IMG/VR virus record: IMGVR_UViG_2061766007_000586
Span: 160,001 to 224,000 of that record
DNA from: a virus
Lineage: Duplodnaviria; Caudoviricetes
Length of the DNA: 64,000 nucleotides
Direction: 5' to 3' (one strand)
Of this stretch, positions 1-64,000 are shown piece by piece. How positions within the stretch are numbered: position 1 is the first letter of the stretch; each line of letters opens with the position of its first letter. The position numbers and the translations under genes are program-made. The notes beneath the pieces were generated by a model that saw only the letters and a program-made list of their open reading frames with translations, was not told the origin of the DNA and did no database searches.

Positions 1-139
1 TCAGTCATTTACAGTTTGTGCAGGCTATGATAAAGATAGTGTAATTGTAAATGCAAGATATGATACAGATTTATTATCTTGTATCACAACACAGCCTGCA
101 CAACGTTGGTTTGTAAATAAATCGAAATCATAATCAAAT

Positions 140-1852
140 ATGAAAGGAACTGCTATGGCAGAGAAAAAATTAAAGTCCGATATTAAGAAGACTACAAAGT
201 CTTGGGACGAATCAATTGCAAAAGCAAAACAAGAAGCTGAGCAAACAAAAGCTCAAGTAGATCAAACTGAACAAGATGTAGAAGCATCGATGAAGCGTCT
301 TGAAGCAAAACAGGCAGAACAGAAAAAACCTGAAGCTAAGCCGGAAGATAATGATACGTTTAAATCTTATTTCAGTGAAGAAGCTGGTATGAAGACAATT
401 GAAAATCCTCCTTACCAGCCTTCTGAAAAAGAATTAGAGCGTGAAAAGAGATGTGCTGCTGATAAATCAAATGATGCATCAAATTACATCCATGAAATTC
501 TTGGTGCAGATGATGCAGTCAGAAAAGCAACTGAGTTCATTGAGAAAGAACGTACTAATCTTAGTGGTATGACACGTGAACAGATTGCTGAGAATCCAGA
601 AGTACAAAAACTGTACGAGTGGTCTTCTCAGTTACGTGGTGCTCTTGAAGATAATGAGATGTTTGGTCAGCAAAAGCATCTTCTTCTCAGTATGATTGAT
701 GCTCTGAATCGTCATGATGTTTATCTGAAAGAACTCGATGAGAAGTTAAATATCTCTAAGGTTACAATGAAGCTTGATGGTAAACCGAAACTGTACAAAG
801 GTGAAGATGCTGTTCAGCTGATTAATAATCGTTATCGTGGTATTTACAAGGTACATCTTCACAACTCTGGTTTCTGGATCAAGATTGTTCCTCTTAGTCC
901 ATCTAATATGGATGCATGGATGCAGGAAGTTGACTTTAATTACAAACAGATTGGCCGTTTAATCGGTGGTCACTTCTATCTTGGTCTTGGTGTTTATCTG
1001 AAAGATAAGTTAGCAGATCTTCTTAGACTTACTGTTACTGATTCTAATCTTCAGAACTGGAAAGACGGATCCACTCTTGTTGATTCTATTTCTCTTCAGG
1101 ATTATGAAACAATCTGTTGGGCTTATGCTACTGCTATGCATCGTGATGGTATTCAGATTTCTACCGTGTGTACAAATCCTGAATGTCAAACCACAAATAA
1201 GCAGCAGTATGTTGATCTTGCTCGTTGCTCTTTTATTAATCCAGCTGTCTATTCAAAAGAAGCAATTACCTTTATGCTAGAGGGTAGTGCACCTGGAGTA
1301 ATTAGAACAAAGGAAGCACTACAAAACTATCGTACTAAGCTTCTTAAAAACGTTAGATTAATTAACTTTAACAAAACTGACCAGTTAGAATTAAGAGATC
1401 CTTCTCTGGGTCATTACATCAGAACTGGTATGAAAGTTATGGGTGAATTAATCGCCGCTGTCAATGGTGGTGGTGGAGATAAGAAGCCTTCTATTGATGA
1501 TGATAAGTCGAGACGTGAAACAGCCAATCGTCTTTCCACTATGCTGTCTCCTTGGGTGGCAAGAGTGATTTGTAAAGATGAAGCTGGTAATGTTCAAGCT
1601 ATTATTGAAGATCAACAGGCTATTTCTGATCTTCTTGAAACAGTTATTTCAGATCAAGATGATTTTGTTGCCCAGATTGAGCAGTTCATTACTGAGAGTA
1701 AGGTTTCGTTCTATGGATTCATTAATGCTAAGTGCCCGAAGTGTGGTAAGCAGATGGATCTTTTAAAAGAAAATATTGCTCCTCTTGATATGGAATACGT
1801 ACTTTTTTGTCTGTCCTATCTGAAGTTGGAACAGATAGGCAGGAACGCATAA
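140..1852 (+). CDS. Conserved phiKZ-like protein, putative tail/baseplate-hub assembly factor
   Basis: 570-aa ORF with a charged N-terminus and two Cys pairs (CTNPEC, CPKC). It resembles a conserved Chimalliviridae gene. The start may be the second Met. Confidence 0.5.
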   Translation: MKGTAMAEKKLKSDIKKTTKSWDESIAKAKQEAEQTKAQVDQTEQDVEASMKRLEAKQAEQKKPEAKPEDNDTFKSYFSEEAGMKTIENPPYQPSEKELEREKRCAADKSNDASNYIHEILGADDAVRKATEFIEKERTNLSGMTREQIAENPEVQKLYEWSSQLRGALEDNEMFGQQKHLLLSMIDALNRHDVYLKELDEKLNISKVTMKLDGKPKLYKGEDAVQLINNRYRGIYKVHLHNSGFWIKIVPLSPSNMDAWMQEVDFNYKQIGRLIGGHFYLGLGVYLKDKLADLLRLTVTDSNLQNWKDGSTLVDSISLQDYETICWAYATAMHRDGIQISTVCTNPECQTTNKQQYVDLARCSFINPAVYSKEAITFMLEGSAPGVIRTKEALQNYRTKLLKNVRLINFNKTDQLELRDPSLGHYIRTGMKVMGELIAAVNGGGGDKKPSIDDDKSRRETANRLSTMLSPWVARVICKDEAGNVQAIIEDQQAISDLLETVISDQDDFVAQIEQFITESKVSFYGFINAKCPKCGKQMDLLKENIAPLDMEYVLFCLSYLKLEQIGRNA

Positions 1853-2223
1853 ATTTAATTAATAAGTACATTCGTGAATTCGAAATGTATGGAGCGGATG
1901 CTATCTCTCAGGTTCCAGCAGAAAATCGTAATGTCAAGTTAAATCTTGTTACAGAGACATTTTTTGATGGTGATAAACCTTCTCACAATGTCAATGATTT
2001 TTCACATTATGGGAGACCAGATCCGCTCCAGTATCCTACAATTGATCGTATCATGAATATTTTGAAGATTCCTGAATCTCGTGAAATCTTTGGTTTAACA
2101 TTTAGAGATTTGATTGAGCTAGATGGAAGTACATTAGAGTATATCAATAATGCTGTACTTGAATTGTATAAACAAAGACAAGACATGATGCAGAAGGAAG
2201 AAGCAAAACATCGTGATATATAA
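1807..2223 (+). CDS. Small conserved phiKZ-like protein, possible -1 frameshift extension of the upstream ORF
   Basis: Motif EIFGLTFRDLIELD. It overlaps the upstream ORF in the -1 frame and has no clear RBS. Confidence 0.5.
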   Translation: MSVLSEVGTDRQERINLINKYIREFEMYGADAISQVPAENRNVKLNLVTETFFDGDKPSHNVNDFSHYGRPDPLQYPTIDRIMNILKIPESREIFGLTFRDLIELDGSTLEYINNAVLELYKQRQDMMQKEEAKHRDI

Positions 2224-2234
2224 CGGAGATTTAA

Positions 2235-4028
2235 ATGGAAAAACAAAACACCAAACCTAAATTGGAACACAATGTAATTGCAGGAGAAGAATTTAAGGAA
2301 GCAGTTGATGTAGTATTAACTGATTTACTTAATGTTCTTGCAGATCATTGTGGTCCTTATAAAGGAACAGCGATTTTAACAAATCCTGAAAATCCTTTAG
2401 CTGAACCCGTCTTTACTAAAGATGGTATTAATATTGTAGATAGTATTCGTTACAAGAATCCTGTCTATGATTTTATTCGCCAACAGATTGCTTATATGGG
2501 ATCTCGTGTAGATCGTGGAGCTGGTGATGGTACTACAAGTACTATGATTCTTATGGCTGCTATGATTCGTTATCTCTTCACTGTTAAAGAGGTTGCAGAT
2601 TATTCAGCTGCTGAATTGATTAGTACTTGGAATGAATTAGTTGATAGGATTGCTGCTCATTATAAACCTTACATTGATCGTGTTAAGAAGATCAATGATA
2701 GAAAACTGATTCGTTACATTGCTGGTTGTCAAGCATACACATCTTCTCATGGTGATCTTGAATTAGTTAAATGTATTGAAGAATTATTTGCTAGTTCACC
2801 TAAAGAAGTTTGGGATACTTTAACTGCTCAGCGTGCTGTGTATGAATCTGAGAAGAAATACAATCTTATCGTGAATAATGCAGAGTACACGTTAGATAAT
2901 GTTAGTATCTTCCCACGTACAGGTAATCAAGAATTTGGTACTCGTCATAGATACGATAACATTGACTGCTTGCTTTGGTATCACCTTAACCTTGGTGATG
3001 ATACACAGAAACCTCTGATTGATTTTATTGATGAGCGAATTAAGTCAACAGATGCTGAACCATTAGCCGTCATGTGCTGTAATGATTTAGACAATGTTAC
3101 AATGTCGCATTTCTACAATCTGTTTGCAGAGCATAAGAATTGTAAAGTTGTATTCATTACAGTTCCATTTGCTGATATGTCTGTTAATGATATTCAAGCA
3201 CTTGAAGCTATGCTTGTTGAAACTAAGAAAATCATTAATGCAAGAGAACGTTTAGAAACAAATCATTTAACTGATACTGTTAAACTTACGCTTGAATGCA
3301 AAAATGATAAGTGCAGAATTATTTCTGGTATTTTCAATAAGAGATTTACAGGAATCAATCCTCTTTATAAGAAAAAAGAATATCCTGGGTATAATAAATT
3401 TATCGAGAATATCAAGATTATTTTGAAGAAGGAAAAAGAAGATATTACGAGAAAGAACAATAAGCAGATTATTGCTTTTACTCGTATTCTTCATAAGCTT
3501 ATTTCTACGAAGGATGTTTCTTTTATCATTGGTGGCGCTGCATATGACAATGCGGCAGGTAGAGATGTTGCTATGGATTCTCTTCTTGCTACCAAGTGCT
3601 CATTAACACAGGGTTTTGTTGCAGGTCGTTTTGTAACATTAAATCATGTAATTGATGCAATAATGACATATACATTTACTATGGATGATAAAAAGAAACA
3701 ACAGTTATTTACTATCTTCCTTCATGCATTGATGGTTGGTATCAACAAGGTAAACGAATCACTTGGTGTCCTTGATAGAAAAGGAGTACTTCATGGTGAT
3801 TCTCCTGTTGATATTACACGCCTTAATGATCCATCCTATGCAATTCCAGCTGATCTTGAAACTGCTTTGAAAGAAAGAAAAGATTACTGTATTATTCAAC
3901 CTGCTATGACTGATATCACATTCCTCAAGAGATTTGGTGAATTAGGATTGAAGTTCTTGACAGCTAACAGTACAATCGCAGCTGGTCGTCAATGGGATAT
4001 TGAACATAAGGAAGACAGATATGGCTGA
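2235..4028 (+). CDS. groEL: GroEL-like (Cpn60) phage chaperonin
   Basis: Motifs CGPYKG, TKDGINIV, GAGDGTTS (ATP-binding), FIIGG and QGFVAG; 597 aa. Confidence 0.9.
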   Translation: MEKQNTKPKLEHNVIAGEEFKEAVDVVLTDLLNVLADHCGPYKGTAILTNPENPLAEPVFTKDGINIVDSIRYKNPVYDFIRQQIAYMGSRVDRGAGDGTTSTMILMAAMIRYLFTVKEVADYSAAELISTWNELVDRIAAHYKPYIDRVKKINDRKLIRYIAGCQAYTSSHGDLELVKCIEELFASSPKEVWDTLTAQRAVYESEKKYNLIVNNAEYTLDNVSIFPRTGNQEFGTRHRYDNIDCLLWYHLNLGDDTQKPLIDFIDERIKSTDAEPLAVMCCNDLDNVTMSHFYNLFAEHKNCKVVFITVPFADMSVNDIQALEAMLVETKKIINARERLETNHLTDTVKLTLECKNDKCRIISGIFNKRFTGINPLYKKKEYPGYNKFIENIKIILKKEKEDITRKNNKQIIAFTRILHKLISTKDVSFIIGGAAYDNAAGRDVAMDSLLATKCSLTQGFVAGRFVTLNHVIDAIMTYTFTMDDKKKQQLFTIFLHALMVGINKVNESLGVLDRKGVLHGDSPVDITRLNDPSYAIPADLETALKERKDYCIIQPAMTDITFLKRFGELGLKFLTANSTIAAGRQWDIEHKEDRYG

Positions 4029-4452
4029 TGTAACTGATGTAGTTGGTAAAGATTCAGTAAAGACTGTACAGACAGGTGATCGAATTAGTTTTTATGTATA
4101 CGACTCATCTGTAGAGATTACAGGAACTGTTCAGGCAGTTGCTAATTATGCAATTGCTAGATCAATGAATACTGATCTTGCTGCAAAACATGCAAAGATT
4201 CAATCAATTATTGCTGCAACTGGTGAAGTTCCAAATGAAGTAACAGATGAAACATTCTTCATTTTGGATACTGGTGGAACAAGACCTACGGTTGTTGCTA
4301 TGAGTTGGATTGTGAATGGAGTTGTTGAACATGTAGTTCAAGGATCGAATTACACAATCAAACTTATTAATTGTACTAAAGCAAAAGCTGAACTTGCTCT
4401 TGATATTTTACGTAGAGCAAATATTGCTTGTAGTTTAAGTATGCAGTATTAA
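4021..4452 (+). CDS. Conserved jumbo-phage hypothetical protein, possible SH3-like barrel
   Basis: ATG at 4021 after AAGGA; followed by a terminator hairpin. Confidence 0.55.
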   Translation: MADVTDVVGKDSVKTVQTGDRISFYVYDSSVEITGTVQAVANYAIARSMNTDLAAKHAKIQSIIAATGEVPNEVTDETFFILDTGGTRPTVVAMSWIVNGVVEHVVQGSNYTIKLINCTKAKAELALDILRRANIACSLSMQY

Positions 4453-4455
4453 AGT

Positions 4456-4487
4456 TAGAACACCTGAGCATATGCTCAGGTGTTCTA
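4456..4487. terminator. Bidirectional hairpin terminator
   Basis: Perfect inverted repeat tagaacacctgagca/tgctcaggtgttcta between convergent genes. Confidence 0.8.
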
Positions 4488-4490
4488 TAT

Positions 4491-5390
4491 TTACTTTATT
4501 TCATTAAAATAAGCAGCATGATAATTCTGCATTGTAAGAACAGAGTTCTTAATAGCCATCACAATTTGTGATATGAAGTGAATAGATTTTACTGCATCTT
4601 CATATCCATATTTTTGGATGCGTTTTGAAATTCCATATTTAATAGAAGATAAATCTTTGAGATGTTGATTTAATACAACATGATTCACTCTATCACTCAT
4701 TTCATTGATTTGGTTCACCTCTATTTCAGCACTTTCATTAGACTGATAAGTTGGTGACGGTAAATCGATAGAGGTATAGTCGTGTTCATGAATTTCTACA
4801 TGTCCTAACACCATGCTTAATTCATTATCTTCCATAAACTTATCATGAAGTTGCTGATAAGATAAATCTTCACAACCTAACTTACAAATACTTGTAAGAA
4901 TTTCATTGTAAGTAGTTGTTAAATTATCTATCGCATGATAATTATAAACAACTGTTTTACTATCAGGAATTTCATCCAAGGTTTTGTATTGCTTTTTGTT
5001 ATTTAGATCAGCAATACTACACTCCAGCATATTAAGTAATTCACGATTCAGATAGTCAGATGTTTTTGTATTAACTGTATGAATTTGGTTCACCAGATAT
5101 GTTGGACGATCATCGTCATTTAGCGTAGCATAGGTTTCTATGCTCTGACGAAGTATATCATCAGTCAAGCAAGATTCTTTTAAATTGATTGCACAATCAT
5201 CACAAAAAGAAATAGCTTTTCGAGTACCTTCAATCTTTTTGATGTATCCTTCTAAAGAACTATAACGTTTCAGTTCACGTGCAGAATGTAAAAGATCACT
5301 ACATTGTTCTTGAAGATGTAATTGATCTTCTTGAACCTCTGTATTGAAATGCATAGCCTGATTTAATAAATCAATGGTTGATTGTTTCAT
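4491..5390 (-). CDS. Putative virion head protein
   Basis: 299 aa, helical, with an S-L-E motif like phiKZ prohead-protease sites; structural gene cluster. Confidence 0.5.
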   Translation of the reverse strand: MKQSTIDLLNQAMHFNTEVQEDQLHLQEQCSDLLHSARELKRYSSLEGYIKKIEGTRKAISFCDDCAINLKESCLTDDILRQSIETYATLNDDDRPTYLVNQIHTVNTKTSDYLNRELLNMLECSIADLNNKKQYKTLDEIPDSKTVVYNYHAIDNLTTTYNEILTSICKLGCEDLSYQQLHDKFMEDNELSMVLGHVEIHEHDYTSIDLPSPTYQSNESAEIEVNQINEMSDRVNHVVLNQHLKDLSSIKYGISKRIQKYGYEDAVKSIHFISQIVMAIKNSVLTMQNYHAAYFNEIK

Positions 5391-6963
5391 TGTTTTGACT
5401 TTCTGCTTTTTGTTTTAATCCGTAAGACAGAGCATAGAGTTGGTTATGCATTAATTGTCTTACTTGTTTCCAAAGACGTTCATATTCTTCTTGGAATCTA
5501 CCGGAAATTAACATAGCGTATGGAGTAGTAATAATGTATTCAAAACTATTACGAATAGCTTTGTTTGCTTTTTCCCATCTACGTTCGAATTCATTATTTT
5601 CTACAAGATCTTTTACAATCTTGAATGCCTCATAGTAAGCATTTAGTTGTTCAGGATCAACATTATTGGATTTAAATGCTTTAATAATATCCATTAAGGC
5701 ATTCATTTCACGTTGATATTGATCTGGGTGAACATAGTCTTCGGCATAGCCTTTAAATAAACTATATGCCATCCATGGAAGTAAGCGGAAGAAGAAGTCA
5801 ACTTTACTACCACTCTTAAATCCTTTACTACCTATGTATCTAAACCATTTCGCCATCTTACTTTCAGCTACAGCGTGATAATGAGTAAATCCCATTTTGG
5901 ATACATATTCATCAGCACATTCTTCCCAGTAATATCCACCAGCACTTAGTTCGCTGAAGAAGTCTGAAGTCTTTCCATCTTTTTCATATGATCTAGCGTG
6001 TTCTTTAAATCCACAGAACATAGGACGTAAAGCTTCTCCAATAACACGAAGTCCAATATATGGAATCACCCACATTGTTTTCCAAATCATAGACAGGAAA
6101 GATCCGATCACATCACCCATATCGTTCTTTTTAGAACCAGAGCAATTTTTAAGAATTTCTTTTGTTTTCTCATTAAATCGTTTTGCTTGTTGCGGGAATG
6201 CTTTTGCAATTGCTGCAGCTTTAATCTGATTCTGAGATTGCTTCGAGAAATTCTCTGTTGCTTTCTTAGCTCCATCATAAAGAATTTGTTTTTTATAACA
6301 AAGATCTTGTGCATGAAGAATAAAGCTAATCACATGTCCACATTCATGGCAAATAATAGAAGCCAGTTCTTCTGCTGTTAAGTTAGGAAATCCACTACCT
6401 AATAATTCAGGAATAAAGAAAGAACCATAAGGACATAACCAGAGTTCAAATTCTAATCCGTGTTTCTCGAATAAGCCAGCTCTCATGGCTGCTTTATCTA
6501 ATACAATGGATTTAGATAATTTAACAAGTTCTTCTTGTGTTTTAATATCAGCATAGTTTTGAGCCCATTTTTCATAAATAGCAGCAGGAACTTGTCCACA
6601 TGCTCTAGCTTCAATAGCCCAGGTAATAGGAAGTCTTCCTTCCTTTAAACGACCAGTTACAAGATCATATTCACCAAGATGGAATACTGCTCCCCAGTTT
6701 AACTCAGGACGTTTTTCAAGTTTAATAACTGCATTAAGACCTGTGTATTTTTTAATTACTTGGGCTAAATCTTTAGCATATTTAGTTTTGAATTTTTCAA
6801 TAACAAATTTAACGAGCTTTGAGCCACGCATTTTCTTTTTTGACTCATCTCGAAAATCTATTACGTCTTGAAAAACTTTTGTAAGTTCTGTACCAAGATT
6901 CGGTGGACTTTGGAAGTGAATCTCATACAGTTCTTCTTGAGAGTGTATTAAATTCGGAGACAT
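5371..6963 (-). CDS. Virion-associated zinc metallopeptidase-like protein (M48/M56-like)
   Basis: ASIICHECGH (HExxH), a downstream EECAD and YVHP. Confidence 0.7.
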   Translation of the reverse strand: MSPNLIHSQEELYEIHFQSPPNLGTELTKVFQDVIDFRDESKKKMRGSKLVKFVIEKFKTKYAKDLAQVIKKYTGLNAVIKLEKRPELNWGAVFHLGEYDLVTGRLKEGRLPITWAIEARACGQVPAAIYEKWAQNYADIKTQEELVKLSKSIVLDKAAMRAGLFEKHGLEFELWLCPYGSFFIPELLGSGFPNLTAEELASIICHECGHVISFILHAQDLCYKKQILYDGAKKATENFSKQSQNQIKAAAIAKAFPQQAKRFNEKTKEILKNCSGSKKNDMGDVIGSFLSMIWKTMWVIPYIGLRVIGEALRPMFCGFKEHARSYEKDGKTSDFFSELSAGGYYWEECADEYVSKMGFTHYHAVAESKMAKWFRYIGSKGFKSGSKVDFFFRLLPWMAYSLFKGYAEDYVHPDQYQREMNALMDIIKAFKSNNVDPEQLNAYYEAFKIVKDLVENNEFERRWEKANKAIRNSFEYIITTPYAMLISGRFQEEYERLWKQVRQLMHNQLYALSYGLKQKAESQNNETINH

Positions 6964-7020
6964 AATACTTATCCTTTATTACAATATATATGTAAATTGC
7001 ATAGGATGAACCCAAAAAAG

Positions 7021-7048
7021 AAGGAGATCTATATTTCAAGATCTCCTT
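7021..7048 (-). terminator. Intrinsic terminator
   Basis: Hairpin aaggagatct/agatctcctt followed by a T-tract on the minus strand. Confidence 0.75.
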
Positions 7049-7141
7049 AGGCTTTGATTACTAACGAGACAACATGTCAGATATAAAGTTGTTGTTATTC
7101 AAAGCTCCTTCTTTCTTGGTTGTTTTGTTTTGAAATTAAAA

Positions 7142-7243
7142 TCAAATCAATGCTAGAAGCATGACTTTTGATGCAGGCGTTAGCACTGCAATGTGCGCAC
7201 ACTTCACATAACCAAGAAATACCATTGTTACAAGTGGACTCAT
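7142..7243 (-). CDS. 33-aa hydrophobic small peptide (not in the ORF track)
   Basis: Perfect SD AAAGGAGGTGA before ATG; MSPLVTMVFLGYVKCAHIAVLTPASKVMLLALI*; own promoter motif at 7286-7293 and terminator at 7021-7048. Confidence 0.55.
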   Translation of the reverse strand: MSPLVTMVFLGYVKCAHIAVLTPASKVMLLALI

Positions 7244-7322
7244 ATCGTTCACCTCCTTTCAGTTTGGTATTTCTTTTCTATTTAAGGAATATATATTTTA
7301 GATAAATTGAACAGCATAAAGG

Positions 7323-7354
7323 CCTATCTGGTGTCCAAATGGACACCAGATAGG
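7323..7354. terminator. Hairpin terminator
   Basis: Perfect inverted repeat cctatctggtgtcca/tggacaccagatagg after the 7364 ORF. Confidence 0.75.
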
Positions 7355-7363
7355 TAAATACGA

Positions 7364-8482
7364 TTAGAAGCTAAAGTCGCCAAAGGAGAAACGGCTGTTA
7401 TCTTCGTCAAACATATTCATTGCGTTCTTGAGTTCGCCATCATGCCCACCAGCAGGTGAAGCAACGGGAACTTTAATCGGCTCGGTCAGTTTGGCTTTCG
7501 GATCAGGTTCACCAATCGGGCAAACGTCGTTACCGTTACCATCTACGGGCTCTGCAGGCTTTGCAGTGCTACCGGACGGAAGTCCGTCTGGTTCAGCGAC
7601 GTTTGCATCATCGAAAAAAGATGCGAGGTCCTTAATGACTTCGTCGTTCTCATCTTCTTTCTTCTTGTCTTTGTCATCGCCTTCGAGAGGAGCACTCTTG
7701 GAAGCGCCATCATCATCAGAACCCTTATCGGCAGGCTTTTCGGCTTTATCGCCATCTTCAGCTTTTTCACCTTCGTCCTTGCCATCATCTTCACCTTCAT
7801 CATCACCGGAAGCGTCATCATCATCCTTCTTATCGAAGAAGTTCAGAACATCATCATACTCGGTAGACTTCTGTTTGGAGATTTCATCTTGACCAAAGGG
7901 TTCAGTCTTCATGCCGTTCGGATCATCCTTTTCGGGAAGAGCGCCAGCAGCAGGCTGACCTGCGGCTTCTTTTTCACCAGCCTGTTCGTTCTCTTTCGGG
8001 AGATCGACTTTGACAGGAGGAACTGGATCAGGATTTTCATCGAGGAAGTTAAAGAGATCATTAAGTTCCTTTTCAGGATCTTTCTTTTCTTCTTTATCAT
8101 CATCTTCGCCAGCATCGTCATCTGCGTCATCAGTCTTTTTGCCTTTCTTTTCAGCATCAAGAGCTTTTTCGGTGTTGGCATCTGCACCACCCTGGTCGCC
8201 TTTGGCTGCAGCTGCAGCAGCTTCTTCATCTTCTTTTTCGAGCTTGTCGAAGATATTCAGAAGTTCATCAAAAGCAGCGGACGGTTTGTCGCCAGTGAAA
8301 TCAGGATGATCACCAGCCGGTTCATTCTTAACGCCCTTCGGGTCGTCATTTTCAGGAAGATCACCAGTAGCAGGCTGTCCAGCAGCTTCTTTTTCAGGTG
8401 CTTTCTCATTATCTTTCGGAAGGTCAACAGTAGGATTAGACACAGGGTCTTCATCCATAAAAATATCTTTCCAATCAGCCAT
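7364..8482 (-). CDS. Acidic, intrinsically disordered repeat protein (possible scaffold/internal head protein)
   Basis: D/E/K/P/G-rich; internal ~40-aa duplication; higher GC than neighbouring genes. Confidence 0.7.
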   Translation of the reverse strand: MADWKDIFMDEDPVSNPTVDLPKDNEKAPEKEAAGQPATGDLPENDDPKGVKNEPAGDHPDFTGDKPSAAFDELLNIFDKLEKEDEEAAAAAAKGDQGGADANTEKALDAEKKGKKTDDADDDAGEDDDKEEKKDPEKELNDLFNFLDENPDPVPPVKVDLPKENEQAGEKEAAGQPAAGALPEKDDPNGMKTEPFGQDEISKQKSTEYDDVLNFFDKKDDDDASGDDEGEDDGKDEGEKAEDGDKAEKPADKGSDDDGASKSAPLEGDDKDKKKEDENDEVIKDLASFFDDANVAEPDGLPSGSTAKPAEPVDGNGNDVCPIGEPDPKAKLTEPIKVPVASPAGGHDGELKNAMNMFDEDNSRFSFGDFSF

Positions 8483-8505
8483 AATAAAATCCTTTATATT
8501 AAAGA

Positions 8506-9411
8506 TTATGGAGTGTAATTGACTTCGGCCATGTGTACGGAATAACCTGCTTCATAGGCCGTATAAGAAGCAGACTGTAGTAAGAACATAAGAGAACTTA
8601 GAGCAACAGTATAGCATTGTAGATCTGAAACTTTCTTCATAGCATTTTGAATGTCTTGCTTAGAATAAGATTCTGGCTTGATCTGTTTCACGTATTCTGC
8701 GACAGCTGTATACTTGCTGTTAATTGTAGCTACGATATCTTGCTTTTGTTGAACGATCTTAAGATAAGAAGGTGCTCCGTAATCAGCTGACGGACCAGCA
8801 AAATATTGTAATTCTGTATGGAATGCTTCAGTTGAATGACCTAAAGCTTCTAGAGATCCTGATTCGCTATTAAGCAAAGCATTAATTCTAGGATAATCGA
8901 GTTGACTATCTTTATAACTACACTTCAGTAATTTGACACAAGAGAACTTGATATCATCGTCAGCATGTTTGACAACGACATCAGCAAGTTGTTCAATGAT
9001 AGCAAGAGGATAATCATTCTTCTTGTTTTTACGGAAATACGTTACACGAGTATTCTTCAAATTATTATACACTTCTTCTCCGTAGATAGCAGTGAATACT
9101 TCATTTGATTTTAATAAAGGTGTAATGGATTCCTGAGACAACTTACATTGTTTCTCAAGTACATCAATGTAGCGAAGTGCAGCTTGCTGTAAGGTTGAAG
9201 CATATGCTACAATTTCTTTTGAGAATTTGTTCAGACTAGCAGTCACATTTGTAAGAGCCTCAATCGAGGATATTACACGTTTCTGGTCTTCACTTGAAAC
9301 AGGTTGCAACAGATTGTAATCTACAATATACGGTTTAATGTCTTGAAACGTTTCATGCGCTTCAACACTAAGCTCCATATATGCTTCTGCATTGTGTTGT
9401 AATTGTTTCAT
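8506..9411 (-). CDS. Putative virion structural (head) protein
   Basis: Likely start MKQLQH; S-x-E motifs (LSVE, SSIE, GSLE). Confidence 0.55.
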   Translation of the reverse strand: MKQLQHNAEAYMELSVEAHETFQDIKPYIVDYNLLQPVSSEDQKRVISSIEALTNVTASLNKFSKEIVAYASTLQQAALRYIDVLEKQCKLSQESITPLLKSNEVFTAIYGEEVYNNLKNTRVTYFRKNKKNDYPLAIIEQLADVVVKHADDDIKFSCVKLLKCSYKDSQLDYPRINALLNSESGSLEALGHSTEAFHTELQYFAGPSADYGAPSYLKIVQQKQDIVATINSKYTAVAEYVKQIKPESYSKQDIQNAMKKVSDLQCYTVALSSLMFLLQSASYTAYEAGYSVHMAEVNYTP

Positions 9412-9413
9412 AA

Positions 9414-10511
9414 TTATCTCTCGGCTACACAGCCAACACATTCACGTGGTTGTAAATACGTGTTGACACAAGTTATGAATTCCTGGCAGCAGAGGAATTG
9501 ATACGTGATAGAGGTATTAGACTTCCTAAACACAAAGCGATCGGAGAGATTCACTGTAGTGTTGGAAGGTAAGCATATCGCGTGGTTAAGGTTTAAGTCT
9601 CCGTAGCTTGCCACAGTTCTGGTGATGTCTTTTGCTAATGGTCCAGGTATTGCTTCTTTAGCCATGTCTATAATCCTGTTGAAGACGTCAGTCATACTGG
9701 TAGGAATACAGGATGTCCAGAAGAAGTTAGGATGTTTTAGCAGCATTTCTTCATCATAACTGATACAGAGTATGAACAGAAGCGTTTTAATATAATCTAC
9801 AATTTTGCTGAATTTTGTTCCACTGTCTTCATATGTCTCATTAAGAGCATAGATAGGACGTTTCACTTGTTTATCTCGATCGAGATTAAACAGCGGACGA
9901 TATAGGTCAATTACAGCACTGTAGAGAATATTGGTATAAGCTTCAAATTCTCCTTGACTTATAATGTAAGTCATACTTCCAGTCGTATTAGAACGATTAG
10001 GATTGAGAGGCATATCAATTCTACGAGCTATGTTAGAAACATAGTGAGAATTGATACTATTCGCAACAATCGTATCTCTCAGACTGTCTAAGACTTGCGT
10101 TTCTTTTGTAAATAAGTTGTAAGTTTTTAATTCCCTATTGAGAACTAACATTTCTTCAAAGAATGGTTTACACTGAGATGGAACAGCTAACATAACTGTT
10201 TCACTCAGTGATTTACCATTTCTTTTTGCTCTGACATTTTCGATCATGTCCAAGCATCTTTGTCTCTGGCAACTTAAGAAGAATTTCAAAATAGCATCAT
10301 TGTACTCAGTCATGAGCTGACCATATGCTTCTTTTGATAATCCTTGGGTGTTGATCCCATAAGTTTGAAAATAGATTTCAGCTAAGATGGGATCAACTAT
10401 AGGATAATTTCTTTTTAAGCAATTTAAGATAAACCATGAGCAAAGCAATGTAAATGGGCTGAAGAAACTTTCACAACCGTAAGGAGATCTACTATAATCC
10501 AGTTGGAGCAT
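9414..10511 (-). CDS. Putative phiKZ-like virion structural protein
   Basis: 365 aa with an AGGAGG RBS, in the head-gene operon. Confidence 0.55.
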   Translation of the reverse strand: MLQLDYSRSPYGCESFFSPFTLLCSWFILNCLKRNYPIVDPILAEIYFQTYGINTQGLSKEAYGQLMTEYNDAILKFFLSCQRQRCLDMIENVRAKRNGKSLSETVMLAVPSQCKPFFEEMLVLNRELKTYNLFTKETQVLDSLRDTIVANSINSHYVSNIARRIDMPLNPNRSNTTGSMTYIISQGEFEAYTNILYSAVIDLYRPLFNLDRDKQVKRPIYALNETYEDSGTKFSKIVDYIKTLLFILCISYDEEMLLKHPNFFWTSCIPTSMTDVFNRIIDMAKEAIPGPLAKDITRTVASYGDLNLNHAICLPSNTTVNLSDRFVFRKSNTSITYQFLCCQEFITCVNTYLQPRECVGCVAER

Positions 10512-10522
10512 AAGTACCTCCT

Positions 10523-11527
10523 TTAATCTTCATTGTAGTATGCGTTGATTTTCTGATCTAACTCAGCAATCATCTGATTGTAACTATCAATGATTTTAAC
10601 AGCCTTTGCATATTCTTCAGAGTTTGGATCTTTATCAGCAAGATCCATCTGGAGCATGGCTACATGTGCTTCGAGATTTTCTTTCTCTGCCTGAAGCTTA
10701 ACGTAGTATTTATGACGTGCTACGTTGTATAATTCGCCAAGCCATAAGAAAGGGTTAAGAGGATATTGACCAAGAATAAGATTGACAACTGAGAAACTTT
10801 TCTTGTCTCTACCCATCATAGGAATATTAGAACCTGTATTAGGATTAGAAATATAGATATTGTCTTTGGAAACTCTTAATTTCTTAAATTCGTTTAAGAA
10901 TGCAGTGTGCTTACCATTTGACATTCTGTTATAAGTTTCAATGAAATCATTTTTGAAATCATCCATGAACTTGTAACGATATGGTGCAACAGGTGCTAAT
11001 TCACGAATGCCGTTGTGTTGAACAATTTCATAAGTAGTAGTATTGAATAAGCACATGACATAATCAAGATATTTTCTTGCTTCTTCAACAACACTCAAAG
11101 CTGACACTTGGGACAGTTTTGTATTGTGAATGTTAATACTATCTGCTTGATCAAATACCAGATTTGCATTAGCATAGAAATTGCTCAGGACGTTTGAGAT
11201 TGCTTTAGCAGTTTTGATGATATCTTCAAAAGCTACTCTAGAATCATTACGAGATTTTACAGCTGCTACAATATCTGCATAGATTTTACAAGCTCTACCA
11301 CCATCAGCAGCTTGTGATGTATTCTTTGTATTGTAAATACGATCAGCAAGTTTCTGTCTTTCTTTGGTGGTGAATTTGTCAAACGCAGTAGTCAGAGCTT
11401 TGTAACGCTGAATTAAGACAGATAAACTATCTTTAAAGTTGCCTACAGTGATGGTACGTTCTTTAACAGTACCAAAAGCTTCTGTAGCAGCTTCTATTTG
11501 TTTATCAAGAACATATGGTGTAATCAT
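10523..11527 (-). CDS. phiKZ-like head protein (gp90-like by position)
   Basis: NPFLWLGE motif followed by a C-terminal coiled coil; directly downstream of the gp89-like gene. Confidence 0.6.
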   Translation of the reverse strand: MITPYVLDKQIEAATEAFGTVKERTITVGNFKDSLSVLIQRYKALTTAFDKFTTKERQKLADRIYNTKNTSQAADGGRACKIYADIVAAVKSRNDSRVAFEDIIKTAKAISNVLSNFYANANLVFDQADSINIHNTKLSQVSALSVVEEARKYLDYVMCLFNTTTYEIVQHNGIRELAPVAPYRYKFMDDFKNDFIETYNRMSNGKHTAFLNEFKKLRVSKDNIYISNPNTGSNIPMMGRDKKSFSVVNLILGQYPLNPFLWLGELYNVARHKYYVKLQAEKENLEAHVAMLQMDLADKDPNSEEYAKAVKIIDSYNQMIAELDQKINAYYNED

Positions 11528-11541
11528 GGAAATTATCCTTT

Positions 11542-12894
11542 TTAGAATCTAGGAGACATTCCTTGTGCGAACGAGGTCATGACATCTTTCAGATCAAAGC
11601 TATCTTGACCTTTTGCTCCAACTTTGTTGATCATAGCGAATGTATAAGTACCTTTGACATCTAAGCCATTATAGTACATATCGACAGTATTGTAAAGAGG
11701 ATCCACAACACAGATGATCATACTCCATGTCTTATTGAAGAATTTCTGACGTTGATTATTGTCTGCAAAATTGATATGATTTGTTCTGCAAGCACGATCA
11801 AACGTTGCTTTGTTTACAATAAGCATAGTGTTTGCCATGTTGTGTGATGGAGTTCCTTTACCGAACATCTTTAACCAGAATTTTGCTAATGCAGATTTCT
11901 GCTTCATTAACATTTCTGAAAGAATTCCATGTTTATCTTTCTTTAAGGCTTTGGATTGTTTCTTAATTAAATCCATTGAGAAGACAAAGTCTTTCCAGAA
12001 TGAAATTTCACCAGCTTTATACTGTCTCCAACGAGAAGATACCGGTGGGGAGAAGTTAGCTCCGATGTATCCATCAACAACTTCAGGTTTTAAGCAATAT
12101 GGGATTAATTGCACAATTAGATAAGCTTTAAATTGATAAGTTGATTCGGATCTAGTTGTAGATGAACTTGTAGATCCACCAGTATACGATACATCCTCAT
12201 GCTTATCAGTAGTAGCTTTATCTGGATTATTCTGTGTTGTTTTTGTTCCTTTGGTCTCAGTAGTAGTGGTTTCTGATCTAACATTACCATCTTTATCGTA
12301 TTCAACTTTTGTAGAAGTTCTCGGAGTAGTAGTGTTAGTTTCTACTTCCCCACGTGTCGTAGTTGTCGTGGTTTTTCCATGAGTTGTGGTTGTCGTACGA
12401 CCACCTTGTTCTGAAGTGGTAGATTCTGATAAAACCTGAGCACCTTGCATCGTGAGTTCGATAATACGAGTCACAGGAAGACGTTGCGTAGCAGGTTCTG
12501 ATTCGACTACAGGACCAGATTCAAAACTAGGAGATACTTTATACTTACCAAAGTTTTCAAGAATGTCTTTTACAACATTCACATTTTCTGTAGATACAAC
12601 TTCAAACTGTTCTCTTACCGTGCGTCCATTGGCGCACATGGTATCGAGATTCAGAGCAGTTAAGATGTAACTAACATAGAGTTGATTTAATACACCAACA
12701 AGAGGCGGACAAATGTCATCACGAAGAATCGAATCTTCGATATATAAACGTGACATAATGTTTGCACCTTTTGTATAGGCAGTCAGTGAAGTAGCTGAAT
12801 TTTTCTTCAGATTGTTACTGACATTTTTACCTGCAGCTTTAGCAATATCAGTTGCTTGAGAGATTAGTGCTGCCAAAGTAATTGGATCTGCCAT
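11542..12894 (-). CDS. phiKZ gp89-like head protein with a Thr-rich insertion
   Basis: RWRQYKAGEISFWKDFVFSMDLI and ICVVDPLYNTVDMYYNG resemble this family. Confidence 0.65.
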   Translation of the reverse strand: MADPITLAALISQATDIAKAAGKNVSNNLKKNSATSLTAYTKGANIMSRLYIEDSILRDDICPPLVGVLNQLYVSYILTALNLDTMCANGRTVREQFEVVSTENVNVVKDILENFGKYKVSPSFESGPVVESEPATQRLPVTRIIELTMQGAQVLSESTTSEQGGRTTTTTHGKTTTTTTRGEVETNTTTPRTSTKVEYDKDGNVRSETTTTETKGTKTTQNNPDKATTDKHEDVSYTGGSTSSSTTRSESTYQFKAYLIVQLIPYCLKPEVVDGYIGANFSPPVSSRWRQYKAGEISFWKDFVFSMDLIKKQSKALKKDKHGILSEMLMKQKSALAKFWLKMFGKGTPSHNMANTMLIVNKATFDRACRTNHINFADNNQRQKFFNKTWSMIICVVDPLYNTVDMYYNGLDVKGTYTFAMINKVGAKGQDSFDLKDVMTSFAQGMSPRF

Positions 12895-12994
12895 ATATCT
12901 CTCCTTTCAAAAGTTAATTATGTTAAAACGTTATATCATTAATATTAATAGATGTAGAACAGCATAGTATGTTCACCGTTAAACTCCAATTTTA

Positions 12995-14623
12995 ATGAAA
13001 GTATTTCATATGTTTGGTGCTATTAAAAACGCTTTACTTGGTAAACGTTCTGGTGGCGGTGGTGGTACATTCGGCGGTGGTGGAGCCTCAGGAAGCTGGG
13101 GTAAACCAGAAGAAATCAAACCGCAAGCTGAACAGGTGATACGCGAGTTTTTACCTGATAGCATTCCTGAAGAGGAAAGGAAAAAGCCTCTTCATGAGAT
13201 TGCAAAATATGAAAATGAAAATGGTGAAAATGTAGGCGTCTCTGCTCTCGGAGACGCCTATAATGCCGCGTTGGATTATTATTCAGCACAATCGCCAGCT
13301 TACAGCGATGATATAGGAAATTTGCTACTCGATCTTGCTTCCTTATCATCTGGGTCAGGAACGTTTTACAATCAATTACAGAATTTCATGATTGGGTTTG
13401 ATAAGTATGGAAAATCTTTACTTATGCCTAATGTTGAATTTCCTGGTATGATTTTTTTCTCAAGACCGAGACTATGTTTACAATCATCTAATATTCGTAA
13501 CGTACCTGTTATGATGCCATTGGATACAAGTAATCCGACTAGCATTGCATTTGCATTACGTTGCTTATTAGATACAAATTTAATTAAAGACGAGCAAACA
13601 CGCAATTATCAACGATATAGTTCTGCTGCAAATATCTGTCCACTGTTTAATTCAGAATCACCATGGTTAGTTCCACTATCGAATGCTATTACTTCATTCT
13701 CTGGATTACCAGATTTCAATATTGATATTGAAACAACACCTGGAGGATGGTTTAAAGAAGCACAGAGTTATGCAGTTGGAAGTTCTGATTTCAGTGAAGG
13801 ATGCGATATCACTTGTGAATTCCGTGAAATCCCTGGTGGTATTATTCATGCTTTATTCTTCTACTGGATGAACTATATTCGCAATGTAACACGTGGTACT
13901 TTACTTGCATATCCTGATGATATTGATGGACAGATTATTAACTATACAGTTAGTATCTACTTCTTCATGATGGATCCGTCCATGTTGTATATTACAAGAT
14001 GGGCGAAATGTACAGGATGCTTCCCAACCTCATTGAACCTTGGATCTATCTTTTCAAAGTCCCAAGGTTCTTATGCTCCATCTGATGCTGCGCAAAGAGT
14101 TAGTGTAACATTCAAATGCAATAAAGTTGAATTTATGAAACCAGAATGCTTGCTGGATTTCAATACACTTGCTGTAAGATATTGTCCTGATATCAATAGA
14201 TTGAAAGATGCAAAATCTGCAGAATCAGATTCCATTACAGGAAGACAACCTGTTAATATGAAGCGTCCTGGTATTCCAGATTCAGCATTTGCTAATTTCT
14301 GTGGATTACCATTCATTGTATCGGATCCAAATGGATATCGTTTGATTTATCGTCAATCAGAAAAAGATTTATTCTCGAATCCAGTTATTCGTAGATTAAT
14401 TGCTTGGGATGTGGCCAGATCAGAAAAAGAATGGTCTACAGGAGCGGATAATTCTACATTTACGTTATATCAAAAATACACTTACGGTGATTTTTATAAT
14501 AACGATGTTACATCAATGAAATATGCTGATGTTGACGGACAGATTCGAGTTAATCCATTCTCGTTTGATGAAGTAATTAAAAGTATTCAGAATGGTACAT
14601 TTGTTGGAACTAATCAAATGTAA
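12995..14623 (+). CDS. phiKZ gp88-like tail/baseplate structural protein
   Basis: GMIFFSRPRLCL, INYTVSIYFFMMDPS and DFNTL motifs; divergent from the gp89-like gene as in phiKZ-like synteny. Confidence 0.65.
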   Translation: MKVFHMFGAIKNALLGKRSGGGGGTFGGGGASGSWGKPEEIKPQAEQVIREFLPDSIPEEERKKPLHEIAKYENENGENVGVSALGDAYNAALDYYSAQSPAYSDDIGNLLLDLASLSSGSGTFYNQLQNFMIGFDKYGKSLLMPNVEFPGMIFFSRPRLCLQSSNIRNVPVMMPLDTSNPTSIAFALRCLLDTNLIKDEQTRNYQRYSSAANICPLFNSESPWLVPLSNAITSFSGLPDFNIDIETTPGGWFKEAQSYAVGSSDFSEGCDITCEFREIPGGIIHALFFYWMNYIRNVTRGTLLAYPDDIDGQIINYTVSIYFFMMDPSMLYITRWAKCTGCFPTSLNLGSIFSKSQGSYAPSDAAQRVSVTFKCNKVEFMKPECLLDFNTLAVRYCPDINRLKDAKSAESDSITGRQPVNMKRPGIPDSAFANFCGLPFIVSDPNGYRLIYRQSEKDLFSNPVIRRLIAWDVARSEKEWSTGADNSTFTLYQKYTYGDFYNNDVTSMKYADVDGQIRVNPFSFDEVIKSIQNGTFVGTNQM

Positions 14624-14647
14624 CTCGTTAAGTAAAAGGAGTTAATT

Positions 14648-17600
14648 ATGCCTATTCTTGTTAGTGACTCTGCTGCAGAAGAATCATTGCAGGCGTACAC
14701 GAGTCCACTAAGCCTTCAGACAAAAGCGTTAGATGATTTGTCTGAGAAGGTTTTAAACGGCGATGTTGTTGCAGATGGAAATAATCCATTTACATTCTTA
14801 ACAGAATTTGCATCTAACATGACAGCCGGTATTGTTAATAAAGCTTGTGAATGTTTTAATAGTCTTTATCCTGAAAATGCACAGACTTCTTCAGAACTAT
14901 ATAAACATCTTTCAGATTTTGGTTATGTTGGAATGTTTGCTACACCAGCTACTACTACGGTAGAGCTGGTGTTTGATCGTAACTTCTTGATCGATCATGC
15001 AGTTACAAGCGAACCAGATGATACAGATTTAAATCAAGATGTTACACGTGTTTCAGGTCAATATAGTAAAGTTGTTATTCCTGCTTACAGTAAGTTTACA
15101 GTTGGCGATATGTCATTTGGTATGATGTATCCGATTGAAATCCATATTCGTAAAGCATTTAAGAATGGGGATATCAATGATGAAATAGACTATAACAATA
15201 GTGTCATTACTGTTCTTTGGGATACTACATACCAGAATCCTCTTATGCCTCTGAAAGGTTCTATTCTTCAGCATAGAGATTTTATTCAAGACGGTATGAT
15301 GCTCACGGCTATTGAAGTTCCTATTTATCAGTTTGAAGTTGAAAATCATACTGAGAATGCGATTGCTTCTACTGGATTTGCAAAGAGATATGATTATCAT
15401 AACAAGTTCTATGCTATTCGTGTTTTCCATTTTAAGAATGGATATTGGCAGGAACTGAATCAAACATTCTCTGATACGAATTATGATGTTGATATTCCGA
15501 CAGCTATTATCAAAGTCTTACAAGATCTTGGTAAAGTTGAAGTTGTAATTCCTCACATCTATTTCAATTCCCCGGATACTGTCACAGTTATTGGTAATCG
15601 TATTCTCGTTAAGATCTATACAACTCTTGGTGAAGTTAGTGTAGACTTATCAGATTTCCAGATTGATCAATTCCAAGCTTCGTTCTTATTAAGTGATACG
15701 AGTTTGATGGAAGATGATAGATATAGTAATATGTTAAAACGTATTCCAAATGTTTACATTATTCCTCTGTCTAATCGTATCGCTTCAGGTACAAACGGTA
15801 TTACATTTAATGAATTAAAGAATCGTGTGAAATACAACAACTCTTTCACTGTAAAAATTACTCCAAGTGATTTAGAGAATTATTTTGCTACTTCTGGTTA
15901 TTCATTTACAAAACCGCTTGACAATATTACAGATCGTGTGTACTGTGCCCACAAGATTATTACCGATGGTACAGGAACTCCTGTTGCATCTGGTATGGGT
16001 CAGTCCATTATTAGTACATCGATGACGAATGATGAAGAATATAGTGATTCAATTGTTCGTTTGGATGATGATACATTTACTATTCTTCCATCTGCTTTGT
16101 ATTTGTACGATGATGAAAAGCATGAATTCAATATTTGTACTAATACACAAAAAAGTGAACTCTTACGTGATAGTGAAATAGTTGATACATTCAACAATAA
16201 TCTCTATACGTATAGTCCTTTCCATGTTGTTGTTTCTAATGCTAGAAGAAAACCGATTGCCGGTACATACGACTTATTTAATCCATCTTTAAGAAGCATT
16301 ATGCTTGACTGGGAAAATGAGCGTATTACTACATCAGCTTCTATTTACAACGCAACAATTCATCCAATTAATGAAGGTGATAAAACCGTTGGTTATCGTC
16401 TTCGTGTTGCCATTTTTAAAACTGCTGATATTACCTTTCCATCCGTAGAAGAAGATAATCAGAATATTCGTGTTCTCTTAACTGTAGAAACGGATGATGG
16501 TAGATTAGCTCATCTATTTGGTACTTATGCAGGAACAAATGATACGGGTCATGACGTTTTCGATTTTGATCTGTTATCGACATTCCGTATTAAACCAGAA
16601 GGATCAATTCATGTTTCTACATTACAACATGAGTTAGGTAAAAACTTTGATGTATTTGTTCCAATTAAAGAACATAAGTACACAATTTCGTTCTTCTTAG
16701 CTGACGAAAAGATTCCAGATGAAAATGAAAGAGCAAATTCTAAAAATAATGTAAATAGATTTTCTCTTCCTGATTCATTAGAAAAGTACACGATGCTATG
16801 TCGTCAGTACTTTACACTTAAATTAGGTGAATCTATTCCTTTGCTTCAGAATAACATTACAATCTCAACTACAGAAGAAGCTTATAAAACGTATAACTCC
16901 ATGCAGTTTGCTACTTATCAGTCTCCTATTTATGCAAGATATACCATTGCAGATGTTGAGAACAATAGTGCTACTATTGAGCAGATAGGGATGTTAAAAG
17001 TAGATGATGCAGGTAAACCAGTCATTGGACATGATGTTGATGAAGTTATTATTAATCATTATGCCGATTTAGATTTTGGTGCTGTATTATCTATTAAGCT
17101 AACTGAAAACAAAATAGTAGATGGAAAGACTACTAAAACTTCCTATGATGAAGAATTAGGGTTAGTCGCATTTAATAAACCATATTCTACACCTAATGAT
17201 ATTTGGAAAGCAATTGATGGTGATTTATATGTTCTATGTGAATCAGTTCCAGAATTCTCTGGTATTTATATATTAGAGAATACAGGAGGAGATACAGAAC
17301 GCGTTTGGAAGCAATCTTATCGTGTTGTAAAAGAGATTTTTGATGAGTCTATTTTACATTTAAACAAAGTTGTTTACAAGATCACAGTTCCAAATGAACA
17401 CGGATTAGATCCCTACCATTATACTGTTGAAGAACCTAATACAAACGATGTTTTTGATAGAGTAATAGATCCGGATACTGAAGAGAATTGTTTTTATTCA
17501 TGCAATAGCGATACTGTGAAAAGTTTAATTCCTGCAAAACCATTAAAGGATATTAATACTTCAGCAACAGGTTATGATAGAAAATGGTTCTTTATTTCAA

Positions 17601-19687
17601 AATATCCTAATGATCCGAATAGTTTCGACTTTGATTCTTATACTGGTTTAGTTATCGAGTATGCACCATCAGAAACTGTAGATTTTGGTAACAAAGAAGG
17701 TTGGGTGCTAAACAGATACTATCTTGGAAAAGATGTAACAACCGGTGCAAAAGAAATTGATTTTGAAAATATTCTCGAGGATATTGATTCAGACACGGAT
17801 GCTTTATCAGAAGAAGAATGTGCTATTTTTGAAAATGACACATATAGAAAAGGTATTGATGTCATTAATCATTACATCTTCTATGAAAAAGGTCCGAACA
17901 ATTTCTTTGAAGAAACTGATGAAGAAGGTAATCCTTATCAAAATTCCATTGTTATGACAACAGCTGTTAGCGATAACAATGGTAATCTTATCTGGAATAA
18001 AAATGATGTACGTTTCTATGGTTCTTATTATCTAGGAAAAGAAGATAGTAGTGGCAATCCTATCTTCATGCCTCGTATAGATCCATGGAAGATTGATTGG
18101 AAACCAGTTCGTGCAAAAGAAAATGCACCTCTTGTGACAAAGTTACATAATTCTAATTTACAACATGAATTAAGAATTACTGGTGCATTGGAATTTATGA
18201 CAGAACAAGCTAAACCACTTGGCTGTAAAGATGCTCCCGTTCTTCATCGTTCTTTGGAAGATTATATTCCTACATTGGACGAAGAAGCACAAGAAGGTAA
18301 GAAGTATTACATGAGAGTTGGTAAAGCTGAATACACTGAATGTGATTTTGTTATAGGTGTTTATGAAGAATGTGATGTTTTATCAGATCCTTTAGAGGGT
18401 AAGCAATTTGTTGTTGCAACAAATATAAAAACTATACCTACACCTAAAGCAAATGAAGGCATGGAACTTGGAAATACTTTTGCTCTATATCGTCGTAATT
18501 ATGAAGCTTCTACTTTACAGATCAAAAATCTTAGTAAAGAAGAGTTATATGACATTTGTAGAGAATGGAGTGAAAGTGAAGGTCAAGCTGATAGTGTAAG
18601 ATATGCTGGTATTATGTCTAGGCATAATGTTTCATTGAGTGAACTCGAAAAGATTGTTAGTGATACAAAACCATGTTATTATCGTCCGTGGGAAAAAATT
18701 GTAACTTGTGATTCTATTCAAAAGTTAGAAGAACTCGATAATCAATATGCTGGCTATGCTGCTATTCTGTATTACAAAGATGATGACAATAATGATGTCA
18801 TTCATTATTACAATATCTTATCTTCTATCACTCGTACTTATGAAACAGAATCTGGTAATAAGTATAAAAGAACAGAACTTGTTGTGAATCCTACAACTTC
18901 ATCCTGGGCTGAGATTGATAAATGGCCTTGGGAGTATACAACTCCTTGGTATTGTTTAACTCCAACTTTAGCTGATGATATTGCAGGTAATATTCGCAGT
19001 GATTTAAAAATATCTTTTAATTCTGACTTATCAGGTGCTAAGATCTTACATGATGTAACTGATACAATCATAGACGAAGAAGGCTTCCCAGTTCTTGATG
19101 AAGCTAGAGAGATTGTGTATGGTATCGACATGATACATTGTGATTATAAGCTACGTCTGGTGGAAGATGCAGAGTATGCAAATTATCTCAATGATATACG
19201 CGATGTCCTTCGTGCTTATTTGAATGAATTAAAAGCAATCACTCCTTCGTTACTTGCTCGTACTAAACTGTACTATGCACCTATCTGCACATTTGGTACT
19301 GCTAAGTTTAGAGGAAGTAGTGGTGAAACTCGTGTACTTCCTGTTCAGTTCTCTATGGAATATGGATTACACATTGCATCTTACGTTAGTAGTGGTATTG
19401 TAAAGAAAGATGTAATACGTGGTGAAATTATCAAATTTATTAAGAAAGCTTTAGCAAGTGGATCAATTAACATGGCATCTATTGCTAAGACTATTATGAA
19501 AGAACTTGGTGATGAGATTGTTTGCGTAGACGTCTTAGGTATTAATGGTGATAAGACTTTACAGACAATGATACCTCTTGAGAAAGATTGTTACCCACAA
19601 TTAAGACAGATTCTTGTTCAGTATGAAGATGGATCGATTCATGTGGATCATGATCTTACTGTAGATTGGTATGTATTAACAGAATAA
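14648..19687 (+). CDS. phiKZ gp87-like baseplate wedge protein, enlarged
   Basis: NPFTFLTE, LYPENAQTSSELYKHLSD, GMFATPA and IYTTLGE motifs; 1679 aa. Confidence 0.7.
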   Translation: MPILVSDSAAEESLQAYTSPLSLQTKALDDLSEKVLNGDVVADGNNPFTFLTEFASNMTAGIVNKACECFNSLYPENAQTSSELYKHLSDFGYVGMFATPATTTVELVFDRNFLIDHAVTSEPDDTDLNQDVTRVSGQYSKVVIPAYSKFTVGDMSFGMMYPIEIHIRKAFKNGDINDEIDYNNSVITVLWDTTYQNPLMPLKGSILQHRDFIQDGMMLTAIEVPIYQFEVENHTENAIASTGFAKRYDYHNKFYAIRVFHFKNGYWQELNQTFSDTNYDVDIPTAIIKVLQDLGKVEVVIPHIYFNSPDTVTVIGNRILVKIYTTLGEVSVDLSDFQIDQFQASFLLSDTSLMEDDRYSNMLKRIPNVYIIPLSNRIASGTNGITFNELKNRVKYNNSFTVKITPSDLENYFATSGYSFTKPLDNITDRVYCAHKIITDGTGTPVASGMGQSIISTSMTNDEEYSDSIVRLDDDTFTILPSALYLYDDEKHEFNICTNTQKSELLRDSEIVDTFNNNLYTYSPFHVVVSNARRKPIAGTYDLFNPSLRSIMLDWENERITTSASIYNATIHPINEGDKTVGYRLRVAIFKTADITFPSVEEDNQNIRVLLTVETDDGRLAHLFGTYAGTNDTGHDVFDFDLLSTFRIKPEGSIHVSTLQHELGKNFDVFVPIKEHKYTISFFLADEKIPDENERANSKNNVNRFSLPDSLEKYTMLCRQYFTLKLGESIPLLQNNITISTTEEAYKTYNSMQFATYQSPIYARYTIADVENNSATIEQIGMLKVDDAGKPVIGHDVDEVIINHYADLDFGAVLSIKLTENKIVDGKTTKTSYDEELGLVAFNKPYSTPNDIWKAIDGDLYVLCESVPEFSGIYILENTGGDTERVWKQSYRVVKEIFDESILHLNKVVYKITVPNEHGLDPYHYTVEEPNTNDVFDRVIDPDTEENCFYSCNSDTVKSLIPAKPLKDINTSATGYDRKWFFISKYPNDPNSFDFDSYTGLVIEYAPSETVDFGNKEGWVLNRYYLGKDVTTGAKEIDFENILEDIDSDTDALSEEECAIFENDTYRKGIDVINHYIFYEKGPNNFFEETDEEGNPYQNSIVMTTAVSDNNGNLIWNKNDVRFYGSYYLGKEDSSGNPIFMPRIDPWKIDWKPVRAKENAPLVTKLHNSNLQHELRITGALEFMTEQAKPLGCKDAPVLHRSLEDYIPTLDEEAQEGKKYYMRVGKAEYTECDFVIGVYEECDVLSDPLEGKQFVVATNIKTIPTPKANEGMELGNTFALYRRNYEASTLQIKNLSKEELYDICREWSESEGQADSVRYAGIMSRHNVSLSELEKIVSDTKPCYYRPWEKIVTCDSIQKLEELDNQYAGYAAILYYKDDDNNDVIHYYNILSSITRTYETESGNKYKRTELVVNPTTSSWAEIDKWPWEYTTPWYCLTPTLADDIAGNIRSDLKISFNSDLSGAKILHDVTDTIIDEEGFPVLDEAREIVYGIDMIHCDYKLRLVEDAEYANYLNDIRDVLRAYLNELKAITPSLLARTKLYYAPICTFGTAKFRGSSGETRVLPVQFSMEYGLHIASYVSSGIVKKDVIRGEIIKFIKKALASGSINMASIAKTIMKELGDEIVCVDVLGINGDKTLQTMIPLEKDCYPQLRQILVQYEDGSIHVDHDLTVDWYVLTE

Positions 19688-19697
19688 AAATATTTGA

Positions 19698-19731
19698 ATA
19701 CAAGGTAGTGGGACATTCCACTACCTTGTAT
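19698..19731. terminator. Bidirectional hairpin terminator
   Basis: Inverted repeat atacaaggtagtgg/ccactaccttgtat between convergent genes. Confidence 0.8.
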
Positions 19732-19733
19732 CT

Positions 19734-20048
19734 TTATATACTGCATGAGCTTAATAATTGATCAACATAATTCGATAAGTTATTACTAATTTCTAAACAA
19801 GCATTTCGATTCAACATTGTAAATTCACCTGGAGTAACTTCTTGAACTACTCCAAGAGCTACTAAATATCTAGCAGCATTTAAATACTTTGATAGATTTA
19901 CCGTACTTCGCTCACTACACAATAGCATTGTTAGTGCGTTTAGTACATCGTCTACTGTGGCAGCAGGTTGGTTATTTTGCATTACATAGATTTTATTTGT
20001 AACAACCACCTGCTTTTCAACATGTAAGAAACAATGGGAGGTATACAT
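19734..20048 (-). CDS. Hypothetical protein
   Basis: ORF; the start is uncertain. Confidence 0.45.
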   Translation of the reverse strand: MYTSHCFLHVEKQVVVTNKIYVMQNNQPAATVDDVLNALTMLLCSERSTVNLSKYLNAARYLVALGVVQEVTPGEFTMLNRNACLEISNNLSNYVDQLLSSCSI

Positions 20049-20060
20049 AGTTACTAGCCC

Positions 20061-20507
20061 TTACATACTCTCGAGGAAGAACTCTGCTTTTGGTATGAAA
20101 CTAAGTTCCATGATAGCAATCGGATCTCCTCGATCAGCATTGAAAATTGGTTTATGATTATTTTTAATTGTTAGAATAATTTCTGAATTATGTTCCGACG
20201 TAATCATGTAAGGGTTAATGACTTCTATTCCATCTTCTTCACGTAATTCTGGAATGGAATAAAATTTTGCAACTGTGTTAATTCTTATTTTAGGAGTTGT
20301 GTTAAGGGTTAATTCTGGATAGGTTAAAAGAATAATTCCAGTATGGACTTGAAGATAATTGTTATATGCTAAACTAATTTCTTGATTTGTTTTTAGATAA
20401 ACGATACCTAATTGATCTCGAAGGTAAGGTGATGGAACACATAAAGGTGAAGCATCATCTGTTAATTTATATCGTATATCTAAAACAGGAATAGTAATAA
20501 TCGCCAT
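20061..20507 (-). CDS. Degenerate trimeric dUTPase-like protein
   Basis: VHTGI, PYMITSEHNSEIILTIKN and RGDPIA align with dUTPase motifs, but the catalytic RSS and GxIDxDYxG are not conserved. Confidence 0.55.
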   Translation of the reverse strand: MAIITIPVLDIRYKLTDDASPLCVPSPYLRDQLGIVYLKTNQEISLAYNNYLQVHTGIILLTYPELTLNTTPKIRINTVAKFYSIPELREEDGIEVINPYMITSEHNSEIILTIKNNHKPIFNADRGDPIAIMELSFIPKAEFFLESM

Positions 20508-20549
20508 TTTGTTAAATCCTGTTCTTGGTTAGACAAAAGAAAAAAGAAA

Positions 20550-20657
20550 TGGTTGGGACGTCTGGGTTTGAACCAGAATTGCCTTCTTGCTGCCTAGCAT
20601 CCTCGTTAGTACTAAGCTGGCGTACGGAGTCCTGCCTATACTTTAGACTACGTCCCA
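20550..20657 (-). ncRNA. tRNA-like RNA with an enlarged anticodon/variable region
   Basis: Acceptor TGGGACG/CGTCCCA + A-CCA; D-arm GTCT..GGAC; T-arm TCTGG-TTCAAAC-CCAGA; about 50 nt between D and T arms with no canonical anticodon arm. Confidence 0.7.
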
Positions 20658-20660
20658 ATA

Positions 20661-20836
20661 TGATCGGCTGTTGCAAGATTCGAACTTGCTTCTCCAAACG
20701 TGAAACTATTAAACGGGATTAATCGATTAAATCTTACAATCTTCTTGAAGAAGGTGTTTCACATACTTGGTATGCTATCTTGTCCTGAAGTCGTACTAAG
20801 GTCGACCACGTGCTTCAACACTACACCAAACAACCG
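20661..20836 (-). ncRNA. tRNA-like RNA with a ~100-nt structured insertion
   Basis: Acceptor CGGTTGTT/AACAGCCG; D-arm GTGT..GCAC; T-arm GCAAG-TTCGAAT-CTTGC; nested hairpins in between. Confidence 0.65.
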
Positions 20837-20843
20837 AAATAAA

Positions 20844-20926
20844 TGGTGCTGAGGGCGGGACTCGAACCCGCATGGATTGCCCGGCAGATTTTAAGTCTGC
20901 TGCGTATGCCATTTCGCCACCCCAGC
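20844..20926 (-). tRNA. trnL: tRNA-Leu(TAA)
   Basis: Cloverleaf GCTGGGG...GCAGA-CT-TAA-AA-TCTGC, long variable arm, GTTCGAG, CCA. Confidence 0.95.
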
Positions 20927-21037
20927 ATCAATTATATTAGAGTTATATATATTTGTAGTATACATGAACTCTACTATAAAGTGATGTATATACCATAAAT
21001 AAAATACTAATGTTAAATCTTATAGAAAGGATTTAAT

Positions 21038-21229
21038 ATGAAGATTAAAGAATTTTTCAAAAGGTTGTGGTATGGTAAACCTAAGCCACCCCTTGTGTAC
21101 TATATAGAAATTAAGCCTATCGATCATCCTAAATTAAAACCAAATAAGGAAGAGTATCGATTTCCTGAACTATATAGTCCACCAAAAGTTAAGTTTAAAT
21201 TAGCAAAACAAAAAAAGAAAACAGAATAA
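21038..21229 (+). CDS. Small basic hypothetical protein
   Basis: AAGGA RBS, 63 aa, followed by a hairpin at 21231-21261. Confidence 0.55.
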   Translation: MKIKEFFKRLWYGKPKPPLVYYIEIKPIDHPKLKPNKEEYRFPELYSPPKVKFKLAKQKKKTE

Positions 21230-21273
21230 GTCATCTCTGCAGCATGTAGCTGCAGAGATGATAGCAACGCGAA

Positions 21274-22806
21274 TTATTTCAGTAAATGATCAACTAAATA
21301 TTCAGTCATAAGATCAGCTAACACTTTTGTGTCAAGATTGATAATGTCACGTTCTGTGAGAGTATTGGCTGTTGACATAGCTTTCTTATACTCATCACGT
21401 AAACGTTTATGAATCGTTGATGTTAAAGTATTCACATAGCAACTATTCATGATAACACTGTAGTACATGTTTTCTACAGCATCATCACGATTGCTATCAT
21501 AAATACTAGCAGCAAAATGCTCAGGATTATCATTATGATATTCGAGACTAAAATTCTTTTGCTGTCTCAGCCAACGACCAGCTATAGCAATAAAGGAATC
21601 ACGATAGATTTCTTTTTTCTTCTGGTTGCAGCGGAGAGTATTAGCAGAAGCTGTTTCATATGCTTCTTTAGCAATGTTGTCACAACGATCAATAATCGTT
21701 TGACCATTGATGCCATAAACAGGAATATCACGATCTTCATAAACCTTGTTTTTATATTGTAAGATCGCAAGTGTTGGATTCGATTTGATAATCTGCTTAT
21801 CTGCTTGGCAGAATTCTGCCCAGTTGTCAGTATTCACTAACATACCAGGAACAACAATCGCATCTCTCCAAATAGTATTGCGATAGTACATGCATAAATA
21901 GGTTGTAAGATCAATGAAATCATGCATAGCATTAACACGTTGTGTTACACCTTCCATGGTACTACGTGCAAGATCAAGTGATTCTTCAGAGATCTGTTTC
22001 ATGACTGCGTTGTAAGCATTCGTCATACGAAGAATGTAATTGATCTTAGAGGCACTGGTACCAGTAACCATGTTGTTAATTGCATTGATATTCTTATTAC
22101 AATCAATCTTATCTAAGTGTAAGATATGTGCAAAAATAGACTGAACTTCTTCCTTACTGTAATTAGGAATACGAGAAGAAAGAGTATCAATCATAGAAAG
22201 CATCTTACCTTTTGTTAAAGTAAGAGGAGCAAAGTCCACGTTTTTATTAGCAGGACCACCAGGAAGGTGAGCGATCATTAATCCATGAATGTAACGTTCG
22301 TTACCTTCAGCAATATGATCAACACCAATCTTATTAAGTAAGCGTTGCTCTAATTCAAGTTCACTTACATTATCAAGATAACCCCACTGAATCGGCTTCA
22401 GTTTGGTGGTTGTACTCTGATCGCTTTCTAATGAAGCTAAAACAGGGTTTTCACTAATAATGGACTTAGCCATTTCTTCTGAGCTAGCTACTAACTGACT
22501 AACAGTTTCTTTGATATTTTTCAGTTCTTCATAGCTATTCATGAAACGAAGACTAAATGCATCAGATACCTGTCTGAATTTATCAAAGATATCTTTATAA
22601 TCTTCGTCTCTTACAATACTAGCAAATTCAATTAAAGCATTACGAACGCCAGCGTTTGTGTTATCAACTTCAGTGCCTTCACTAACTGTAACAAGATGGT
22701 TGGATAAGACGCGAAGTCCGTCGTTCTCAGTAAATTCAACTTCTGGTAAACCGTTTTTACGAGCACGTTCACTGAGTAATGTAGTAACTGTGTTGAGAGT
22801 ATTCAT
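21274..22806 (-). CDS. Putative virion structural protein
   Basis: 510 aa, helical, GGAGG RBS, E-type processing motifs near the N-terminus. Confidence 0.55.
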   Translation of the reverse strand: MNTLNTVTTLLSERARKNGLPEVEFTENDGLRVLSNHLVTVSEGTEVDNTNAGVRNALIEFASIVRDEDYKDIFDKFRQVSDAFSLRFMNSYEELKNIKETVSQLVASSEEMAKSIISENPVLASLESDQSTTTKLKPIQWGYLDNVSELELEQRLLNKIGVDHIAEGNERYIHGLMIAHLPGGPANKNVDFAPLTLTKGKMLSMIDTLSSRIPNYSKEEVQSIFAHILHLDKIDCNKNINAINNMVTGTSASKINYILRMTNAYNAVMKQISEESLDLARSTMEGVTQRVNAMHDFIDLTTYLCMYYRNTIWRDAIVVPGMLVNTDNWAEFCQADKQIIKSNPTLAILQYKNKVYEDRDIPVYGINGQTIIDRCDNIAKEAYETASANTLRCNQKKKEIYRDSFIAIAGRWLRQQKNFSLEYHNDNPEHFAASIYDSNRDDAVENMYYSVIMNSCYVNTLTSTIHKRLRDEYKKAMSTANTLTERDIINLDTKVLADLMTEYLVDHLLK

Positions 22807-23000
22807 TATTTTTCCTCCATGTGCCTGTCAATAGCTTTCTGGAGACTATTTTGAATAATCTTATCCGTCTTGCTAGTGGTCTTATTGTTTACAGCACGAG
22901 TAACGGCAGACTTTACCATGCTAAACAATAATGCATAGTTGAAGATAGTCTGCTTGCTAAGCTTTCCGGAAGTCTCCGGTGTGATAGTTGTATCAGACAT
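22806..23000 (-). CDS. Small hypothetical protein
   Basis: 64 aa, AAAGGTG RBS, translationally coupled to the next gene. Confidence 0.5.
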   Translation of the reverse strand: MSDTTITPETSGKLSKQTIFNYALLFSMVKSAVTRAVNNKTTSKTDKIIQNSLQKAIDRHMEEK

Positions 23001-23030
23001 AAATTAACACCTTTAATTTGGTTATATGAA

Positions 23031-24416
23031 TTAATCTATTAATCCACGTTTTTTGTAATTTTGATTTGCATTATGATCTGCAATTTTTTTGATTATACGA
23101 TTTGATTGTGTATATCCAATCGATTTTGCACGTTGAAGAATAGCAGCTTGCGTTTTACGAAGCCATTCATAAAATGGATTATCTTTTGATATTTCACCGC
23201 TTTTTATACGTTTTATAAATTCTATAGCTGCTTTATCTGCCATTTTTTCCATCGGATGTTCGTCATGCTCTTTCATGCTTGTCATATTAGCTGTGTTAAA
23301 TACTTTTCCATGCATTGCTTGTGACACATGCATAAATTCATGAATTATAGTGGCAGCAATTTCATTAAGATTTTTATTAAAAAATTCATTTAAATTAACG
23401 CTACAAAGATAACCGACACCTTTTTTTCCACCAGCAGTCCCACTATGATTAGAGTATGAATCTGAAAAAACACACAATCTATTTACTCTTAAATCTCCAT
23501 GACCTTTTGTATTATTCCAAAATTGTTGCATAAAATTTGCTAAATATTTTCTAACATTTTGAGGAATGTCATAGAAATATAAGAATCCTTTTTCGTTTTC
23601 TTTTCCTGTTAAAGATACTTGTTCGGTATCTAATGTTTTTCTTGCATACTTAAACCATATATTAATAGCATGTTGTCTTTTTTGCACATCAGTTAATAGA
23701 CTACGAATTTCTTTTTCAAATTCAGCAGCATTTGTAACTTGTGTGAATGGTATTGTTTCATTAATATTTTTACTTAATTCTGCATAAAATTTGTTATATG
23801 AATTCTGGAAAGATCCAGCTTTATTTGTGAGAATTTCTTTAATTTTTGATTTACATGTATTGAGTACTTGAATTTCAGCTTCTGCTGATGTAATAGCATT
23901 TTTAAATTCATTAGATACAAAAAATCCAAATGGTGGATCTGGTGGTTCAGAAGGAGCTTTAGATATAGATTGTTGAACTTCTGTGACGGTTTCGTATTTT
24001 TTTACATACTTATTAGTTATTGCTTCTAATGAATCACTTGAAGGTTTCCTTTTTAGTATCCAACTTCCTGATGTTGTTAATTCTTTAAGCCAATTTGTCA
24101 TTAAGCTTGCTCTTGCTTTAAAAGCTTTATTTGCATTTCTTTTCGTTTTAAATTTACGAAAGATTGTTGGAATACCGTTTTTAAGAATCGTTAATATATA
24201 TTTACTTGCAACAATAGCTTTATTGATCAAATCAATAATAAAATCTTTTGCTTTCTGTGTAAATTGTTTTAAATCTTCTACAGAACACTCAATATTTGAA
24301 TATAATCTATTACAAAGATCAGCAACGCAATCTAATCTAATCATTAAACTATCTAGATAAACTAAATCCTCATCTACATAAATAGATTGGTTATTAATTG
24401 CATTTAAATCTAACAT
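23031..24416 (-). CDS. Putative internal head protein with a C-terminal zincin (HExxH) domain
   Basis: CSVED processing-like site, KDFIIDLINKAI helix, TIIHEFMHVSQ ... PMEKMA. Confidence 0.6.
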   Translation of the reverse strand: MLDLNAINNQSIYVDEDLVYLDSLMIRLDCVADLCNRLYSNIECSVEDLKQFTQKAKDFIIDLINKAIVASKYILTILKNGIPTIFRKFKTKRNANKAFKARASLMTNWLKELTTSGSWILKRKPSSDSLEAITNKYVKKYETVTEVQQSISKAPSEPPDPPFGFFVSNEFKNAITSAEAEIQVLNTCKSKIKEILTNKAGSFQNSYNKFYAELSKNINETIPFTQVTNAAEFEKEIRSLLTDVQKRQHAINIWFKYARKTLDTEQVSLTGKENEKGFLYFYDIPQNVRKYLANFMQQFWNNTKGHGDLRVNRLCVFSDSYSNHSGTAGGKKGVGYLCSVNLNEFFNKNLNEIAATIIHEFMHVSQAMHGKVFNTANMTSMKEHDEHPMEKMADKAAIEFIKRIKSGEISKDNPFYEWLRKTQAAILQRAKSIGYTQSNRIIKKIADHNANQNYKKRGLID

Positions 24417-24418
24417 AA

Positions 24419-24982
24419 TTACACCGTTAATTTTTGTAGCATTGGTATCATGAATCTAGCCATATTAAATAAGTCTTCTGCTGTACCATGATTGACAAAA
24501 TCATATTCGATGATGTCATCAGGTAAGTCTTGCTCAGACGGATGATTTTTGATACCAGTTGATTCTGAAACATGATCAGGTCTAATAACACGGATCATGA
24601 TTCCTCCTAAGCGATGGACCATTTCAACTTCATTCGGCATACGAACGTCATCAATTAAAATAAGTCCATACTGTTCTTGCTCTCTTAAGATTTGTGTTTC
24701 TAATACTTTGACCCATACATCAGGAGCAATAGCTTCGCGTAGGCCTTGTCCTAATCGTTGCATAAATTCACGTGATGTAATGCCCCAAAGAGGATGAATA
24801 GTCTTTTTACCATCAATAGTATAAAGATCTGCCCATTTAAATCCGAAGTAATCAGAACACATATTTTTAAGAGCACCAGCAAATGCATACTTTTTACATT
24901 CGACGGTTGATTTTTTACAAATCATATTAGCGAGGGTTGATTTTCCTGATTCAAGTTTTCCGGTGATTCCGATGAGGTTCAT
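24419..24982 (-). CDS. Deoxynucleoside monophosphate kinase
   Basis: IGITGKLESGKST P-loop, FAGALK, REFMQRLG, DDVRMPNE and HPSE motifs of the T4 gp1/T5 dNMP kinase family. Confidence 0.9.
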   Translation of the reverse strand: MNLIGITGKLESGKSTLANMICKKSTVECKKYAFAGALKNMCSDYFGFKWADLYTIDGKKTIHPLWGITSREFMQRLGQGLREAIAPDVWVKVLETQILREQEQYGLILIDDVRMPNEVEMVHRLGGIMIRVIRPDHVSESTGIKNHPSEQDLPDDIIEYDFVNHGTAEDLFNMARFMIPMLQKLTV

Positions 24983-25092
24983 ATTTTTAAGTTCCTTATT
25001 ATAATTATAGTAAAAGAAGTAGCATAAAATAATTGAAGCCAATGAAATAAAAAAGAAGCGTACGGATTATATCCGTACGCTCCTGATATTAA

Positions 25093-25449
25093 TTATGCTA
25101 CAACCGATCTATCATTACCAACGTAATGAGCAAATCGATTGAAGAATTTTTTGCAGGCATTCTGCCTAGCTTGTGTTTTATATTTTCCGTAGCCAACGAA
25201 TACAAGTCCACCGATGCGAATTGTACATTTTGATTTTGATGTAGTGAATCGCATGTAATCGTTTATATTCTTACCAAACATTTTCTGGAATAGGATCTCA
25301 CTCATGATTACTGTAGCTGATTCGCAGCTGATTGGTTCAGGAGCAAGTTCATTAGCTGCTTGAATTGCATGATCAAAATCGTGTGCAGATATTTTAGCAG
25401 CTTTTTCAATTCCTTTTTCAATGCATGGTGAATATATACATGTATTCAT
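25093..25449 (-). CDS. Protein with a dsRNA-binding (dsRBD)-like C-terminus
   Basis: KCTIRIGGLVFVGYGKYKTQARQNACKK matches the dsRBD pattern GxGxSKKxAxQxAA. Confidence 0.55.
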   Translation of the reverse strand: MNTCIYSPCIEKGIEKAAKISAHDFDHAIQAANELAPEPISCESATVIMSEILFQKMFGKNINDYMRFTTSKSKCTIRIGGLVFVGYGKYKTQARQNACKKFFNRFAHYVGNDRSVVA

Positions 25450-25700
25450 TCGTAGAATTCCTTTCGAAGCTTTTTGAGTATTTGAAACTGGTATTGCCTG
25501 ACACTTTCTATAGTAGCAACTTTCAAACGCAAAGCTTCTTTTGTCTCACGTAATGAATAATATTTACCATAGAATCCGAATCTCAGTTTAATCAGTTCTT
25601 GTTCGACTAACGGTAGCTTATCAAGCAATTCGAACATACGTTCATAATCATCTGACTTACATACCAACTCCATTCCATCGATGATGAAATCGTCTGACAT
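25446..25700 (-). CDS. Stand-alone sigma-70 region 4-like HTH protein
   Basis: LDKLPLVEQELIKLRFGF...SLRE...ESVRQYQFQILKKLRK. Confidence 0.75.
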   Translation of the reverse strand: MSDDFIIDGMELVCKSDDYERMFELLDKLPLVEQELIKLRFGFYGKYYSLRETKEALRLKVATIESVRQYQFQILKKLRKEFYE

Positions 25701-25772
25701 AATTTGCTCCTTGTTTTGTCAGAGAAAAGAGATATGACATTTTTACATGTCATATCTCTTGTGTTAGTATGA

Positions 25773-26441
25773 TTAGACAGCCGTCCAAGGACGCCAGCTA
25801 TTGTAATCTTTGTCAGTGAACTGTGAAGACAGAACAACAAAACTGTTCCGAATCTTCTGAACCAACTGTGCATATGCCGTTCCGTTCACGTCAAGCTGAT
25901 TTCTGAAATCAACATTGTGATTCTGACTGACATGAGAATTCAGTGACTTCCCATAATTGATAATTGAGCATCCTTTGCACGGAAGTAAAGAAGATCCGTC
26001 TCCGATTCCAACATCTTCGAGTTTCGAACCGCCCTTCATGCGAATCTTGGTATCAGTGATATACATATTCTTGATGGAACTACCACCATTCATACGGATC
26101 TCAGATCCGAATTCTCCGATGATATTTTCCACCGATGCTCCGTTCTGGAGAATCAGCCATCCACCACGCAGCCAAAGATTGTGAATAGAAAGCTTTTTGT
26201 TACCACCAATGATTTCGACGATAGAATTCGGTCCGATAAAGAGATCATTGATCTCGCCGCTTCTTACCTGAAGGAATGTTCTTCCTGCAAGTTCACAAAC
26301 ATTGAGACTTCCACCAAGCATGCAGATTTCTCGTTTGTCGAACACAACATGATCGAATGTTGTTCGTTTGATGACTTCTTTGTCAGTGGTGAGTACGTGG
26401 TCTTTCAGTGAAGACATCACGCGTTCGTTGGGAGTGAACAT
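25773..26441 (-). CDS. Beta-helix (AIDA-repeat-like) protein
   Basis: Repeating Gly/hydrophobic pattern (LRGGWLILQNGASVE, MNGGSSIK, MKGGSKLE). Confidence 0.55.
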   Translation of the reverse strand: MFTPNERVMSSLKDHVLTTDKEVIKRTTFDHVVFDKREICMLGGSLNVCELAGRTFLQVRSGEINDLFIGPNSIVEIIGGNKKLSIHNLWLRGGWLILQNGASVENIIGEFGSEIRMNGGSSIKNMYITDTKIRMKGGSKLEDVGIGDGSSLLPCKGCSIINYGKSLNSHVSQNHNVDFRNQLDVNGTAYAQLVQKIRNSFVVLSSQFTDKDYNSWRPWTAV

Positions 26442-26890
26442 TTTAATTCTCCTTTATATGGGGTTTGTGTTTTGAGAGTTTTACTATAAAACTCTGTATG
26501 ATGTAACGGTTTAATGTTTAATTTTGTATTAAGTAAATTTTCTGTCGTTTCTAACATTATAGATATTACAGATTTAATAAATTTTTGACGTGGGTTGTAT
26601 TTGTTAACAATATTGTCACCAATTTGTATTTTAGGGTTAAGTTTTCTTGCATCTTTAATCCAAACTTGATCAGAGTTATTTGGTTTTGGTATAAAGTTTA
26701 CAACTTTCTGATTGGAATAGAATCTCATGTCACCAGTTTTTGGATCAATTGTGACATCACAGATTTTTCCATCTTTTAATTGGTTAATTAAATCTTTTCT
26801 GTAAATATCAATTAACTCTTTACGAGTATATTTCCAGAGTAAACTGATTTCAATGATATCAAGCATCTTGATAAGATTCGGATTTTCCAT
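26417..26890 (-). CDS. NusA N-terminal domain-like protein
   Basis: DVTIDPKTGDMRFY..KVV and IKDARKLNPKIQIGDNI are typical of NusA-NTD; no S1 or KH domains. Confidence 0.7.
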   Translation of the reverse strand: MENPNLIKMLDIIEISLLWKYTRKELIDIYRKDLINQLKDGKICDVTIDPKTGDMRFYSNQKVVNFIPKPNNSDQVWIKDARKLNPKIQIGDNIVNKYNPRQKFIKSVISIMLETTENLLNTKLNIKPLHHTEFYSKTLKTQTPYKGELKCSLPTNA

Positions 26891-26957
26891 AATGATTCTC
26901 CTTATGCTATGAGGGTTTCATGTTAGTTATATATAAATAAGATAAGGATGATTTATT

Positions 26958-27851
26958 ATGATTCATATATGCTTAGCGACAGATTTCAATAATGTTCAGC
27001 TGTGTTGTGAATGTATTCATGATACCATTATGACAAAAAATCCAGATACAGAAATTACGTTTTATGTATTATTGGATAGTGTAAAAAATTCGCAGATATT
27101 TGATCGATTTAATGAATTAGATCAAATTAAAGTTATACCTATTTTTTCTAGTTCATATCAACTTATTACAAAGGGTGCAAAAATAAACGGTATAGCATAT
27201 TGGCTTACAGCAACCACATATCTACGTTACATAATTCCTTCTTTACCGGAATTACAAGATGTTGATAGAGTTCTTTATCTTGATACTGATATGTTAGCTT
27301 TAAGGGATTTGTCAAATATTTATAATTATGATTTGCATGATAATTTGATTGGTGGTGTAAAAAATTCAACTTATATCAGACACTCTTATAAAGGAAAACT
27401 TTCTTTTGTAGGATCTCTAGAAGGCCGTGTTATTAATGCTGGTGTAATTTTAATGGATTTAAATAAATTGAGAGAATTTGACTTTACAAAAAAATGTATT
27501 GATTTTACCAGAGAATGTGGTATGGATGATGAAATAGTTGTCAATCAAATTTGTAAAAATAAAATACAGTTTATGGATCCTACTATGAACATTCCGTACA
27601 CAATGATTGTTTATAGACATAAAAATATGAACGATATCGATTGCTGGAATGCTTTTCATAATACTTCGTTTACATCTATTAATGATTTGGTGTGTTCTAG
27701 TTATTTATTACACTTTATAACTGATAAAAAAGCACAGTTAAATTTTCCAAAATTAAAAGCAATACATGAATCAAGATATCAAAGATTTAAAAATTTTGTT
27801 GAAACTGGAATTATCCAGAAAGAAGACATTCTTCCTCTTGTAACTTTATAA
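26958..27851 (+). CDS. Glycosyltransferase family 8
   Basis: IHICLATD, TYLRYIIP, RVLYLDTD (DxD), INAGVILMDL and LLHF motifs. Confidence 0.9.
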   Translation: MIHICLATDFNNVQLCCECIHDTIMTKNPDTEITFYVLLDSVKNSQIFDRFNELDQIKVIPIFSSSYQLITKGAKINGIAYWLTATTYLRYIIPSLPELQDVDRVLYLDTDMLALRDLSNIYNYDLHDNLIGGVKNSTYIRHSYKGKLSFVGSLEGRVINAGVILMDLNKLREFDFTKKCIDFTRECGMDDEIVVNQICKNKIQFMDPTMNIPYTMIVYRHKNMNDIDCWNAFHNTSFTSINDLVCSSYLLHFITDKKAQLNFPKLKAIHESRYQRFKNFVETGIIQKEDILPLVTL

Positions 27852-27872
27852 TTTTAATATAAGGCAATTAAA

Positions 27873-28760
27873 ATGAGCAAAATTCCTATTTGTTATTGTA
27901 CTAGCAAATATTACATTCCTTGGTTAAAAAGATCGATTTATGATCTTATTATTCGTAAGAATCCAGATACAGAATTAGATATTTATATTCTTCTAAATCA
28001 AGCTATACCTGATCCTGATTTTGAAAAATTTAATAAACTTGATAAAGTTCATGTAACAATTAAAGAGATGGATACAGCTATCGAGTTTCCTTATCATGCC
28101 CCACATCCCATGCCTTGGCTAGGAAAATTTAGATCATTAAATATGATTATTCCAGAATTGGATATCTTTAAAGATTTTGAAAGAGTCTTATATTTGGATC
28201 TTGACATGATGGCACGTAGAGATATCACTCCTATTTATGAAACTGATATCAAAGGTGCAGCATTAGGTATGGTTAAAGATTGGTTTTACTGCAGATATGT
28301 TGATCCTAAAAGCTATTTAACAGTTAGTAATACATACCAAAACGGTGTGATTATTATGGATCTTCCTAAGTTAAGAGAAAAACATTTTTCTCAACAATGC
28401 AGAATGAAAACACGTAGTTGTGGTACTGATATTGTGATAATTAATGAAGTTGCACATGATTATATTTGTTCACTTAGTCCAACTTATCAAATTCCATATT
28501 GGGATATTATTTTGGGTAATATACCGATGAAAGATATCAAAACTTGGAATTCAATGTTTGATACTAATTTTGAATCAATGCACGATTTAATTGATCAAAG
28601 TTATTTCTTTCATTGGTGTGGTGATAAAGATTATCGTTACAATATTGTTCCAATTTGTAAAAATATTGTTGATCAAGCACAAAAGCGTTTGGATAAATTT
28701 TTACAGACAGGTGTTGTCCAAGAATGGACAGATGAAGATGAACGTATTTTTGTTTATTAA
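27873..28760 (+). CDS. Glycosyltransferase family 8 (paralog)
   Basis: RVLYLDLD, YQNGVIIMDL and FHWCGDK motifs. Confidence 0.88.
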   Translation: MSKIPICYCTSKYYIPWLKRSIYDLIIRKNPDTELDIYILLNQAIPDPDFEKFNKLDKVHVTIKEMDTAIEFPYHAPHPMPWLGKFRSLNMIIPELDIFKDFERVLYLDLDMMARRDITPIYETDIKGAALGMVKDWFYCRYVDPKSYLTVSNTYQNGVIIMDLPKLREKHFSQQCRMKTRSCGTDIVIINEVAHDYICSLSPTYQIPYWDIILGNIPMKDIKTWNSMFDTNFESMHDLIDQSYFFHWCGDKDYRYNIVPICKNIVDQAQKRLDKFLQTGVVQEWTDEDERIFVY

Positions 28761-28769
28761 AAAGGGAGC

Positions 28770-28798
28770 AGAGCTGTGTGCCAATGGCACACAGCTCT
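28770..28798 (+). terminator. Intrinsic terminator
   Basis: Hairpin agagctgtgtgcca/tggcacacagctct followed by a T-tract. Confidence 0.8.
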
Positions 28799-29070
28799 TT
28801 TGTTCTTTTTCTTATAACCGTTTTTGAAAGACGAAAACAGGACTTTATAAAAAGTCCTTCAGAGGAATTAAAAAAGTAAAGTACCATGACAAAAAAGATG
28901 CTTTACTATCAAGAAGTGGCAAGGAAAAGTCGAAACCAACTGATTATCTTTAGAGAGGTAAGCTAAAGATAGTTCAAGGAGTAAACTTAATCAGCTTTAG
29001 TTTCGACATAGTATTTCTATCATAAAATAAAAAAATAAGAGACTAGGATATATATCCTAGTCTCTCATAA

Positions 29071-31065
29071 TCATGTGGTTAGCAGTTTTTGAAGCTCTTG
29101 TTCAGTAATGATAGGAATCTTCAATTTTTCTGCTTTTTTAGTTTTGGATGAAACACGATCATCTTCGCCTTGTACTAGATATGAAGTGTTAGATGACACT
29201 GAGTTCGATACAGTTCCACCAAGGTTTGTAATTTGTTTTTCAATTTCGTGTCGTGGTAAACTTAATTTACCAGTAATGACAAATACTTTTCCTCGAAGAG
29301 CTGTATTAGTAACTTGATGTGAAACAGGATTAATACCTTGCTCAAGCAAAGTTGCAATTAAAGTATCGTTTTTCAGATATTCTTTAATGTTATTTTCCAC
29401 AACAGAATCCGGATTAGTAACTTCATAGTTTTCATAGAAGTCAGCTAAATCATGATACTTAGTTGCAATCGATTTTGCTACAATAGGTCCAACTCCAGAA
29501 ATTCCTAATGCAGTAATCCAATCAGCAAGATCTTTATTTCTTGCATCTTGAATAGACTGATAGATTTTCTGTCCATTGACACCCAAGTAACTTAAATCAT
29601 TTTGTTTCAGGTTAAATAAATCTGAAATGTTCTTTACTTTACCTTGACTGACTAAGTCGTTAGAAATGACATTGCCTATTCCATCAATATCAAGAGCATG
29701 CTTACTTGAAAGATATTCAAGCTGTTCTCTTAATCTTGCAGGACAAGCTTCGTTTGTACATCTCCAAGCAGTCATGCCATCGACACGAGCAATTGGTCCT
29801 CCACAACACGGACATTTATTATTAACATATTCATTGATGTAGAATTTCTGACTATTGCGTGCATGTCGGACTGTTCTAACAACTTGTGGTATTACTTCAC
29901 CCGCTTTTTCAATGACGACTGTATCACCAATGCGGAAGTCATGTAAACGAATCATATCATCGTTGTGCAAAGATGCACGCTTGATAACAGATCCGTCTAG
30001 CGTGACAGGTTCCAATTCAGCCACTGGAGTTAGAACACCAGTTCTACCAACTTGGATTGTAATACCTTTGATTATAGTTTCAATCTGGTTCGGATTGAAT
30101 TTATATGCTTTAGCCCATCTTGGACATTTGGATGTATATCCCATTTTCTCTCTGACGTCATATTCATTAACTTTAATGACAGCGCCGTCAGTTGGAAAAC
30201 TTGCCATATGTCTCATTCTGTCGATAGTAGCAATAGCTTCCAGAATTTGTTGTAACATTTTTTCTGGATTTCTATCATTACAGATATAGATAGGAGCATG
30301 AGCAATTTCAAACTCATCTAACCATGAAAACATTTGACGATGTGTTTCAAATGAAATAAATTCCGTTTGATAGAATAATGCATGGAGTGTTCGATCATTA
30401 AACACATTTTCATCTAAAGATTTTAATGTTCCACTTGCAGCATTTCTTGGATTAGCCAATAATGGTAATCCCTTTGATGCATAGATTTGGTTTGTTTTTT
30501 CAAACTCACTAAATCTCATAAAAACTTCTCCACGAAGTTCTAAATAAGGTGGAACACTTATATATCTAGATGTGTTTAAGTCGAATGGAATATCATGGAC
30601 ATATTTGATATTTGTTGTGACTTCATCACCAACTTGTCCATCACCTCTAGTTACAGCTTTCCATAATTCACCATTCTTATAAATACAGGAGATCGATAAA
30701 CCATCGATTTTGTATTCAACAATAAATGAAGCATATGGATATTCACCTATAACTTTATTGAAGAATTTGATTACATCTTCTTCGTTATAAGTATTCTCTA
30801 AACTAAGCATGGGCTTTAAATGCTTGAGTTCTTTGAATCCTCTAACAAGATCATTTCCTGGCCTTATAGTCGGAGAATCAAATCTTTTCAATTGAGGATA
30901 TTCGTGTTCAAGAGCATCAAGCTCTTGTAGTTTTTGATCGAACTCTTGATCGGATATTTTTGAAACATGATCTTTGTAATACGATTCACTACAATCGATT
31001 AGAAAGTCAGTTAATTCATTCATCCGAGTCGAGATCGTAGTCAAATCCGTCTTCGTCGACATCAC
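29071..31065 (-). CDS. ligA: NAD-dependent DNA ligase
   Basis: EYKIDG adenylation motif, TRGDG, NPRNAASG, QVGRTG, zinc finger, HhH and BRCT domains. Confidence 0.97.
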   Translation of the reverse strand: MMSTKTDLTTISTRMNELTDFLIDCSESYYKDHVSKISDQEFDQKLQELDALEHEYPQLKRFDSPTIRPGNDLVRGFKELKHLKPMLSLENTYNEEDVIKFFNKVIGEYPYASFIVEYKIDGLSISCIYKNGELWKAVTRGDGQVGDEVTTNIKYVHDIPFDLNTSRYISVPPYLELRGEVFMRFSEFEKTNQIYASKGLPLLANPRNAASGTLKSLDENVFNDRTLHALFYQTEFISFETHRQMFSWLDEFEIAHAPIYICNDRNPEKMLQQILEAIATIDRMRHMASFPTDGAVIKVNEYDVREKMGYTSKCPRWAKAYKFNPNQIETIIKGITIQVGRTGVLTPVAELEPVTLDGSVIKRASLHNDDMIRLHDFRIGDTVVIEKAGEVIPQVVRTVRHARNSQKFYINEYVNNKCPCCGGPIARVDGMTAWRCTNEACPARLREQLEYLSSKHALDIDGIGNVISNDLVSQGKVKNISDLFNLKQNDLSYLGVNGQKIYQSIQDARNKDLADWITALGISGVGPIVAKSIATKYHDLADFYENYEVTNPDSVVENNIKEYLKNDTLIATLLEQGINPVSHQVTNTALRGKVFVITGKLSLPRHEIEKQITNLGGTVSNSVSSNTSYLVQGEDDRVSSKTKKAEKLKIPIITEQELQKLLTT

Positions 31066-31360
31066 TATCCTCCTCTAGATCTCCAGATTCATCAGAATCA
31101 TCTTCGTCTGAATCATCAAGTAATGATTGATCGTTTTCACTTAAACTATCAATATCGATATCATCGATATCTTCAGCTAATTCCGAATCATCATAAGTAT
31201 CGATTGGATCTTGTATGGCTGTTACTTGAACTTCTTTCTTCACATCCATGTTTTCCATATCTTGAGATGTTGAAATTTTTCTAAGAGGAATATGTTGACT
31301 TGTGTATACCTGATCAGAAGGTAATTGATCCAAAGAGATTAACGGTAACTCTTCGTACAT
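31016..31360 (-). CDS. Highly acidic small protein
   Basis: AGGAG RBS; D/E-rich C-terminal half. Confidence 0.55.
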   Translation of the reverse strand: MYEELPLISLDQLPSDQVYTSQHIPLRKISTSQDMENMDVKKEVQVTAIQDPIDTYDDSELAEDIDDIDIDSLSENDQSLLDDSDEDDSDESGDLEEDSDVDEDGFDYDLDSDE

Positions 31361-31372
31361 AATTGGGTCTCC

Positions 31373-32764
31373 TTAATTACGCCAATTGTTTCTCCATCTA
31401 TTCGTTCCAGTGTAGACAGAGTTTCTATTATAGGTATAGGAACTATTTGCATTCATAGTTTCAGGCTGTCCTGTTGAATTAGGATCAATAGGAGCATCTT
31501 TACGATAACACCATGCTGAAAGTCCATGAACAGTTCCATTGAATTTTTGTGCTAATTCATCTGGAGTAAGATGATTCTTTTCCAGTGAATAGATTCTAAA
31601 ACGATACCAACCAGAAGATGACATAGACCAGAAAATTGCTAATTCAAAATCTGCTATCATGTTGGTACTATAGAACGCTTCAATTGTCCATAAAGGACTA
31701 TTGATAAAGAATGCTGACATACCTTCAAAAGTACCAGCCCATCCAGACATACGAATTAATGATGCAAGTCCGCTATATGCATAACGCTGAACAAGAGGAT
31801 CAGATTTATGCATAGCTTCAATTTGACTTACATAATCTTCTTCTACTGGTGGCTCTGGAGTTCTTTCCGGAAGAATAACAGGAAGTTCTTGTAAAGAACA
31901 GCTACAACCTGCGGCTGAAGTATGTCCTGCACCTCCAAGTTTATTTGCTAACTTGTTGCAATCGATGTCACTATCAGTGTCAGTATAGAAAGAACATCTG
32001 TACTTCAGAATAGGTGTATTATATCCGTAAGTACAAAGAAGTTTGTGAGTCTCATCTTTGATAGGATCTAATACTTTCGAAGATGTGTTTCTCATATTGA
32101 TTGCGACAGCAGGAATGTCAAAGATCTTTGTTTTGAATCCGTTATATTGACATAAGAGTTTATTTCTTACATCAATGTAACTCTCGATTCTCCTACCCAT
32201 ATTAATAAGAGAATCAATAAATACATTGTCTTGAAAGAGCTTCTTGCATAAAGGTCCACTTGCATAAGAAGGAAGGATGTTGTATAAGCCTAATCCATAA
32301 TTGAATGCAAGTGTTTCAGCATGCTTGAATTCCCAAATATCGTAATCTGAAACATATTCAACTAATCTTGGAACTGGTTCATTTGGGAATAAGTATTTCC
32401 AAGTTAGATAACAACCAGCTCCTTCTGTACTACGATATCCCTCAAGCTCTTGAAATTCTGCATAGGCAGGATCTAAGTAGACTTGATGGTGGTCAATCCA
32501 GATTACTGTATTAAAATCACACAGTTTTCTCATTTCTTCTACAGGAAGAGAAAAGTCTGTAATGAATACAATAGATCCTTTTGGGATTTGGAAGTAATTG
32601 ATTTGCTTACCATGATTGGTTGCAATAGTCATAACGTCTCTGAAGAAACGTTTGCAGATAAGACCTGATACAGCTCCATCAGCATCAGCAGAATGGGTAA
32701 TGTTTACAATTGGTTGTTCAGGTGATAAGATTAAATTTTTATGAAAATCGATACGGTCTGACAT
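31373..32764 (-). CDS. DHH-family phosphoesterase
   Basis: HSADADG, TDFS, WIDHH and GGAGHTSAAG (DHHA1) motifs. Confidence 0.88.
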   Translation of the reverse strand: MSDRIDFHKNLILSPEQPIVNITHSADADGAVSGLICKRFFRDVMTIATNHGKQINYFQIPKGSIVFITDFSLPVEEMRKLCDFNTVIWIDHHQVYLDPAYAEFQELEGYRSTEGAGCYLTWKYLFPNEPVPRLVEYVSDYDIWEFKHAETLAFNYGLGLYNILPSYASGPLCKKLFQDNVFIDSLINMGRRIESYIDVRNKLLCQYNGFKTKIFDIPAVAINMRNTSSKVLDPIKDETHKLLCTYGYNTPILKYRCSFYTDTDSDIDCNKLANKLGGAGHTSAAGCSCSLQELPVILPERTPEPPVEEDYVSQIEAMHKSDPLVQRYAYSGLASLIRMSGWAGTFEGMSAFFINSPLWTIEAFYSTNMIADFELAIFWSMSSSGWYRFRIYSLEKNHLTPDELAQKFNGTVHGLSAWCYRKDAPIDPNSTGQPETMNANSSYTYNRNSVYTGTNRWRNNWRN

Positions 32765-32810
32765 AGTTTAACTCCTTGTAGTTTTTCAGCATTAAATACT
32801 GTGTATAAAA

Positions 32811-32818
32811 GTAATATA
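32811..32818 (-). promoter_or_regulatory. phiKZ-type early promoter motif (TATATTAC)
   Basis: Exact TATATTAC upstream of the DHH gene; the same motif occurs at 54074 and 63731, with variants elsewhere. Confidence 0.6.
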
Positions 32819-32851
32819 TGTACAAATAAAAAATGATATCATCACTGGAGT

Positions 32852-33742
32852 TTAAACTCCAGTGATGTCATTAATCGTCAAATCAATGTTCTTCTTATAA
32901 ATAGAAGGACGTTTAGGGCAATTGATAAACTGTACGACAGGTGTCTCATCACATGTAATAAGACTAATACTATTTACTTCATGTCTCTGTTGCGGTGAAT
33001 GAATAAACTTGGGTTTGATTTCTTCATTACCAACAACAATCGTTCCATGAACGGCATTAGTATCTTTAAAATATGCTTTACCTTGTACAATTACAAGTGC
33101 ATCTTTTTCTACTACAATTGTTCTTGCGTTTCCTGCAACAGGAATGTAAAGAATTCCCCCACTCTTGACATAGATCTTAGATACATGTCCTAAGATCTTA
33201 CAGAATCCACCACGTTCAACCATGATTCTTTCACCAGAATCTATGATACCTACACCATTTGCACAAACGGTTATATTCCTTGCTTTAGTAAGGTGAGCAG
33301 TTCCATAGATTTTAGTTCTTTCACATTGACGTGCTGAAACATTTGTATTAATTGCTACAATTGCATCTTGCACTTTTCTATAAATGTATGTAGCATTATC
33401 TGGAAGCACTCCTGTAACTGGATCTGCTCCTGCTATCGCAACTAATGCATGATCGTTCATTGTGATATATCCTCCATTTTCATGGATGATAGCTGCACCA
33501 CCACAAACTTCAATACGACTAGTTGGTTTAGCATCGATAACATTCATTCCGCCAAAAACCTTTACCAGACCATGGTTGTCTACACAAATGTTTGATTCTC
33601 CGTCTCTGCAAAATACGGTGCCATGAGCAGTTACATAACCGGAGAATGTCCCTCCACAAACTTCGACTTCTGCATCTGCTGCTACTACGGCTTCATTGAA
33701 TCCTTTTCTGAAAATTGTACGACCTGCAACAAGTGTTTCCAT
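32852..33742 (-). CDS. Beta-helix (AIDA-repeat-like) protein
   Basis: Repeats such as VCGG, IHENGGYI, VERGG and VKSGGILY. Confidence 0.55.
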   Translation of the reverse strand: METLVAGRTIFRKGFNEAVVAADAEVEVCGGTFSGYVTAHGTVFCRDGESNICVDNHGLVKVFGGMNVIDAKPTSRIEVCGGAAIIHENGGYITMNDHALVAIAGADPVTGVLPDNATYIYRKVQDAIVAINTNVSARQCERTKIYGTAHLTKARNITVCANGVGIIDSGERIMVERGGFCKILGHVSKIYVKSGGILYIPVAGNARTIVVEKDALVIVQGKAYFKDTNAVHGTIVVGNEEIKPKFIHSPQQRHEVNSISLITCDETPVVQFINCPKRPSIYKKNIDLTINDITGV

Positions 33743-33948
33743 ATATACTCCTTTTTTTAAAATTGTTAACAGAAAAACAGGACCTCACTTTGTGAGGTCC
33801 TTTAGAAGAAAAATGAAAGAGTCATTGAAACAAACATGGAAAATCAATGACGCTTGCAATAATGATGTTTTTTAGAGAAACTAAAACTCTAACTTCTTTT
33901 CTTTCATCATTCTAACTATTATTTATATAATAGTTATATATGCATAAT

Positions 33949-34509
33949 TTATTTTTGATTTTCCAGATTAAGACGTTCCAGATGAATTTCCAAAACTTTA
34001 CAACCATGATGGAAGAAAGAGAACATTGTTGGATTCCATGGCCAACAATCTAATTTTTCTACTTCTCTCATAGTGATAGGTTTTTTATATTTTTTAATAT
34101 TGAATGCTCTATGATTCATAATAGCTTTTTTGTATCCTTGTAAGATAACCATGTTATCTAGTAAAGCTCCTTCATAGATATCATAAAGATCATTAAATTG
34201 TTTCAATGCTGTATCAACAGGATAATTAAAACCGATAAATACTAACATGGAAGTAGTAGCTACAATGTATTCTCTTACTTCACAAATATCGGTTAAATAT
34301 GTATTCATTTCATGCAGCTTTTTCATACCAGCTGCTGTCATTTTTCCATTCGGATCACCGTTCTTTTGAAAATAAATAATATTGTTAATTGGTTCAATCC
34401 ATGTATAAACCAATTTCGTATACTTTTGTAATAATGCTTTGTAATCTTTTTGGAGAGGCAATCTTTCTTGCCTTTTCATGAGTTGCATAAGTTTTTTCTT
34501 AACTGTCAT
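33949..34509 (-). CDS. Hypothetical protein
   Basis: 186-aa ORF with an RBS. Confidence 0.55.
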   Translation of the reverse strand: MTVKKKLMQLMKRQERLPLQKDYKALLQKYTKLVYTWIEPINNIIYFQKNGDPNGKMTAAGMKKLHEMNTYLTDICEVREYIVATTSMLVFIGFNYPVDTALKQFNDLYDIYEGALLDNMVILQGYKKAIMNHRAFNIKKYKKPITMREVEKLDCWPWNPTMFSFFHHGCKVLEIHLERLNLENQK

Positions 34510-34537
34510 TTGAGCAAAATTCCTTATTGTTTGGCTA

Positions 34538-34547
34538 GCATTTTATG
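34538..34547 (+). promoter_or_regulatory. Candidate late promoter GCATTTTATG
   Basis: Identical at 46057 and similar at 12962 and 43415, all upstream of structural or tail-associated genes; contains the phiKZ late TATG core. Confidence 0.5.
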
Positions 34548-34586
34548 CTTTGAACGCTTTTAATATTAATGTAAAGGACGATTTTT

Positions 34587-37478
34587 ATGGCTAATAGAAC
34601 ATCAATTAATGGTCCTACAAGAAATCCTTTTGGAGTATCATTTATCCAAACTGCGTCTGGAGCAACAATAACTGGTGAAATTAAACGTTATCTTACTTAC
34701 CAAGAAATGGTAAGTGATCCAGCACCAGCTCGTTTAGCTACAGTTGCAAACGGATCTCATGATGATCCTGAAGTTTATACGGTACCAGAAGAACACATCG
34801 GTGGTGTTCTTTATCAAAGAGATTTTGTCACCAATACTTGGGTACTTCTCTATACAGAGAAATCTCTTGCAGTTCCTACTTACATTGAATGGAATTATAT
34901 CCTCAATGTTCCACCATGGGTTGGTGGTGTAACTCACAATCGTAAGAAACTGGTTGAAGATACAGTAGCAGAACTTAGAACTACATATTATTCATTTGAT
35001 AATTTTAAACTTATTATTCCTCCTGCTTCGACCAAAGGTGTCGAACTGGGAGAAGAAATAGTTTTAGAGCAATATAGTGGATATGGTGCTATCATTATTC
35101 CGTATGAAGAGGGTGATATCACTACCACAACTGCTGAAATTATTACTGATAACGATACTGGTAAAACCTATCAGGTTATTTATACCTACGCTCCTGCGAC
35201 TGCTACAGATCTTGGAGATGACGAGCATTCTCTGTTATTAAATGGGCATGCTTATGTTTTTCATTTAATCTGCACAGAAGATGATGATGGACTTCGTTAT
35301 TGGTCTTTAATTACAACTGGTGATCAAGCTTGCGATATGGCTCAAGAGCTCCATAAAGAATATACTGATCACTTGTTAGATCCAAATCCTCATAACCAGT
35401 ATTTAAGAAGAGTAGAGCTTGGTAAATATATCACAGCTGCTACTCCTGAAATTCCTGGCTATATTCGTTTAGCTGTTGAAACAGATCTTGGCGGTGATAA
35501 TAATACAAAAGCTATCACTCCTTATCTGTTAACGCAATACGTATCTCAAGTTCTTACAGTTGATTCCGATTTATGGAAAGAATATGTGGATAATAAATTC
35601 AATATTCTTCGTGTTGATTTAGATGATCATATCAATAACACTGATATTCATGTGACATTGGATGATAAAAACAGATGGAATTCCTTAACTCAAATTGCAC
35701 ATGATGCAGGTGATATGTCATATCACCTTACAGATCCACTTGCTCATTATGATTTATTTGCTACAAAAGCAGATTTAAATCATAATCACATCCCATCAGA
35801 ACAAGAGCAAGCAAATCTTGCTGTAAATGTACACAATGATAGTGAAAACGCGCATACTGCTTTATTTGCTAAAAAGCAAGATGTATTAACATTTGTTCAA
35901 GGTGAAGGAATACAGATCAATACTGTTGGTAATAAAGTTACTATTAGTTGTACTGTTATTCCAACTGCTCCATCCGAACCAGATAAAGATACAACTTATT
36001 CTGCTGGAACTTACATTAACATTACAAATGATAATGTGATCAATAGCTCTTTAGTTGCAGGAAAGTATGTTATTATCGCACCAGCGTTTGATGAAGACGG
36101 TGATCCTATTTACGATCAGGTTGGTCCGGACGCAACTTACAAAATTACGGTTACAGAAGCATCAGCTACACAAAAAGGTGTAACACAGTTAGTTACTGCA
36201 ATTGATGATTCAAATAAAGATAATTTTGATTCAGCAGTGACTCCTGGCGCTTTAACAAATTTATTCTCTCTTTATGAGCATATCAGTGAACGTTTTGGAG
36301 CCAAGGACGCAAATGGTTTAAGAACTATAGATTCGTCTGGTTGGGTTAAATTTCCATCTATGTCAAGTCGTATTTATCCTGGTAAGTGTCTTGCTGTTGC
36401 CTGGGGTATTTCTCCAATTTATTATGATTCAGAATTAAATAGTCCACTTCAGTTTAGCTTAGAACTTGATGGATGCTGCAAATTCTATCGCCTTATTTAT
36501 CCTATATTTGACTTCGTTCCGCTAACTAACAAAAGTGGTAATAAGCTTATTGCCAAAAAATTTGACGGAACTGAAGAAGAATTTACTAGTGCTTACAAAT
36601 GGAGCGATGTGGATATGCATATCCATTACCCTGACGATGGTATATATGGTAAAGTAGCTTCTACTGATTCAGATAAGAATCCAGATGTTTCTGCTATAAC
36701 AAAAATCTTACTTTATATGCAAGATGATACTAATAAAAAACGTTTGTTTAGACTTCGTTGGATGATCATTGGATATACATCTGCATTTGCTGATGAAGTT
36801 TGGGACATTACTCCGACTGTAGCAGTAAAATGCAATCGTGATTGTAGCGGTAACAATGGTAATTATTGGTGGGAGAAAGCATTAACATCTAATTACAAAA
36901 TGTTCAGTTCAGATGACATTGATTATATTGCTCCAAAAGGTTGGATGCAAGCATATCGAGATGTCGGTGATCATTGGCAAATTGAAATAAGTGTTACTTG
37001 GACAATACAGCGTAAAGATAAGGATACTACAAGCGGTAAAAAATATCGAATCAATGGTAAAAACGGTATCCAAGTTGGTGCTATTGCTACTATAGAAAGT
37101 AGATATAAAGATTCGAAAAAAGCTCAAACAAAAGTTGCTATTATTCTAAATGGTGCTGTAATAGATATGGCAACTAAGAAAATCACAGGTATTCAAGTTC
37201 GTTTTATTAACGTTGCTCAAAGCAATACTAATGTTGCTAAAACATATACATCGATAGATATGGGTAACGTTAATGAAAGCAAGAAATTGATTAACATTAA
37301 TGCTTCAGCTGGTCAGATTGAACCAAAATCTAGAAGAACCAATGGATATATATCGACTTCTTATACAGACAATGCTATTCAACTCAAAATGTATATTGAA
37401 GGATGGTCGCAGCATGATGGGGTTACTTATCGCTGTTCGTATAGTCCTAATGATTTGATAACATTAACATATAGTTAA
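34587..37478 (+). CDS. Tail fibre protein 1
   Basis: DPNPHNQYL, ATPEIPGYIRLA, ASATQKGVTQL and AVTP tail-fibre repeats. Confidence 0.8.
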   Translation: MANRTSINGPTRNPFGVSFIQTASGATITGEIKRYLTYQEMVSDPAPARLATVANGSHDDPEVYTVPEEHIGGVLYQRDFVTNTWVLLYTEKSLAVPTYIEWNYILNVPPWVGGVTHNRKKLVEDTVAELRTTYYSFDNFKLIIPPASTKGVELGEEIVLEQYSGYGAIIIPYEEGDITTTTAEIITDNDTGKTYQVIYTYAPATATDLGDDEHSLLLNGHAYVFHLICTEDDDGLRYWSLITTGDQACDMAQELHKEYTDHLLDPNPHNQYLRRVELGKYITAATPEIPGYIRLAVETDLGGDNNTKAITPYLLTQYVSQVLTVDSDLWKEYVDNKFNILRVDLDDHINNTDIHVTLDDKNRWNSLTQIAHDAGDMSYHLTDPLAHYDLFATKADLNHNHIPSEQEQANLAVNVHNDSENAHTALFAKKQDVLTFVQGEGIQINTVGNKVTISCTVIPTAPSEPDKDTTYSAGTYINITNDNVINSSLVAGKYVIIAPAFDEDGDPIYDQVGPDATYKITVTEASATQKGVTQLVTAIDDSNKDNFDSAVTPGALTNLFSLYEHISERFGAKDANGLRTIDSSGWVKFPSMSSRIYPGKCLAVAWGISPIYYDSELNSPLQFSLELDGCCKFYRLIYPIFDFVPLTNKSGNKLIAKKFDGTEEEFTSAYKWSDVDMHIHYPDDGIYGKVASTDSDKNPDVSAITKILLYMQDDTNKKRLFRLRWMIIGYTSAFADEVWDITPTVAVKCNRDCSGNNGNYWWEKALTSNYKMFSSDDIDYIAPKGWMQAYRDVGDHWQIEISVTWTIQRKDKDTTSGKKYRINGKNGIQVGAIATIESRYKDSKKAQTKVAIILNGAVIDMATKKITGIQVRFINVAQSNTNVAKTYTSIDMGNVNESKKLININASAGQIEPKSRRTNGYISTSYTDNAIQLKMYIEGWSQHDGVTYRCSYSPNDLITLTYS

Positions 37479-37491
37479 GGGTTTAGTTACT

Positions 37492-40131
37492 ATGCCTTTT
37501 AGTAATCTTTCCAATATATCTAATTTGATGGTACCTCCAACTACAACCATGTCAGCACATGTAGAAGCAGCAAATCCGCATCCAATGTATCTGCTAACTT
37601 CAAGTCTAGTAGATGCAGTAAGTGCTAAGATCACTGTTGATTGTCTGAATGATGTTCATGTTGAAGATGTATCTATGTTAGATAGTACTGTACTATTTCA
37701 TAGTGCAGGTGTGTGGCAACCGCTTCCGGTTGCCACACTTCTTTCTGGTGTTAGAGTAGGTTATGCTACAACAGTTGAATCAGGTATTGTAAGACTAGCC
37801 ACTTATAATGACATCAGTGTTAAAAACAGCATTGCTGCTGTTACTCCTAATCTTCTTGTGGACTATGTCTCAGAAGCATTAGTTCCTGTTAATTCTACAA
37901 TCTCTTCTATCCAGTATGCAGTGGATCATTTATCTACTCCATATGCTACTACTGATGCAAGTGGTGTTGTGAAATTAGCAGTTTATCCTGATATTGCTGG
38001 TAATAATTCTTCTACAGTTATTACTCCTAATTTATTAAAAGAATATGTGACTTCTGCTATTATTAATTTTAATGGTACACTTGAAATTCCTACAGTGGCT
38101 AATGCGACAACTACTGAAAACGGTATTGTTCGCTTAGCTACATTAGACGATGTTTCAAATACAAATCTTACCATTGAAGATCCGATAGTAGTTACTCCAC
38201 CTATTCTTGATGCTTATGTTCAAACTAGTGTAAGTGTTATTAATAACAATATCGCTTTAAAGCAGGATAAGCTTTCTGCGGGTACTGGCATTGAAATTGT
38301 ATCTATGTCAAATGGTACACCTGTTTATCCTCAGGTTATCAATTGTACAGTTTCCTATCATCCTGGTACTGGTATTGATATTGATGGAAATAATAGTATT
38401 CATTGTACTATAACATCAAAAGAATATCATCCAGGAAGTAATATTGATATTGATTCCAATGATTCAATTCATTGTACATATGTACCTCCGAATGCTACTA
38501 CGACTATAGCTGGTATTGTAAAATTAATTGATAGTCTTCCGTGTAATGATTCTGATTTGCATACTGCTGCGATTACTCCTGGCGCTTTAGTTGATAGCAC
38601 TATAAGTGGAGTAATTAACAAAACATGGAGACCTGTTAGTGATGGAAAATTTCAATTAGGTCGTGGAGATGCTACTATTACAGATGGCTGTTTGAAATTT
38701 CCATTCTTACGTACCGGATCATTATGCTTAGCTATGGTTTGGGGAAGAACTGATCTGATACGAAATGAAAAAACATGCATGTATGACATTGATATTCGTA
38801 GCGTTGGACAAGATAAATTGTACGATGTTATTACAGTGAATTTTAATGTTGAGCCATATGGTGGTCCTGAAGCATATGTAAGAAGCAAGAGTGGAAATAT
38901 GTCAGGTACTATAAGTTATGGCGGTGTAAATTATGATCGTAATGATGCTTCATATTTCGCTACAGCCGATACTACAACTAGTAGTGTAAATACCATGGCA
39001 AGTGGCGTACACTTTATTGTAGATCCAAATGATATTGAATCACCTTATACTCCAATTGATTCTACAAGAATTAATATAACTGGTAGAGGTGATGCTGAGT
39101 ATCAACTCGGATCTAAGAATAATCAACAAAATTTTGAATTAGATAATGTAGTCGTACAGTACGCTGGTGCAATACATACTTCACGCGTAAATAGTTATGG
39201 TAAAGGTTATCTCATAAGAGGTATTGAAAGTATAAGTAATCCTGTTACACATCTTAGAACAGTTTTAAACCATATTAACACTAGCGCACATCGAACATGG
39301 TTTTACGCACATTGGTGGGTGCTTGGATTTACAACTGTTTCTGCTAGTGTATGGAATGCAAATGAAGTACCTTTACCTGATGTTTGGGAATATGTTGATC
39401 ACGTGAGTGATGTTACAACAACTCTTCGTCATGTACCTGGTGAATTGATTGCTAAAGCTTATGCTGCAGCTAATTTCAATGAATCAGTTTTAATTAATGT
39501 ATTTAATAATAGGGTAACTACTGATAATCCTGACGATCCTGAGTTACTATATAGATGCACTAATGAGAAAGCTGGTGATTATAATGAACTTGCTTTCTTA
39601 GCACCATATTGGTCTATTAAACGTGTTGTTGGTGATTATAAGTTAGGTGGTTATTATAAATGTCCAGGATTCCATTTGTATTTATATGCAGAAACGAATG
39701 CTAGAAAAGATTATTATCCTCCACCGACAACTACTATAGTGTTTGATGATAATACGCGAATTGACATGGCAACGTGTCAATTAATCGATGTTTTAGTTAA
39801 TAATGTTCGTAAAACATTTACATTCGGAAATGCTGGTCTTCATGTTGATGTTGCCGATTGGACTGCTGCATATTCATCAAATACTGCTGCAGTATTGAAC
39901 GAATATGCATATAACGGAGAAGCAACATTAGATTTTCAGCAAAACAGTGGTCCTGATTATGAAGGTAGAAACGTTGGATTGTATTTATCATACACTGGAG
40001 ATTACATTATATTCCGTGGAGCTGCTAAAGCATATGGTGAAGAAACAAATTATGCTCGAGTTGTTGTAGATTACCCCAAGAATATTAATTTCAAATATTA
40101 TTATTCTGAAAAAGTTAAAAAGACAACTTAA
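37492..40131 (+). CDS. Tail fibre protein 2
   Basis: ANPHPMYL, multiple ATT..GIVRLA / AVTP repeats, KQDKLSAGTGI. Confidence 0.85.
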   Translation: MPFSNLSNISNLMVPPTTTMSAHVEAANPHPMYLLTSSLVDAVSAKITVDCLNDVHVEDVSMLDSTVLFHSAGVWQPLPVATLLSGVRVGYATTVESGIVRLATYNDISVKNSIAAVTPNLLVDYVSEALVPVNSTISSIQYAVDHLSTPYATTDASGVVKLAVYPDIAGNNSSTVITPNLLKEYVTSAIINFNGTLEIPTVANATTTENGIVRLATLDDVSNTNLTIEDPIVVTPPILDAYVQTSVSVINNNIALKQDKLSAGTGIEIVSMSNGTPVYPQVINCTVSYHPGTGIDIDGNNSIHCTITSKEYHPGSNIDIDSNDSIHCTYVPPNATTTIAGIVKLIDSLPCNDSDLHTAAITPGALVDSTISGVINKTWRPVSDGKFQLGRGDATITDGCLKFPFLRTGSLCLAMVWGRTDLIRNEKTCMYDIDIRSVGQDKLYDVITVNFNVEPYGGPEAYVRSKSGNMSGTISYGGVNYDRNDASYFATADTTTSSVNTMASGVHFIVDPNDIESPYTPIDSTRINITGRGDAEYQLGSKNNQQNFELDNVVVQYAGAIHTSRVNSYGKGYLIRGIESISNPVTHLRTVLNHINTSAHRTWFYAHWWVLGFTTVSASVWNANEVPLPDVWEYVDHVSDVTTTLRHVPGELIAKAYAAANFNESVLINVFNNRVTTDNPDDPELLYRCTNEKAGDYNELAFLAPYWSIKRVVGDYKLGGYYKCPGFHLYLYAETNARKDYYPPPTTTIVFDDNTRIDMATCQLIDVLVNNVRKTFTFGNAGLHVDVADWTAAYSSNTAAVLNEYAYNGEATLDFQQNSGPDYEGRNVGLYLSYTGDYIIFRGAAKAYGEETNYARVVVDYPKNINFKYYYSEKVKKTT

Positions 40132-40146
40132 TTTAAGGTATAAATC

Positions 40147-43100
40147 ATGCCTAATATTTCGAATTTAACAATACCGCCGACGACTACAATGTCGGCACAT
40201 ATTGCTGCGAGTGATCCACATCCGATGTATGTGCTTACTGATCAGCTAAAAGCTGCTGCTAAAACACAGATTTCAGTAAGTGATTTACAGGATGTAGTCA
40301 TTGACAGTGATACAACTTTGAATCGAACTATTTTGATTCATAATGACGGTTGTTGGAAACCAATTTCAGTAGATGATTTATTGGATGGTATTTCTCTACC
40401 GGTTGCAACAACTACGAAATATGGTGTGGCAAAGTTAGCCACTTACCGCGATATCGCGGTAAGTGGCTCTTCTACTGTAGTCACACCTAACCTGTTAATC
40501 GAATATGTATCGAACGCATTATCCGATTATCAAGCACCTGCTAATTATTCATATGCTACTACAACTACAAGTGGCATTGTGAGATTAGCAACTAATACAG
40601 ATCTAACAAATCGTGATCAAAGTGCTGTTGTTACTCCTTATTTATTACGTCAGTATGTGGATACACTGCCTCGTGGTAGTGGTACTACAACTTCTGTTAT
40701 AGTTTCTGCTCCTCTTGCTACACACACTGTAGCTGGTGTTGCTAAATTAGCAGTAGCATCTGATATTGTAAATAGTGTAACATCTATGATTGTTACACCT
40801 GATTTAGTAGCATCAGTTAGTAACAATATTTCTAGAACAATTAGTGCAGCTAGTTCAACACTAAATGCATCTATTACAAATGCAAGTTCTGCGTTGAATG
40901 TATCTATTACAAATGCAAGCTCCGCACTGAATGTAGCAAAACAGAATGTATTGACAGCAAGTAATGCAGGAACAGGTATCTCTATTTCTTCTACTACAGA
41001 AGGTGTCAAGATCAATTGTACTGTACAACCTGGAAGTGGTGGAAAAACTTATTTCGATGGTAGTTACACTTCTATTAATACTAATAATAATACAATCAAT
41101 TGTATTTTAACTGGTGATGGTAGTACAATTGAAATTGTAAATAGTTCTCAAATTCATGCTCTTATTTCTGGTGGTAGTAGTAATGTTCCAATATTGTCTC
41201 ATTTGTACGCTATGCATGCTACTAATAAAACGCATGCAGTTGCTCCTATGGCAATTGTTGGTAGTTTTATTAATGCTACAATGATGGGTTTTAATGTTGG
41301 TGCAATTAAGCCATTCTTAAAATCAATTGGTGTTACTTGCTGTAGTTTACCTAATGTATTTTGTACAACTGGTATGACAACTACAACGGTAGCAGATCCA
41401 ACAGCTAAAAGTAATCTGGAACATGTAGCTTCTAATAGGCATAGCACGACTGGTGGTTTCTATGTTGTACCATCAACAAGCTTATGCTCTAAATATAGAG
41501 AAATGCTTACTAGTTCACAGTACACTTACATTGAAGATTATCTTACAAGTGGAATTCCTCACAGTACTATTCTTGCTTGGGATAATACAGCTGTTATGTT
41601 ACCATTAGGCTCTGAAACTACATCTTCTATTAATCGACTTGTTATAGAATTTGGACGTACTAGACCTATTGTGGCTGGTGATGATTTTCCCCATGAACAC
41701 TACTTAATGAAACCATTTGGTAAGCTGTTATATTGTGGACTAACCATGATTAATCATGGTAGTGATTACTATAATCAGCCTTATGATTTAGCTCCACAGC
41801 TTATGGGTGAAATTTATGATTCACATACTTCTATTGTAGCTGAAGGTCAATCTTACGTAAAAGGTTTCTCTTATATGGCACAAAGAATGTGGGCTGTTGG
41901 AACTGGTGCTCCTATTCAGTTCGCATATGTAGCGATTGGTACAGAAGTAAAACCCGTGAATAAAAATGTATCAGCTGAGTATTACGAATGGCCAGGTGGT
42001 GGTGTTCTTTCTCATACATCAATTGTTTCAGACACTGACGGACTTCGCTTAGTTACGTTAACTCCTGAAGAAGAAGAAGCAATAAAATCTAGTTCTGATA
42101 ATGGAATTGATGCGAAATTCACAGAAGTTGTTTCAACTATGTGGGGTTGGCAAGGGCTAGGTGTGTACTGGAGCGCTCATGCAAATTCAACAGGTGCAAC
42201 AGGTGCAACAACTAATCAAATTGCCATATCAAGCGATACATGGTATCAGTGTGATGACATGTGGAGTGGTTGTGGTAATGTATACAAAGCTACAGAACCT
42301 GGTTATTCCATGGGTGAAACTGATCCGTCAAGTTCTGGTGTAAATCCGACCACTCGTACAATTAAGAATGAAACAGTTATATTAAGTAATCGCCCTGGAA
42401 TGGAACAGAGTGTTGCTGCTGTTGCAATAGGATCCAGTGGTATTCTTGAAGTTATGAGTGGCTGTGTTGCCGATTACCCGACAGTAAACGATAGTGGTCT
42501 TCTCAAGATTTCTAATGGTGGTACTGTCACATGGCCAATTGTTAATTCTAACGGATCTGTAATTGTATTTACTGGTGGAACAGTTACTGATCTTCTCATG
42601 AATTCATACGGATATGTTTATGTATCTACAGGTGGATATATTTCTAATGTAGAAGTCAATGAATCTGGTTCTTTATTCATTGGTAATACATATCCTGAAA
42701 TGGCAGGTGGTAGTTGTGATAGTGTAATCCTTAGTGGTGGTGTGAGAATTTGCTCCGGCGGACAAGCGACATATGTAGATGTCAGACAATCTGGATCTAT
42801 ATATGTTGAATCTGGACAATTAACAAGTGCTGTTGTCGGTTCTAATGGATCAATGACACTAGAATCATCAGCAAGTGTAAATTGTGTTAGTGTCAACTCT
42901 AGTGGTTATGTTACCGTATCCGATAATGCATCTGTCTCTAACCTTAAGGTGAATATAGGTGGAGAGGTTTGGATAGCAGAATCTGCTACAGATGTATCTA
43001 TTATTGAAAATGGTGGCTATGTGTCTGAAGAAAATAGTTCTGTTGTTACATTTATATCAAATGTATTTACAGGAACTTATTCTTCTGGATTATCAGCAAC

Positions 43101-43362
43101 TGTGCATTCAGGTACTTCAGCCAGTGATGTAACACTTGAATATGGTGCAGAAATGTCGGTTTATTCCGGTGGTGCACTTATTAATCCACAAATCGAAGAA
43201 GGCGCGTATGTGTGTATTCGTAGTGGTGGTACACTTGTCATTTCTGATACTACAAATATAGCCAGTATACATATGTCTTCTGGTGCTATTAAAGTAAGTG
43301 GAGAAGATACAAGTGTTGTAACTGGTGGTGAGTATTCGTGTATTAATGGTGAATTTAGTTAA
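40147..43362 (+). CDS. Tail fibre protein 3 with a C-terminal AIDA-like beta-helix
   Basis: N-terminus shared with its paralogs; C-terminal SGG/VNSSG/IIENGGYV/ATVHSGT repeats. Confidence 0.85.
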   Translation: MPNISNLTIPPTTTMSAHIAASDPHPMYVLTDQLKAAAKTQISVSDLQDVVIDSDTTLNRTILIHNDGCWKPISVDDLLDGISLPVATTTKYGVAKLATYRDIAVSGSSTVVTPNLLIEYVSNALSDYQAPANYSYATTTTSGIVRLATNTDLTNRDQSAVVTPYLLRQYVDTLPRGSGTTTSVIVSAPLATHTVAGVAKLAVASDIVNSVTSMIVTPDLVASVSNNISRTISAASSTLNASITNASSALNVSITNASSALNVAKQNVLTASNAGTGISISSTTEGVKINCTVQPGSGGKTYFDGSYTSINTNNNTINCILTGDGSTIEIVNSSQIHALISGGSSNVPILSHLYAMHATNKTHAVAPMAIVGSFINATMMGFNVGAIKPFLKSIGVTCCSLPNVFCTTGMTTTTVADPTAKSNLEHVASNRHSTTGGFYVVPSTSLCSKYREMLTSSQYTYIEDYLTSGIPHSTILAWDNTAVMLPLGSETTSSINRLVIEFGRTRPIVAGDDFPHEHYLMKPFGKLLYCGLTMINHGSDYYNQPYDLAPQLMGEIYDSHTSIVAEGQSYVKGFSYMAQRMWAVGTGAPIQFAYVAIGTEVKPVNKNVSAEYYEWPGGGVLSHTSIVSDTDGLRLVTLTPEEEEAIKSSSDNGIDAKFTEVVSTMWGWQGLGVYWSAHANSTGATGATTNQIAISSDTWYQCDDMWSGCGNVYKATEPGYSMGETDPSSSGVNPTTRTIKNETVILSNRPGMEQSVAAVAIGSSGILEVMSGCVADYPTVNDSGLLKISNGGTVTWPIVNSNGSVIVFTGGTVTDLLMNSYGYVYVSTGGYISNVEVNESGSLFIGNTYPEMAGGSCDSVILSGGVRICSGGQATYVDVRQSGSIYVESGQLTSAVVGSNGSMTLESSASVNCVSVNSSGYVTVSDNASVSNLKVNIGGEVWIAESATDVSIIENGGYVSEENSSVVTFISNVFTGTYSSGLSATVHSGTSASDVTLEYGAEMSVYSGGALINPQIEEGAYVCIRSGGTLVISDTTNIASIHMSSGAIKVSGEDTSVVTGGEYSCINGEFS

Positions 43363-43375
43363 TATTAATTCCTAA

Positions 43376-43405
43376 CTATCTCTGCCTAGAAATAGGCAGA
43401 GATAG
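43376..43405 (+). terminator. Intrinsic terminator
   Basis: Hairpin ctatctctgccta/taggcagagatag followed by a T-tract. Confidence 0.8.
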
Positions 43406-43466
43406 TTTTTCAAAGCATTTTATTGAACGGGCTTTTTTTATTTTAACATTTATAAAGGAGAGCATT

Positions 43467-46001
43467 ATGCCTGTATTTAGTACAAACTTAAATGCTTCGA
43501 ATCTGACTATTCCTCCTACTACAACAATGGAAGCTCACATAGCAGCAAATAATCCACATCCAAATTATTTACTTGTTTCTGATTTAAAATCAGCTGTAAA
43601 TACACAGATTACAGTAAGTGAATTAAAAGATGTTGTAGTAGGTAGTTCAGCATTACAAGGAACAATATTACAATTTAAAGGTGCTGCTTATGTCCCTGTC
43701 ACTATGAACGAGGCTTTAAGCGGATTTGAACTTCCAATCGCTACTGAACAAAGTCGTGGCATTATACAGTTAGCAGTTTATAATGATATTATATCTAAGA
43801 ATAGAGTTAAAGCAGTTACACCTTATCTTTTAGATACTTACGTATCAACAAGAATAGCGATAGAAGATAACGATATTCGTAATTACATTGATAGTAAAAT
43901 ATTTAACATCAATGTATCAGTTGATTCTGCTACAACACAAAGATATGGTATTACGAAACTTGCCACGCAAGCTGATGTTGTTGCAAAAGTTGCATCCACT
44001 GTTATTACACCAAACTTAATGGTTAATTATGTAAACAGTGTGTTATCTTCAGGATTACCTCCTGAAGTAATTCGTGCAACAACGATTGACTATGGTATTG
44101 TTCGTTTAGCAGCAGAAGCCGACACAATTAATCCTACTGAAGATCCTGATGCTGTAGTTACTGTTGGTAATTACGCAGATAAAATTAATGTTGGTGTTGT
44201 TAGATTAGCGCAATCAAATGATATTATTGCTGCAGTTACATCTACAGCAGTTACACCAGATTTAGTATCAACTTATGTTTCAGCTGTACATTCTACAATT
44301 AACACCAGTATCGTGAATGTCAGTTCAAGCTTAGAAACATCTATTACTAATGTTAATACAACTCTCAATACATCAATTGTAAATGTTAGTTCTGCATTAG
44401 AAGCAAGCAAACAAGACAGATTATTCCCATTAGGTTTACACACAAGTGTTGTTTCAACAGTTGATGGTGATAAAGTTGATTGCTTATTAAAAGATGGAAC
44501 AAATATTGTAATTGATCAAGCTACCCATAAAATCAATTGTACACTTGATACAGATTCAATCCTTAATACTTTTGCAGAAGGTATGTTAAAAGGATTAATT
44601 GATTGTACAGTTAAGAAACAAACATATACAAAGAATAGTACAAAAACGGCTTGTATGGGAACGTATATGGATAAAGGATATATTAAATTTCCTTTCTTAA
44701 AATATACATATACAGATCCCAACAATGCTAATATTAAAAAAGAATATTGTTTAGCTTTGATATGGGGTCAACATGTATCCACTTATGGTAAAGCAACAAA
44801 TCATTATGATACAATTGAAATCAATATAGCTGGTTATTATAAATTGATACGAGTAATAATGCCTGTTTTACATTATGTAGGAACAGCAGTATATGATACT
44901 AGTTATATTCCTCTAAATATATTACAAGCAGCAACTACCGGTACAGCACATGATGTACTCAATACTCATGATAATTGGGTTCATTATGTACGAGCAAATC
45001 ATGTAAAAAATATAGGTGAAAGTGTATCAGACGTAGATGATTATGCTCCAATAGAATCATTTACATATTACATGAACTGTGATGATGAAACAGCATCAGG
45101 TTCGTATACAATTACATGGTTCTTATTAGGTTTAACAAGTATTGAAGATGATTGTTGGACTGCAGTTGAACAATCTACTCCTATTTTATATCCTATGAAT
45201 TTTACAGCTGGTACTTATTATGATGCAAATTTAATACGAGAAATAACATATAAATACAGAGATAATGATAGTTCAACTGATTATTATTCGGGTGATGATG
45301 TATCATATCCTGTAGCGTATACAATTAATGAACCGGATGCTAATTCTAATTGGGTACCAACAATGAATATAGCATTACCTGTAAAATATAGAGATAGATT
45401 CCTTAGAGGTGTTGGAGATCATCCTAGATCACAATTATCAGTAAGATATACATTTAATCGACAAGTGAGTTATGAAGACACATATGAATACTATATTCAA
45501 AATCTAGCTTTTGTATGTCAGATTAGTAAAGGTACAGCATTCGGTATTGTGTTCAACGAATTATATATCACTAAAGATGAAAATGGTAATTTAGTTATTG
45601 ATCCTCTTAGAAGTGATATAGTGTATATTGATAATTTTGATAGATATACACAAACATACGGGGATGTTATAAAGTACAATATTAACAATAGTACATTAAC
45701 TAAGTTTGTTCCAGGTACAGCATTAACCTATGGTGATGGTTCTCCTGATTTTACTTCTTGGAATCTATCTGAATGGGGCGGTGCAAAGAATAATCCACCT
45801 ACTGGAGCTGTCATACATTGGTATTATACAGATCATGATAATTATTGTCACCGATTACATTTTGTTATGGGATATACTGATTCACAAATTATATTCCAAG
45901 CTGTGGCTGCTTCATATTATCAGCACGGAAGTGCTGAAGCAACTAGAGTCTTATACAGTTTACCTGAGGCAGTTATATTCCAAGGTTTACCAAAAGAATA
46001 A
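43467..46001 (+). CDS. Tail fibre protein 4
   Basis: TIPPTTTMEAHIAANNPHPNYL and fibre repeats; GYIKFPFL..CLALIWG module shared with fibres 1 and 2. Confidence 0.85.
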   Translation: MPVFSTNLNASNLTIPPTTTMEAHIAANNPHPNYLLVSDLKSAVNTQITVSELKDVVVGSSALQGTILQFKGAAYVPVTMNEALSGFELPIATEQSRGIIQLAVYNDIISKNRVKAVTPYLLDTYVSTRIAIEDNDIRNYIDSKIFNINVSVDSATTQRYGITKLATQADVVAKVASTVITPNLMVNYVNSVLSSGLPPEVIRATTIDYGIVRLAAEADTINPTEDPDAVVTVGNYADKINVGVVRLAQSNDIIAAVTSTAVTPDLVSTYVSAVHSTINTSIVNVSSSLETSITNVNTTLNTSIVNVSSALEASKQDRLFPLGLHTSVVSTVDGDKVDCLLKDGTNIVIDQATHKINCTLDTDSILNTFAEGMLKGLIDCTVKKQTYTKNSTKTACMGTYMDKGYIKFPFLKYTYTDPNNANIKKEYCLALIWGQHVSTYGKATNHYDTIEINIAGYYKLIRVIMPVLHYVGTAVYDTSYIPLNILQAATTGTAHDVLNTHDNWVHYVRANHVKNIGESVSDVDDYAPIESFTYYMNCDDETASGSYTITWFLLGLTSIEDDCWTAVEQSTPILYPMNFTAGTYYDANLIREITYKYRDNDSSTDYYSGDDVSYPVAYTINEPDANSNWVPTMNIALPVKYRDRFLRGVGDHPRSQLSVRYTFNRQVSYEDTYEYYIQNLAFVCQISKGTAFGIVFNELYITKDENGNLVIDPLRSDIVYIDNFDRYTQTYGDVIKYNINNSTLTKFVPGTALTYGDGSPDFTSWNLSEWGGAKNNPPTGAVIHWYYTDHDNYCHRLHFVMGYTDSQIIFQAVAASYYQHGSAEATRVLYSLPEAVIFQGLPKE

Positions 46002-46012
46002 TTTTACTATGT

Positions 46013-46041
46013 TAGTAGAGTCCCTTAATTGGGACTCTACT
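46013..46041 (+). terminator. Intrinsic terminator
   Basis: Hairpin agtagagtccc/gggactctact followed by a T-tract. Confidence 0.8.
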
Positions 46042-46089
46042 TTTTTGTTTGTTTTTGCATTTTATGCTTAATTAACAAGGAGTTTTATT

Positions 46090-47331
46090 ATGGGTGATGA
46101 TCCGATTATAGAACAAAGATATTCTATTCATACTGACGATCCTCATGTTCGTTTTCATTTAAAGCGTCTCATGGATCAACAGATGGGTATTCCAATTCGA
46201 GTGTCTAAAACGTATCCAAAACGTGGTACAGATATCATGATGAAAGTAAGAGTTATGGTTAGTGAAAAAGGACCAAATGAAGTCATGGAATATGACTCAC
46301 CTTTAGAAGACCAAACTTTTCTTCCAGAGATGCAATTAGTTGTGTGTTCTTGGGGTAATGATCTTTATAGAATCAGAGCAACAAAGAATGCATTCGATCG
46401 TATTATTCGTATGAATCCACTTCCTGAGATTATGTTTGTGGAAGGAAGTACAGATGGTAAATTTTATTTTGAATATGTAAAAGAATATAAGCATGTTAAT
46501 TATCTTCCAGTAGATTTAACAGCACCTATGTTCCATAATTTATTCATGAAAGAAATCCTCTGGAATTATGGAGTTTCTTATATTCTGGAGATAGCACCAG
46601 AAACCAAAAAAATATGTTATCTGGATGCTGATTGTTCCTTTGTAGACATGTATAGTTTTAAAGTAATCAGTGAAGCATTAGATAAATATGAAGTTATATC
46701 ACCGTTCCAAATAACGTATTACGAAACAAGAAAAGAAGATGATATTAATTATGGAATTATGCATTCGACTGGTTATCAGTTTACATTACAAAACGGATTA
46801 CCTGGATGGTTTGGTTTTGGTGTAGCGATGACTACAGAAGCATTAAAGAAATATTTTAATAATGAGCTTCCTTGTTCTTGCGCTGGTTTAGGTGACATAT
46901 TTTTATGGTATATGCTAGCAGGTTATCGTAACTTGAGAAATTATCACGCTATTCCGTTCTATAAACATATTTTACAAAATTATAGAATTAAGGATGCTAA
47001 GGTAGGATTTGCTCCTACTGTCCTAGTACATCACTATCATGGTAAGATGTCTCAAAGACAGTATACTGCTAAATATCATATTTTAAGAAGATGTGTTCCT
47101 CAACCATTTGGAGAATTAGCACGTGTTGGTAATTCTTCTCTTATGTGTTGGAACGACAAACCTGAAGTACAAAGATATCGTTATTTCTTAGATAATCTTG
47201 TTTATTTCAAAAATAAAGGTTTAAGAAGATTATCTGTACAAGAAGCAACTGAATTCTTTGAGTGGTTAATGAAAAGAAGAAATGAACCACCTACTGTAAT
47301 TAAACAGTTATTACCAGTTCGTCCTTTGTAA
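46090..47331 (+). CDS. GT-A fold glycosyltransferase-like protein
   Basis: KEILWNYG, CYLDAD (DxD), GLGD and HHYHG..RQY motifs. Confidence 0.7.
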   Translation: MGDDPIIEQRYSIHTDDPHVRFHLKRLMDQQMGIPIRVSKTYPKRGTDIMMKVRVMVSEKGPNEVMEYDSPLEDQTFLPEMQLVVCSWGNDLYRIRATKNAFDRIIRMNPLPEIMFVEGSTDGKFYFEYVKEYKHVNYLPVDLTAPMFHNLFMKEILWNYGVSYILEIAPETKKICYLDADCSFVDMYSFKVISEALDKYEVISPFQITYYETRKEDDINYGIMHSTGYQFTLQNGLPGWFGFGVAMTTEALKKYFNNELPCSCAGLGDIFLWYMLAGYRNLRNYHAIPFYKHILQNYRIKDAKVGFAPTVLVHHYHGKMSQRQYTAKYHILRRCVPQPFGELARVGNSSLMCWNDKPEVQRYRYFLDNLVYFKNKGLRRLSVQEATEFFEWLMKRRNEPPTVIKQLLPVRPL

Positions 47332-47355
47332 AAAAGAAAAAGATCTCTTCGCCTA

Positions 47356-47592
47356 TTAAGGCGAAGAGATCTTATGTTTTTTCAGATAAAATTTACGATT
47401 GATAATTTTTCGGTCCTCTGGATCAGGCGGGTTTTTGATTTGATAGAGTTTAGCATATGCAATACGCTCTTCTCTATGTTCCTGATAATACTTTTTTCTC
47501 TTTTCGAGAATTTTTTCTCGATGGGATAAATAGTATCGTCTGGAATATTCTTGCATTTTGGTAAGCATAAGAAAATTTATCCTGTGATACAA
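47356..47592 (-). CDS. Small basic helical protein
   Basis: RRYYLSHREKILEKRKKYYQEHRE repeat pattern; the start is uncertain. Confidence 0.5.
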   Translation of the reverse strand: MYHRINFLMLTKMQEYSRRYYLSHREKILEKRKKYYQEHREERIAYAKLYQIKNPPDPEDRKIINRKFYLKKHKISSP

Positions 47593-48039
47593 TTAAGAGC
47601 ATATCTTAAGAATATCTGTATTGCTAAGGACTGATTTTTTATTAATTGCAATTATTGCTTTGAATACATCTTTAGAATAATTTTCAGATTGTGGATTTTC
47701 TTTTCTGAAATTTCTCTCTCTTTTCCTATCTTCTGATAATCTTCTGATTTGCTTCTTTTTATTTTGTAATTCTTTAAATTCTTCAAAATTAGTTTGTTTT
47801 AATGCATTCATCTTTTCTTTTTGCTTAGCAAGATATCTATCCTGGTATTGTTTTACTTTAGTTGGATTTTTGAGAGCCCAACATCTACTCTTGATATACA
47901 TTTTTTTTCGAATTTCAGAATTTGTACGACAAGCGTATGTTCCTGCAGCACTATAATGACGAGTGTGTATACTGCAACCTATCAAACGAAAAGCTTCTCG
48001 TGCAGTTTTTTCCAATTTAGTTTGCATAAACTTGTCCAT
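47593..48039 (-). CDS. Basic hypothetical protein
   Basis: AGGAG RBS; K/R-rich. Confidence 0.55.
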   Translation of the reverse strand: MDKFMQTKLEKTAREAFRLIGCSIHTRHYSAAGTYACRTNSEIRKKMYIKSRCWALKNPTKVKQYQDRYLAKQKEKMNALKQTNFEEFKELQNKKKQIRRLSEDRKRERNFRKENPQSENYSKDVFKAIIAINKKSVLSNTDILKICS

Positions 48040-48145
48040 TGTTATTCTCCTTGTATTGGTTTTGGATTTCTATTAAAGTCATATATACTTTCATTTTAAA
48101 TCAAAAAAGAAACACACCTGCTTCATATGAAGCAGGTGCGATAAA

Positions 48146-48736
48146 TTAAGATTTAGATTTTTTTGTTTGTTTTTCTATGTGGTGTTGCTTCCAGATTTCA
48201 GCCCGCATAATATCTTTTTCAGGAAGAATATCTCCAGTCTGTCTTTCGACTTCAACGCCTTTTTCTTCAAGAGCTTTGTTAAGTTCTTCATAGAACTTAT
48301 CCCAGTCTTCTTGAGTTTCAAGAGGATTATTCGCCCATGGCCAATCTTCTTGTTTAAGGTATTTGCATTTCATAATACCTTTACTAGCATTGACTGTGAG
48401 TGTTCCTTTAAGGCAGCATCCGCATTCTTCATAATCAATAGTGATTGCTGTATCAACACCATGGCCATGAAGATATTCAGCTAATGCTCTTGCGTCAAAA
48501 TCAGAAATACTCCATTTGACTTCGCCACTGATTAGCATGTCACAACTACCTTTATCTTTATCGATTTCATCTTCGATAGCGATATGGCAGTCTCTAATCC
48601 AAACGCCACCAATACAAGCCATTTCATTTAATTGATTATGGGCATCAACAACGGATTCTAATCCTTTCTGAAGCCATTTAGCTTTTTCATTGGAAGGTGC
48701 TTTGAATTTCACATCAATATAACACCAATTAGCCAT
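48146..48736 (-). CDS. Hypothetical protein of the M(A/P)NWC ferredoxin-like (YubB/Api92-like) type
   Basis: Start MANWCY after AAGGAG; VKWS and YEECGC motifs. Confidence 0.55.
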   Translation of the reverse strand: MANWCYIDVKFKAPSNEKAKWLQKGLESVVDAHNQLNEMACIGGVWIRDCHIAIEDEIDKDKGSCDMLISGEVKWSISDFDARALAEYLHGHGVDTAITIDYEECGCCLKGTLTVNASKGIMKCKYLKQEDWPWANNPLETQEDWDKFYEELNKALEEKGVEVERQTGDILPEKDIMRAEIWKQHHIEKQTKKSKS

Positions 48737-49118
48737 TATTGGTCTCCTTTGCTTCAGAATGTTCGTGATCAATCTGAACAATGGTGTATTTCGTGGTATC
48801 AACATCACCTTCAAAGATGATTTGCTTTTCTTTCTGGTTGACATGTTTGTTGATACGACCAATTTCAGAACCAGGATAGATGTGAAGAATACCTTGGAAC
48901 AGATCTATGACTTTTACTTTACCTTCCACATAGCATTGACCATTATTCTGAATAATAGAAACGACATCTCCTTCCTCTCTAATATTCACAGAGCCATCAC
49001 CATCAAGTGAAATAAGTAAATTGGTCTTTGTATTCACAGTTAAACAAGATTCATGTTTGACTGAAATCACATCATCATTTTCCATGTGAGTGATATTGAG
49101 TTTACCTTTTAGTTCCAT
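48729..49118 (-). CDS. Short beta-helix-like protein
   Basis: Gly/hydrophobic repeats; AAGGAG RBS. Confidence 0.5.
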   Translation of the reverse strand: MELKGKLNITHMENDDVISVKHESCLTVNTKTNLLISLDGDGSVNIREEGDVVSIIQNNGQCYVEGKVKVIDLFQGILHIYPGSEIGRINKHVNQKEKQIIFEGDVDTTKYTIVQIDHEHSEAKETNNG

Positions 49119-49527
49119 GTTTTTTCTCCTTAAAAATTTTAATAAGACGAATTGTTATAAAAGTGATGAGTGCACCTATACCTACATAAAGATCATAGAT
49201 ACTAGGATGACAATCATCTAACGTGTTGTTTGGAGCTAATACTACACACATATATTTACATGCGAGTAATACGATTATGATGCAAGTTATGAAACTTATT
49301 AAGAAATCAAAGAGTCGATTCATCTCATTAAGGGGATCAAATGGCTCTGATTCTATTGAATCTTTTGACTCAGCTTTTCTTTTGATAGGTTTGATGAGTG
49401 GTTCAAGATTTTCCTTAACAGGACCTGAGGATCCATCAGGATTAGAATGCATCATAATTCTCATGATGTTTTCTTCACTCGGCGCTTTATCAGCAGGACC
49501 TGAATACGTAAATTGTGTGTATCCCAT
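49102..49527 (-). CDS. Membrane protein with two TM segments
   Basis: Likely start MGYTQF; two hydrophobic helices. Confidence 0.55.
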   Translation of the reverse strand: MGYTQFTYSGPADKAPSEENIMRIMMHSNPDGSSGPVKENLEPLIKPIKRKAESKDSIESEPFDPLNEMNRLFDFLISFITCIIIVLLACKYMCVVLAPNNTLDDCHPSIYDLYVGIGALITFITIRLIKIFKEKKHGTKR

Positions 49528-49528
49528 T

Positions 49529-50089
49529 TTAATTCTCCCATTGTTCAAGAATTTCATCAAAATGATGAACTTGTACGTGAGCCATTAAAAGGAGATTGGT
49601 TGCAACATCTGCCTTATATTTCAATCTGTATTTGTAGATGATAGGATCTTCTCCTTCAGGAATAGTATCAAGTGAAACAACAGGTTCATTGTACCAATTA
49701 CTAAAGAAGACTTTCTTGAGTCCTGCGTTGATAATCATCTTAGCGCAGTGAATACAAGGTGAAATAGTACAGTAGATAGTACCACCTTCGATTGTAACGC
49801 CATGTCGTGCTGCCTGCACGATGGCGTTTTCTTCTGCATGTGAGCAGATACATTCGTTCAAAGAAGTTCCAGAAGGTGCATTACCTGCACACCGAGGACA
49901 ACCACCTTCATTACAATTTTTGATACCACTTGGGGTACCATTGTACCCAGTGGCAAGAAGATGATTGTCTTTAGCAATGACTGCACCTACCTGACGTCTG
50001 GAACAACTGCTACGTGTCGCTACAACTGCAGCAATGTTGAGAAAATATTTATCCCATGGCACGGCAGGAAGAGTACGTTCTAATCCCAT
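49529..50089 (-). CDS. dCMP deaminase
   Basis: RSSCSRRQVGAVI, TGYNG, HAEENAI and SPCIHC motifs. Confidence 0.95.
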   Translation of the reverse strand: MGLERTLPAVPWDKYFLNIAAVVATRSSCSRRQVGAVIAKDNHLLATGYNGTPSGIKNCNEGGCPRCAGNAPSGTSLNECICSHAEENAIVQAARHGVTIEGGTIYCTISPCIHCAKMIINAGLKKVFFSNWYNEPVVSLDTIPEGEDPIIYKYRLKYKADVATNLLLMAHVQVHHFDEILEQWEN

Positions 50090-50099
50090 ATTGTTCTCC

Positions 50100-51086
50100 T
50101 TATTTGTTCACAACAATTCTAAAAAGTTGTTGTGATTGTTTGAGTTTAGCATTCTCTTTTCTAAGATCACTAAGTTCATCATAAGTATCTTCAAACTTAT
50201 GTTTTAACTCAGTATGTTCGTTATAAAGAGATGCGAATTTATCCTTCCATGTATTAAGATATCCACGTAACCAATTATTTTCTTTACGGACATCTGCAGG
50301 AAGTCTTTTTATTGCTTGAAGTTCGTTATTTTTCTTAATAAGCGCTTTGTTTTCTTTTTCCAATTCTGATATTTTTTTACGAATAGGATCTATCTTTAAC
50401 TTATGTAATTCCATTTTCCTTTCAAGAGCCAAATCTTTAGTTTTTGATAAATCGGTTTGAAGCGAGTTAATTGTGATTTCACGTGTCTTAATAAGATTTA
50501 AAAGTTTCTTATTTTCTCTCTTGAGTATAATGCTTTCATATTCTGCATCGGTATTCTTACATTTTGTAAGTTCAAATTGAAGAGAAAGAATTTGACTATC
50601 TTTCGAATCAAGTTGACGTTTTAAACCAGTGCATAATTGCATGAGATTTTCTTTAGTTAGTTCAGTTTCCTGAATTTTTCTATGCAAAGAATTCAAATCA
50701 ACATGATATTCAAATCCATCATAATAAGCTTGGGTTTTTGGTTCAGGAAAATTACCTTTCACAGCATCAACTTCTTCTTGTGAGAGATGCATCTTCTCAA
50801 CAAAATTGTCGAGAATTTCTTGCATGTGGAATCGTTCAGAAAAACGAGGATATGCTTCCATGAAACCTTTGATAACAGCTACATGATGCATGATCTGCAT
50901 TTTTGGAACATAGTTAGGAAATACAGCATTAGTAGTAATGATATTTCCTGCTACACGAGTCATACAAATATGTTGAATAACTCGTTCGTTTCTGAGATCA
51001 AACTTTTTCAGTTTAAGATACTCAGGAAAAATACGACGCATGTCTTCATACGAATAGATGAAAGTGGGGATGTCGTCGAGGACCAT
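50100..51086 (-). CDS. Coiled-coil protein
   Basis: Long C-terminal heptad repeats. Confidence 0.6.
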   Translation of the reverse strand: MVLDDIPTFIYSYEDMRRIFPEYLKLKKFDLRNERVIQHICMTRVAGNIITTNAVFPNYVPKMQIMHHVAVIKGFMEAYPRFSERFHMQEILDNFVEKMHLSQEEVDAVKGNFPEPKTQAYYDGFEYHVDLNSLHRKIQETELTKENLMQLCTGLKRQLDSKDSQILSLQFELTKCKNTDAEYESIILKRENKKLLNLIKTREITINSLQTDLSKTKDLALERKMELHKLKIDPIRKKISELEKENKALIKKNNELQAIKRLPADVRKENNWLRGYLNTWKDKFASLYNEHTELKHKFEDTYDELSDLRKENAKLKQSQQLFRIVVNK

Positions 51087-51127
51087 AATGAATTCTCCTT
51101 ATATAAAGTTAAAATAAAAGGCAAAGA

Positions 51128-51366
51128 GGCATCTTTACTATACTGCTAAGTGATAAAAGCAATAAAAGTTTAGCAACTAAATTTTGCATCGCAACGTCAT
51201 CGAAAGGTTTAAACGATCAAGCTTGTTCCATATTCTTTATCGCTGCAGAATACGGACAGCGGTTGAGATTTCCTCAGCAGCATTAACTGGGTTAACAAAA
51301 AGTAGCATAGTGCTTTTAAGGTAATGACTGTGACCTTTGAAAGCACTTAAATATAGTAAAGATACC
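51128..51366 (-). ncRNA. Candidate ~240-nt multibranch structured RNA
   Basis: 12-bp closing stem atctttactata/tatagtaaagat, several internal hairpins, promoter motif at 51420. Confidence 0.5.
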
Positions 51367-51490
51367 ATAGAAAAAGGCGCAGTTGTGGCCAAAATCAACA
51401 AAGTCACAACTACATTTTAGGAATATATAGTTAAAGATATATTGAAAAAAATAACCTGCTCTCCATATGGAGAGCAGGTTACAAGATGGC

Positions 51491-52159
51491 TTAACCGAAA
51501 TACCAGAAGCCACCATCTCTGGCTTTCTGAATCAAAACATTTCCTCTCATTCCGACAAAGCGGGGAATATCATCGTCTTTTTCGATATTCCATACCCTGA
51601 TTCGACCTCCTGGATAGAGTTCGATATGTCTGAACGGTATTAATCCGTTGAGATGAAGAGTGCCGAAGACTCGGCACATATCGAGCTTGCTTCCATGTGT
51701 TCCATCAATGGTGATCTCCCCTGAAGCTTGGACGGTCAACTTTTCGATTTCTGCATTGTGAACATTTGCCACTCCACTGATTTCGACCTCATCAAGGAGC
51801 AGATCGCTGTGGACGAATGCTTTGCCGTCTTCAGCATCATCGTGAAACCAGTTCGCGATAACATTGCTGAAACGAGGAGTTTTCAGCTTTTTGATATGAG
51901 TTCCATATAGCCGAATGAGTTGAACAGAGCGCCATTCGTCTTTTTCGTTTCCTTCGATTTCGTTGGTGTCCATAAGCCAAGCTTCCTGGGAGAATTCGAT
52001 TTCTTCGAATTCGCCACGGAAAATCGTAGCATCTCTGCGATTTATTTCAATTTTTTCTGCAGATTTGCAATCGACAAAGTCGAAGGACGTGATCAGTTTA
52101 CCGTTTCGATTGATTTCGGCCTGATCAATATTTCTGTTTTCATAGGCTTGAGTATACAT
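51491..52159 (-). CDS. Hypothetical protein with a beta-helix-like C-terminus
   Basis: AAGGAG RBS; repeat pattern; terminator at 51452-51481. Confidence 0.55.
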   Translation of the reverse strand: MYTQAYENRNIDQAEINRNGKLITSFDFVDCKSAEKIEINRRDATIFRGEFEEIEFSQEAWLMDTNEIEGNEKDEWRSVQLIRLYGTHIKKLKTPRFSNVIANWFHDDAEDGKAFVHSDLLLDEVEISGVANVHNAEIEKLTVQASGEITIDGTHGSKLDMCRVFGTLHLNGLIPFRHIELYPGGRIRVWNIEKDDDIPRFVGMRGNVLIQKARDGGFWYFG

Positions 52160-52172
52160 GATTTCTCCTTTG

Positions 52173-52613
52173 TTAGAGTACGATCATTGAATTTGTAAAC
52201 TCTTTCAGCAGATTGATCTTCTCCTGAAGAGGTTTTCCGTCGAAGTAACGACCGGAACATTTGAGATCCGGAATCCTTGCAACGAGATCTTTCAAAGTTG
52301 AGACATAGTCCTGACTGGCTGTTGGATCCATTGTGGTTCTGATTTTGTTTGCATAGCCTTCTGCGTAAAAGAGCATATAAGTGATTTGGTGTTCTATCAC
52401 CTTCTGCTCTAACGTCAAAAGAGGATTGTGAGGATCTTTCCACGCCGGTCCAAAATAGGCCGACGGGGATTTGAAATTTACAGGAATCATTTCCAGAATT
52501 CTGTTGTAATACTCACAGAGTTTCGCTTTTTCCGATATTTCATGTGTGGTGATGATCTCGCTTTTAAGGTTGTCGAGAACCTCAACCATGGTGTGAACGG
52601 TCGAGTCTAACAT
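52173..52613 (-). CDS. Hypothetical protein
   Basis: 146-aa ORF with an RBS. Confidence 0.55.
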   Translation of the reverse strand: MLDSTVHTMVEVLDNLKSEIITTHEISEKAKLCEYYNRILEMIPVNFKSPSAYFGPAWKDPHNPLLTLEQKVIEHQITYMLFYAEGYANKIRTTMDPTASQDYVSTLKDLVARIPDLKCSGRYFDGKPLQEKINLLKEFTNSMIVL

Positions 52614-52744
52614 AGGTTTACTCCTTATTATATTTGTTTAAAATTTCTTGGCAACGAAGATCACAACCAACGCAGTTATATGCGTAGCAGTAGTTTTCGT
52701 AAAGCTGCCGAAGTTCTTTACTTTGAAGTTCATCCGCTTGATTT

Positions 52745-53203
52745 TCAGAAGATTTCATCTTCGTAATTCTGAGGATTATCCTCAGAATAATCTGCTTGAG
52801 ATTCATAGTAATCCTCCATTCGGTCAAAATCATCATCGGGCAAATCCAGATCATCGAATGTATCCATGACTAGAGAAAGGATGTTGATTTTGGTTTTTTC
52901 TTTGACTTCGCTAAGCCAAGCTTCCTGACATCGACCTCTGAGAAGATTTAATTCTCTTCTTTGAGGACGAGACATATGCCTACCAGCATGAGCTAAGGCG
53001 AACATAATGGGTTTGAGTTTTTTCTCATACTTGTGGCAGATGTCAGCTTGTTCTTTTACGATCTTACCCAGTCTGTCTTGTTCGTCTGGAGTCTTGGCGT
53101 TGAAATGATGTACACACATATTGTTGTAAACACGACTACTTATTTCATAGCCATGCATGTACATTTTTGCGATGGCGAGTTTATAAGAGATTTGGTTTTT
53201 CAT
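52745..53203 (-). CDS. Hypothetical protein with an acidic tail
   Basis: AGGAG RBS. Confidence 0.55.
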   Translation of the reverse strand: MKNQISYKLAIAKMYMHGYEISSRVYNNMCVHHFNAKTPDEQDRLGKIVKEQADICHKYEKKLKPIMFALAHAGRHMSRPQRRELNLLRGRCQEAWLSEVKEKTKINILSLVMDTFDDLDLPDDDFDRMEDYYESQADYSEDNPQNYEDEIF

Positions 53204-53218
53204 TGTTGTTCTCCTAGA

Positions 53219-53476
53219 TTACATGATGAATTCCCAATCAGATCTGCACTTATATTCTGCAGATTCTCTGATTTCTTCCCAACCGTCCCAACTTATTGGG
53301 GTGTTATTCTTTTTCTGGTTAATCTCCCAAAGGAGTCCTCCTTCCAGAGCATATTTGCATTTTCGAATTACCGGATGGGGAGTTTTCGATACACGAACAG
53401 TTGTGCGTTTAAATTTCAAATAAGCGTACATATGTTCGTGGTTAAGAATGGCCTTTCTTACTTGAACAAATGTCAT
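53219..53476 (-). CDS. Hypothetical protein
   Basis: AAGGAGG RBS; 85 aa. Confidence 0.55.
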   Translation of the reverse strand: MTFVQVRKAILNHEHMYAYLKFKRTTVRVSKTPHPVIRKCKYALEGGLLWEINQKKNNTPISWDGWEEIRESAEYKCRSDWEFIM

Positions 53477-53486
53477 AATGACCTCC

Positions 53487-53621
53487 TTAATCGTTACGTA
53501 CGATGTTGCGGCAAACTTTTAAAAAGCTTGCCCAAGGTTTTCTACATGCACGGCAAATGATGCAGATTATAAGTTCATTAGGAGTAAGAAATCCGTTTTC
53601 AATTCGTTCATGATTATGCAT
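53487..53621 (-). CDS. 44-aa Cys-containing small protein (not in the ORF track)
   Basis: AAGGAG RBS; MHNHERIENGFLTPNELIICIICRACRKPWASFLKVCRNIVRND*; first gene after the promoter motif at 53660. Confidence 0.45.
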   Translation of the reverse strand: MHNHERIENGFLTPNELIICIICRACRKPWASFLKVCRNIVRND

Positions 53622-53981
53622 AATAAATCTCCTTATATTGGTTTTGGGTTTCTATTAATGTTATATATATTTCAAACAAAAAGAAAAACAAAGGTGATCT
53701 CCTTGGGTATTGCTACCCAAGGAGATCGGTGAAGATGAGTTTCTCATACGGGAAAGAACTTTGAACCGCATGAAAGCCTTTTTGTAGAGGATGCATCATA
53801 ACGTCACATAGGAGTATAGTCTAGCTTCATATCAATATTCAATAAGTGTGAGGAACATATTGAATACGGTGGAATGGTCAAAAACCACAAAATACAAAGC
53901 GGTCATGATTGGAACATACTCTACGCATGTCTACTTATGCTACCAGTACCAACCAAACTCGGACTGGAACAAAAGATCAAA

Positions 53982-54056
53982 TGGAGCCAGCTCTCGGATT
54001 CGAACCGAGGACCGATGGTTTACAAAACCATTGCTCTACCACTGAGCTAAGCTGGC
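53982..54056 (-). tRNA. trnT: tRNA-Thr(TGT)
   Basis: Canonical cloverleaf with CCA. Confidence 0.95.
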
Positions 54057-54084
54057 ATATCTTAACTATAAACGTAATATATAG

Positions 54085-54483
54085 TTAAAGTTGTATTGAA
54101 TATGTTTTCTTGTATTTCCATAAGCAGAGACCAAGAAAACATGAAATTAGCAGAGTCATAGTTGTAGAAGTAGATGGTTCACCAACTACCCATACTTCGA
54201 TTAATCCATCAAATGGATCTTCTGCAAAATCTACATTGTAAAAACTTTCAGTAGCATATCCAGCGTAGACTTCGTTTTCCGAATTAACCTTGAAAGTCTT
54301 TAATGAAAACTCTTTATTAAGTGCAAATGATTTAGAGAAGTCGTTTAATTTTGCTACATTAGGAATTACTATTCCTTGAGTTAAATCAATCTTATTATAT
54401 TTCGATAAAGCTTCTGTTAAATCAATTCCAAAAGAAGAAAAAGAAATAAATAAAAACAAAAAGAGAAATAATACTTTTTTCAT
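54085..54483 (-). CDS. Secreted protein with a PEP-CTERM-like C-terminal anchor
   Basis: Signal peptide MKKVLFLFL..; C-terminal GEPS + TM helix + KYKK. Confidence 0.65.
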   Translation of the reverse strand: MKKVLFLFLFLFISFSSFGIDLTEALSKYNKIDLTQGIVIPNVAKLNDFSKSFALNKEFSLKTFKVNSENEVYAGYATESFYNVDFAEDPFDGLIEVWVVGEPSTSTTMTLLISCFLGLCLWKYKKTYSIQL

Positions 54484-54504
54484 AATAGCCCCTCTTATTA
54501 AAAT

Positions 54505-55330
54505 AAAAAAAATCAAGCTAGGTGAGGCTTGACTAGTGTGTATTCACCAATAAGAGTTCATGACGCTCTTACCACACCTTTGTAATCATTCCATGAGCTT
54601 TCAGGTTTGATTACCGTTATCTACCACACAAAGGGACGACAATGTGGTATTGGTTGACTCCTTCCCTGTGGCAGCTGCTTTAACAGCTTTCTCGTCAACT
54701 TTTGAATTCATGCTCGTTTATCAAGGTGTTACCAGAACATAAACGAATGGAGAATTCCTTAGCCATTAATATTGGTGATTACACGTAGGCACTGTAATCA
54801 ATAGTTATTTTAACCCGCAGGTATGTTACTTCGATCCGGACCACGGATTTACTGAACACACAATCGCGACTATCTTTGCACAGGGATCTTAGTCCTGTAC
54901 CTAAGCTCTAGAAAACTGACCGTTCAAGCCCTGAATCGATCAATGGCAACTTATAGGACTTCAGCTTCAAGCAGGATAATTCGTTGGCAATTTCAATCTG
55001 AGCTGCAGCTAACAGCTTAGCCAATATATCTCGAAACCCATCTGCCTTTGCACAGATCCTGATAATGATCTATGCCATCTAGAAGTTCACCATGTTAGGG
55101 TGACATGATGGATGCTGTATGATCCCGTACCGTAGCCTTGCTAGTGGCCAAACGATACACAGCTTTGCTTATTTGCAGCTAATCCTAGGTATAAGCCAGA
55201 CCCAGGTCTACACTTTCTGAGTTGCAATCTCTAAGCGTAGAAATAATGAGTACAGTGATCAAATCGATATTGATCATTTGCATGGAGCAAGTTTTACAGG
55301 CCATTTAAACTAACTGTACTCCTCTAGTTC
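54505..55330 (-). ncRNA. Large, highly structured ncRNA candidate (~820 nt; GOLLD/ROOL-like size and context)
   Basis: No ORF of 60 aa or more, raised GC, more than 12 visible helices, terminal hairpin + T7, tRNA neighbourhood. Confidence 0.65.
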
Positions 55331-55420
55331 GGTCGCATAGTAGGATTCTTAGTTTAACCCACATCTGAAGTGCGTTCGCTTCATGTCTTCGCCCGTCGGT
55401 TACTTAGACGATATGCAACC
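55331..55420 (-). ncRNA. tRNA-like module A
   Basis: GGTTGCATA/TATGCGACC stem, TC-GTCT..AGAC D-arm, TGAAG/CTTCA arm, GTGGG/CCTAC T-arm with an enlarged loop. Confidence 0.6.
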
Positions 55421-55428
55421 ATTTTTTG

Positions 55429-55514
55429 TTGCTGATGAATATTCACAGGGATTCCAACCCTGGTTTCCGTGCTCGGCGTCCTGGCATTAGACGATGAGAT
55501 ATCCATTTCAGCAA
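55429..55514 (-). ncRNA. tRNA-like module B with a miniature anticodon arm
   Basis: Extended acceptor stem, TC-GTCTAATGCCAGGAC D-arm, CCG-AGCA-CGG, CAGGG-TTGGAAT-CCCTG. Confidence 0.6.
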
Positions 55515-55520
55515 TGTCTA

Positions 55521-55589
55521 CGAATATGGCGGGGCTGCTAGTCCCGATTTCCTGCTAAGGTGTCCTCGCTTTAGACGACATCATATCCG
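55521..55589 (-). ncRNA. tRNA-like module C with a miniature anticodon arm
   Basis: CGGATATG/CATATTCG stem, TC-GTCTAAAGCGAGGAC D-arm, CCT-TAGC-AGG, CGGG..CCCG. Confidence 0.55.
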
Positions 55590-55620
55590 TTTTTGACATT
55601 ATAGGAATATATACTTGAAA

Positions 55621-56223
55621 TTAGAATGAATATGGCCACTCGCCAAGCCATGTGATAAATCCAGTACGTTCAAATGCAGGACTGTCATGAACCAATACGC
55701 CAGTCGATGCATCAACGAAAATCAATCCTTGATTATTTCCGTAAATGTACTGAGGATTTGTATCATTCGGACCGAGTTGTTTTCTTAAGATAACTCGTTT
55801 CGTATGTGGCTTAGGATTCTGAGTCAACACTTTCAGATAAGACTCTTTAAATGTAATCGTGACCTTTTCCTTGATGATCGGAACATCTTCTTCAACAATT
55901 AAAGATGGGATCACAAGAACTTCATCCTTCTCTAAAGTATGACGTATCATTACAATATTTACATCATGACTCGTATTACCATCAGAGAGGACTTGAAATA
56001 CATTCGTAATTTCAGCTACATCACTTCCACCACCAATATCGATGTAATTTGCAAGAAGAATACCGCATTCATACCAGCGATAATTCTTGTAAACATCATT
56101 CATGTACTGGAGGTCTTCCTTATTGATGTCTTCAACATTTAAGATACGAGTTGTATCTTGCATTGAAGTGCATGCTGAAGTGAGAAGCATGAGTAATGAA
56201 GCAAGCAATAATAATTTCTTCAT
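55621..56223 (-). CDS. Lipoprotein with a PepSY-like C-terminus
   Basis: Lipobox LTSA-C; FVDASTG; ends with LGEWP; paralog of the next gene. Confidence 0.7.
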   Translation of the reverse strand: MKKLLLLASLLMLLTSACTSMQDTTRILNVEDINKEDLQYMNDVYKNYRWYECGILLANYIDIGGGSDVAEITNVFQVLSDGNTSHDVNIVMIRHTLEKDEVLVIPSLIVEEDVPIIKEKVTITFKESYLKVLTQNPKPHTKRVILRKQLGPNDTNPQYIYGNNQGLIFVDASTGVLVHDSPAFERTGFITWLGEWPYSF

Positions 56224-56242
56224 TGCTTAATTCCTTGAAGAA

Positions 56243-56935
56243 TTATGGCCATTCGCCAAGTGGAGCACCGAGCTTAATTGCTTGACCGAAAGCTGGATTG
56301 ATAGCAGAAACATCACCAGTTACAGCATCAACATAAACCTGAGCACGACTGTTACCAAAAATCCACTGCGGATTAGCGTCCTTAGGACCAACTTCCTTAC
56401 GAAGAGTGCACTTGCGAGAATGCGGCTTAACAATATTGGCCTTCATCATCTTGTCAAATGCTTGCTCAAATGTAACCTTAATAGCTTCATCGTTAAGAGG
56501 ATAATCTTCCATCCAGAAACTATGAATTACAGTTGTTTCAGTCTTTTCGCCAACATGGTTAAACATAACCACATGCACGTCTGCAGATTTCTGGTCTTCT
56601 GCAATATCAACAACCTGGAAGACATTGTTGATTTCGGCTACTTCAGCTGAAGCATTCTCACCATCCATGAAATTCTTGAGGGTGATCTGCGATTCAAAGT
56701 AGCGATAGTCTTTGTTGAACTGAGTAAACATGGCCTGCTTATCAGTAGCAACGACATGCTCGACGTTGAGTGTACCCTTGGGAGCGCCAAGCGGCCAAAG
56801 CGGATCTGGCTTATGACCAAGAGCAGCGTTTTCAGTTGTGGTTTCAGTAGCAGCTGGTGCTGCTTCTTTCTTTTCCTTTTCACATGCGGTGAAAATGAGT
56901 GTAGCTGCGACTGCAGCCATGAGTAATTTCTTCAT
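56243..56935 (-). CDS. Lipoprotein with a PepSY-like C-terminus (paralog)
   Basis: Lipobox IFTA-C; NPQWIFGN, YVDAVTG and LGEWP. Confidence 0.7.
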   Translation of the reverse strand: MKKLLMAAVAATLIFTACEKEKKEAAPAATETTTENAALGHKPDPLWPLGAPKGTLNVEHVVATDKQAMFTQFNKDYRYFESQITLKNFMDGENASAEVAEINNVFQVVDIAEDQKSADVHVVMFNHVGEKTETTVIHSFWMEDYPLNDEAIKVTFEQAFDKMMKANIVKPHSRKCTLRKEVGPKDANPQWIFGNSRAQVYVDAVTGDVSAINPAFGQAIKLGAPLGEWP

Positions 56936-56968
56936 AACGTATTCCTTTCATAAGTTAGGTTAGAAGAT

Positions 56969-57199
56969 TTAGGATTTATTATTTTCTTTTTTCCAGGCTA
57001 TGTAACCCCATATGGCTAATAAGAGTTGTATGATATCTAGTAGACTTCTACTATATACTTTATTATACAGATCTAATATAAGCCACAGAAAATTTCCGAT
57101 AGTCCATAAAATAAAACAAAATTGGATCTTTTTTACATTCAGGATCGTACCGACTAAACAAATGAGTGTAACGATCCATCCATATACAAGAAGAAACAT
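56969..57199 (-). CDS. Small PnuC-like (nicotinamide riboside transporter-like) membrane protein
   Basis: Three TM segments; FILWTIGNFLW and WGYIAWKK. Confidence 0.6.
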   Translation of the reverse strand: MFLLVYGWIVTLICLVGTILNVKKIQFCFILWTIGNFLWLILDLYNKVYSRSLLDIIQLLLAIWGYIAWKKENNKS

Positions 57200-57202
57200 G
57201 TA

Positions 57203-57934
57203 TTATCTTTCTCTGATAAGTTGTTTCTTTTTCCAGGTCATGAATAATCCACCTAATCCGCAAGCAATGAGAAGAGTTGTAATAGGAGCTGGAAGAGGTG
57301 AACCCATTGTTCCACCACCACCTTCTTGAATGATTGGGAGATCGGATGCAGCAGTGAGAAGACCAAAGTTAACTTGATAACCTGTTGAAGCATACATAGT
57401 TAGCTGAGCAACACCAATATTAGGATTCAACTTATCTTCTCTGCCTAACCATCTACTTGTATATTCACCTTCCACAGGTGTCCATGTACCAACAGTCGTA
57501 GTACCATCACTCATCCAAATTTCAATTTCAGAACCTTTACTGAAATCACCAAGGTAATAAGCATTACGATTGTAAGTATGTTTACCTTCATCATCATAGT
57601 AAGTATAACTATCAAATGAAGTTACATTATCACCTAAATCAGTGACGTGATTATTAGTCATATCACCGTTGAGATAATATCCATATTGAGTAATACCATG
57701 ATGAGATAATGTTTCATTTTGGTCACCAGAATAAATGGTGTTTAAGTAATCAGTAAGGTAAATTTTACTATTAGAACTTAACACAAATTTATAGTAACTT
57801 CCTTGGCCCATTCCTTGATTCTGGTCATTTGTGTACCACTTTTGTTCAAGATCATAAGAATCATAAACTTCAGCGGCAGATAAGCTCAGAGTTAATGCTC
57901 CGAGCAATATTGCAAGTAACTTTTTCATATACAT
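57203..57934 (-). CDS. Secreted protein with a GSPLP (PEP-CTERM-like) sorting signal
   Basis: Signal peptide; C-terminal GGGGTMGSPLPAP + TM helix + WKKK. Confidence 0.75.
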   Translation of the reverse strand: MYMKKLLAILLGALTLSLSAAEVYDSYDLEQKWYTNDQNQGMGQGSYYKFVLSSNSKIYLTDYLNTIYSGDQNETLSHHGITQYGYYLNGDMTNNHVTDLGDNVTSFDSYTYYDDEGKHTYNRNAYYLGDFSKGSEIEIWMSDGTTTVGTWTPVEGEYTSRWLGREDKLNPNIGVAQLTMYASTGYQVNFGLLTAASDLPIIQEGGGGTMGSPLPAPITTLLIACGLGGLFMTWKKKQLIRER

Positions 57935-57956
57935 TCCTTTAATTTAAAATTAAAAA

Positions 57957-58033
57957 TGGCGAAGGCGAGGAGACTCGAACTCCCAACACCTACCGTGACA
58001 GGGTAGTGCCCTAACCGATTGAGCGACGCCTTC
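57957..58033 (-). tRNA. trnD: tRNA-Asp(GTC)
   Basis: Cloverleaf, CTACC-CT-GTC-AC-GGTAG, G-CCA. Confidence 0.93.
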
Positions 58034-58038
58034 GCAAA

Positions 58039-58114
58039 TGGCTCCCCAACTAGGACTCGAACCTAGGACATACAGATTAACAGTCTGCCGTTCTACCAAC
58101 TGAACTATTGGGGA
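58039..58114 (-). tRNA. trnN: tRNA-Asn(GTT)
   Basis: Cloverleaf, GCAGA-CT-GTT-AA-TCTGT, G-CCA. Confidence 0.95.
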
Positions 58115-58200
58115 GTATGTATAAGATAATCGTACTGTCACATACTATTAATATATGAATACAAAAAAAGAAATGGGGCTATTTAAATAGCCCCAGTGTG

Positions 58201-58380
58201 TTAGTCGATTTTTTCAACTCTCACAAATTTAAGATCATATCGCTCTTGAAACTTACACTTGCATTGTTTACAAGTGTAGATACGAGAAATAGGAGCTTTT
58301 GTTCCTTCTCCACTGTCTTCAGTTTTTACATGTTTTGTATCCCATGATGAACATGAAGGGCAAAGAACAGCTCTACTCAT
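58201..58380 (-). CDS. 59-aa zinc-ribbon protein (not in the ORF track)
   Basis: MSRAVLCPSC...YTCKQCKCKFQE; AAGGAG RBS; coupled to the upstream ORF. Confidence 0.65.
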   Translation of the reverse strand: MSRAVLCPSCSSWDTKHVKTEDSGEGTKAPISRIYTCKQCKCKFQERYDLKFVRVEKID

Positions 58381-58613
58381 GCTGTAACTCCTTTCTGTTT
58401 CATACGACGCCTGCTCAGTTCTTCTGCAAAAACGTTATTGGTTGTTCCACAATTCTTGCAGGCAAGCATAGCTTGCACCAATTTCCAATCAGGAGCAGTA
58501 TGAATATTTTCAATGAGATTTTCAACATAAGGATCCTGCGGTATAGCAGGATCCTTATCATTGATGTCCTTACGAGGACCGAATTTAGAAAATAGTTTCG
58601 TCAGAATCGACAT
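58377..58613 (-). CDS. Small hypothetical protein
   Basis: Likely start MSILTKLF after GGAG. Confidence 0.5.
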   Translation of the reverse strand: MSILTKLFSKFGPRKDINDKDPAIPQDPYVENLIENIHTAPDWKLVQAMLACKNCGTTNNVFAEELSRRRMKQKGVTA

Positions 58614-59340
58614 TATTTTCTTCTCCAATTGAATACTCAGAAATATCCTTGGGCATCTCAGTAGGAAGTGCTAAATAATTGGATATGCTTTCTATGAACG
58701 AAAGATTAGGATCTACACCTTCCGGAACTATAGATGAGAGACGCAACTTGCCACCTAAACCATAATTATTCAAAATACGATTAACATATTTCTGTGTTAA
58801 AGGATCTTTGAATTGAATGGATGCTAACTGCCCTAAGAAGTGAATATTGTTGTTAAGTAACAAATTCAAAAGCCCAACATCTATTCGCATACTTGTAAGA
58901 GGCATGCGAATGGTAGATACATCAGCAGAAGTAATCTTTCTGGAGAATCTAGTTCCGTTAGGCATATTGTATTCTACTTTTAGAGTAATATCTGTTCCGA
59001 GCAGTTCAGAAAGAGATGGTGCAGACGCTCTATGAGGTGGAAATCCAACAGTTGGCGGAGACATCGGCGTTCCGAAGAATGGCATTCCAATGTTTCCTGG
59101 AAAAGTCCATCCACCAGGAGGTGTACCAAATGGAGATGTTGTGGGTTTAAGTACGGAAATGAGTGTACGAAGATCTCGTGCGATGCATTTCAACGACACA
59201 ATAAGTTCTTCAAACATTTTCCGATCAACTTCGATAGTGGAAGATTTTTCAGAATGACAACAACATTTCTTTGTTGAGTCTAACAGTTCACTCGGTTCTT
59301 TACGAGTACGTTTTGTTTCATCAACGGTTTTCTTAGGCAT
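58585..59340 (-). CDS. Protein with an RNA polymerase alpha-CTD-like domain
   Basis: IRMPLTSMRIDVGLLNLLLNNNIHFLGQL...VNRILNNYGL resembles alphaCTD [28 protein letters not shown]...IKDVLASRGL. Confidence 0.5.
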   Translation of the reverse strand: MPKKTVDETKRTRKEPSELLDSTKKCCCHSEKSSTIEVDRKMFEELIVSLKCIARDLRTLISVLKPTTSPFGTPPGGWTFPGNIGMPFFGTPMSPPTVGFPPHRASAPSLSELLGTDITLKVEYNMPNGTRFSRKITSADVSTIRMPLTSMRIDVGLLNLLLNNNIHFLGQLASIQFKDPLTQKYVNRILNNYGLGGKLRLSSIVPEGVDPNLSFIESISNYLALPTEMPKDISEYSIGEENNVDSDETIF

Positions 59341-59353
59341 AAATGTGTATTCC

Positions 59354-59854
59354 TTATTCTGGTTTGTTGTTGGAAGATGGATTAACATTTACTCCAGCTT
59401 CTTTTAAAAATTCTTTGTCTTTACTCTCCCAGTACTTATGGACTTTATTCCATTTTTCCCAGAATTTATCATCCAAAGTCTGGAGAGATTCGACACTGTT
59501 AGCTTCTTTTAGCTCATCAGTAGAGATATTGTTAAGACGTTCAAAAGAACAGCATTTATCAAAATCTCTTTGATTTGCTTCAGTCACTTTATTAAGGGAC
59601 TGAATCAATGCTTCGAAAGTTTCGATAACAGATTGACATTTCAGATTTGCTGTACCTTCAGAAAGTTTTTGAATTTCTTTGAGTTCAGTAATCTGAGTTT
59701 GAAGAATACTAACTACCATATTTCTTGCTTGAATTGTGGTGTTAGTAAATCCCATATCTCCGGTAAGAAATTGACGAACAATATCTCTATCGCGAAGATA
59801 GAAAGGTTTGAGTAATTTCACCAATTCTTCTTCAGTAAATCTGGCTTCTTTCAT
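59354..59854 (-). CDS. Hypothetical protein
   Basis: 166-aa ORF in an operon. Confidence 0.55.
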   Translation of the reverse strand: MKEARFTEEELVKLLKPFYLRDRDIVRQFLTGDMGFTNTTIQARNMVVSILQTQITELKEIQKLSEGTANLKCQSVIETFEALIQSLNKVTEANQRDFDKCCSFERLNNISTDELKEANSVESLQTLDDKFWEKWNKVHKYWESKDKEFLKEAGVNVNPSSNNKPE

Positions 59855-60459
59855 GGTCTATCTCCTTTTGAAGGAGTTTCATATACAGGATCAGGTTTAC
59901 GAGTATGAGGATAGCGAGGATCTTCATCAGGAGGATTATCTTCCTTCCCAACTAAACTGCTAAACATACCACGCATTGTAGATATGGGATTTTTATTCCC
60001 ATATAACGCTTTATCTGCAGCGTTTTGAGACAGGATAGCTTTCTTGAGTTCTTCCTCATGCTTGGCTTTTTCTCTTGCAAGCTCATTTTGATCCGTGTAA
60101 TAATGCTCCATAATGTTCTGAAGATCAACCCAGCAGTGATTGAGGCAAATGTGCCAGTGACCTGCTTCAAAGAGATACCACCATTCGAGCATATCCCATG
60201 GAGACATGTGAATCATTGCTTCTTTGTTAGGAAATATCATTATCGGACTATCGTCATCATCACTGATAGCGCATTGTTCCGGAGTACATCCGATACGATC
60301 AAAATTTGCTCTTTCAAGTAATTTTTGAACACTATCTTCTGATTTATAATACATTAGAAGATAGTCGCCTGTACCATGCATGGGATGAGCCCATTGACAA
60401 TACCTGGCTGCAATAGTTCCGTCTTTCAGCCTGAGGCCAATAAGTGCACGTTCTCCCAT
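59851..60459 (-). CDS. Conserved phage hypothetical protein (MGxRxxIG..YCxW type)
   Basis: MGERALIG, RYCQW and EWWYLF..W motifs. Confidence 0.6.
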   Translation of the reverse strand: MGERALIGLRLKDGTIAARYCQWAHPMHGTGDYLLMYYKSEDSVQKLLERANFDRIGCTPEQCAISDDDDSPIMIFPNKEAMIHMSPWDMLEWWYLFEAGHWHICLNHCWVDLQNIMEHYYTDQNELAREKAKHEEELKKAILSQNAADKALYGNKNPISTMRGMFSSLVGKEDNPPDEDPRYPHTRKPDPVYETPSKGDRP

Positions 60460-60461
60460 AA

Positions 60462-61049
60462 TTACTTTTCCTTATTCGGTTTTTGTTTCGATCTGGATTT
60501 GTATTCCTTTTCTGCAGCGACTAATTCACTCGTATTTTTTGCACGAGTTAAATCGCCAATAAGGATAGATCGATTTTGAATTTTTGACTGATTACGAGTA
60601 ATGAAGTTTCGGCAAGATTTTTCTTCTTTTTCTACTGATGCAATGAGCACCTCAAGTGCTTTCTTTGCATCATGGTTGGCAGTAGTACTGATATAGTTAC
60701 TGAGAACCTTGAGCTGAGATTTTCTTGTCCGAATTAATTCAAGTTGAGATCTGATAAATGTGACGTTGTCGTTAAGTGCGGAAATCATTGCATTATGACT
60801 TCCGATGAGATGATATTTCTTTTTCAGAAATTCTTCCCTATCCAGAGCCATCTTAGTTAAATCAGTAAGTGGTTCAAATGGTTCTGGATCTACGACGTTA
60901 GAAGTGTCGATAGTTGCTAATTTTTGTTTAGCAAAATCTGACATTGCTGGATCTACTTTTTTACAACTGAAGTTTTCTTCTTTTGTAAACAGATTTTTGA
61001 GCCGGGTAAAGAAACCCGGCCTATACTCTTTACCATCAAAGGTTACCAT
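60462..61049 (-). CDS. Coiled-coil hypothetical protein
   Basis: 195-aa ORF with a GGAGG RBS. Confidence 0.55.
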   Translation of the reverse strand: MVTFDGKEYRPGFFTRLKNLFTKEENFSCKKVDPAMSDFAKQKLATIDTSNVVDPEPFEPLTDLTKMALDREEFLKKKYHLIGSHNAMISALNDNVTFIRSQLELIRTRKSQLKVLSNYISTTANHDAKKALEVLIASVEKEEKSCRNFITRNQSKIQNRSILIGDLTRAKNTSELVAAEKEYKSRSKQKPNKEK

Positions 61050-61052
61050 TTG

Positions 61053-61265
61053 TTACTCCTCCTTGATTCGGATCTCGTGCCCACAGCAAGGACAGTGGAT
61101 ACAAGTTGTTGCTCGTGTAATGGAAATAACTTTATGATTTCCATCTATTTTACTTAAGAGTCTATCTAATTCCTCCAATTCTTCTTTAGTTAAATTGTTG
61201 AGAGTATCTTTAGCGTCTTGTTTTACCATTTCATCAAGATATTCTTGCTTCCGTTTACGTTTCAT
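61053..61265 (-). CDS. Small protein with a C-terminal CPCCG knuckle
   Basis: CIHCPCCGHEI. Confidence 0.5.
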   Translation of the reverse strand: MKRKRKQEYLDEMVKQDAKDTLNNLTKEELEELDRLLSKIDGNHKVISITRATTCIHCPCCGHEIRIKEE

Positions 61266-61785
61266 CTTCTTTCCTTTTATTGTGCTTGTTTACTATTTCA
61301 TTAGAATCACCAAAGCAACTAGGAAAATTCTTAGCAAGATTATACTGAAGGGTTGAATGAAGTTTGTCAATACGAGTAAAGTAATCTTGACCGATATCAT
61401 GAAGAGCTTGTAAACTCTTAGCGACTTTTGTATCGTTTTGTGCTTTTGCTGAATAACGAATGACATCTCGCAAGAATTCTGCATGATACTTATCAATCTC
61501 TTGGATATTGGTAAGACCTTTTTTCATCTGACCTAATACTTTAAGAGAAGATTTTGCCAAATCTTTCACGTTGTCAGGAACTTTGTCATGTTCTGAAATA
61601 GCAGCTAATGCACCATTAAGTGCATCTATTTGTTGCTGCATTGTTTCGAACTCTTCAGTATTCATGCCCTGATACAACCAACCTGTTGCCATGAATTTGG
61701 CACCAGAAAATTCCTGTCTTGTAAGAGTTCTCACAAGTTCAAGAATAATAGGCGAATAGAACCCATCTCCGTGCATTCCAGGCAT
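61255..61785 (-). CDS. Hypothetical protein
   Basis: AAGGAG RBS; 176 aa. Confidence 0.55.
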   Translation of the reverse strand: MPGMHGDGFYSPIILELVRTLTRQEFSGAKFMATGWLYQGMNTEEFETMQQQIDALNGALAAISEHDKVPDNVKDLAKSSLKVLGQMKKGLTNIQEIDKYHAEFLRDVIRYSAKAQNDTKVAKSLQALHDIGQDYFTRIDKLHSTLQYNLAKNFPSCFGDSNEIVNKHNKRKEDET

Positions 61786-61798
61786 ATATATTCTCCTT

Positions 61799-62215
61799 TC
61801 ACATGATATAACGAGTTGTAATGAACCAGAAGATCATAGTAGCTACAATTTGAAGAAAGTGAGCCATCTGATCCTGATTCAAGTTGAAAATACCGAGATT
61901 TGCTTTCATGTGATCTACGATCGCATGGATAAAAGCATTGCCGAGTACAAGAATACTCCAAACAATAGGACAAAGTGTAAAAGCCATAGGAAGGAATGTG
62001 ATAATACTCCATTCAATTGAATGAATAATAAGAGCAGATATCCAGTCTTTCCAATATTTGTTTGGCGTTGGGTTGTCAGGAATGTTCCAATAATCCTTAC
62101 ATTTGTAACTTGATAAAATTCCTTGAATATTAAAATCTGAATAAATGTGAAGGATAAGACATGCTGCAAACATGTAGATTGGGTTGTGAAGAATGTTGAT
62201 AATGAGATCTTTCAT
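61799..62215 (-). CDS. DUF3307-like membrane protein
   Basis: HIYSDFNIQG, IHAIVDHMKAN and DQMAH motifs; TM helices. Confidence 0.75.
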   Translation of the reverse strand: MKDLIINILHNPIYMFAACLILHIYSDFNIQGILSSYKCKDYWNIPDNPTPNKYWKDWISALIIHSIEWSIITFLPMAFTLCPIVWSILVLGNAFIHAIVDHMKANLGIFNLNQDQMAHFLQIVATMIFWFITTRYIM

Positions 62216-62706
62216 TTTATTTTTCCTTGTTCGTGTTTGCGTACAACATAAGTGTTGAATGATATTTTCATTGTGTTAGCATGATCGATAGCTTGAGCAC
62301 AAAGTTGCTCTACCTTCTGTATAGCAGGATAGTTATTATGATCTGGATCATAATGTTCCAAATACCAATTCACATGAACGTGAAGTTGCATTCTAGTAAG
62401 GTTGAATATTTGTCTATCATAGTTTCTGATTTTATTTAGAAACTCATCATCTATGGGTAATTGATCTGTGTTAATATTGCAGATATTTTCAAAAGTTCTT
62501 TTTCTTATATCTTCTTTTGTATGAAGATATCTCTCTATGATTTTGCTGATATTTTGTTTATAATCTTGAAGTATTTCGCAAATAGTATTTGTGAATTCAG
62601 ATTTAGAATCTTTTGCTAATTCACACATACCATCGACAAAGTTAATTTCACTAGCGATATATTTGAGATCGCAATCAGCTATGTTGAAAAGGGAAGTAAT
62701 GTTCAT
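62212..62706 (-). CDS. Hypothetical protein
   Basis: 164-aa ORF, translationally coupled. Confidence 0.55.
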   Translation of the reverse strand: MNITSLFNIADCDLKYIASEINFVDGMCELAKDSKSEFTNTICEILQDYKQNISKIIERYLHTKEDIRKRTFENICNINTDQLPIDDEFLNKIRNYDRQIFNLTRMQLHVHVNWYLEHYDPDHNNYPAIQKVEQLCAQAIDHANTMKISFNTYVVRKHEQGKIK

Positions 62707-63236
62707 TTGGATTTTTTCCTTTTTCTCTGTGGGTGTGATTTCCGAAGAAGAAACGCGAGTATACAGTTATCAAATGATAGTTGCATCCTGTTAGCATATT
62801 TTGAGCAATTAGAACACAATTTTTGTAGATTGTATAATTTACCAAATACACTAGCATCTGATATATGCTCAAAGAAATTTCTCATATATAGATCTAATTC
62901 TATTATGTAATCTTTGAACGATGCTCTATCACGATAATGTATCCAAAATAAATGTTTTTGTTGTGGTAGATCCATCAGAATCATGTTTATGTTTATGATT
63001 GATAAATCTGGTTTTATCGATATAGATGAAAATTCTGTTGCTTCTTTTAGAACTTTGTAATTCTGCATAGTTGTATTCAGATCTTCCTCAAGTTCTCCAA
63101 GTATATTATTCACTTGAACAAAAAATTCACATGATTCATCTGGTATCGATTTACGAATTTTTTTCAGATTATTAAGTTCATTTCTCAATAATCTAAGATC
63201 CGTATTAATGACCCTATTCATTGCTCCAAGTTTCAT
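62703..63236 (-). CDS. Hypothetical protein
   Basis: Likely start MKLGAM after AAGGAG. Confidence 0.55.
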   Translation of the reverse strand: MKLGAMNRVINTDLRLLRNELNNLKKIRKSIPDESCEFFVQVNNILGELEEDLNTTMQNYKVLKEATEFSSISIKPDLSIININMILMDLPQQKHLFWIHYRDRASFKDYIIELDLYMRNFFEHISDASVFGKLYNLQKLCSNCSKYANRMQLSFDNCILAFLLRKSHPQRKRKKSK

Positions 63237-63355
63237 GTTTCTCCTTATTAAAGTAAAGTGAATAAAATAAAAGTCCACTCTCCAATTAAGGAGAGTGGAC
63301 TAGGCTAATAAGACAATAAAGACAATAAGCTTTATTATCAGGAAGGGGTCAAATT

Positions 63356-63432
63356 TGGTGGACGATGACGGATTCGAACCGCCGACATTCACGGTGTAAA
63401 CATGACGCTCTAACCAGCTGAGCTAATCGTCC
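63356..63432 (-). tRNA. trnV: tRNA-Val(TAC)
   Basis: Cloverleaf, TT-TAC-AC loop, A-CCA. Confidence 0.93.
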
Positions 63433-63436
63433 AAAA

Positions 63437-63551
63437 TGGTGGGACAGGTTGGACTTGAACCAACGACATAGGCGTTATCAGCGCAAAATAGTTGCTGTTA
63501 GTATCCGAGACGGATACATTTTACTTGCTCTACCTTCTGAGCTACTGTCCC
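63437..63551 (-). tRNA. trnI: tRNA-Ile(GAT) interrupted by a 39-nt insert in the 5' strand of the anticodon stem
   Basis: Removing 63485-63523 gives a perfect 76-nt tRNA with AGGCG-CTGATAA-CGCCT. Confidence 0.85.
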
Positions 63552-63563
63552 AATATTTTAAAA

Positions 63564-63639
63564 TGGTGGATCTGGTAGGGATCGAACCTACGACCCAGGG
63601 TTTATGAGACCCTCGCTCTAACCTCTGAGCTACAGATCC
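63564..63639 (-). tRNA. tRNA-CAT (elongator Met or Ile2)
   Basis: Cloverleaf, AGGGT-CT-CAT-AA-ACCCT, A-CCA. Confidence 0.93.
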
Positions 63640-63640
63640 A

Positions 63641-63720
63641 TGGAGGTGTGAAAGGGATTTGAACCCCTGGCTTTACGGTTTTGCAAACCGTTCCGTTGGA
63701 CCAGACTCCGGCATCACACC
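63641..63720 (-). tRNA. trnC: tRNA-Cys(GCA)
   Basis: Cloverleaf, ACGGT-TT-GCA-AA-ACCGT, T-CCA. Confidence 0.92.
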
Positions 63721-63753
63721 ATATATTAAAGTAATATATACAGAAAAAAGAAA

Positions 63754-63863
63754 TGGCGGAATTGCTAGGATTAAATACCTAGATCTTCAAGCCACTGCAG
63801 TGTTCGACTTGACACTCTACATACTCTTATGGTGGTGGTCGAGTATATTTAAGCTACAATTCC
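63754..63863 (-). ncRNA. tRNA-like RNA with a hairpin inserted in the D-loop and an abnormal anticodon arm
   Basis: Acceptor GGAATTG/CAATTCC + G-CCA; T-arm CTAGG-TATTTAAT-CCTAG; ATACTC/GAGTAT hairpin in the D-loop; extended TCAAG/CTTGA arm. Confidence 0.65.
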
Positions 63864-64000
63864 AATAGTATATAAAGCCTTAATAAAAAAAATAAGGTGC
63901 TTTGAAAGCACCTTACTATGATTAAGCAGCAATCTTTTGAAGTGCTCTATCAGGAAATAAATCTAATTCTCCTGATATATATTTGTTATTACTGATATAT

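What the first reader, a model, noticed from the sequence alone, without database searches (positions are those of the whole stretch)
20550..20836. Two enlarged tRNA-like RNAs downstream of tRNA-Leu that share a CTTAGTAC motif
Seen: the 108-nt and 176-nt elements keep the acceptor stem, D-arm and a canonical TTCRA T-loop, and one ends in A-CCA. The anticodon/variable region is replaced by about 50 nt and about 120 nt of hairpinned sequence. Both inserts contain CTTAGTAC shortly after the D-arm. The longer element can form an 8-bp acceptor plus 5-bp T-stem, a tRNA-Sec-like geometry. Inference: the tRNA scaffold may carry a cargo RNA domain, or these may be intron-bearing tRNAs. I could not find an excision that restores a clean anticodon arm.
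Basis: partly seen in the sequence, partly recalled or inferred. Interest (0 to 1): 0.75.

Follow-up and report, generated by a model that had tools for sequence, protein, structure and literature searches.

The report
Two anticodon-less tRNA-framed phage RNAs
A 319-kb rumen phage encodes, right after a leucine tRNA, two conserved small RNAs that keep the tRNA frame but have no anticodon arm. The shorter one carries the tag found on RNAs that accompany a Ro60-like phage protein, so it is probably a new, inverted form of a Y RNA; the cargo of the longer one is unknown.

Summary
The two elements are real. E2 (window 20657..20550, minus strand, 108 nt, ends ACCA) and E1 (20837..20661) keep an acceptor stem, D-arm and canonical T-arm. 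Between position 26 and the T-stem they carry 56 and 120 nt. In relatives they are 93-97% identical, against 74-79% for the flanking genes. No excision restores an anticodon arm in either, and neither insert matches a group I intron. A relative's tRNA-Leu does carry a recognisable group I intron. The intron reading therefore fails and the cargo-in-a-tRNA-frame reading stands. The shared CTTAGTAC is at chance level (p about 0.1-0.2) and is not kept in E2 homologs. A tRNA-Sec-like 8/5 geometry is not needed, because 7/5 fits better.

E2's cargo is a hairpin followed by an invariant GCAGCAA. This matches the helix-plus-ACAGCAA tag that I found beside DUF2828 genes in 8 of 9 loci. The phage has such a gene 50 kb away, and its model folds like Ro60. 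In a mycobacteriophage the tagged RNA encloses a YrlA-like tRNA mimic. E2 is therefore best read as a Y-like RNA with inverted topology (about 0.55). E1 lacks the tag and its cargo is unexplained.

Earlier notes of this scan report the tag family in other genomes. No RNA-seq could be obtained.

The parts
20844..20926 (-). tRNA-Leu(UAA), the first gene of the small RNA array. It has no intron here.
   Evidence: ARAGORN. Rfam RF00005 at 58.4 bits.
20661..20837 (-). E1, a tRNA-framed RNA. In the 7/5 reading the mature RNA is 20835..20665, with discriminator G and no encoded CCA.
   Evidence: Sequence. T-arm plus acceptor scan. Homologs in L002 and L012. 96-97% identity.
20673..20689 (-). E1 T-arm, GCAAG-TTCGAAT-CTTGC.
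   Evidence: Invariant in 3 homologs.
20694..20770 (-). E1 long arm. CCAA..AUGUGAAAC pairs with GUUUCACGU..UUGG and closes a junction with two hairpins. The tip of one hairpin (H3) is about 21 nt longer in relatives. This is the cargo of unknown function.
   Evidence: Folds of 3 homologs constrained to the tRNA frame. The indel sits at the tip of hairpin H3. The other hairpin (H5) changes from A-U to G-U, and its loop varies.
20793..20800 (-). CTTAGTAC in E1. It lies in a small predicted hairpin after the D-arm.
   Evidence: Sharing with E2 is at chance level.
20550..20657 (-). E2, a 108-nt tRNA-framed RNA with a 7-bp acceptor, D-arm, 5-bp T-stem and encoded ACCA.
   Evidence: Six full-length homologs at 96% mean column identity.
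20593..20616 (-). E2 cargo hairpin, CTTAGTA(C)-loop-(A)TGCTAGG. CTTAGTAC (20616..20609) is its 5' strand.
   Evidence: In homologs the stem changes only by G-U/A-U and C-G/U-G swaps. The loop is replaced in L015 (TAACGAGG versus AAACGAAAAC).
20587..20593 (-). GCAGCAA, a variant of the ACAGCAA tag. It lies in the invariant stretch GCAGCAAGAAGGCAAT.
   Evidence: The same G-variant occurs in a DUF2828-adjacent mycobacteriophage RNA.
20561..20577 (-). E2 T-arm, TCTGG-TTCAAAC-CCAGA.
   Evidence: Homologs vary only at T-loop positions 57 (A/G) and 60 (C/T).
63440..63551 (-). E3, a related element in the same window. It is a tRNA-Ile(GAU) frame with a 39-nt hairpin + TA + ACAGCAA module inserted at 28/29.
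   Evidence: Rfam tRNA at 47.2 bits. One excision restores AGGCG-CTGATAA-CGCCT.

Best explanation
E1 and E2 are not decoding tRNAs and not intron-bearing tRNA genes. They are small non-coding RNAs built on a tRNA frame.

They are probably transcribed with tRNA-Leu as one array. The tRNA frame would let the host tRNA-processing enzymes (RNase P, the 3' trimming enzymes, the CCA-adding enzyme) cut them out precisely and keep them stable. This step is inferred.

In E2 the anticodon arm is replaced by a short closing helix (GCC/GGC), a hairpin and an invariant single-stranded GCAGCAA(GAAGGCAAU). This is the same module that marks RNAs encoded beside the Ro60-like DUF2828-vWA protein in many phages. 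That protein is encoded once in this genome, at 229680-231160, about 50 kb away.

I infer that E2 is bound through this tag by the phage Ro60-like ring. It would then act like a Y RNA, as an adaptor or gate whose tRNA-shaped end contacts tRNA-binding enzymes or substrates. Compared with bacterial and mycobacteriophage YrlA the topology is inverted. In YrlA the RNA ends sit in the protein-binding helix and the tRNA mimic is internal. In E2 the ends sit in a true acceptor stem and the tag is internal.

E1 uses the same frame but carries a different 120-nt cargo: a long arm closing a junction with two hairpins, and no tag. Its partner and function are unknown.

My odds are as follows. Both are functional, non-decoding, tRNA-framed RNAs: about 0.8. 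E2 is a client of the DUF2828 protein: about 0.55. E1 has a distinct partner rather than being a decaying copy: about 0.6.
For: Shown here:
- Frame and coordinates.
- Purifying selection: E2 is 93-96% and E1 96-97% identical to homologs, against 90% for tRNA-Leu and 74-79% for the flanking genes.
- All substitutions in E2 fall where a tRNA frame tolerates them. These are G-C to G-U in the acceptor, the D-loop, T-loop positions 57 and 60, and the hairpin stem (wobble swaps) and loop. The single-stranded stretches AGGACUCCGUACGCCAG and GCAGCAAGAAGGCAAU never vary.
- No anticodon arm by any single excision and none free-standing above chance.
- E2's insert contains a hairpin followed by [ACG]C[AT]GCAA. 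The genome-wide chance rate of about 21 per 637 kb gives about 0.002 for a 56-nt insert.
- Same-strand intergenic ACAGCAA copies sit beside DUF2828 genes in 8 of 9 loci from unrelated phages, 26 exact copies in all, often inside tRNA arrays.
- The G-variant GCAGCAA occurs in one of these arrays.
- tRNA-framed carriers of the module recur: E3 and E4 here and L019a next to the closest DUF2828 homolog.
- The genome's DUF2828+DUF7788 protein gives a model with pLDDT 92. Its 13 best PDB matches are all Ro60/Rsr, full length, with E down to 9e-7.
- The mycobacteriophage Wyatt2 RNA with clamp + TA + GCAGCAA encloses a YrlA-like tRNA mimic (RF02553, 36.4 bits, E 1.4e-6).

From the literature: Chen et al. 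2014 (PMC4201824) showed that Rsr binds YrlA. They also showed that M. smegmatis YrlA is cut by RNase P and receives CCA.
Against:
- No binding test is possible with these tools.
- E2's tag departs from the consensus. It has G in place of the first A. It has 0-1 nt between helix and motif where most copies have 2.
- The descriptor alone is not enriched genome-wide: 30 observed against 21 expected.
- E2 lies 50 kb from the DUF2828 gene, not beside it.
- The homologs are too similar for compensatory double changes: 0 such pairs in either alignment. The secondary structures of the cargos therefore rest on energy, wobble swaps and indels only.
- E2's D-loop lacks the G18-G19 pair, so a canonical tRNA elbow is not assured.
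- E1 has no tag, no paralogue and no Rfam match, so nothing positive is known about its cargo.
- E1 is missing from five contigs that keep E2.
Confidence: 0.55

Rival explanations
1. Both are intron-bearing tRNA genes. The inserts are removed, by self-splicing or by proteins, to give decoding tRNAs.
For: Real tRNA interruptions exist in this lineage. A relative's tRNA-Leu has a group I intron. E3, E4 and L019a can each be restored to a perfect tRNA by one excision.
Against: Exhaustive single-excision enumeration gives no 5-bp anticodon stem with U33 and R37 for E1 or E2. E1 yields only two 4-of-5 solutions with a single Watson-Crick pair, which is chance level at 12% of shuffles. There is no group I or other ribozyme match at E <= 10. 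The inserts (56 and 120 nt) are far below group I size. The genome has no RtcB.
Confidence: 0.04
2. They are tRNA-shaped decoys. These acceptor/T-arm mimics without anticodons would soak up host defence enzymes or toxins that attack tRNAs, independently of the Ro60-like protein.
For: The tRNA frame is intact, with an encoded ACCA in E2. Conservation is strong. The elements sit in a tRNA array of a phage that carries more than 20 tRNAs. That phage tRNAs can counter tRNA-targeting defences is established knowledge, not tested here.
Against: A decoy does not explain why the invariant parts of E2 are the single-stranded cargo stretches rather than the frame. It also does not explain why the cargo matches the DUF2828-associated module. 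Anticodon nucleases need an anticodon loop, and both elements lack one.
Confidence: 0.12
3. E2's GCAGCAA is a coincidence. E1 and E2 belong to an unrelated, unknown class of tRNA-framed RNAs with partners other than DUF2828. One candidate partner is the second, vWA-less DUF2828-like protein of this phage.
For: The descriptor is not enriched genome-wide. E2's helix-to-motif spacing is atypical. E2 is 50 kb from the DUF2828 gene. E1 has the same frame without the tag. A diverged paralogue exists at genome 287367-288419 (hhalign 97.9%, E 4.7e-13).
Against: The chance of a hairpin plus motif in a 56-nt insert is about 0.002. The motif stretch is invariant in all six full-length homologs while the neighbouring loop is replaced. 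Other tRNA-framed RNAs in this genome and in L019 carry the canonical module.
Confidence: 0.2
4. They are decaying tRNA pseudogenes disrupted by insertions and have no function.
For: There is no anticodon arm. E1 shows presence/absence polymorphism among relatives. E1 has no encoded CCA.
Against: They are more conserved than the functional tRNA-Leu beside them and much more than the flanking genes. Substitutions respect the helices. The first 95 nt of E1 are identical in three genomes, although the tRNA-Leu of the window and of L002 differs at 8 positions.
Confidence: 0.06

Closest known systems
YrlA-type Y RNAs with Ro60/Rsr (Rfam RF02553; Chen et al. 2014, PMC4201824)
   Same: A small RNA combines a tRNA-like module with a module bound by a Ro60-fold ring protein. 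It is encoded by bacteria and phages. M. smegmatis YrlA is cut by RNase P and gains CCA. A DUF2828-adjacent mycobacteriophage RNA with the GCAGCAA tag scores as YrlA-like.
   Different: E1 and E2 do not match RF02553 at E <= 10. The topology is inverted: the ends sit in a true 7-bp acceptor stem with ACCA, and the tag replaces the anticodon arm. The tag is (A/G)CAGCAA after a helix, not the GNCGAAN0-1G helix strand of YrlA. The protein is DUF2828+vWA, not Pfam TROVE, and the genome has no TROVE hit.
Helix + ACAGCAA RNAs beside DUF2828 genes
   Same: E2 has a hairpin followed by GCAGCAA inside a closing helix, like E3, E4 and L019a. The partner gene is present in the genome. The element lies in a tRNA array, as in Felix O1 and in Bacillus and Listeria phages.
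   Different: The first base is G rather than A. The spacer is 0-1 nt instead of 2. The element is 50 kb from the gene. No anticodon arm remains. E1 lacks the tag altogether.
Engineered tRNA scaffolds for recombinant RNA (Ponchon and Dardel; Ponchon et al. 2013, PMC3753655)
   Same: A cargo RNA replaces the anticodon arm, while the acceptor, D- and T-arms give processing and stability. That is exactly the architecture of E1 and E2.
   Different: That is a laboratory design. This would be a natural counterpart, and processing and stability have not been measured.
Group I intron in tRNA-Leu(UAA)
   Same: It interrupts a tRNA gene between the D-arm and the T-arm. It is present in the tRNA-Leu directly upstream of E2 in relative L014 (RF00028, 42.7 bits, E 1.5e-9).
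   Different: The E1 and E2 inserts are 56 and 120 nt, have no group I match, and leave no anticodon arm after removal.
Class I RNAs of dictyostelid amoebae (Kjellin et al. 2021, PMC7919456)
   Same: A short terminal stem is followed by a conserved, unstructured 11-nt motif next to its 5' strand, and the rest of the RNA is variable. The paper's text as held does not spell the motif out, so I could not check this.
   Different: These are eukaryotic RNAs of 42-65 nt with no tRNA frame. The link is a lead only.

Membership tests
tRNA (Rfam RF00005), decoding tRNA | Cloverleaf with a 5-bp anticodon stem and a 7-nt loop (U33, R37) | tested here: not met
   The tRNA model gives no hit at E <= 10 for E1 or E2. 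No arm appears after any single excision. Free-standing arm-like hairpins are at the chance level.
tRNA (Rfam RF00005), decoding tRNA | 7-bp acceptor, U8, D-arm, 5-bp T-stem with a TTCRA loop, discriminator plus CCA | tested here: met
   Read directly from the sequence and from the scan. E2 encodes ACCA. E1 has discriminator G and no CCA.
Intron-containing tRNA gene | Removing one insert restores a canonical tRNA | tested here: not met
   for E1 and E2. Positive controls E3, E4 and L019a are restored.
Group I intron (RF00028) | Match to the catalytic core model | tested here: not met
   No hit at E <= 10. The L014 tRNA-Leu intron is detected with the same tool.
YrlA (RF02553) | Match to the covariance model: terminal Ro-binding helix with GNCGAA and an internal T-arm/D-arm mimic | tested here: not met
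   No hit at E <= 10. The module order is inverted.
Helix + ACAGCAA RNAs of DUF2828 loci | Helix of 6-7 bp, about 2 nt, then single-stranded ACAGCAA | tested here: inconclusive
   E2 has a 6-7-bp hairpin, a 0-1-nt spacer and GCAGCAA, invariant in 6 homologs. The G-variant is seen in Wyatt2. E1 has no such motif.
Helix + ACAGCAA RNAs of DUF2828 loci | A DUF2828/vWA (Ro60-fold) protein is encoded in the same genome | tested here: met
   Pfam PF11443 + PF25043. The model's top 13 PDB hits are Ro60.
Helix + ACAGCAA RNAs of DUF2828 loci | The RNA is physically bound by the protein | not testable with these tools
   No protein-RNA docking or binding data are available.
tRNA-Sec | 8/5 (bacterial) acceptor/T geometry, UCA anticodon, long variable arm, 6-bp D-stem | tested here: not met
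   The 7/5 reading fits E1 better. The only UCA-like loop (ACCTT-CTTCAAG-AAGAT, 4 of 5 bp) is at chance level. That loop is not kept in L002 and L012, where the hairpin tip is about 21 nt longer. There is no 6-bp D-stem.
tmRNA | tRNA-like domain with G3-U70 plus a tag reading frame; detected by ARAGORN or Rfam | tested here: not met
   ARAGORN -m finds none here. The only Rfam match is a 13.9-bit fragment hit to permuted tmRNA.

The most novel reading that the evidence does not exclude
The hairpin + ACAGCAA module may be a portable tag that converts tRNA genes into clients of a phage Ro60-like ring.

In E3, E4 and L019a the module sits as an extra arm at position 28/29-29/30 of otherwise perfect tRNAs. 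In E2 (and E5) the anticodon arm is gone and only the frame and the tag remain. The phage would then field a graded series, from tagged decoding tRNAs to pure tRNA-shaped Y RNAs. This series would tether the Ro60-like protein to the tRNA-handling machinery or to the ribosome, for RNA quality control, tRNA protection or repair during infection. E1 would be a further tRNA-framed RNA with a second, unknown partner, possibly the vWA-less DUF2828 paralogue.
Probability: 0.25. Interest if true: 0.8.

Novelty: new variant of a known kind. Interest (0 to 1): 0.55.

Why it matters
Ro60 with its Y RNAs is a conserved RNA-surveillance particle, and what its tRNA-like modules do is still unknown. If E2 is bound by the phage Ro60-like protein, the module order can be inverted. 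The result is a genuine tRNA frame, processed like a tRNA, that carries the protein tag where the anticodon should be. That gives a compact, testable substrate for asking what the tRNA-shaped end recruits.

It would also be a natural counterpart of the laboratory tRNA scaffold for expressing foreign RNAs.

For annotation, enlarged tRNA-like genes in phage tRNA arrays should not be called pseudo-tRNAs or intron-bearing tRNAs without an excision test.

Tried and rejected

2. Close relatives in IMG/VR. Two protein-anchored scans and three DNA patterns found nothing. A DUF2828 single-protein scan also found nothing. Relatives came instead from the look-up of encoding contigs and one metagenome scan.

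3. A 17-nt E2 pattern in prokaryote genomes gave more than 120 scattered hits in unrelated taxa. I judge them to be chance matches, and they are uninformative.

4. Antisense targets. blastn-short of E1 and E2 against the phage's own genome gave nothing longer than 13 nt (E about 0.6). The host is unknown, so host targets were not tested.

5. Homology between the E1 and E2 inserts. Local alignments are at the level of shuffles, so I dropped the idea that E1 is a degenerate copy of the E2 module.

6. A tRNA-Sec or opal-suppressor reading of E1. A UCA-like loop exists but is at chance level and is not conserved. ORFs in the window are long under code 11.

7. Covariation. No compensatory double changes were seen in either alignment, because the homologs are too close.

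8. The promoter/terminator scan was uninformative for the array itself.

10. The genome has no TROVE and no RtcB.

Full report
**What is there**

The window is bases 160001-224000 of a 318.6-kb virus record. The record carries more than 20 tRNA genes. On the minus strand, tRNA-Leu(UAA) (20926..20844) is followed after 8 nt by E1 (20837..20661). After 3-7 nt comes E2 (20657..20550), then a T-rich run and a 148-aa ORF.

E2 reads as a textbook tRNA frame. It has a 7-bp acceptor TGGGACG/CGTCCCA, U8 and A9, and a 4-bp D-stem. It also has a 5-bp T-stem with loop TTCAAAC, discriminator A and an encoded CCA. Between position 26 and the T-stem lie 56 nt instead of about 22.

E1 reads the same way. Its parts are GGTTGTT/AACAGCC, U8 G9, D-stem GTGT/GCAC, T-arm GCAAG-TTCGAAT-CTTGC and discriminator G, with no CCA. 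Its middle part is 120 nt. Two further pairs (TC/GA) can lengthen the E1 acceptor. The 7/5 reading puts U8 in place and leaves no stray base at the T-stem/acceptor junction, so nothing Sec-like is required.

A strict scan of the whole genome for a T-arm with an adjoining 7-bp acceptor finds the normal tRNAs plus a few enlarged elements. The enlarged ones with a canonical TTCRA loop in the tRNA arrays are E1, E2, E3 (window 63551..63440) and E4. A fifth, E5, has an odd T-loop.

**Are they real genes?**

Homologs of the downstream 148-aa and 199-aa proteins led to contigs of related phages, and one metagenome scan added another.

- E2 is present in L002, L003, L006, L012 and L014-L017.
- E1 is present only in L002 and L012.
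- L008 has neither.
- L010 and L011 have a different tRNA-like element in the same slot.

Identity to the window is:

| Region | Identity |
|---|---|
| E2 | 93-96% |
| E1 | 96-97% |
| tRNA-Leu | 90% |
| upstream spacer | 82-87% |
| flanking genes | 74-79% |

Both RNAs are therefore under stronger constraint than the bona fide tRNA beside them.

In E2 the few changes sit where a tRNA frame tolerates them: a G-C to G-U change in the acceptor, the D-loop, and T-loop positions 57 and 60. They also sit in the cargo hairpin, as wobble swaps in the stem and a replaced loop in L015-L017. The stretches AGGACTCCGTACGCCAG and GCAGCAAGAAGGCAAT never change.

In E1 the variation is a 21-nt longer tip of hairpin H3, an A-U to G-U swap with loop changes in hairpin H5, and a U-A to U-G change at the base of the acceptor. 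No compensatory double change is available, because the homologs are too close.

**The shared motif**

CTTAGTAC is in both elements. Local alignment of the two inserts scores no better than shuffles (p = 0.10 and 0.22; with relatives' E2, 0.4-0.8). The 8-mer occurs 12 times in the genome. In E2 homologs it reads CTTAGTAT, TTTAGTAT or CTTAGTAA. In E2 it is the 5' strand of a hairpin, while in E1 it lies in a different context. I treat the sharing as chance.

**Introns?**

I enumerated every single excision that would leave position 26, a 17-nt anticodon arm and a 4-5-nt variable loop. E1 and E2 give no arm with five pairs, U33 and R37. E1 gives only two poor 4-of-5 solutions, as do 12% of shuffles. 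Free-standing arm-like hairpins are at the number expected by chance. They include one UCA-like loop in E1, and that loop is not kept in L002 or L012, where the hairpin tip is longer.

The same test restores perfect tRNAs from three controls:

- E3 gives Ile GAU after removal of 39 nt.
- E4 gives Thr AGU after removal of 41 nt.
- L019a gives a UAC anticodon after removal of 48 nt.

In each control the cut lies at 28/29-29/30.

Rfam finds nothing in E1 or E2 at E <= 10. It does detect a group I intron in the tRNA-Leu of relative L014, just upstream of that phage's E2 (42.7 bits, E 1.5e-9). The genome has no RtcB. The intron reading is therefore rejected for E1 and E2.

**What E2 carries**

The E2 insert folds as a 3-bp closing helix (GCC/GGC) that encloses a hairpin of 6-7 bp. 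The hairpin is followed directly by GCAGCAA.

Earlier notes of this scan pointed to a "helix + ACAGCAA" tag on RNAs beside DUF2828 genes. I treated this as a lead and tested it.

1. The genome has one DUF2828+DUF7788(vWA) gene at 229680-231160. Tagged RNAs lie just upstream of it.
2. An AlphaFold model built on 48 homologs has pLDDT 92. Its 13 best PDB matches are all Ro60/Rsr, over the full length.
3. tblastn finds the protein in 710 phage records. Mycobacteriophage annotators call it "Ro-like RNA binding protein".
4. I fetched nine loci. Eight have 2-6 exact ACAGCAA copies in the intergenic DNA next to the gene and on its strand, 26 in all, against 2 on the opposite strands. In Felix O1 and in the Bacillus and Listeria phages these copies lie among tRNA genes.
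5. One copy in mycobacteriophage Wyatt2 has the same G-variant as E2. It is a 7-bp clamp + TA + GCAGCAA that encloses a tRNA mimic, and Rfam scores that mimic as YrlA-like (36.4 bits, E 1.4e-6, below gathering).
6. L019 holds the closest DUF2828 homolog (55% identity). Upstream of its gene there are again tRNA-framed carriers of the module.

A loose descriptor (a hairpin of at least 6 bp, 0-3 nt, then [ACG]C[AT]GCAA) is not enriched genome-wide: 30 hits against about 21 expected. Its chance of falling in a given 56-nt insert is about 0.002.

Weak points remain. The spacer is 0-1 nt rather than 2. The first base is G. The partner gene is 50 kb away. Binding is untested.

**How it probably works**

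The following is inference. The array tRNA-Leu-E1-E2 (with tRNA-Trp in some relatives) is transcribed as one unit, and the host tRNA-processing enzymes cut it at the tRNA frames. For a related RNA this has been shown: M. smegmatis YrlA is cleaved by RNase P and receives CCA (Chen et al. 2014).

E2 would then be held by the phage Ro60-like ring through its tag and would present a tRNA-shaped end. By analogy with Y RNAs it would act as a tether or gate for the ring. Relative to YrlA the topology is inverted.

E1 uses the same frame for a different cargo: a 13-bp interrupted arm that closes a junction with two hairpins. It has no tag, no paralogue or antisense target in the phage, and no Rfam match. 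Its function is open.

A second, vWA-less and highly diverged DUF2828-like protein exists in the genome (hhalign 97.9%). It is a conceivable partner for E1, but nothing links the two.

**Comparison and novelty**

E1 and E2 fail the membership tests for decoding tRNA, intron-bearing tRNA, group I intron, YrlA, tRNA-Sec and tmRNA. E2 works most like a Y RNA of the YrlA kind and is built like an engineered tRNA scaffold (Ponchon et al. 2013).

DUF2828 appears in only five papers of the searchable library, and from their titles and abstracts none concerns phages or RNA partners. Other recently described bacterial tRNA mimics are Rfam motifs, and none matches here.

The scan's earlier notes report the tag family in many other genomes, and E3 in this window was already noted. 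E2 is thus a further member with an unusual, anticodon-less form, and E1 is an orphan. I class the finding as a new variant of a known kind.

**Limits**

There are no expression data, no binding data and no covariation. The host is unknown.

Noticed in passing
L014:3451-3778 (relative contig ENA ERZ28593758 scaffold_978): The tRNA-Leu(UAA) of this relative is split by a group I intron of about 250 nt (RF00028, 42.7 bits, E 1.5e-9). By eye the 5' exon ends ...CGCAU and the intron ends ...AAAG. That places it in the anticodon stem at 27/28, not in the anticodon loop as in classic bacterial tRNA introns. The window's own tRNA-Leu has no intron.
   Followed up: partly
window 63440-63551 (-); genome 231594-231707 (-); L019:1570-1691: Three tRNA-framed carriers of the hairpin + ACAGCAA/ACTGCAA module become perfect tRNAs (Ile GAU, Thr AGU, anticodon UAC) when a single 39-48-nt block is removed at 28/29-29/30. 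Each has about a 1-2% chance in shuffles. The module thus behaves like a discrete insertion into the 5' strand of the anticodon stem. Whether it is ever removed is unknown.
   Followed up: partly
genome 287367-288419 (-), outside the window (L025:868-1920): A second, highly diverged DUF2828-like protein of 349-350 aa. It covers only the helical ring part and has no vWA domain (Pfam 25.8 bits, below cut-off; hhalign 97.9%, E 4.7e-13). About 270 nt of ORF-free, hairpin-rich sequence lies upstream of it, with no ACAGCAA.
   Followed up: partly
L021:3527-3652 (Mycobacterium phage Wyatt2, downstream of the 'Ro-like RNA binding protein'): The middle of three tagged RNAs is a 7-bp clamp (TGGACTC/GAGTCCA) + TA + GCAGCAA that encloses a T-arm/D-arm mimic. 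Rfam scores the mimic as YrlA-like. This ties the ACAGCAA-tagged RNAs to the published mycobacteriophage Y RNAs.
   Followed up: partly
L010:265-372 and L011 (more distant relatives): In the slot after tRNA-Leu these phages carry a different 100-nt tRNA-like RNA (acceptor GAAGTTG/CAACTTC, T-loop TACAAAT). It has a long irregular arm in place of the anticodon arm and no ACAGCAA. The slot seems to host exchangeable tRNA-framed RNAs.
   Followed up: no
window 20508-20549 (-): E2's CCA is followed by TTTCTTTTTTTCTTTTG. In relatives a tRNA-Trp sits at this place instead. The T-run after the stable acceptor helix may end the transcription unit, but the simple terminator scan did not flag it.
   Followed up: no
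window 20607-20616 (-): In this genome only, a T-to-C change makes TTAGTACTAA in E2 a perfect 10-nt palindrome. The same change breaks the innermost pair of the cargo hairpin (C-A). Relatives have TTAGTATTAA.
   Followed up: no

What the first reader, a model, noticed from the sequence alone, without database searches (positions are those of the whole stretch)
25093..26933. Early gene cluster of isolated host transcription/RNA-factor domains: NusA-NTD, sigma region 4, dsRBD
Seen: behind the promoter motif at 26926-26933 lie a NusA-NTD-only protein, a beta-helix protein, a sigma-70 region-4-only protein and a dsRBD-like protein. A hairpin at 25728-25759 may split the cluster. Known: NusA-NTD and sigma region 4 both bind the beta-flap tip of bacterial RNA polymerase, and phiKZ-like phages transcribe with their own RNA polymerases. 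Inference: these are dominant-negative mimics that jam or reprogram host RNA polymerase, with the dsRBD possibly antagonising RNase III or dsRNA sensing.
Basis: partly seen in the sequence, partly recalled or inferred. Interest (0 to 1): 0.72.

Follow-up and report, generated by a model that had tools for sequence, protein, structure and literature searches.

The report
Jumbo phage's truncated host transcription factors
A giant cattle-rumen phage that makes its own RNA polymerases carries, behind a predicted early promoter, cut-down copies of two host transcription factors (the NusA N-terminal domain, which lacks its pausing residues and occurs in only a few strains, and sigma region 4) plus a probable double-stranded-RNA-binding domain; they may be decoys that disturb host transcription, but no binding has been shown.

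Summary
The four genes, the promoter motif and the hairpin are real. The genome is a 318.6-kb phiKZ-like rumen phage.

NusA-like (157 aa): passes Pfam NusA_N and has no S1/KH domains. It keeps the head that contacts the alpha-CTD, but helix H3, with the pause residues R104/K111, is replaced and the flap-pocket helices are the least conserved part. I found no other stand-alone copy.

New here: the NusA-like gene and a 35%-identical beta-helix allele form a swapped cassette (26900-25760). Eleven sister contigs join the same promoter or leader directly to another beta-helix allele, without NusA.

Sigma-4-like (84 aa) is conserved in all sister contigs. It is closest to Lentisphaeria/PVC sigma factors among the groups sampled, has an altered recognition helix and no region-2 partner. 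The dsRBD call is plausible but weak.

Best reading (0.45): early decoys acting on host RNA polymerase and RNA handling. Binding and expression are untested. The scan noted stand-alone sigma-4 genes in other phages before, but not a NusA-NTD.

The parts
26926..26933 (-). phiKZ-type early promoter motif TATATAAC, kept in the sister strains
   Evidence: phiKZ motif in PMC7058600
25760..26900 (-). Swappable cassette (approximate ends). Window type: NusA-like gene plus beta-helix allele A. Most sister contigs: a short leader plus beta-helix allele B. The flanks are 94-98% identical in most contigs (86% on the promoter side in three); the inside does not align at DNA level
26417..26890 (-). NusA N-terminal-domain-like protein, 157 aa. 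H1 and head kept to Pro100, H0 weakly matched, H3 motif replaced, basic 36-aa tail whose last 25 nt overlap the next gene. GC 28.7%
25773..26441 (-). Right-handed beta-helix protein, 222 aa (allele A), 34-37% identical to allele B of sister strains; function unknown
25727..25760 (-). 13-14-bp AT-rich hairpin with a weak U tail; right-hand border of the cassette swap; conserved in sister strains with a variable loop
25446..25700 (-). Stand-alone sigma-70 region-4-like protein, 84 aa. Closest to PVC/Lentisphaeria sigma factors among those sampled; 3-residue insertion before the recognition helix; polymorphic at residues 62, 64, 66
25093..25449 (-). Probable dsRBD-fold protein, 118 aa (domain about 42-110), pI 9.2; lacks the beta1-beta2 loop of RNase III dsRBDs; weak assignment
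25054..25084 (-). Intrinsic-terminator-like hairpin with U run that closes the predicted operon
   Evidence: z -6.7

Best explanation
An early transcription unit of a phiKZ-like rumen phage, probably infecting a Lentisphaeria/PVC host, supplies small host-takeover proteins built from captured host domains. Shown: ORFs, domain identities, promoter motif, terminator-like hairpin, cassette structure, residue losses. Inferred: (1) the phage's own polymerase reads the TATAT[TA]AC promoter and runs through the weak 25727-25760 hairpin; (2) the fixed sigma-4-like protein occupies the beta-flap tip of host RNA polymerase without region 2 or a canonical -35 helix, so it hinders sigma-4 docking and NusA loading; (3) the optional NusA-like protein docks on host polymerase through the NusA head (alpha-CTD face) and perhaps the flap tip, but without H3 and S1/KH it cannot stabilise pause or terminator hairpins, so it competes with host NusA; (4) the dsRBD-like protein binds RNA helices with no nuclease domain and shields them, most simply the phage's own hairpins, from RNase III. 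The phage can afford this because it does not need host polymerase.
For: Phage RNAP subunits present; phiKZ is independent of host RNAP (PMC5312081) and its nvRNAP works without alpha (PMC8287921). NusA_N above cut-off. The H3 motif is nearly invariant in the bacterial NusA rows (G, R, I, A, A, Q, A, Q at 90% or more; K or R at the K111 position in 56 of 62) yet absent in the phage protein. H3 deletion in NusA-NTD abolishes pausing but barely affects RNAP binding (PMC4357713). Head segments score 1.4-1.6 per residue against the NusA profile, and the head binds the alpha-CTD (PMC5842316). NusA-NTD and sigma-4 bind the flap mutually exclusively. Sigma-4-like and dsRBD-like show more synonymous than non-synonymous polymorphisms, 13/4 and 19/7. 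No sigma region 2 or RNase III domain found in the genome.
Against: No binding or expression data. The flap pocket is built by helices alpha1, alpha2 and alpha4, the least conserved parts here: H0 does not align in register, H1 scores 0.68 and H3 0.1. The protein is basic (pI 9.3) where host NusA-NTDs are acidic (4.7-5.7), so it may have another ligand. The NusA-like gene is missing from most sister contigs and has no other homologue, so it is dispensable and selection on it cannot be measured. One allele of the sigma-4-like protein keeps a recognition helix close to that of PVC alternative sigmas, which fits DNA binding. The dsRBD call is weak. The host is inferred, not shown.
Confidence: 0.45

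Rival explanations
1. Unrelated cargo in a hypervariable early locus. The sigma-4-like protein is a DNA-binding helix-turn-helix regulator, the dsRBD-like protein chaperones the phage's own structured RNAs, and the NusA-like protein has been repurposed as a basic nucleic-acid binder. None targets host polymerase.
For: The cassette swap shows the four genes are not an obligate unit. Allele P0014 has a recognition helix like PVC alternative sigmas, and 3 of 4 non-synonymous changes lie at residues 62-66. The NusA-like protein is basic. The genome has 65 intergenic hairpins, and earlier scan notes report several large structured RNAs (not checked by me).
Against: The majority allele has lost two arginines of the recognition helix and carries a 3-residue insertion in the turn, which suits DNA binding poorly. 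The NusA head, a protein-contact surface, is what has been kept.
Confidence: 0.25
2. Decoys for third parties rather than polymerase inhibitors. The fragments titrate proteins that bind host NusA or sigma-4, such as anti-sigma factors, activators, antiterminators of resident prophages, or defence systems that monitor the transcription machinery.
For: Presence/absence polymorphism behind an early promoter, next to other hypervariable genes, is what counter-defence loci tend to show (my own knowledge). Lambda Q binds NusA (PMC7171158, title).
Against: No partner identified. No PADLOC match for any of the four proteins. The sigma-4-like gene is nearly invariant (95-99%), unlike an arms-race gene.
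Confidence: 0.15
3. Accessory factors of the phage's own RNA polymerases, tuning pausing, termination or promoter choice.
For: The phiKZ nvRNAP has a flap-like region (PMC8287921), and the genome is rich in hairpins.
Against: phiKZ nvRNAP lacks alpha, and gp68 already fills the sigma-4 site. None of the four genes has a PHROG at E below 0.01, so they are not phiKZ core genes. The NusA-like gene is optional.
Confidence: 0.08
4. The NusA-like ORF is a decaying, functionless captured fragment.
For: Singleton, minority allele, tail reading through the next gene's leader, H3 lost.
Against: The frame is intact with a good ribosome-binding site directly behind the promoter. It is identical in two samples while the rest of the contig differs at three sites. 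It is only 19-28% identical to host NusA and has phage-like GC3 of 24%, which indicates long residence without frameshifts.
Confidence: 0.07

Closest known systems
Bacterial NusA N-terminal domain (Pfam PF08529; PDB 1HH2, 2MT4, 6FLQ)
   Same: Collinear with the start of NusA to Pro100; beta1-beta2 hairpin and head conserved; passes the Pfam cut-off.
   Different: Stand-alone and phage-encoded; no S1/KH/AR domains; H3 motif with R104/K111 replaced; basic instead of acidic; 19-28% identity.
Region 4 of sigma-70 factors (PF04545), nearest: PVC/Lentisphaeria sigma factors
   Same: Complete domain 4 with the conserved RFG turn and C-terminal helix; up to 42-44% identity; sits in a supported PVC clade.
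   Different: No regions 1-3; 3-residue insertion before the recognition helix; two recognition-helix arginines lost in the majority allele; long branch.
Phage regulators of host RNA polymerase (T4 AsiA, SPO1 Gp33, Xp10 P7, P23-45 gp39; PMC13401047, PMC5312081)
   Same: Small, predicted early phage proteins proposed to act near the flap, sigma-4 and RNA exit channel.
   Different: Those are not, to my knowledge, captured copies of the host factor; these are homologues of the host's own factors, in a phage with its own RNAPs.
dsRBD of RNase III (PF00035) and stand-alone viral dsRBDs such as poxvirus E3
   Same: Predicted alpha-beta-beta-beta-alpha order, basic, partial match in beta3-alpha2 and after alpha1.
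   Different: Below every HMM threshold; beta1-beta2 loop missing; extra N-terminal helices; no nuclease domain found in the genome.
Stand-alone sigma-4 and alpha-CTD genes noted in other phages by this scan (e1-5379409, e1-5379392, e1-811961, e1-5409608, e1-5353293)
   Same: Free copies of polymerase-associated domains in phages, untested.
   Different: None of those returned is a NusA-NTD; here two such domains share one predicted operon. Those notes are unchecked.

Membership tests
NusA | NusA_N domain above the Pfam cut-off | tested here: met
   41.8 vs 23.8 bits
NusA | S1 and KH domains following the NTD | tested here: not met
   157-aa ORF with only NusA_N
NusA | H3 motif with R104 and K111 (pause enhancement) | tested here: not met
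   Homology ends at Pro100; K111 equivalent absent in either register, R104 at best a shifted lysine
NusA | Binds the beta-flap tip helix or alpha-CTD | not testable with these tools
NusA | NusA-NTD fold in a structure model | tested here: inconclusive
   Single-sequence model pLDDT 45, no informative match
Sigma-70 factor | Region 2 (core binding, -10 melting) | tested here: not met
   84-aa protein; no PF04542 match in the genome
Sigma-70 region 4 domain | PF04545 above cut-off | tested here: inconclusive
   22.4 vs 24.1 bits in the window; 25.9 in allele P0014
Sigma-70 region 4 domain | Canonical helix-turn-helix spacing and -35 recognition residues | tested here: not met
   3-residue insertion; positions equivalent to E. 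coli R584 and R586 (numbering from my own knowledge) are Ile and Ser
dsRBD (PF00035) | Pfam match above cut-off | tested here: not met
   No hit
dsRBD (PF00035) | [quoted passage not shown] | tested here: inconclusive
   Order present in a pLDDT 46 model; Foldseek best E 0.14; VIA best Z 4.2, not a dsRBD; feature score 0.90
dsRBD (PF00035) | Binds double-stranded RNA | not testable with these tools
   Needs a binding assay
phiKZ-like jumbo phage | Own multisubunit RNA polymerase genes and phiKZ-type terminase | tested here: met
   phrog_3295/3015, 2986, 2987, 2943; terminase 35% to Erwinia phages RAY and Ea35-70
Chimalliviridae (nucleus-forming) | Chimallin gene | tested here: inconclusive
   The 563-aa candidate beside an RNAP subunit gene gave no match; not searched with a chimallin query

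The most novel reading that the evidence does not exclude
A polymerase-independent jumbo phage attacks host transcription with the host's own parts: a fixed free sigma-4 domain that blocks the flap at initiation and an exchangeable, pause-dead NusA-NTD that displaces NusA during elongation and termination. The latter would be the first phage-encoded NusA derivative and a natural dominant-negative NusA.
Probability: 0.25. Interest if true: 0.8.

Novelty: new variant of a known kind. Interest (0 to 1): 0.56.

Why it matters
phiKZ-like phages do not need host RNA polymerase, and the factors by which they act on it are largely unidentified; only co-sedimenting candidates are reported (PMC10914614). 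These two small proteins make the question directly testable with E. coli or B. subtilis polymerase, because the flap-tip helix is strongly conserved. The NusA-like protein resembles the laboratory H3-deletion mutant that binds but cannot pause, so it would also be a probe of NusA function. I found no phage-encoded stand-alone NusA-NTD in 50,697 phage records or in the literature searches. The limits are that it is a singleton, optional, from an uncultured phage, and without binding data.

Tried and rejected
Homologues of the NusA-like protein: none in IMG/VR, JGI metagenomes, the 5.8-billion protein set or GenBank phages. The two hits in the 1.8-billion set (P0002, P0003) are Bartonella trimeric adhesins whose repeats add up to a score, so they were rejected as artefacts. 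The longer-protein search gave only an Omnitrophica NusA at E 0.5, too weak to name a donor; profile scores for PVC (34.5) and Clostridia (30.5) hardly differ. NusA hits in the phage collection (19 records): the two inspected are full-length NusA of 420 and 493 aa and three others are annotated as NusA; the rest were not inspected.

Both AlphaFold jobs were single-sequence and poor, and the fold searches were uninformative.

Bipartite sigma (free region 2) and split RNase III: not found in the genome. Sigma-70-type promoters are at chance level, 13 against 13.3. Pairwise BLAST of the dsRBD-like protein to its best-looking RNase III dsRBD gave no alignment. The beta-helix has no close host homologue and no further family. 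The intended Bacteroidota control turned out to share a genome with the Clostridia sample and so is evidently Bacillota; Bacteroidota, Fibrobacterota and Spirochaetota remain unsampled. Whole sister genomes could not be searched for a NusA-like gene elsewhere.

Full report
Context. The window lies in a single 318,604-bp virus record. An identical stretch occurs in run SRR094437, which I recall as a cow-rumen metagenome. The genome encodes phiKZ-type RNA polymerase subunits and a terminase 35% identical to Erwinia phages RAY and Ea35-70. I could not confirm chimallin. phiKZ develops without host RNAP (PMC5312081).

Observation. The four ORFs exist. The 157-aa protein passes Pfam NusA_N at 41.8 bits. 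The 84-aa protein is a sigma region 4 just under the cut-off, and a sister allele passes it. The 222-aa protein models as a right-handed beta-helix. The 118-aa protein has no HMM hit; language-model features, secondary-structure order and a custom RNase III dsRBD profile each point weakly to a dsRBD. The promoter motif belongs to a TATAT[TA]AC family with 36 of 56 sites in the 9% of the genome that is non-coding, matching the phiKZ motif. A terminator-like hairpin with a U run closes the unit at 25084-25054. The inner hairpin is stable (z -6.2) but AT-rich with a weak U tail, and no promoter motif follows it, so read-through is likely (inference).

The cluster is two modules. Sister-strain contigs, fetched through variant alleles of the two downstream genes, match the window up to 26900 and again from about 25760, but not between. 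In 11 of them the promoter or leader is joined directly to a beta-helix allele only 34-37% identical to the window's, with no NusA-like gene; three more carry that allele in part. The NusA-like cassette occurs only in the window's own sequence and one more sample (L002). Some contigs come from the same study, and they were found through variant alleles, so the ratio is not a population frequency. The sigma-4-like and dsRBD-like genes are 95-99% conserved, with synonymous to non-synonymous counts of 13/4 and 19/7, which indicates purifying selection.

NusA-like protein. It aligns with the start of bacterial NusA as far as Pro100 and then diverges. Segment scores against 62 host NusA sequences are 1.57 and 1.43 per residue for the beta hairpin and head, 0.68 for H1 and 0.1 for H3, and H0 does not find its register. 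In bacterial NusA-NTD, deleting H3 or mutating R104 or K111 abolishes pausing, and H3 deletion barely affects RNAP binding (PMC4357713). In the cryo-EM complex the flap tip enters a pocket of alpha1, alpha2 and alpha4, while the head contacts an alpha-CTD (PMC5842316). So the phage protein looks pause-dead, and its best-kept surface is the alpha-CTD face rather than the flap pocket. GC 28.7% and GC3 24%, with 19-28% identity to host NusA, argue for long residence in phages. No other stand-alone copy was found, and the literature searches returned none.

Sigma-4-like protein and host. It matches sigma factors in 59 of 61 genomes from the class of a Lentisphaerae MAG (best 33 bits, 42%), against 18 of 61 Clostridia (best 22 bits) and 11 of 61 in a further, evidently Bacillota, sample. 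A tree places it in a 97/98-supported PVC clade, but on a long branch and with rows chosen as top hits. The phage NrdD is 78-80% identical to both Clostridia and Lentisphaeria proteins. A Lentisphaeria/PVC host is therefore likely but unproven. The domain has a 3-residue insertion before the recognition helix and, in the majority allele, Ile and Ser where housekeeping sigmas have arginines. Allele P0014 differs at 62, 64 and 66 toward the helix of PVC alternative sigmas; these changes may be one recombination tract. No free region 2 was found in the genome.

Mechanism. My best reading (0.45) is early decoys on the host machinery: sigma-4-like on the flap tip, NusA-like on the alpha-CTD and possibly the flap, competing with NusA, and the dsRBD-like protein covering RNA helices. 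Domain identity, residue loss, operon signals and cassette structure are shown; targets and effects are inferred. The rivals are unrelated cargo with a DNA-binding sigma-4 (0.25), decoys for third-party or defence proteins (0.15), factors for the phage's own RNAPs (0.08, since nvRNAP lacks alpha and gp68 fills the sigma-4 site), and decay (0.07). The beta-helix has no assignable role.

Comparison and verdict. These proteins are not members of the NusA or sigma-70 families, since defining domains are missing, but they are homologues of their domains. They would work like known phage regulators of host RNAP (AsiA, Gp33, P7), differing in being captured host parts. Earlier scan notes report free sigma-4 and alpha-CTD genes in other phages (unchecked), so that component is recurrent; the pause-dead NusA-NTD on a swappable cassette is the new element. 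Binding and expression could not be tested. Novelty: new variant of a known kind. Interest 0.56.

Noticed in passing
window 23031-24416 (-); L016 5288-6721 and 6763-8148: A 461-aa protein with an HExxH motif (weak SprT-like hit) is hypervariable between sister strains, 40% identical to one L016 allele; L016 and L018 carry two genes of this size in tandem at the locus.
   Followed up: partly
window 26958-28760 (+): Two tandem family-8 glycosyltransferases are transcribed divergently from the cluster, GC 27.5% in the first; the promoter-side flank is only 86% identical in L016, L018 and L021.
   Followed up: no
G000 8264 (-), outside the window: An early promoter shares about 20 nt of near-identical context with the one at 26933, a possible recombination anchor for cassette exchange.
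   Followed up: no
window 26417-26480 (-): The tail of the NusA-like ORF reads through a leader-like stretch with the next gene's ribosome-binding site and overlaps that gene by 25 nt; the tail may be non-functional read-through.
   Followed up: partly
L005 13316-15007 (-), G000 85315-87006: A 563-aa gene with its own early promoter sits beside an RNAP subunit gene, where I recall chimallin lies in phiKZ, but has no detectable homologue.
   Followed up: partly
L005 1737-4133 (-): The anaerobic ribonucleotide reductase-like protein is 78-80% identical to proteins of gut Clostridia and Lentisphaeria, suggesting recent exchange.
   Followed up: partly
L013 4936-5016: Strains without the NusA-like gene carry an 80-nt leader with a short inverted repeat between promoter and beta-helix gene.
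   Followed up: no

What the first reader, a model, noticed from the sequence alone, without database searches (positions are those of the whole stretch)
54505..55611. ~1.1-kb ORF-free transcription unit: three tRNA-like modules followed by a ~820-nt helix-dense RNA
Seen: the region has no ORF of 60 aa or more on either strand and is visibly more GC-rich than its flanks. It is bounded by the promoter motif TATATTCC (55604-55611, minus) and a hairpin + T7 (about 54505-54532). Minus-strand helices include GAGTACAG/CTGTACTC, TGATCAA/TTGATCA, CCTGGGT/ACCTAGG, TGATTACA/TGTAATCA, TCGTTTAT/ATAAACGA, GTTGAC/GTCAAC, TACCACA/TGTGGTA, GTAATCA/TGATTAC and TAAGAG/CTCTTA. There is also a long-range 9-bp complement, TCACCAATA/TATTGGTGA (54544-54552 with 54770-54778). 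Known: GOLLD and ROOL are giant ncRNAs found next to phage tRNAs. Inference: this is a member of one of those classes or a new class, possibly released from its precursor by processing at the upstream tRNA-like modules.
Basis: partly seen in the sequence, partly recalled or inferred. Interest (0 to 1): 0.9.

Follow-up and report, generated by a model that had tools for sequence, protein, structure and literature searches.

The report
Large early phage RNA, tRNA-mimic leader
A giant phage from the cow rumen carries a 1.1-kb non-coding gene, two to four anticodon-less tRNA look-alikes fused to an 820-base highly folded RNA, which matches no known RNA family, keeps its fold in related phages through compensatory mutations, and appears in rumen RNA libraries; its function is unknown.

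Summary
Window 54517-55620 is the longest ORF-free stretch of a 318.6-kb jumbo phage that encodes its own RNA polymerase. It lies on the minus strand between a recurrent phiKZ-type early-promoter motif and an intrinsic terminator.

Seven full-length homologues and three short forms were recovered from ruminant assemblies. In four loci the RNA is 91-96% identical while the flanking genes are 64-69% identical. Compensatory changes support the fold: 27 of 233 predicted pairs in the 820-nt RNA, and 26 of 64 in its 5' domain.

That 5' domain (about 240 nt) is a stand-alone gene with its own promoter and terminator in more distant phages.

The three leader modules are cloverleaf-shaped. They derive from a tRNA-Glu gene like the phage's own, lack an anticodon loop and an encoded CCA, and vary from 2 to at least 4 copies.

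No Rfam family matches the large RNA. ROOL and GOLLD were tested directly and do not match. Contigs from RNA libraries of four studies hold the unit.

Verdict: a new family of large structured phage RNA, analogous to GOLLD and ROOL but not a member of either. Release by processing at the modules is plausible but not shown. The scan found no look-alike of this RNA on other DNA, though it has noted anticodon-less tRNA mimics in other jumbo phages.

The parts
55597..55620 (-). Early-type phage promoter (TTTCAAG-TATATATTCC-TATAATG), directly after the stop codon of the upstream lipoprotein gene
   Evidence: Conserved in all six aligned loci. The core TATATATT[ACT]CTA occurs 12 times, all on the minus strand, against 0.48 expected. 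It fits the published phiKZ / 201phi2-1 early-promoter consensus (PMC7058600; PMC7598289). The phage encodes RNAP beta- and beta'-like proteins. RNA-library contigs of two studies stop at 55589 and 55585, which is a weak hint of a 5' end.
55521..55589 (-). Module 1: cloverleaf-shaped tRNA mimic with a tRNA-Glu-type D-arm, a 3-bp/4-nt mini hairpin in place of the anticodon arm, and an atypical T-like arm
   Evidence: Four-way-junction fold here and in L007; L017, L013, L018 and L015 fold otherwise. Sub-threshold match to skipping-rope RNA RF02924 (17.7 bits, cut-off 36.7). It is the most variable module; L018 and L015 carry an insertion in it.
55429..55514 (-). Module 2 on an extended stem (UUGCUGA...UCAGCAA): an anticodon-less tRNA-Glu derivative
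   Evidence: Its D-arm and T-arm nearly match the phage's own tRNA-Glu(UUC). The anticodon arm is replaced by CCG-AGCA-CGG, and no CCA is encoded. Sub-threshold match to SpF41 sRNA RF02435 (32.7 bits, cut-off 52, E=0.0013). Almost invariant across loci, but absent from L013.
55331..55420 (-). Module 3: tRNA-shaped, with a 9-bp acceptor-like stem, a D-arm, a long anticodon-like arm with a hypervariable 7-8-nt loop, and a T-arm with a 13-nt loop
   Evidence: Four-way-junction fold in all homologues. Two compensatory changes in the acceptor-like stem and different loop sequences in every lineage, read from the alignment. Duplicated in L015.
55086..55327 (-). Domain A of the large RNA (about 240 nt, 10 helices). 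It is a stand-alone RNA gene in the more distant phages L008, L009 and L010
   Evidence: Covariance model R1 scores 262-299 bits on the long forms and 195-198 bits on the short forms. Of 64 pairs, 26 change on both sides; 99.1% of cells are paired; 0 of 500 shuffles reach this; slid controls give 1-5. The short form has its own promoter, and its last hairpin plus U8 acts as terminator.
54894..55084 (-). Domain B: the most conserved core. About 100 nt (55046-54945) are almost invariant in seven sequences
   Evidence: Alignment A3; nhmmer recovers it in all seven long forms. Its helices mostly never vary, so they are untested.
54652..54894 (-). Domain C: several hairpins and a hypervariable expansion site (about 54771-54777) that takes inserts of 0 to about 48 nt
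   Evidence: Compensatory changes in helices 24, 25 and 30.
54535..54651 (-). Domain D: two hairpins with 4 and 5 compensatory pairs, then an invariant hairpin (GGUGUG-GUAAGAG...CUCUUAU...CACAC)
   Evidence: Helices 33-36. The invariant part gives a 33-nt local match (25 of 33) to E. coli RNase P RNA CR-II/III, reached by 4 of 300 shuffles. This is a weak lead only.
54505..54534 (-). Intrinsic terminator (stem of 8 pairs, 8-nt loop, U8)
   Evidence: Consensus scan. Nearly invariant in seven homologues, with single-base differences in L019, L007 and L015. The next gene starts about 20 nt downstream in every long-form locus.

Best explanation
Window 55597-54505 (minus strand) is a dedicated gene for a non-coding RNA of a family not described before. 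It sits in the tRNA island of a rumen jumbo phage that encodes its own RNA polymerase.

Shown: a recurrent phiKZ-type early-promoter motif lies immediately upstream. The unit has a leader of tandem anticodon-less tRNA mimics derived from a tRNA-Glu gene (three here, 2 to at least 4 in relatives). An ~820-nt multi-domain RNA follows, with helices kept by compensatory substitutions, and a conserved intrinsic terminator ends it. The 5' domain (about 240 nt) is an independent module, because more distant phages express it alone.

Inferred, most likely mechanism: the virion RNA polymerase makes the ~1.1-kb primary transcript at the very start of infection. Host tRNA-processing enzymes recognise the acceptor/T-arm 'elbow' of the modules (RNase P at their 5' sides, a 3' tRNA nuclease after them). 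They cut the precursor into non-decoding tRNA mimics and a large RNA with a defined 5' end near 55330. That large RNA is the stable effector, acting as a folded scaffold or sponge for a host or phage factor, as is suspected for GOLLD and ROOL.

My odds: real structured ncRNA gene of a new family, about 0.9. Early expression from the motif, about 0.7. Processing at the modules, about 0.4. Scaffold or sponge role, about 0.3, with the target unknown.
For: 1. Non-coding. No ORF under three codes. Open frames are not conserved among homologues, and indels of 1, 2 and 4 nt occur. It is the longest ORF-free gap in the genome.

2. Conservation. Seven long-form loci come from independent assemblies. 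In L007, L013, L017 and L018 the RNA is 91-96% identical in nucleotides, while both flanking genes are 64-69% identical in nucleotides and 52-57% in amino acids.

3. Structure.
- RNAalifold gives 233 pairs. By the tool's count 26 have compensatory changes; by my count 27, with 11 broken cells against 87-120 in slid controls.
- A structure predicted from the window sequence alone still collects 24 compensatory cells, against 2-8 in slid controls.
- Domain A: 26 of 64 pairs covary, and 0 of 500 shuffles reach the observed values.
- An RNA-library variant adds an A-U to G-C change at 55317/55252.

4. Strand. The consensus energy is -222.7 kcal/mol on the minus strand against -178.7 on the other. 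The fold has 184 G-U cells.

5. Promoter and terminator, and phage RNAP genes.

6. RNA libraries. 16 RNA-library runs from 14 studies share 45% or more of the sampled words. Of four laid (2017, 2019, 2023, 2024), X3 holds a 1,102-nt contig equal to 54488-55589 at 100% identity. Contigs of X3 and X13 stop at 55589 and 55585 with no loose end, which is a weak hint of the 5' end.

7. Modules. They fold as four-way junctions. Module 2 shares its D-arm and T-arm with the phage's own tRNA-Glu. All but one of the 20 ARAGORN-called tRNAs of the phage encode CCA (15 of the 20 checked by eye); the modules do not.

8. Modularity. The short form has its own promoter and terminator in L008, L009 and L010.
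Against: - Function and processing are not shown. RNA-library contigs bridge all module junctions, so at least some molecules are unprocessed, and DNA carry-over in RNA libraries cannot be excluded from contigs.
- The homologue set is shallow, about four or five independent lineages. The most conserved core (domain B) and several long-range helices never vary and so are untested. At least one long-range RNAalifold helix (cols 448-457 with 713-723) competes with a local hairpin that fits the indels better.
- High nucleotide identity between phages with divergent flanks could reflect recent recombination instead of purifying selection. L015 shows the reverse pattern, with flanks 93-95% and RNA 84% identical.
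- The downstream gene starts about 20 nt after the terminator and has no room for its own promoter, so the unit may also serve as its leader.
- The single-sequence folding z-score is only -2.6.
Confidence: 0.7

Rival explanations
1. The tRNA-like modules are not mere processing signals. They are ligands, comparable to Y RNAs, for the phage's own Ro60-like DUF2828 protein, or decoys for a host enzyme or defence nuclease that acts on tRNA. The large RNA would be tethered to that particle or delivered by it.
For: The same genome encodes a DUF2828 protein in a 527-aa frame. Module 2 is followed by UCAGCAAC-AAAAAA, which resembles those motifs, and shares GCUGAAAUG with that leader. Module copy number varies from 2 to at least 4, and the anticodon-position loop of module 3 differs in every lineage, as might be expected under an arms race. 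An early promoter suits a counter-defence role.
Against: The shared motif is only 6-7 nt, and in module 2 it is base-paired with UUGCUGA, not single-stranded. The DUF2828 gene lies about 15 kb away. Co-occurrence in relatives could not be tested, because those records are not held. No TROVE domain was detected.
Confidence: 0.15
2. The 1.1-kb RNA is mainly a cis-acting leader or attenuator for the downstream secreted-protein gene (54085-54483). Its terminator would control read-through.
For: The downstream gene starts about 20 nt after the U-tract in every long-form locus with no room for a promoter. The X3 contig runs 17 nt past the U-tract.
Against: An 820-nt multi-domain fold plus tRNA mimics far exceeds any known leader. 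Domain A is a stand-alone terminated gene in front of a different ORF in L008 and L009. The terminator is nearly invariant. The two roles do not exclude each other.
Confidence: 0.08
3. It is a very divergent member of a known large-RNA family (GOLLD, ROOL, RNase P RNA or a group I/II intron) that the covariance models fail to see.
For: It shares size, phage origin, tRNA-island context, a rumen source (ROOL) and a better conserved 3' part (GOLLD) with those families. It has a 33-nt local match to RNase P RNA CR-II/III.
Against: No Rfam match at E<=10 on the whole unit or on its sub-regions. ROOL and GOLLD models run on the whole genome miss the locus. The RNase P-like words occur in a different order, and 4 of 300 shuffles reach the same local score.
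Confidence: 0.04
4. It is a decaying tRNA array plus non-functional spacer or a dead gene, carried along by recombination.
For: The modules clearly descend from tRNA genes. L015 shows a mosaic history.
Against: Compensatory substitutions keep about a dozen helices. A dedicated promoter and terminator are conserved. No frame is conserved. The unit is present in RNA libraries.
Confidence: 0.03

Closest known systems
GOLLD RNA (Rfam RF02032)
   Same: About 800 nt, multi-domain, encoded by phages and prophages, and next to or fused with tRNAs ('tRNAs sometimes present in the linker region'). Its 3' part is more conserved than its 5' part. Function unknown.
   Different: No sequence or structure match to the Rfam model. 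Here the linked units are anticodon-less mimics, not real tRNAs. The hosts are rumen jumbo phages with their own RNAP. Oligomerisation is untested.
ROOL RNA (Rfam RF03087)
   Same: First found in cow-rumen metagenomes. A large ornate RNA, near tRNA islands in phages, abundant, function unknown.
   Different: No match to the model. This RNA is longer (820 against about 580 nt) and has a separable 5' domain and a tRNA-mimic leader.
Stable RNAs C and D in the phage T4 tRNA cluster, and dimeric T4 tRNA precursors
   Same: Non-decoding stable RNAs co-transcribed with tRNA-shaped units in a phage tRNA region and released by host tRNA-processing enzymes.
   Different: The T4 species are about 120-140 nt. 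Nothing of 820 nt is known there, and there is no sequence relation.
MALAT1-mascRNA and murid herpesvirus 68 TMER transcripts (own knowledge; PMC8457004 was listed but not read)
   Same: A tRNA-like, non-aminoacylated module fused to another ncRNA serves as a handle for RNase P or RNase Z and defines an end of the partner RNA.
   Different: These are eukaryotic nuclear systems, with the module at the other end (MALAT1) or linked to miRNA hairpins (TMER). This is an analogy of mechanism only.
SpF41 sRNA (RF02435), skipping-rope RNA (RF02924), and YrlA-type Y RNAs
   Same: Small bacterial or phage RNAs with a tRNA-like frame and no anticodon loop. Module 2 aligns over the whole SpF41 model (short hairpin instead of the anticodon arm, GGUU.GAAUCC T-arm). 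Module 1 aligns to skipping-rope.
   Different: Both scores lie below the curated cut-offs (32.7 against 52, and 17.7 against 36.7). Here the modules are tandem and fused to a large RNA. No YrlA match appeared in the Rfam scans.

Membership tests
ROOL (RF03087) | Match to the Rfam covariance model (gathering score 99.1 bits) | tested here: not met
   No match in the whole 318-kb genome at E<=10. No match in cmscan of the unit or its parts. Caveat: the model also rang in none of the 14 control genomes, so the genome-wide search had no positive control.
ROOL (RF03087) | Context: phage or prophage, near tRNA genes, rumen or Firmicutes origin | tested here: met
   Jumbo phage from bovine gut samples, inside a tRNA island.
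GOLLD (RF02032) | Match to the Rfam covariance model of the conserved 3' domain (gathering score 150 bits) | tested here: not met
   The only hit in the genome scores 11.9 bits and lies elsewhere, at 26061-26226. Nothing in cmscan.
GOLLD (RF02032) | About 800 nt, tRNA-adjacent, 3' part better conserved than 5' part | tested here: inconclusive
   Size and context fit. An RNA-library variant differs mostly in the 5' 290 nt, and domains B and D hold the long invariant runs. This is a resemblance, not homology.
GOLLD / ROOL | Homo-oligomeric nanocage assembly | not testable with these tools
   Only suggestive: palindromic apical loops UUGCAA (55227-55222, invariant) and AUCGAU/UCGA (55268-55263), and a junction palindrome GGCC changed to CGCG (55302-55299).
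tRNA (RF00005 / ARAGORN) | Match to a tRNA model | tested here: not met
   ARAGORN makes no call here or in eight homologous loci. No RF00005 match at E<=10.
tRNA (RF00005 / ARAGORN) | Cloverleaf with acceptor stem, D-arm and T-arm | tested here: met
   Four-way junctions. The D-arm and T-arm of module 2 nearly match the phage's tRNA-Glu.
tRNA (RF00005 / ARAGORN) | 5-bp anticodon stem with a 7-nt loop, and a 3' CCA (encoded in nearly all real tRNAs of this phage) | tested here: not met
   Modules 1 and 2 have a 3-bp stem and a 4-nt loop. Module 3 has a long arm with a hypervariable 7-8-nt loop. None has CCA after the discriminator.
SpF41 sRNA (RF02435) | Score at or above the gathering cut-off (52 bits) | tested here: not met
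   Module 2 scores 32.7 bits, E=0.0013, with full-length alignment.
skipping-rope RNA (RF02924) | Score at or above the gathering cut-off (36.7 bits) | tested here: not met
   Module 1 scores 17.7 bits, E=0.11.
Bacterial RNase P RNA | Match to Rfam RNase P models; conserved regions CR-I to CR-V in order around helix P4 | tested here: not met
   No Rfam match. Only a 33-nt local similarity to E. coli rnpB 166-198, reached by 4 of 300 shuffles.
Group I / group II introns, tmRNA, OLE, HEARO, raiA and all other Rfam 15 families | Any covariance-model match | tested here: not met
   ARAGORN finds no tmRNA.
phiKZ-group early (virion-RNAP) promoter | AT-rich conserved motif of the TATATTAC type centred near -10, recurring upstream of early operons, in a phage that encodes multisubunit RNAPs | tested here: met
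   The motif occurs 12 times, all on one strand, against 0.48 expected. It fits the 201phi2-1 / phiKZ consensus. RNAP beta- and beta'-like genes are present. Timing of expression was not tested.

The most novel reading that the evidence does not exclude
The transcript is an RNA-only device deployed at the first minute of infection. The 820-nt RNA self-assembles through its palindromic loops, or grips tRNA elbows through an RNase-P-like T-loop module. It carries covalently linked anticodon-less tRNA-Glu mimics. Together they trap a host tRNA-directed defence enzyme, or load the phage's Ro60-like DUF2828 particle. That would give the GOLLD/ROOL type of 'ornate' phage RNA its first mechanism.
Probability: 0.12. 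Interest if true: 0.92.

Novelty: new variant of a known kind. Interest (0 to 1): 0.78.

Why it matters
Only a few bacterial or phage RNAs above 500 nt with complex conserved folds are known: rRNAs, group II introns, GOLLD, ROOL, OLE and raiA. None of the phage ones has a function.

This adds a further family with features that make the problem easier to study. It has a defined early promoter and a defined terminator. It has a separable 240-nt domain that exists as its own gene in related phages. Its tRNA-mimic leader has a traceable origin in the phage's own tRNA-Glu and varies in copy number. It is present in many rumen RNA libraries.

It also links large phage RNAs to the growing set of anticodon-less tRNA mimics seen in jumbo phages. 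It gives concrete constructs for RNase P assays, cryo-EM and binding tests.

Tried and rejected
- Alternative genetic codes (TGA=W, TAG=Q) open no frame.
- blastn against 50,697 GenBank phages: no match.
- Flanking proteins and the tail-tube protein as probes in IMG/VR: no relatives.
- DNA patterns:
  - The tRNA-Glu-type D-arm pattern found only unrelated phage tRNA islands.
  - Two invariant 20-mers found nothing in IMG/VR or in GTDB genomes.
  - A gapped pattern gave 21 loci, none of which matches model R1, so these are chance hits.
  - One metagenome scan gave L019.
- Whole records behind the ENA and Logan loci are not held. I therefore could not test whether short-form phages carry the 3' domains elsewhere, or whether relatives carry DUF2828.
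- No paralogue of any domain exists in the phage's own genome.
- RNA-library flanks without cover in X3, X13 and X19, and the depth figures (27.6, 858), cannot be read as silence or as expression level, by the tool's own rules. I do not use them as evidence.
- RNase P similarity: kept as a weak lead only.
- Pseudoknot scan: the best candidate is UUUGGCCA (cols 181-188) with UGGCUAAG (cols 311-318), with one compensatory pair. It competes with nested helices and is unresolved.
- The flanking genes encode a lipoprotein and a signal-peptide protein, so they give no clue to an RNA partner.
- The literature library holds no description of this RNA. The largest viral structured-RNA survey covers 29-151 nt only.
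Full report
CONTEXT. The window is bases 160001-224000 of a 318,604-bp IMG/VR virus record. Bovine gut samples hold it. Its tail-tube protein is 23-31% identical to those of phiKZ-like jumbo phages. The genome encodes beta- and beta'-like RNA-polymerase proteins. It carries 20 ARAGORN-called tRNA genes, most of them in an island that includes the finding.

OBSERVATION.
- Minus-strand region 55620-54517 has no ORF above 41 aa, and none appears under TGA=W or TAG=Q.
- It is the longest stretch of the genome without an ORF of 60 aa or more (1,104 nt; the next are 760 and 731 nt).
- GC is 0.40-0.46, against 0.28-0.37 in the flanks.
That motif occurs 12 times in the genome, always on the minus strand, against 0.48 (maximum 3) in simulated genomes.
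- With its upstream TTTCAAG and downstream ATG, the motif fits the published early-promoter consensus of phiKZ and 201phi2-1 (TATATTAC; TTTRARR_BTATATTACDWHDGTG) (PMC7058600). Such motifs lie near -10 of early genes read by the virion RNAP (PMC7598289).
- A terminator-like hairpin plus U8 lies at 54534-54505.

HOMOLOGUES.
- Nothing similar is in GenBank phages, and IMG/VR gave no syntenic relatives.
- The upstream 200-aa lipoprotein has relatives at 38-57% identity. The contigs that encode them, plus one metagenome hit, yielded six further full-length copies (seven with the window's): L007, L013, L015, L017, L018 and L019.
- In four loci the flanking genes are 64-69% identical in nucleotides (52-57% in amino acids), while the RNA is 91-96% identical.
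- In L015 the reverse holds: flanks are 93-95% and the RNA 84% identical. The unit therefore has a partly independent, mosaic history. High identity alone is not proof of constraint.
- L008, L009 and L010 are more distant phages. There only the first ~240 nt of the large RNA is present, at about 70% identity. It sits behind a true tRNA-Gly(UCC) and its own copy of the promoter motif. It ends at a hairpin plus U8 that corresponds to an internal hairpin of the long form.

STRUCTURE.
- RNAalifold on seven long forms gives 233 pairs. By the tool's count 26 have compensatory double changes; by my count 27, with 11 broken cells against 87-120 when partners are slid.
- To avoid circularity, I also tested the MFE structure of the window sequence alone on the homologues. 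It collects 24 compensatory cells, against 2-8 in slid controls.
- Domain A, with nine sequences, has 26 of 64 pairs changed on both sides and 99.1% of cells paired. None of 500 shuffles reaches the observed values, and slid controls give 1-5 pairs. That alignment was fitted to the model, which favours the structure.
- About a dozen helices carry compensatory changes. The core of domain B and several long-range helices never vary and remain untested.
- The minus strand is the RNA strand. Its consensus energy is -222.7 against -178.7 kcal/mol, and the fold has 184 G-U cells.
- No reading frame is conserved, and indels are not multiples of three.

MODULES.
- Each of the three leader elements folds as a four-way junction.
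- Module 2 keeps the D-arm (UCGUCUAA...AGGAC) and the T-arm (CAGGGUU.GA.UCCCUG) of the phage's own tRNA-Glu(UUC). In place of the anticodon arm it has a 3-bp/4-nt hairpin.
- Module 3 has a long arm whose loop differs in every lineage. Its acceptor-like stem shows two compensatory changes.
- None of the modules encodes CCA, whereas nearly all real tRNAs of the phage do.
- Copy number varies: 2 in L013, 3 in most loci, and at least 4 in L015.
- ARAGORN and the Rfam tRNA model reject all of them.
- The nearest Rfam models are SpF41 sRNA for module 2 (32.7 bits) and skipping-rope for module 1 (17.7 bits). Both scores are below the cut-offs, and both families are tRNA-shaped RNAs without an anticodon loop.

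TRANSCRIPTION.
- Sixteen RNA-library runs from 14 studies share 45% or more of the sampled words.
- Of four laid, X3 (2019) has a 1,102-nt contig equal to 54488-55589 at 100% identity. X13 (2017) has contigs 54660-55315 and 55374-55585. X19 (2023, size-fractionated) has 54537-55534. X14 (2024) has 54562-57082.
- Two studies' contigs stop at 55589 and 55585 without loose ends, 8-12 nt below the promoter's ATG. This is a weak hint of the 5' end.
- Contigs cannot show strand, ends or level, and DNA carry-over is not excluded.
- Contigs cross every module junction, so unprocessed molecules exist if this is RNA.
- The X14 variant adds a compensatory A-U to G-C change at 55317/55252. It also diverges 3' of 54562, which is unexplained.

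KNOWN FAMILIES.
- All 4227 Rfam families were scanned at the gathering threshold, and at E<=10 on the unit and on three sub-regions. Nothing matches the large RNA.
- ROOL and GOLLD models run on the whole genome miss the locus.
- A 33-nt local match to E. coli RNase P RNA CR-II/III (25 of 33, including GGUG.GGUAAGAGCG) is reached by 4 of 300 shuffles. It stays a lead only.
- The literature library holds no description of this RNA.

MECHANISM.
- Shown: the gene anatomy, conservation of the fold, the tRNA-Glu origin of the modules, and the modularity of domain A.
- Inferred: early transcription by the virion RNAP; recognition of the modules by host RNase P and 3' tRNA nucleases, which would release the mimics and a large RNA starting near 55330; and a scaffold or sponge role for the large RNA.
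- Alternatives: the modules serve as ligands for the phage's Ro60-like DUF2828 protein or as decoys for tRNA-directed defences; the unit serves as a leader for the downstream gene; or it is a very divergent member of a known family.

VERDICT. This is a real, new family of large structured phage RNA with a tRNA-mimic leader. It is analogous to GOLLD and ROOL but is not a member of either. The scan found no look-alike of it on other DNA. It has, however, noted anticodon-less tRNA mimics in other jumbo phages.

Noticed in passing
window 63440-63551 (minus): The Rfam tRNA model matches over 112 nt (47.2 bits), but ARAGORN makes no call. This is a tRNA body with an insert of about 39 nt.
   Followed up: no
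window 51427 (minus) and downstream to about 51128: A second copy of the C-variant promoter motif (TATATATTCCTAAAATG) heads another short ORF-poor stretch. It may be a further early ncRNA. It shows no sequence similarity to any domain of the large RNA.
   Followed up: partly
genome 231194-231953 (window 71194-71953, outside the window), minus strand: The second-longest ORF-free gap (760 nt) lies directly upstream of a 527-aa DUF2828 frame. It holds four (A/C)CAGCAA motifs and several T-arm-like hairpins. Module 2 of this finding ends in a related UCAGCAAC-AAAA.
   Followed up: partly
genome 296411-297141 (outside the window): The third-longest ORF-free gap (731 nt). Not examined.
   Followed up: no
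L015:6310-7693: In a phage whose flanking genes are 93-95% identical to the window's, the RNA is only 84% identical. Whole hairpins are rewritten with compensation, one site carries an insert of about 48 nt, and module 3 is duplicated. This points to a mosaic history or fast turnover of the peripheral helices.
   Followed up: partly
window 54562 (RNA run X14): A 2,548-nt RNA-library contig follows the unit from 57082 down to 54562, then continues for 30 nt with unrelated sequence. This is either a variant with a different 3' end or an assembly chimera.
   Followed up: no
window 55302-55299, 55268-55263, 55227-55222: Self-complementary words lie in unpaired positions of domain A. The junction GGCC becomes CGCG in L007 and L013, a flip that keeps the palindrome. 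The P3 loop is AUCGAU, with the core UCGA kept in all. The P4 loop is UUGCAA, invariant in nine sequences. These could mediate loop-loop self-association.
   Followed up: no
L002:1414-1833, L005:2641-3060, L004:4878-5297 (unrelated IMG/VR phages): These tRNA islands hold tRNA-like genes with a tRNA-Glu-type D-arm that ARAGORN does not call. In L002 and L005 they are interrupted by inserts of about 100 nt that share motifs. In L004 a T-arm/acceptor half seems to precede the D-arm half, so the order looks permuted. Judged by eye only.
   Followed up: no
window 54085-54483 and 55621-56223: [quoted passage not shown] One is a lipoprotein (signal peptide ending LTSAC). The other is a signal-peptide protein with a C-terminal hydrophobic segment followed by KYKKT.
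   Followed up: no
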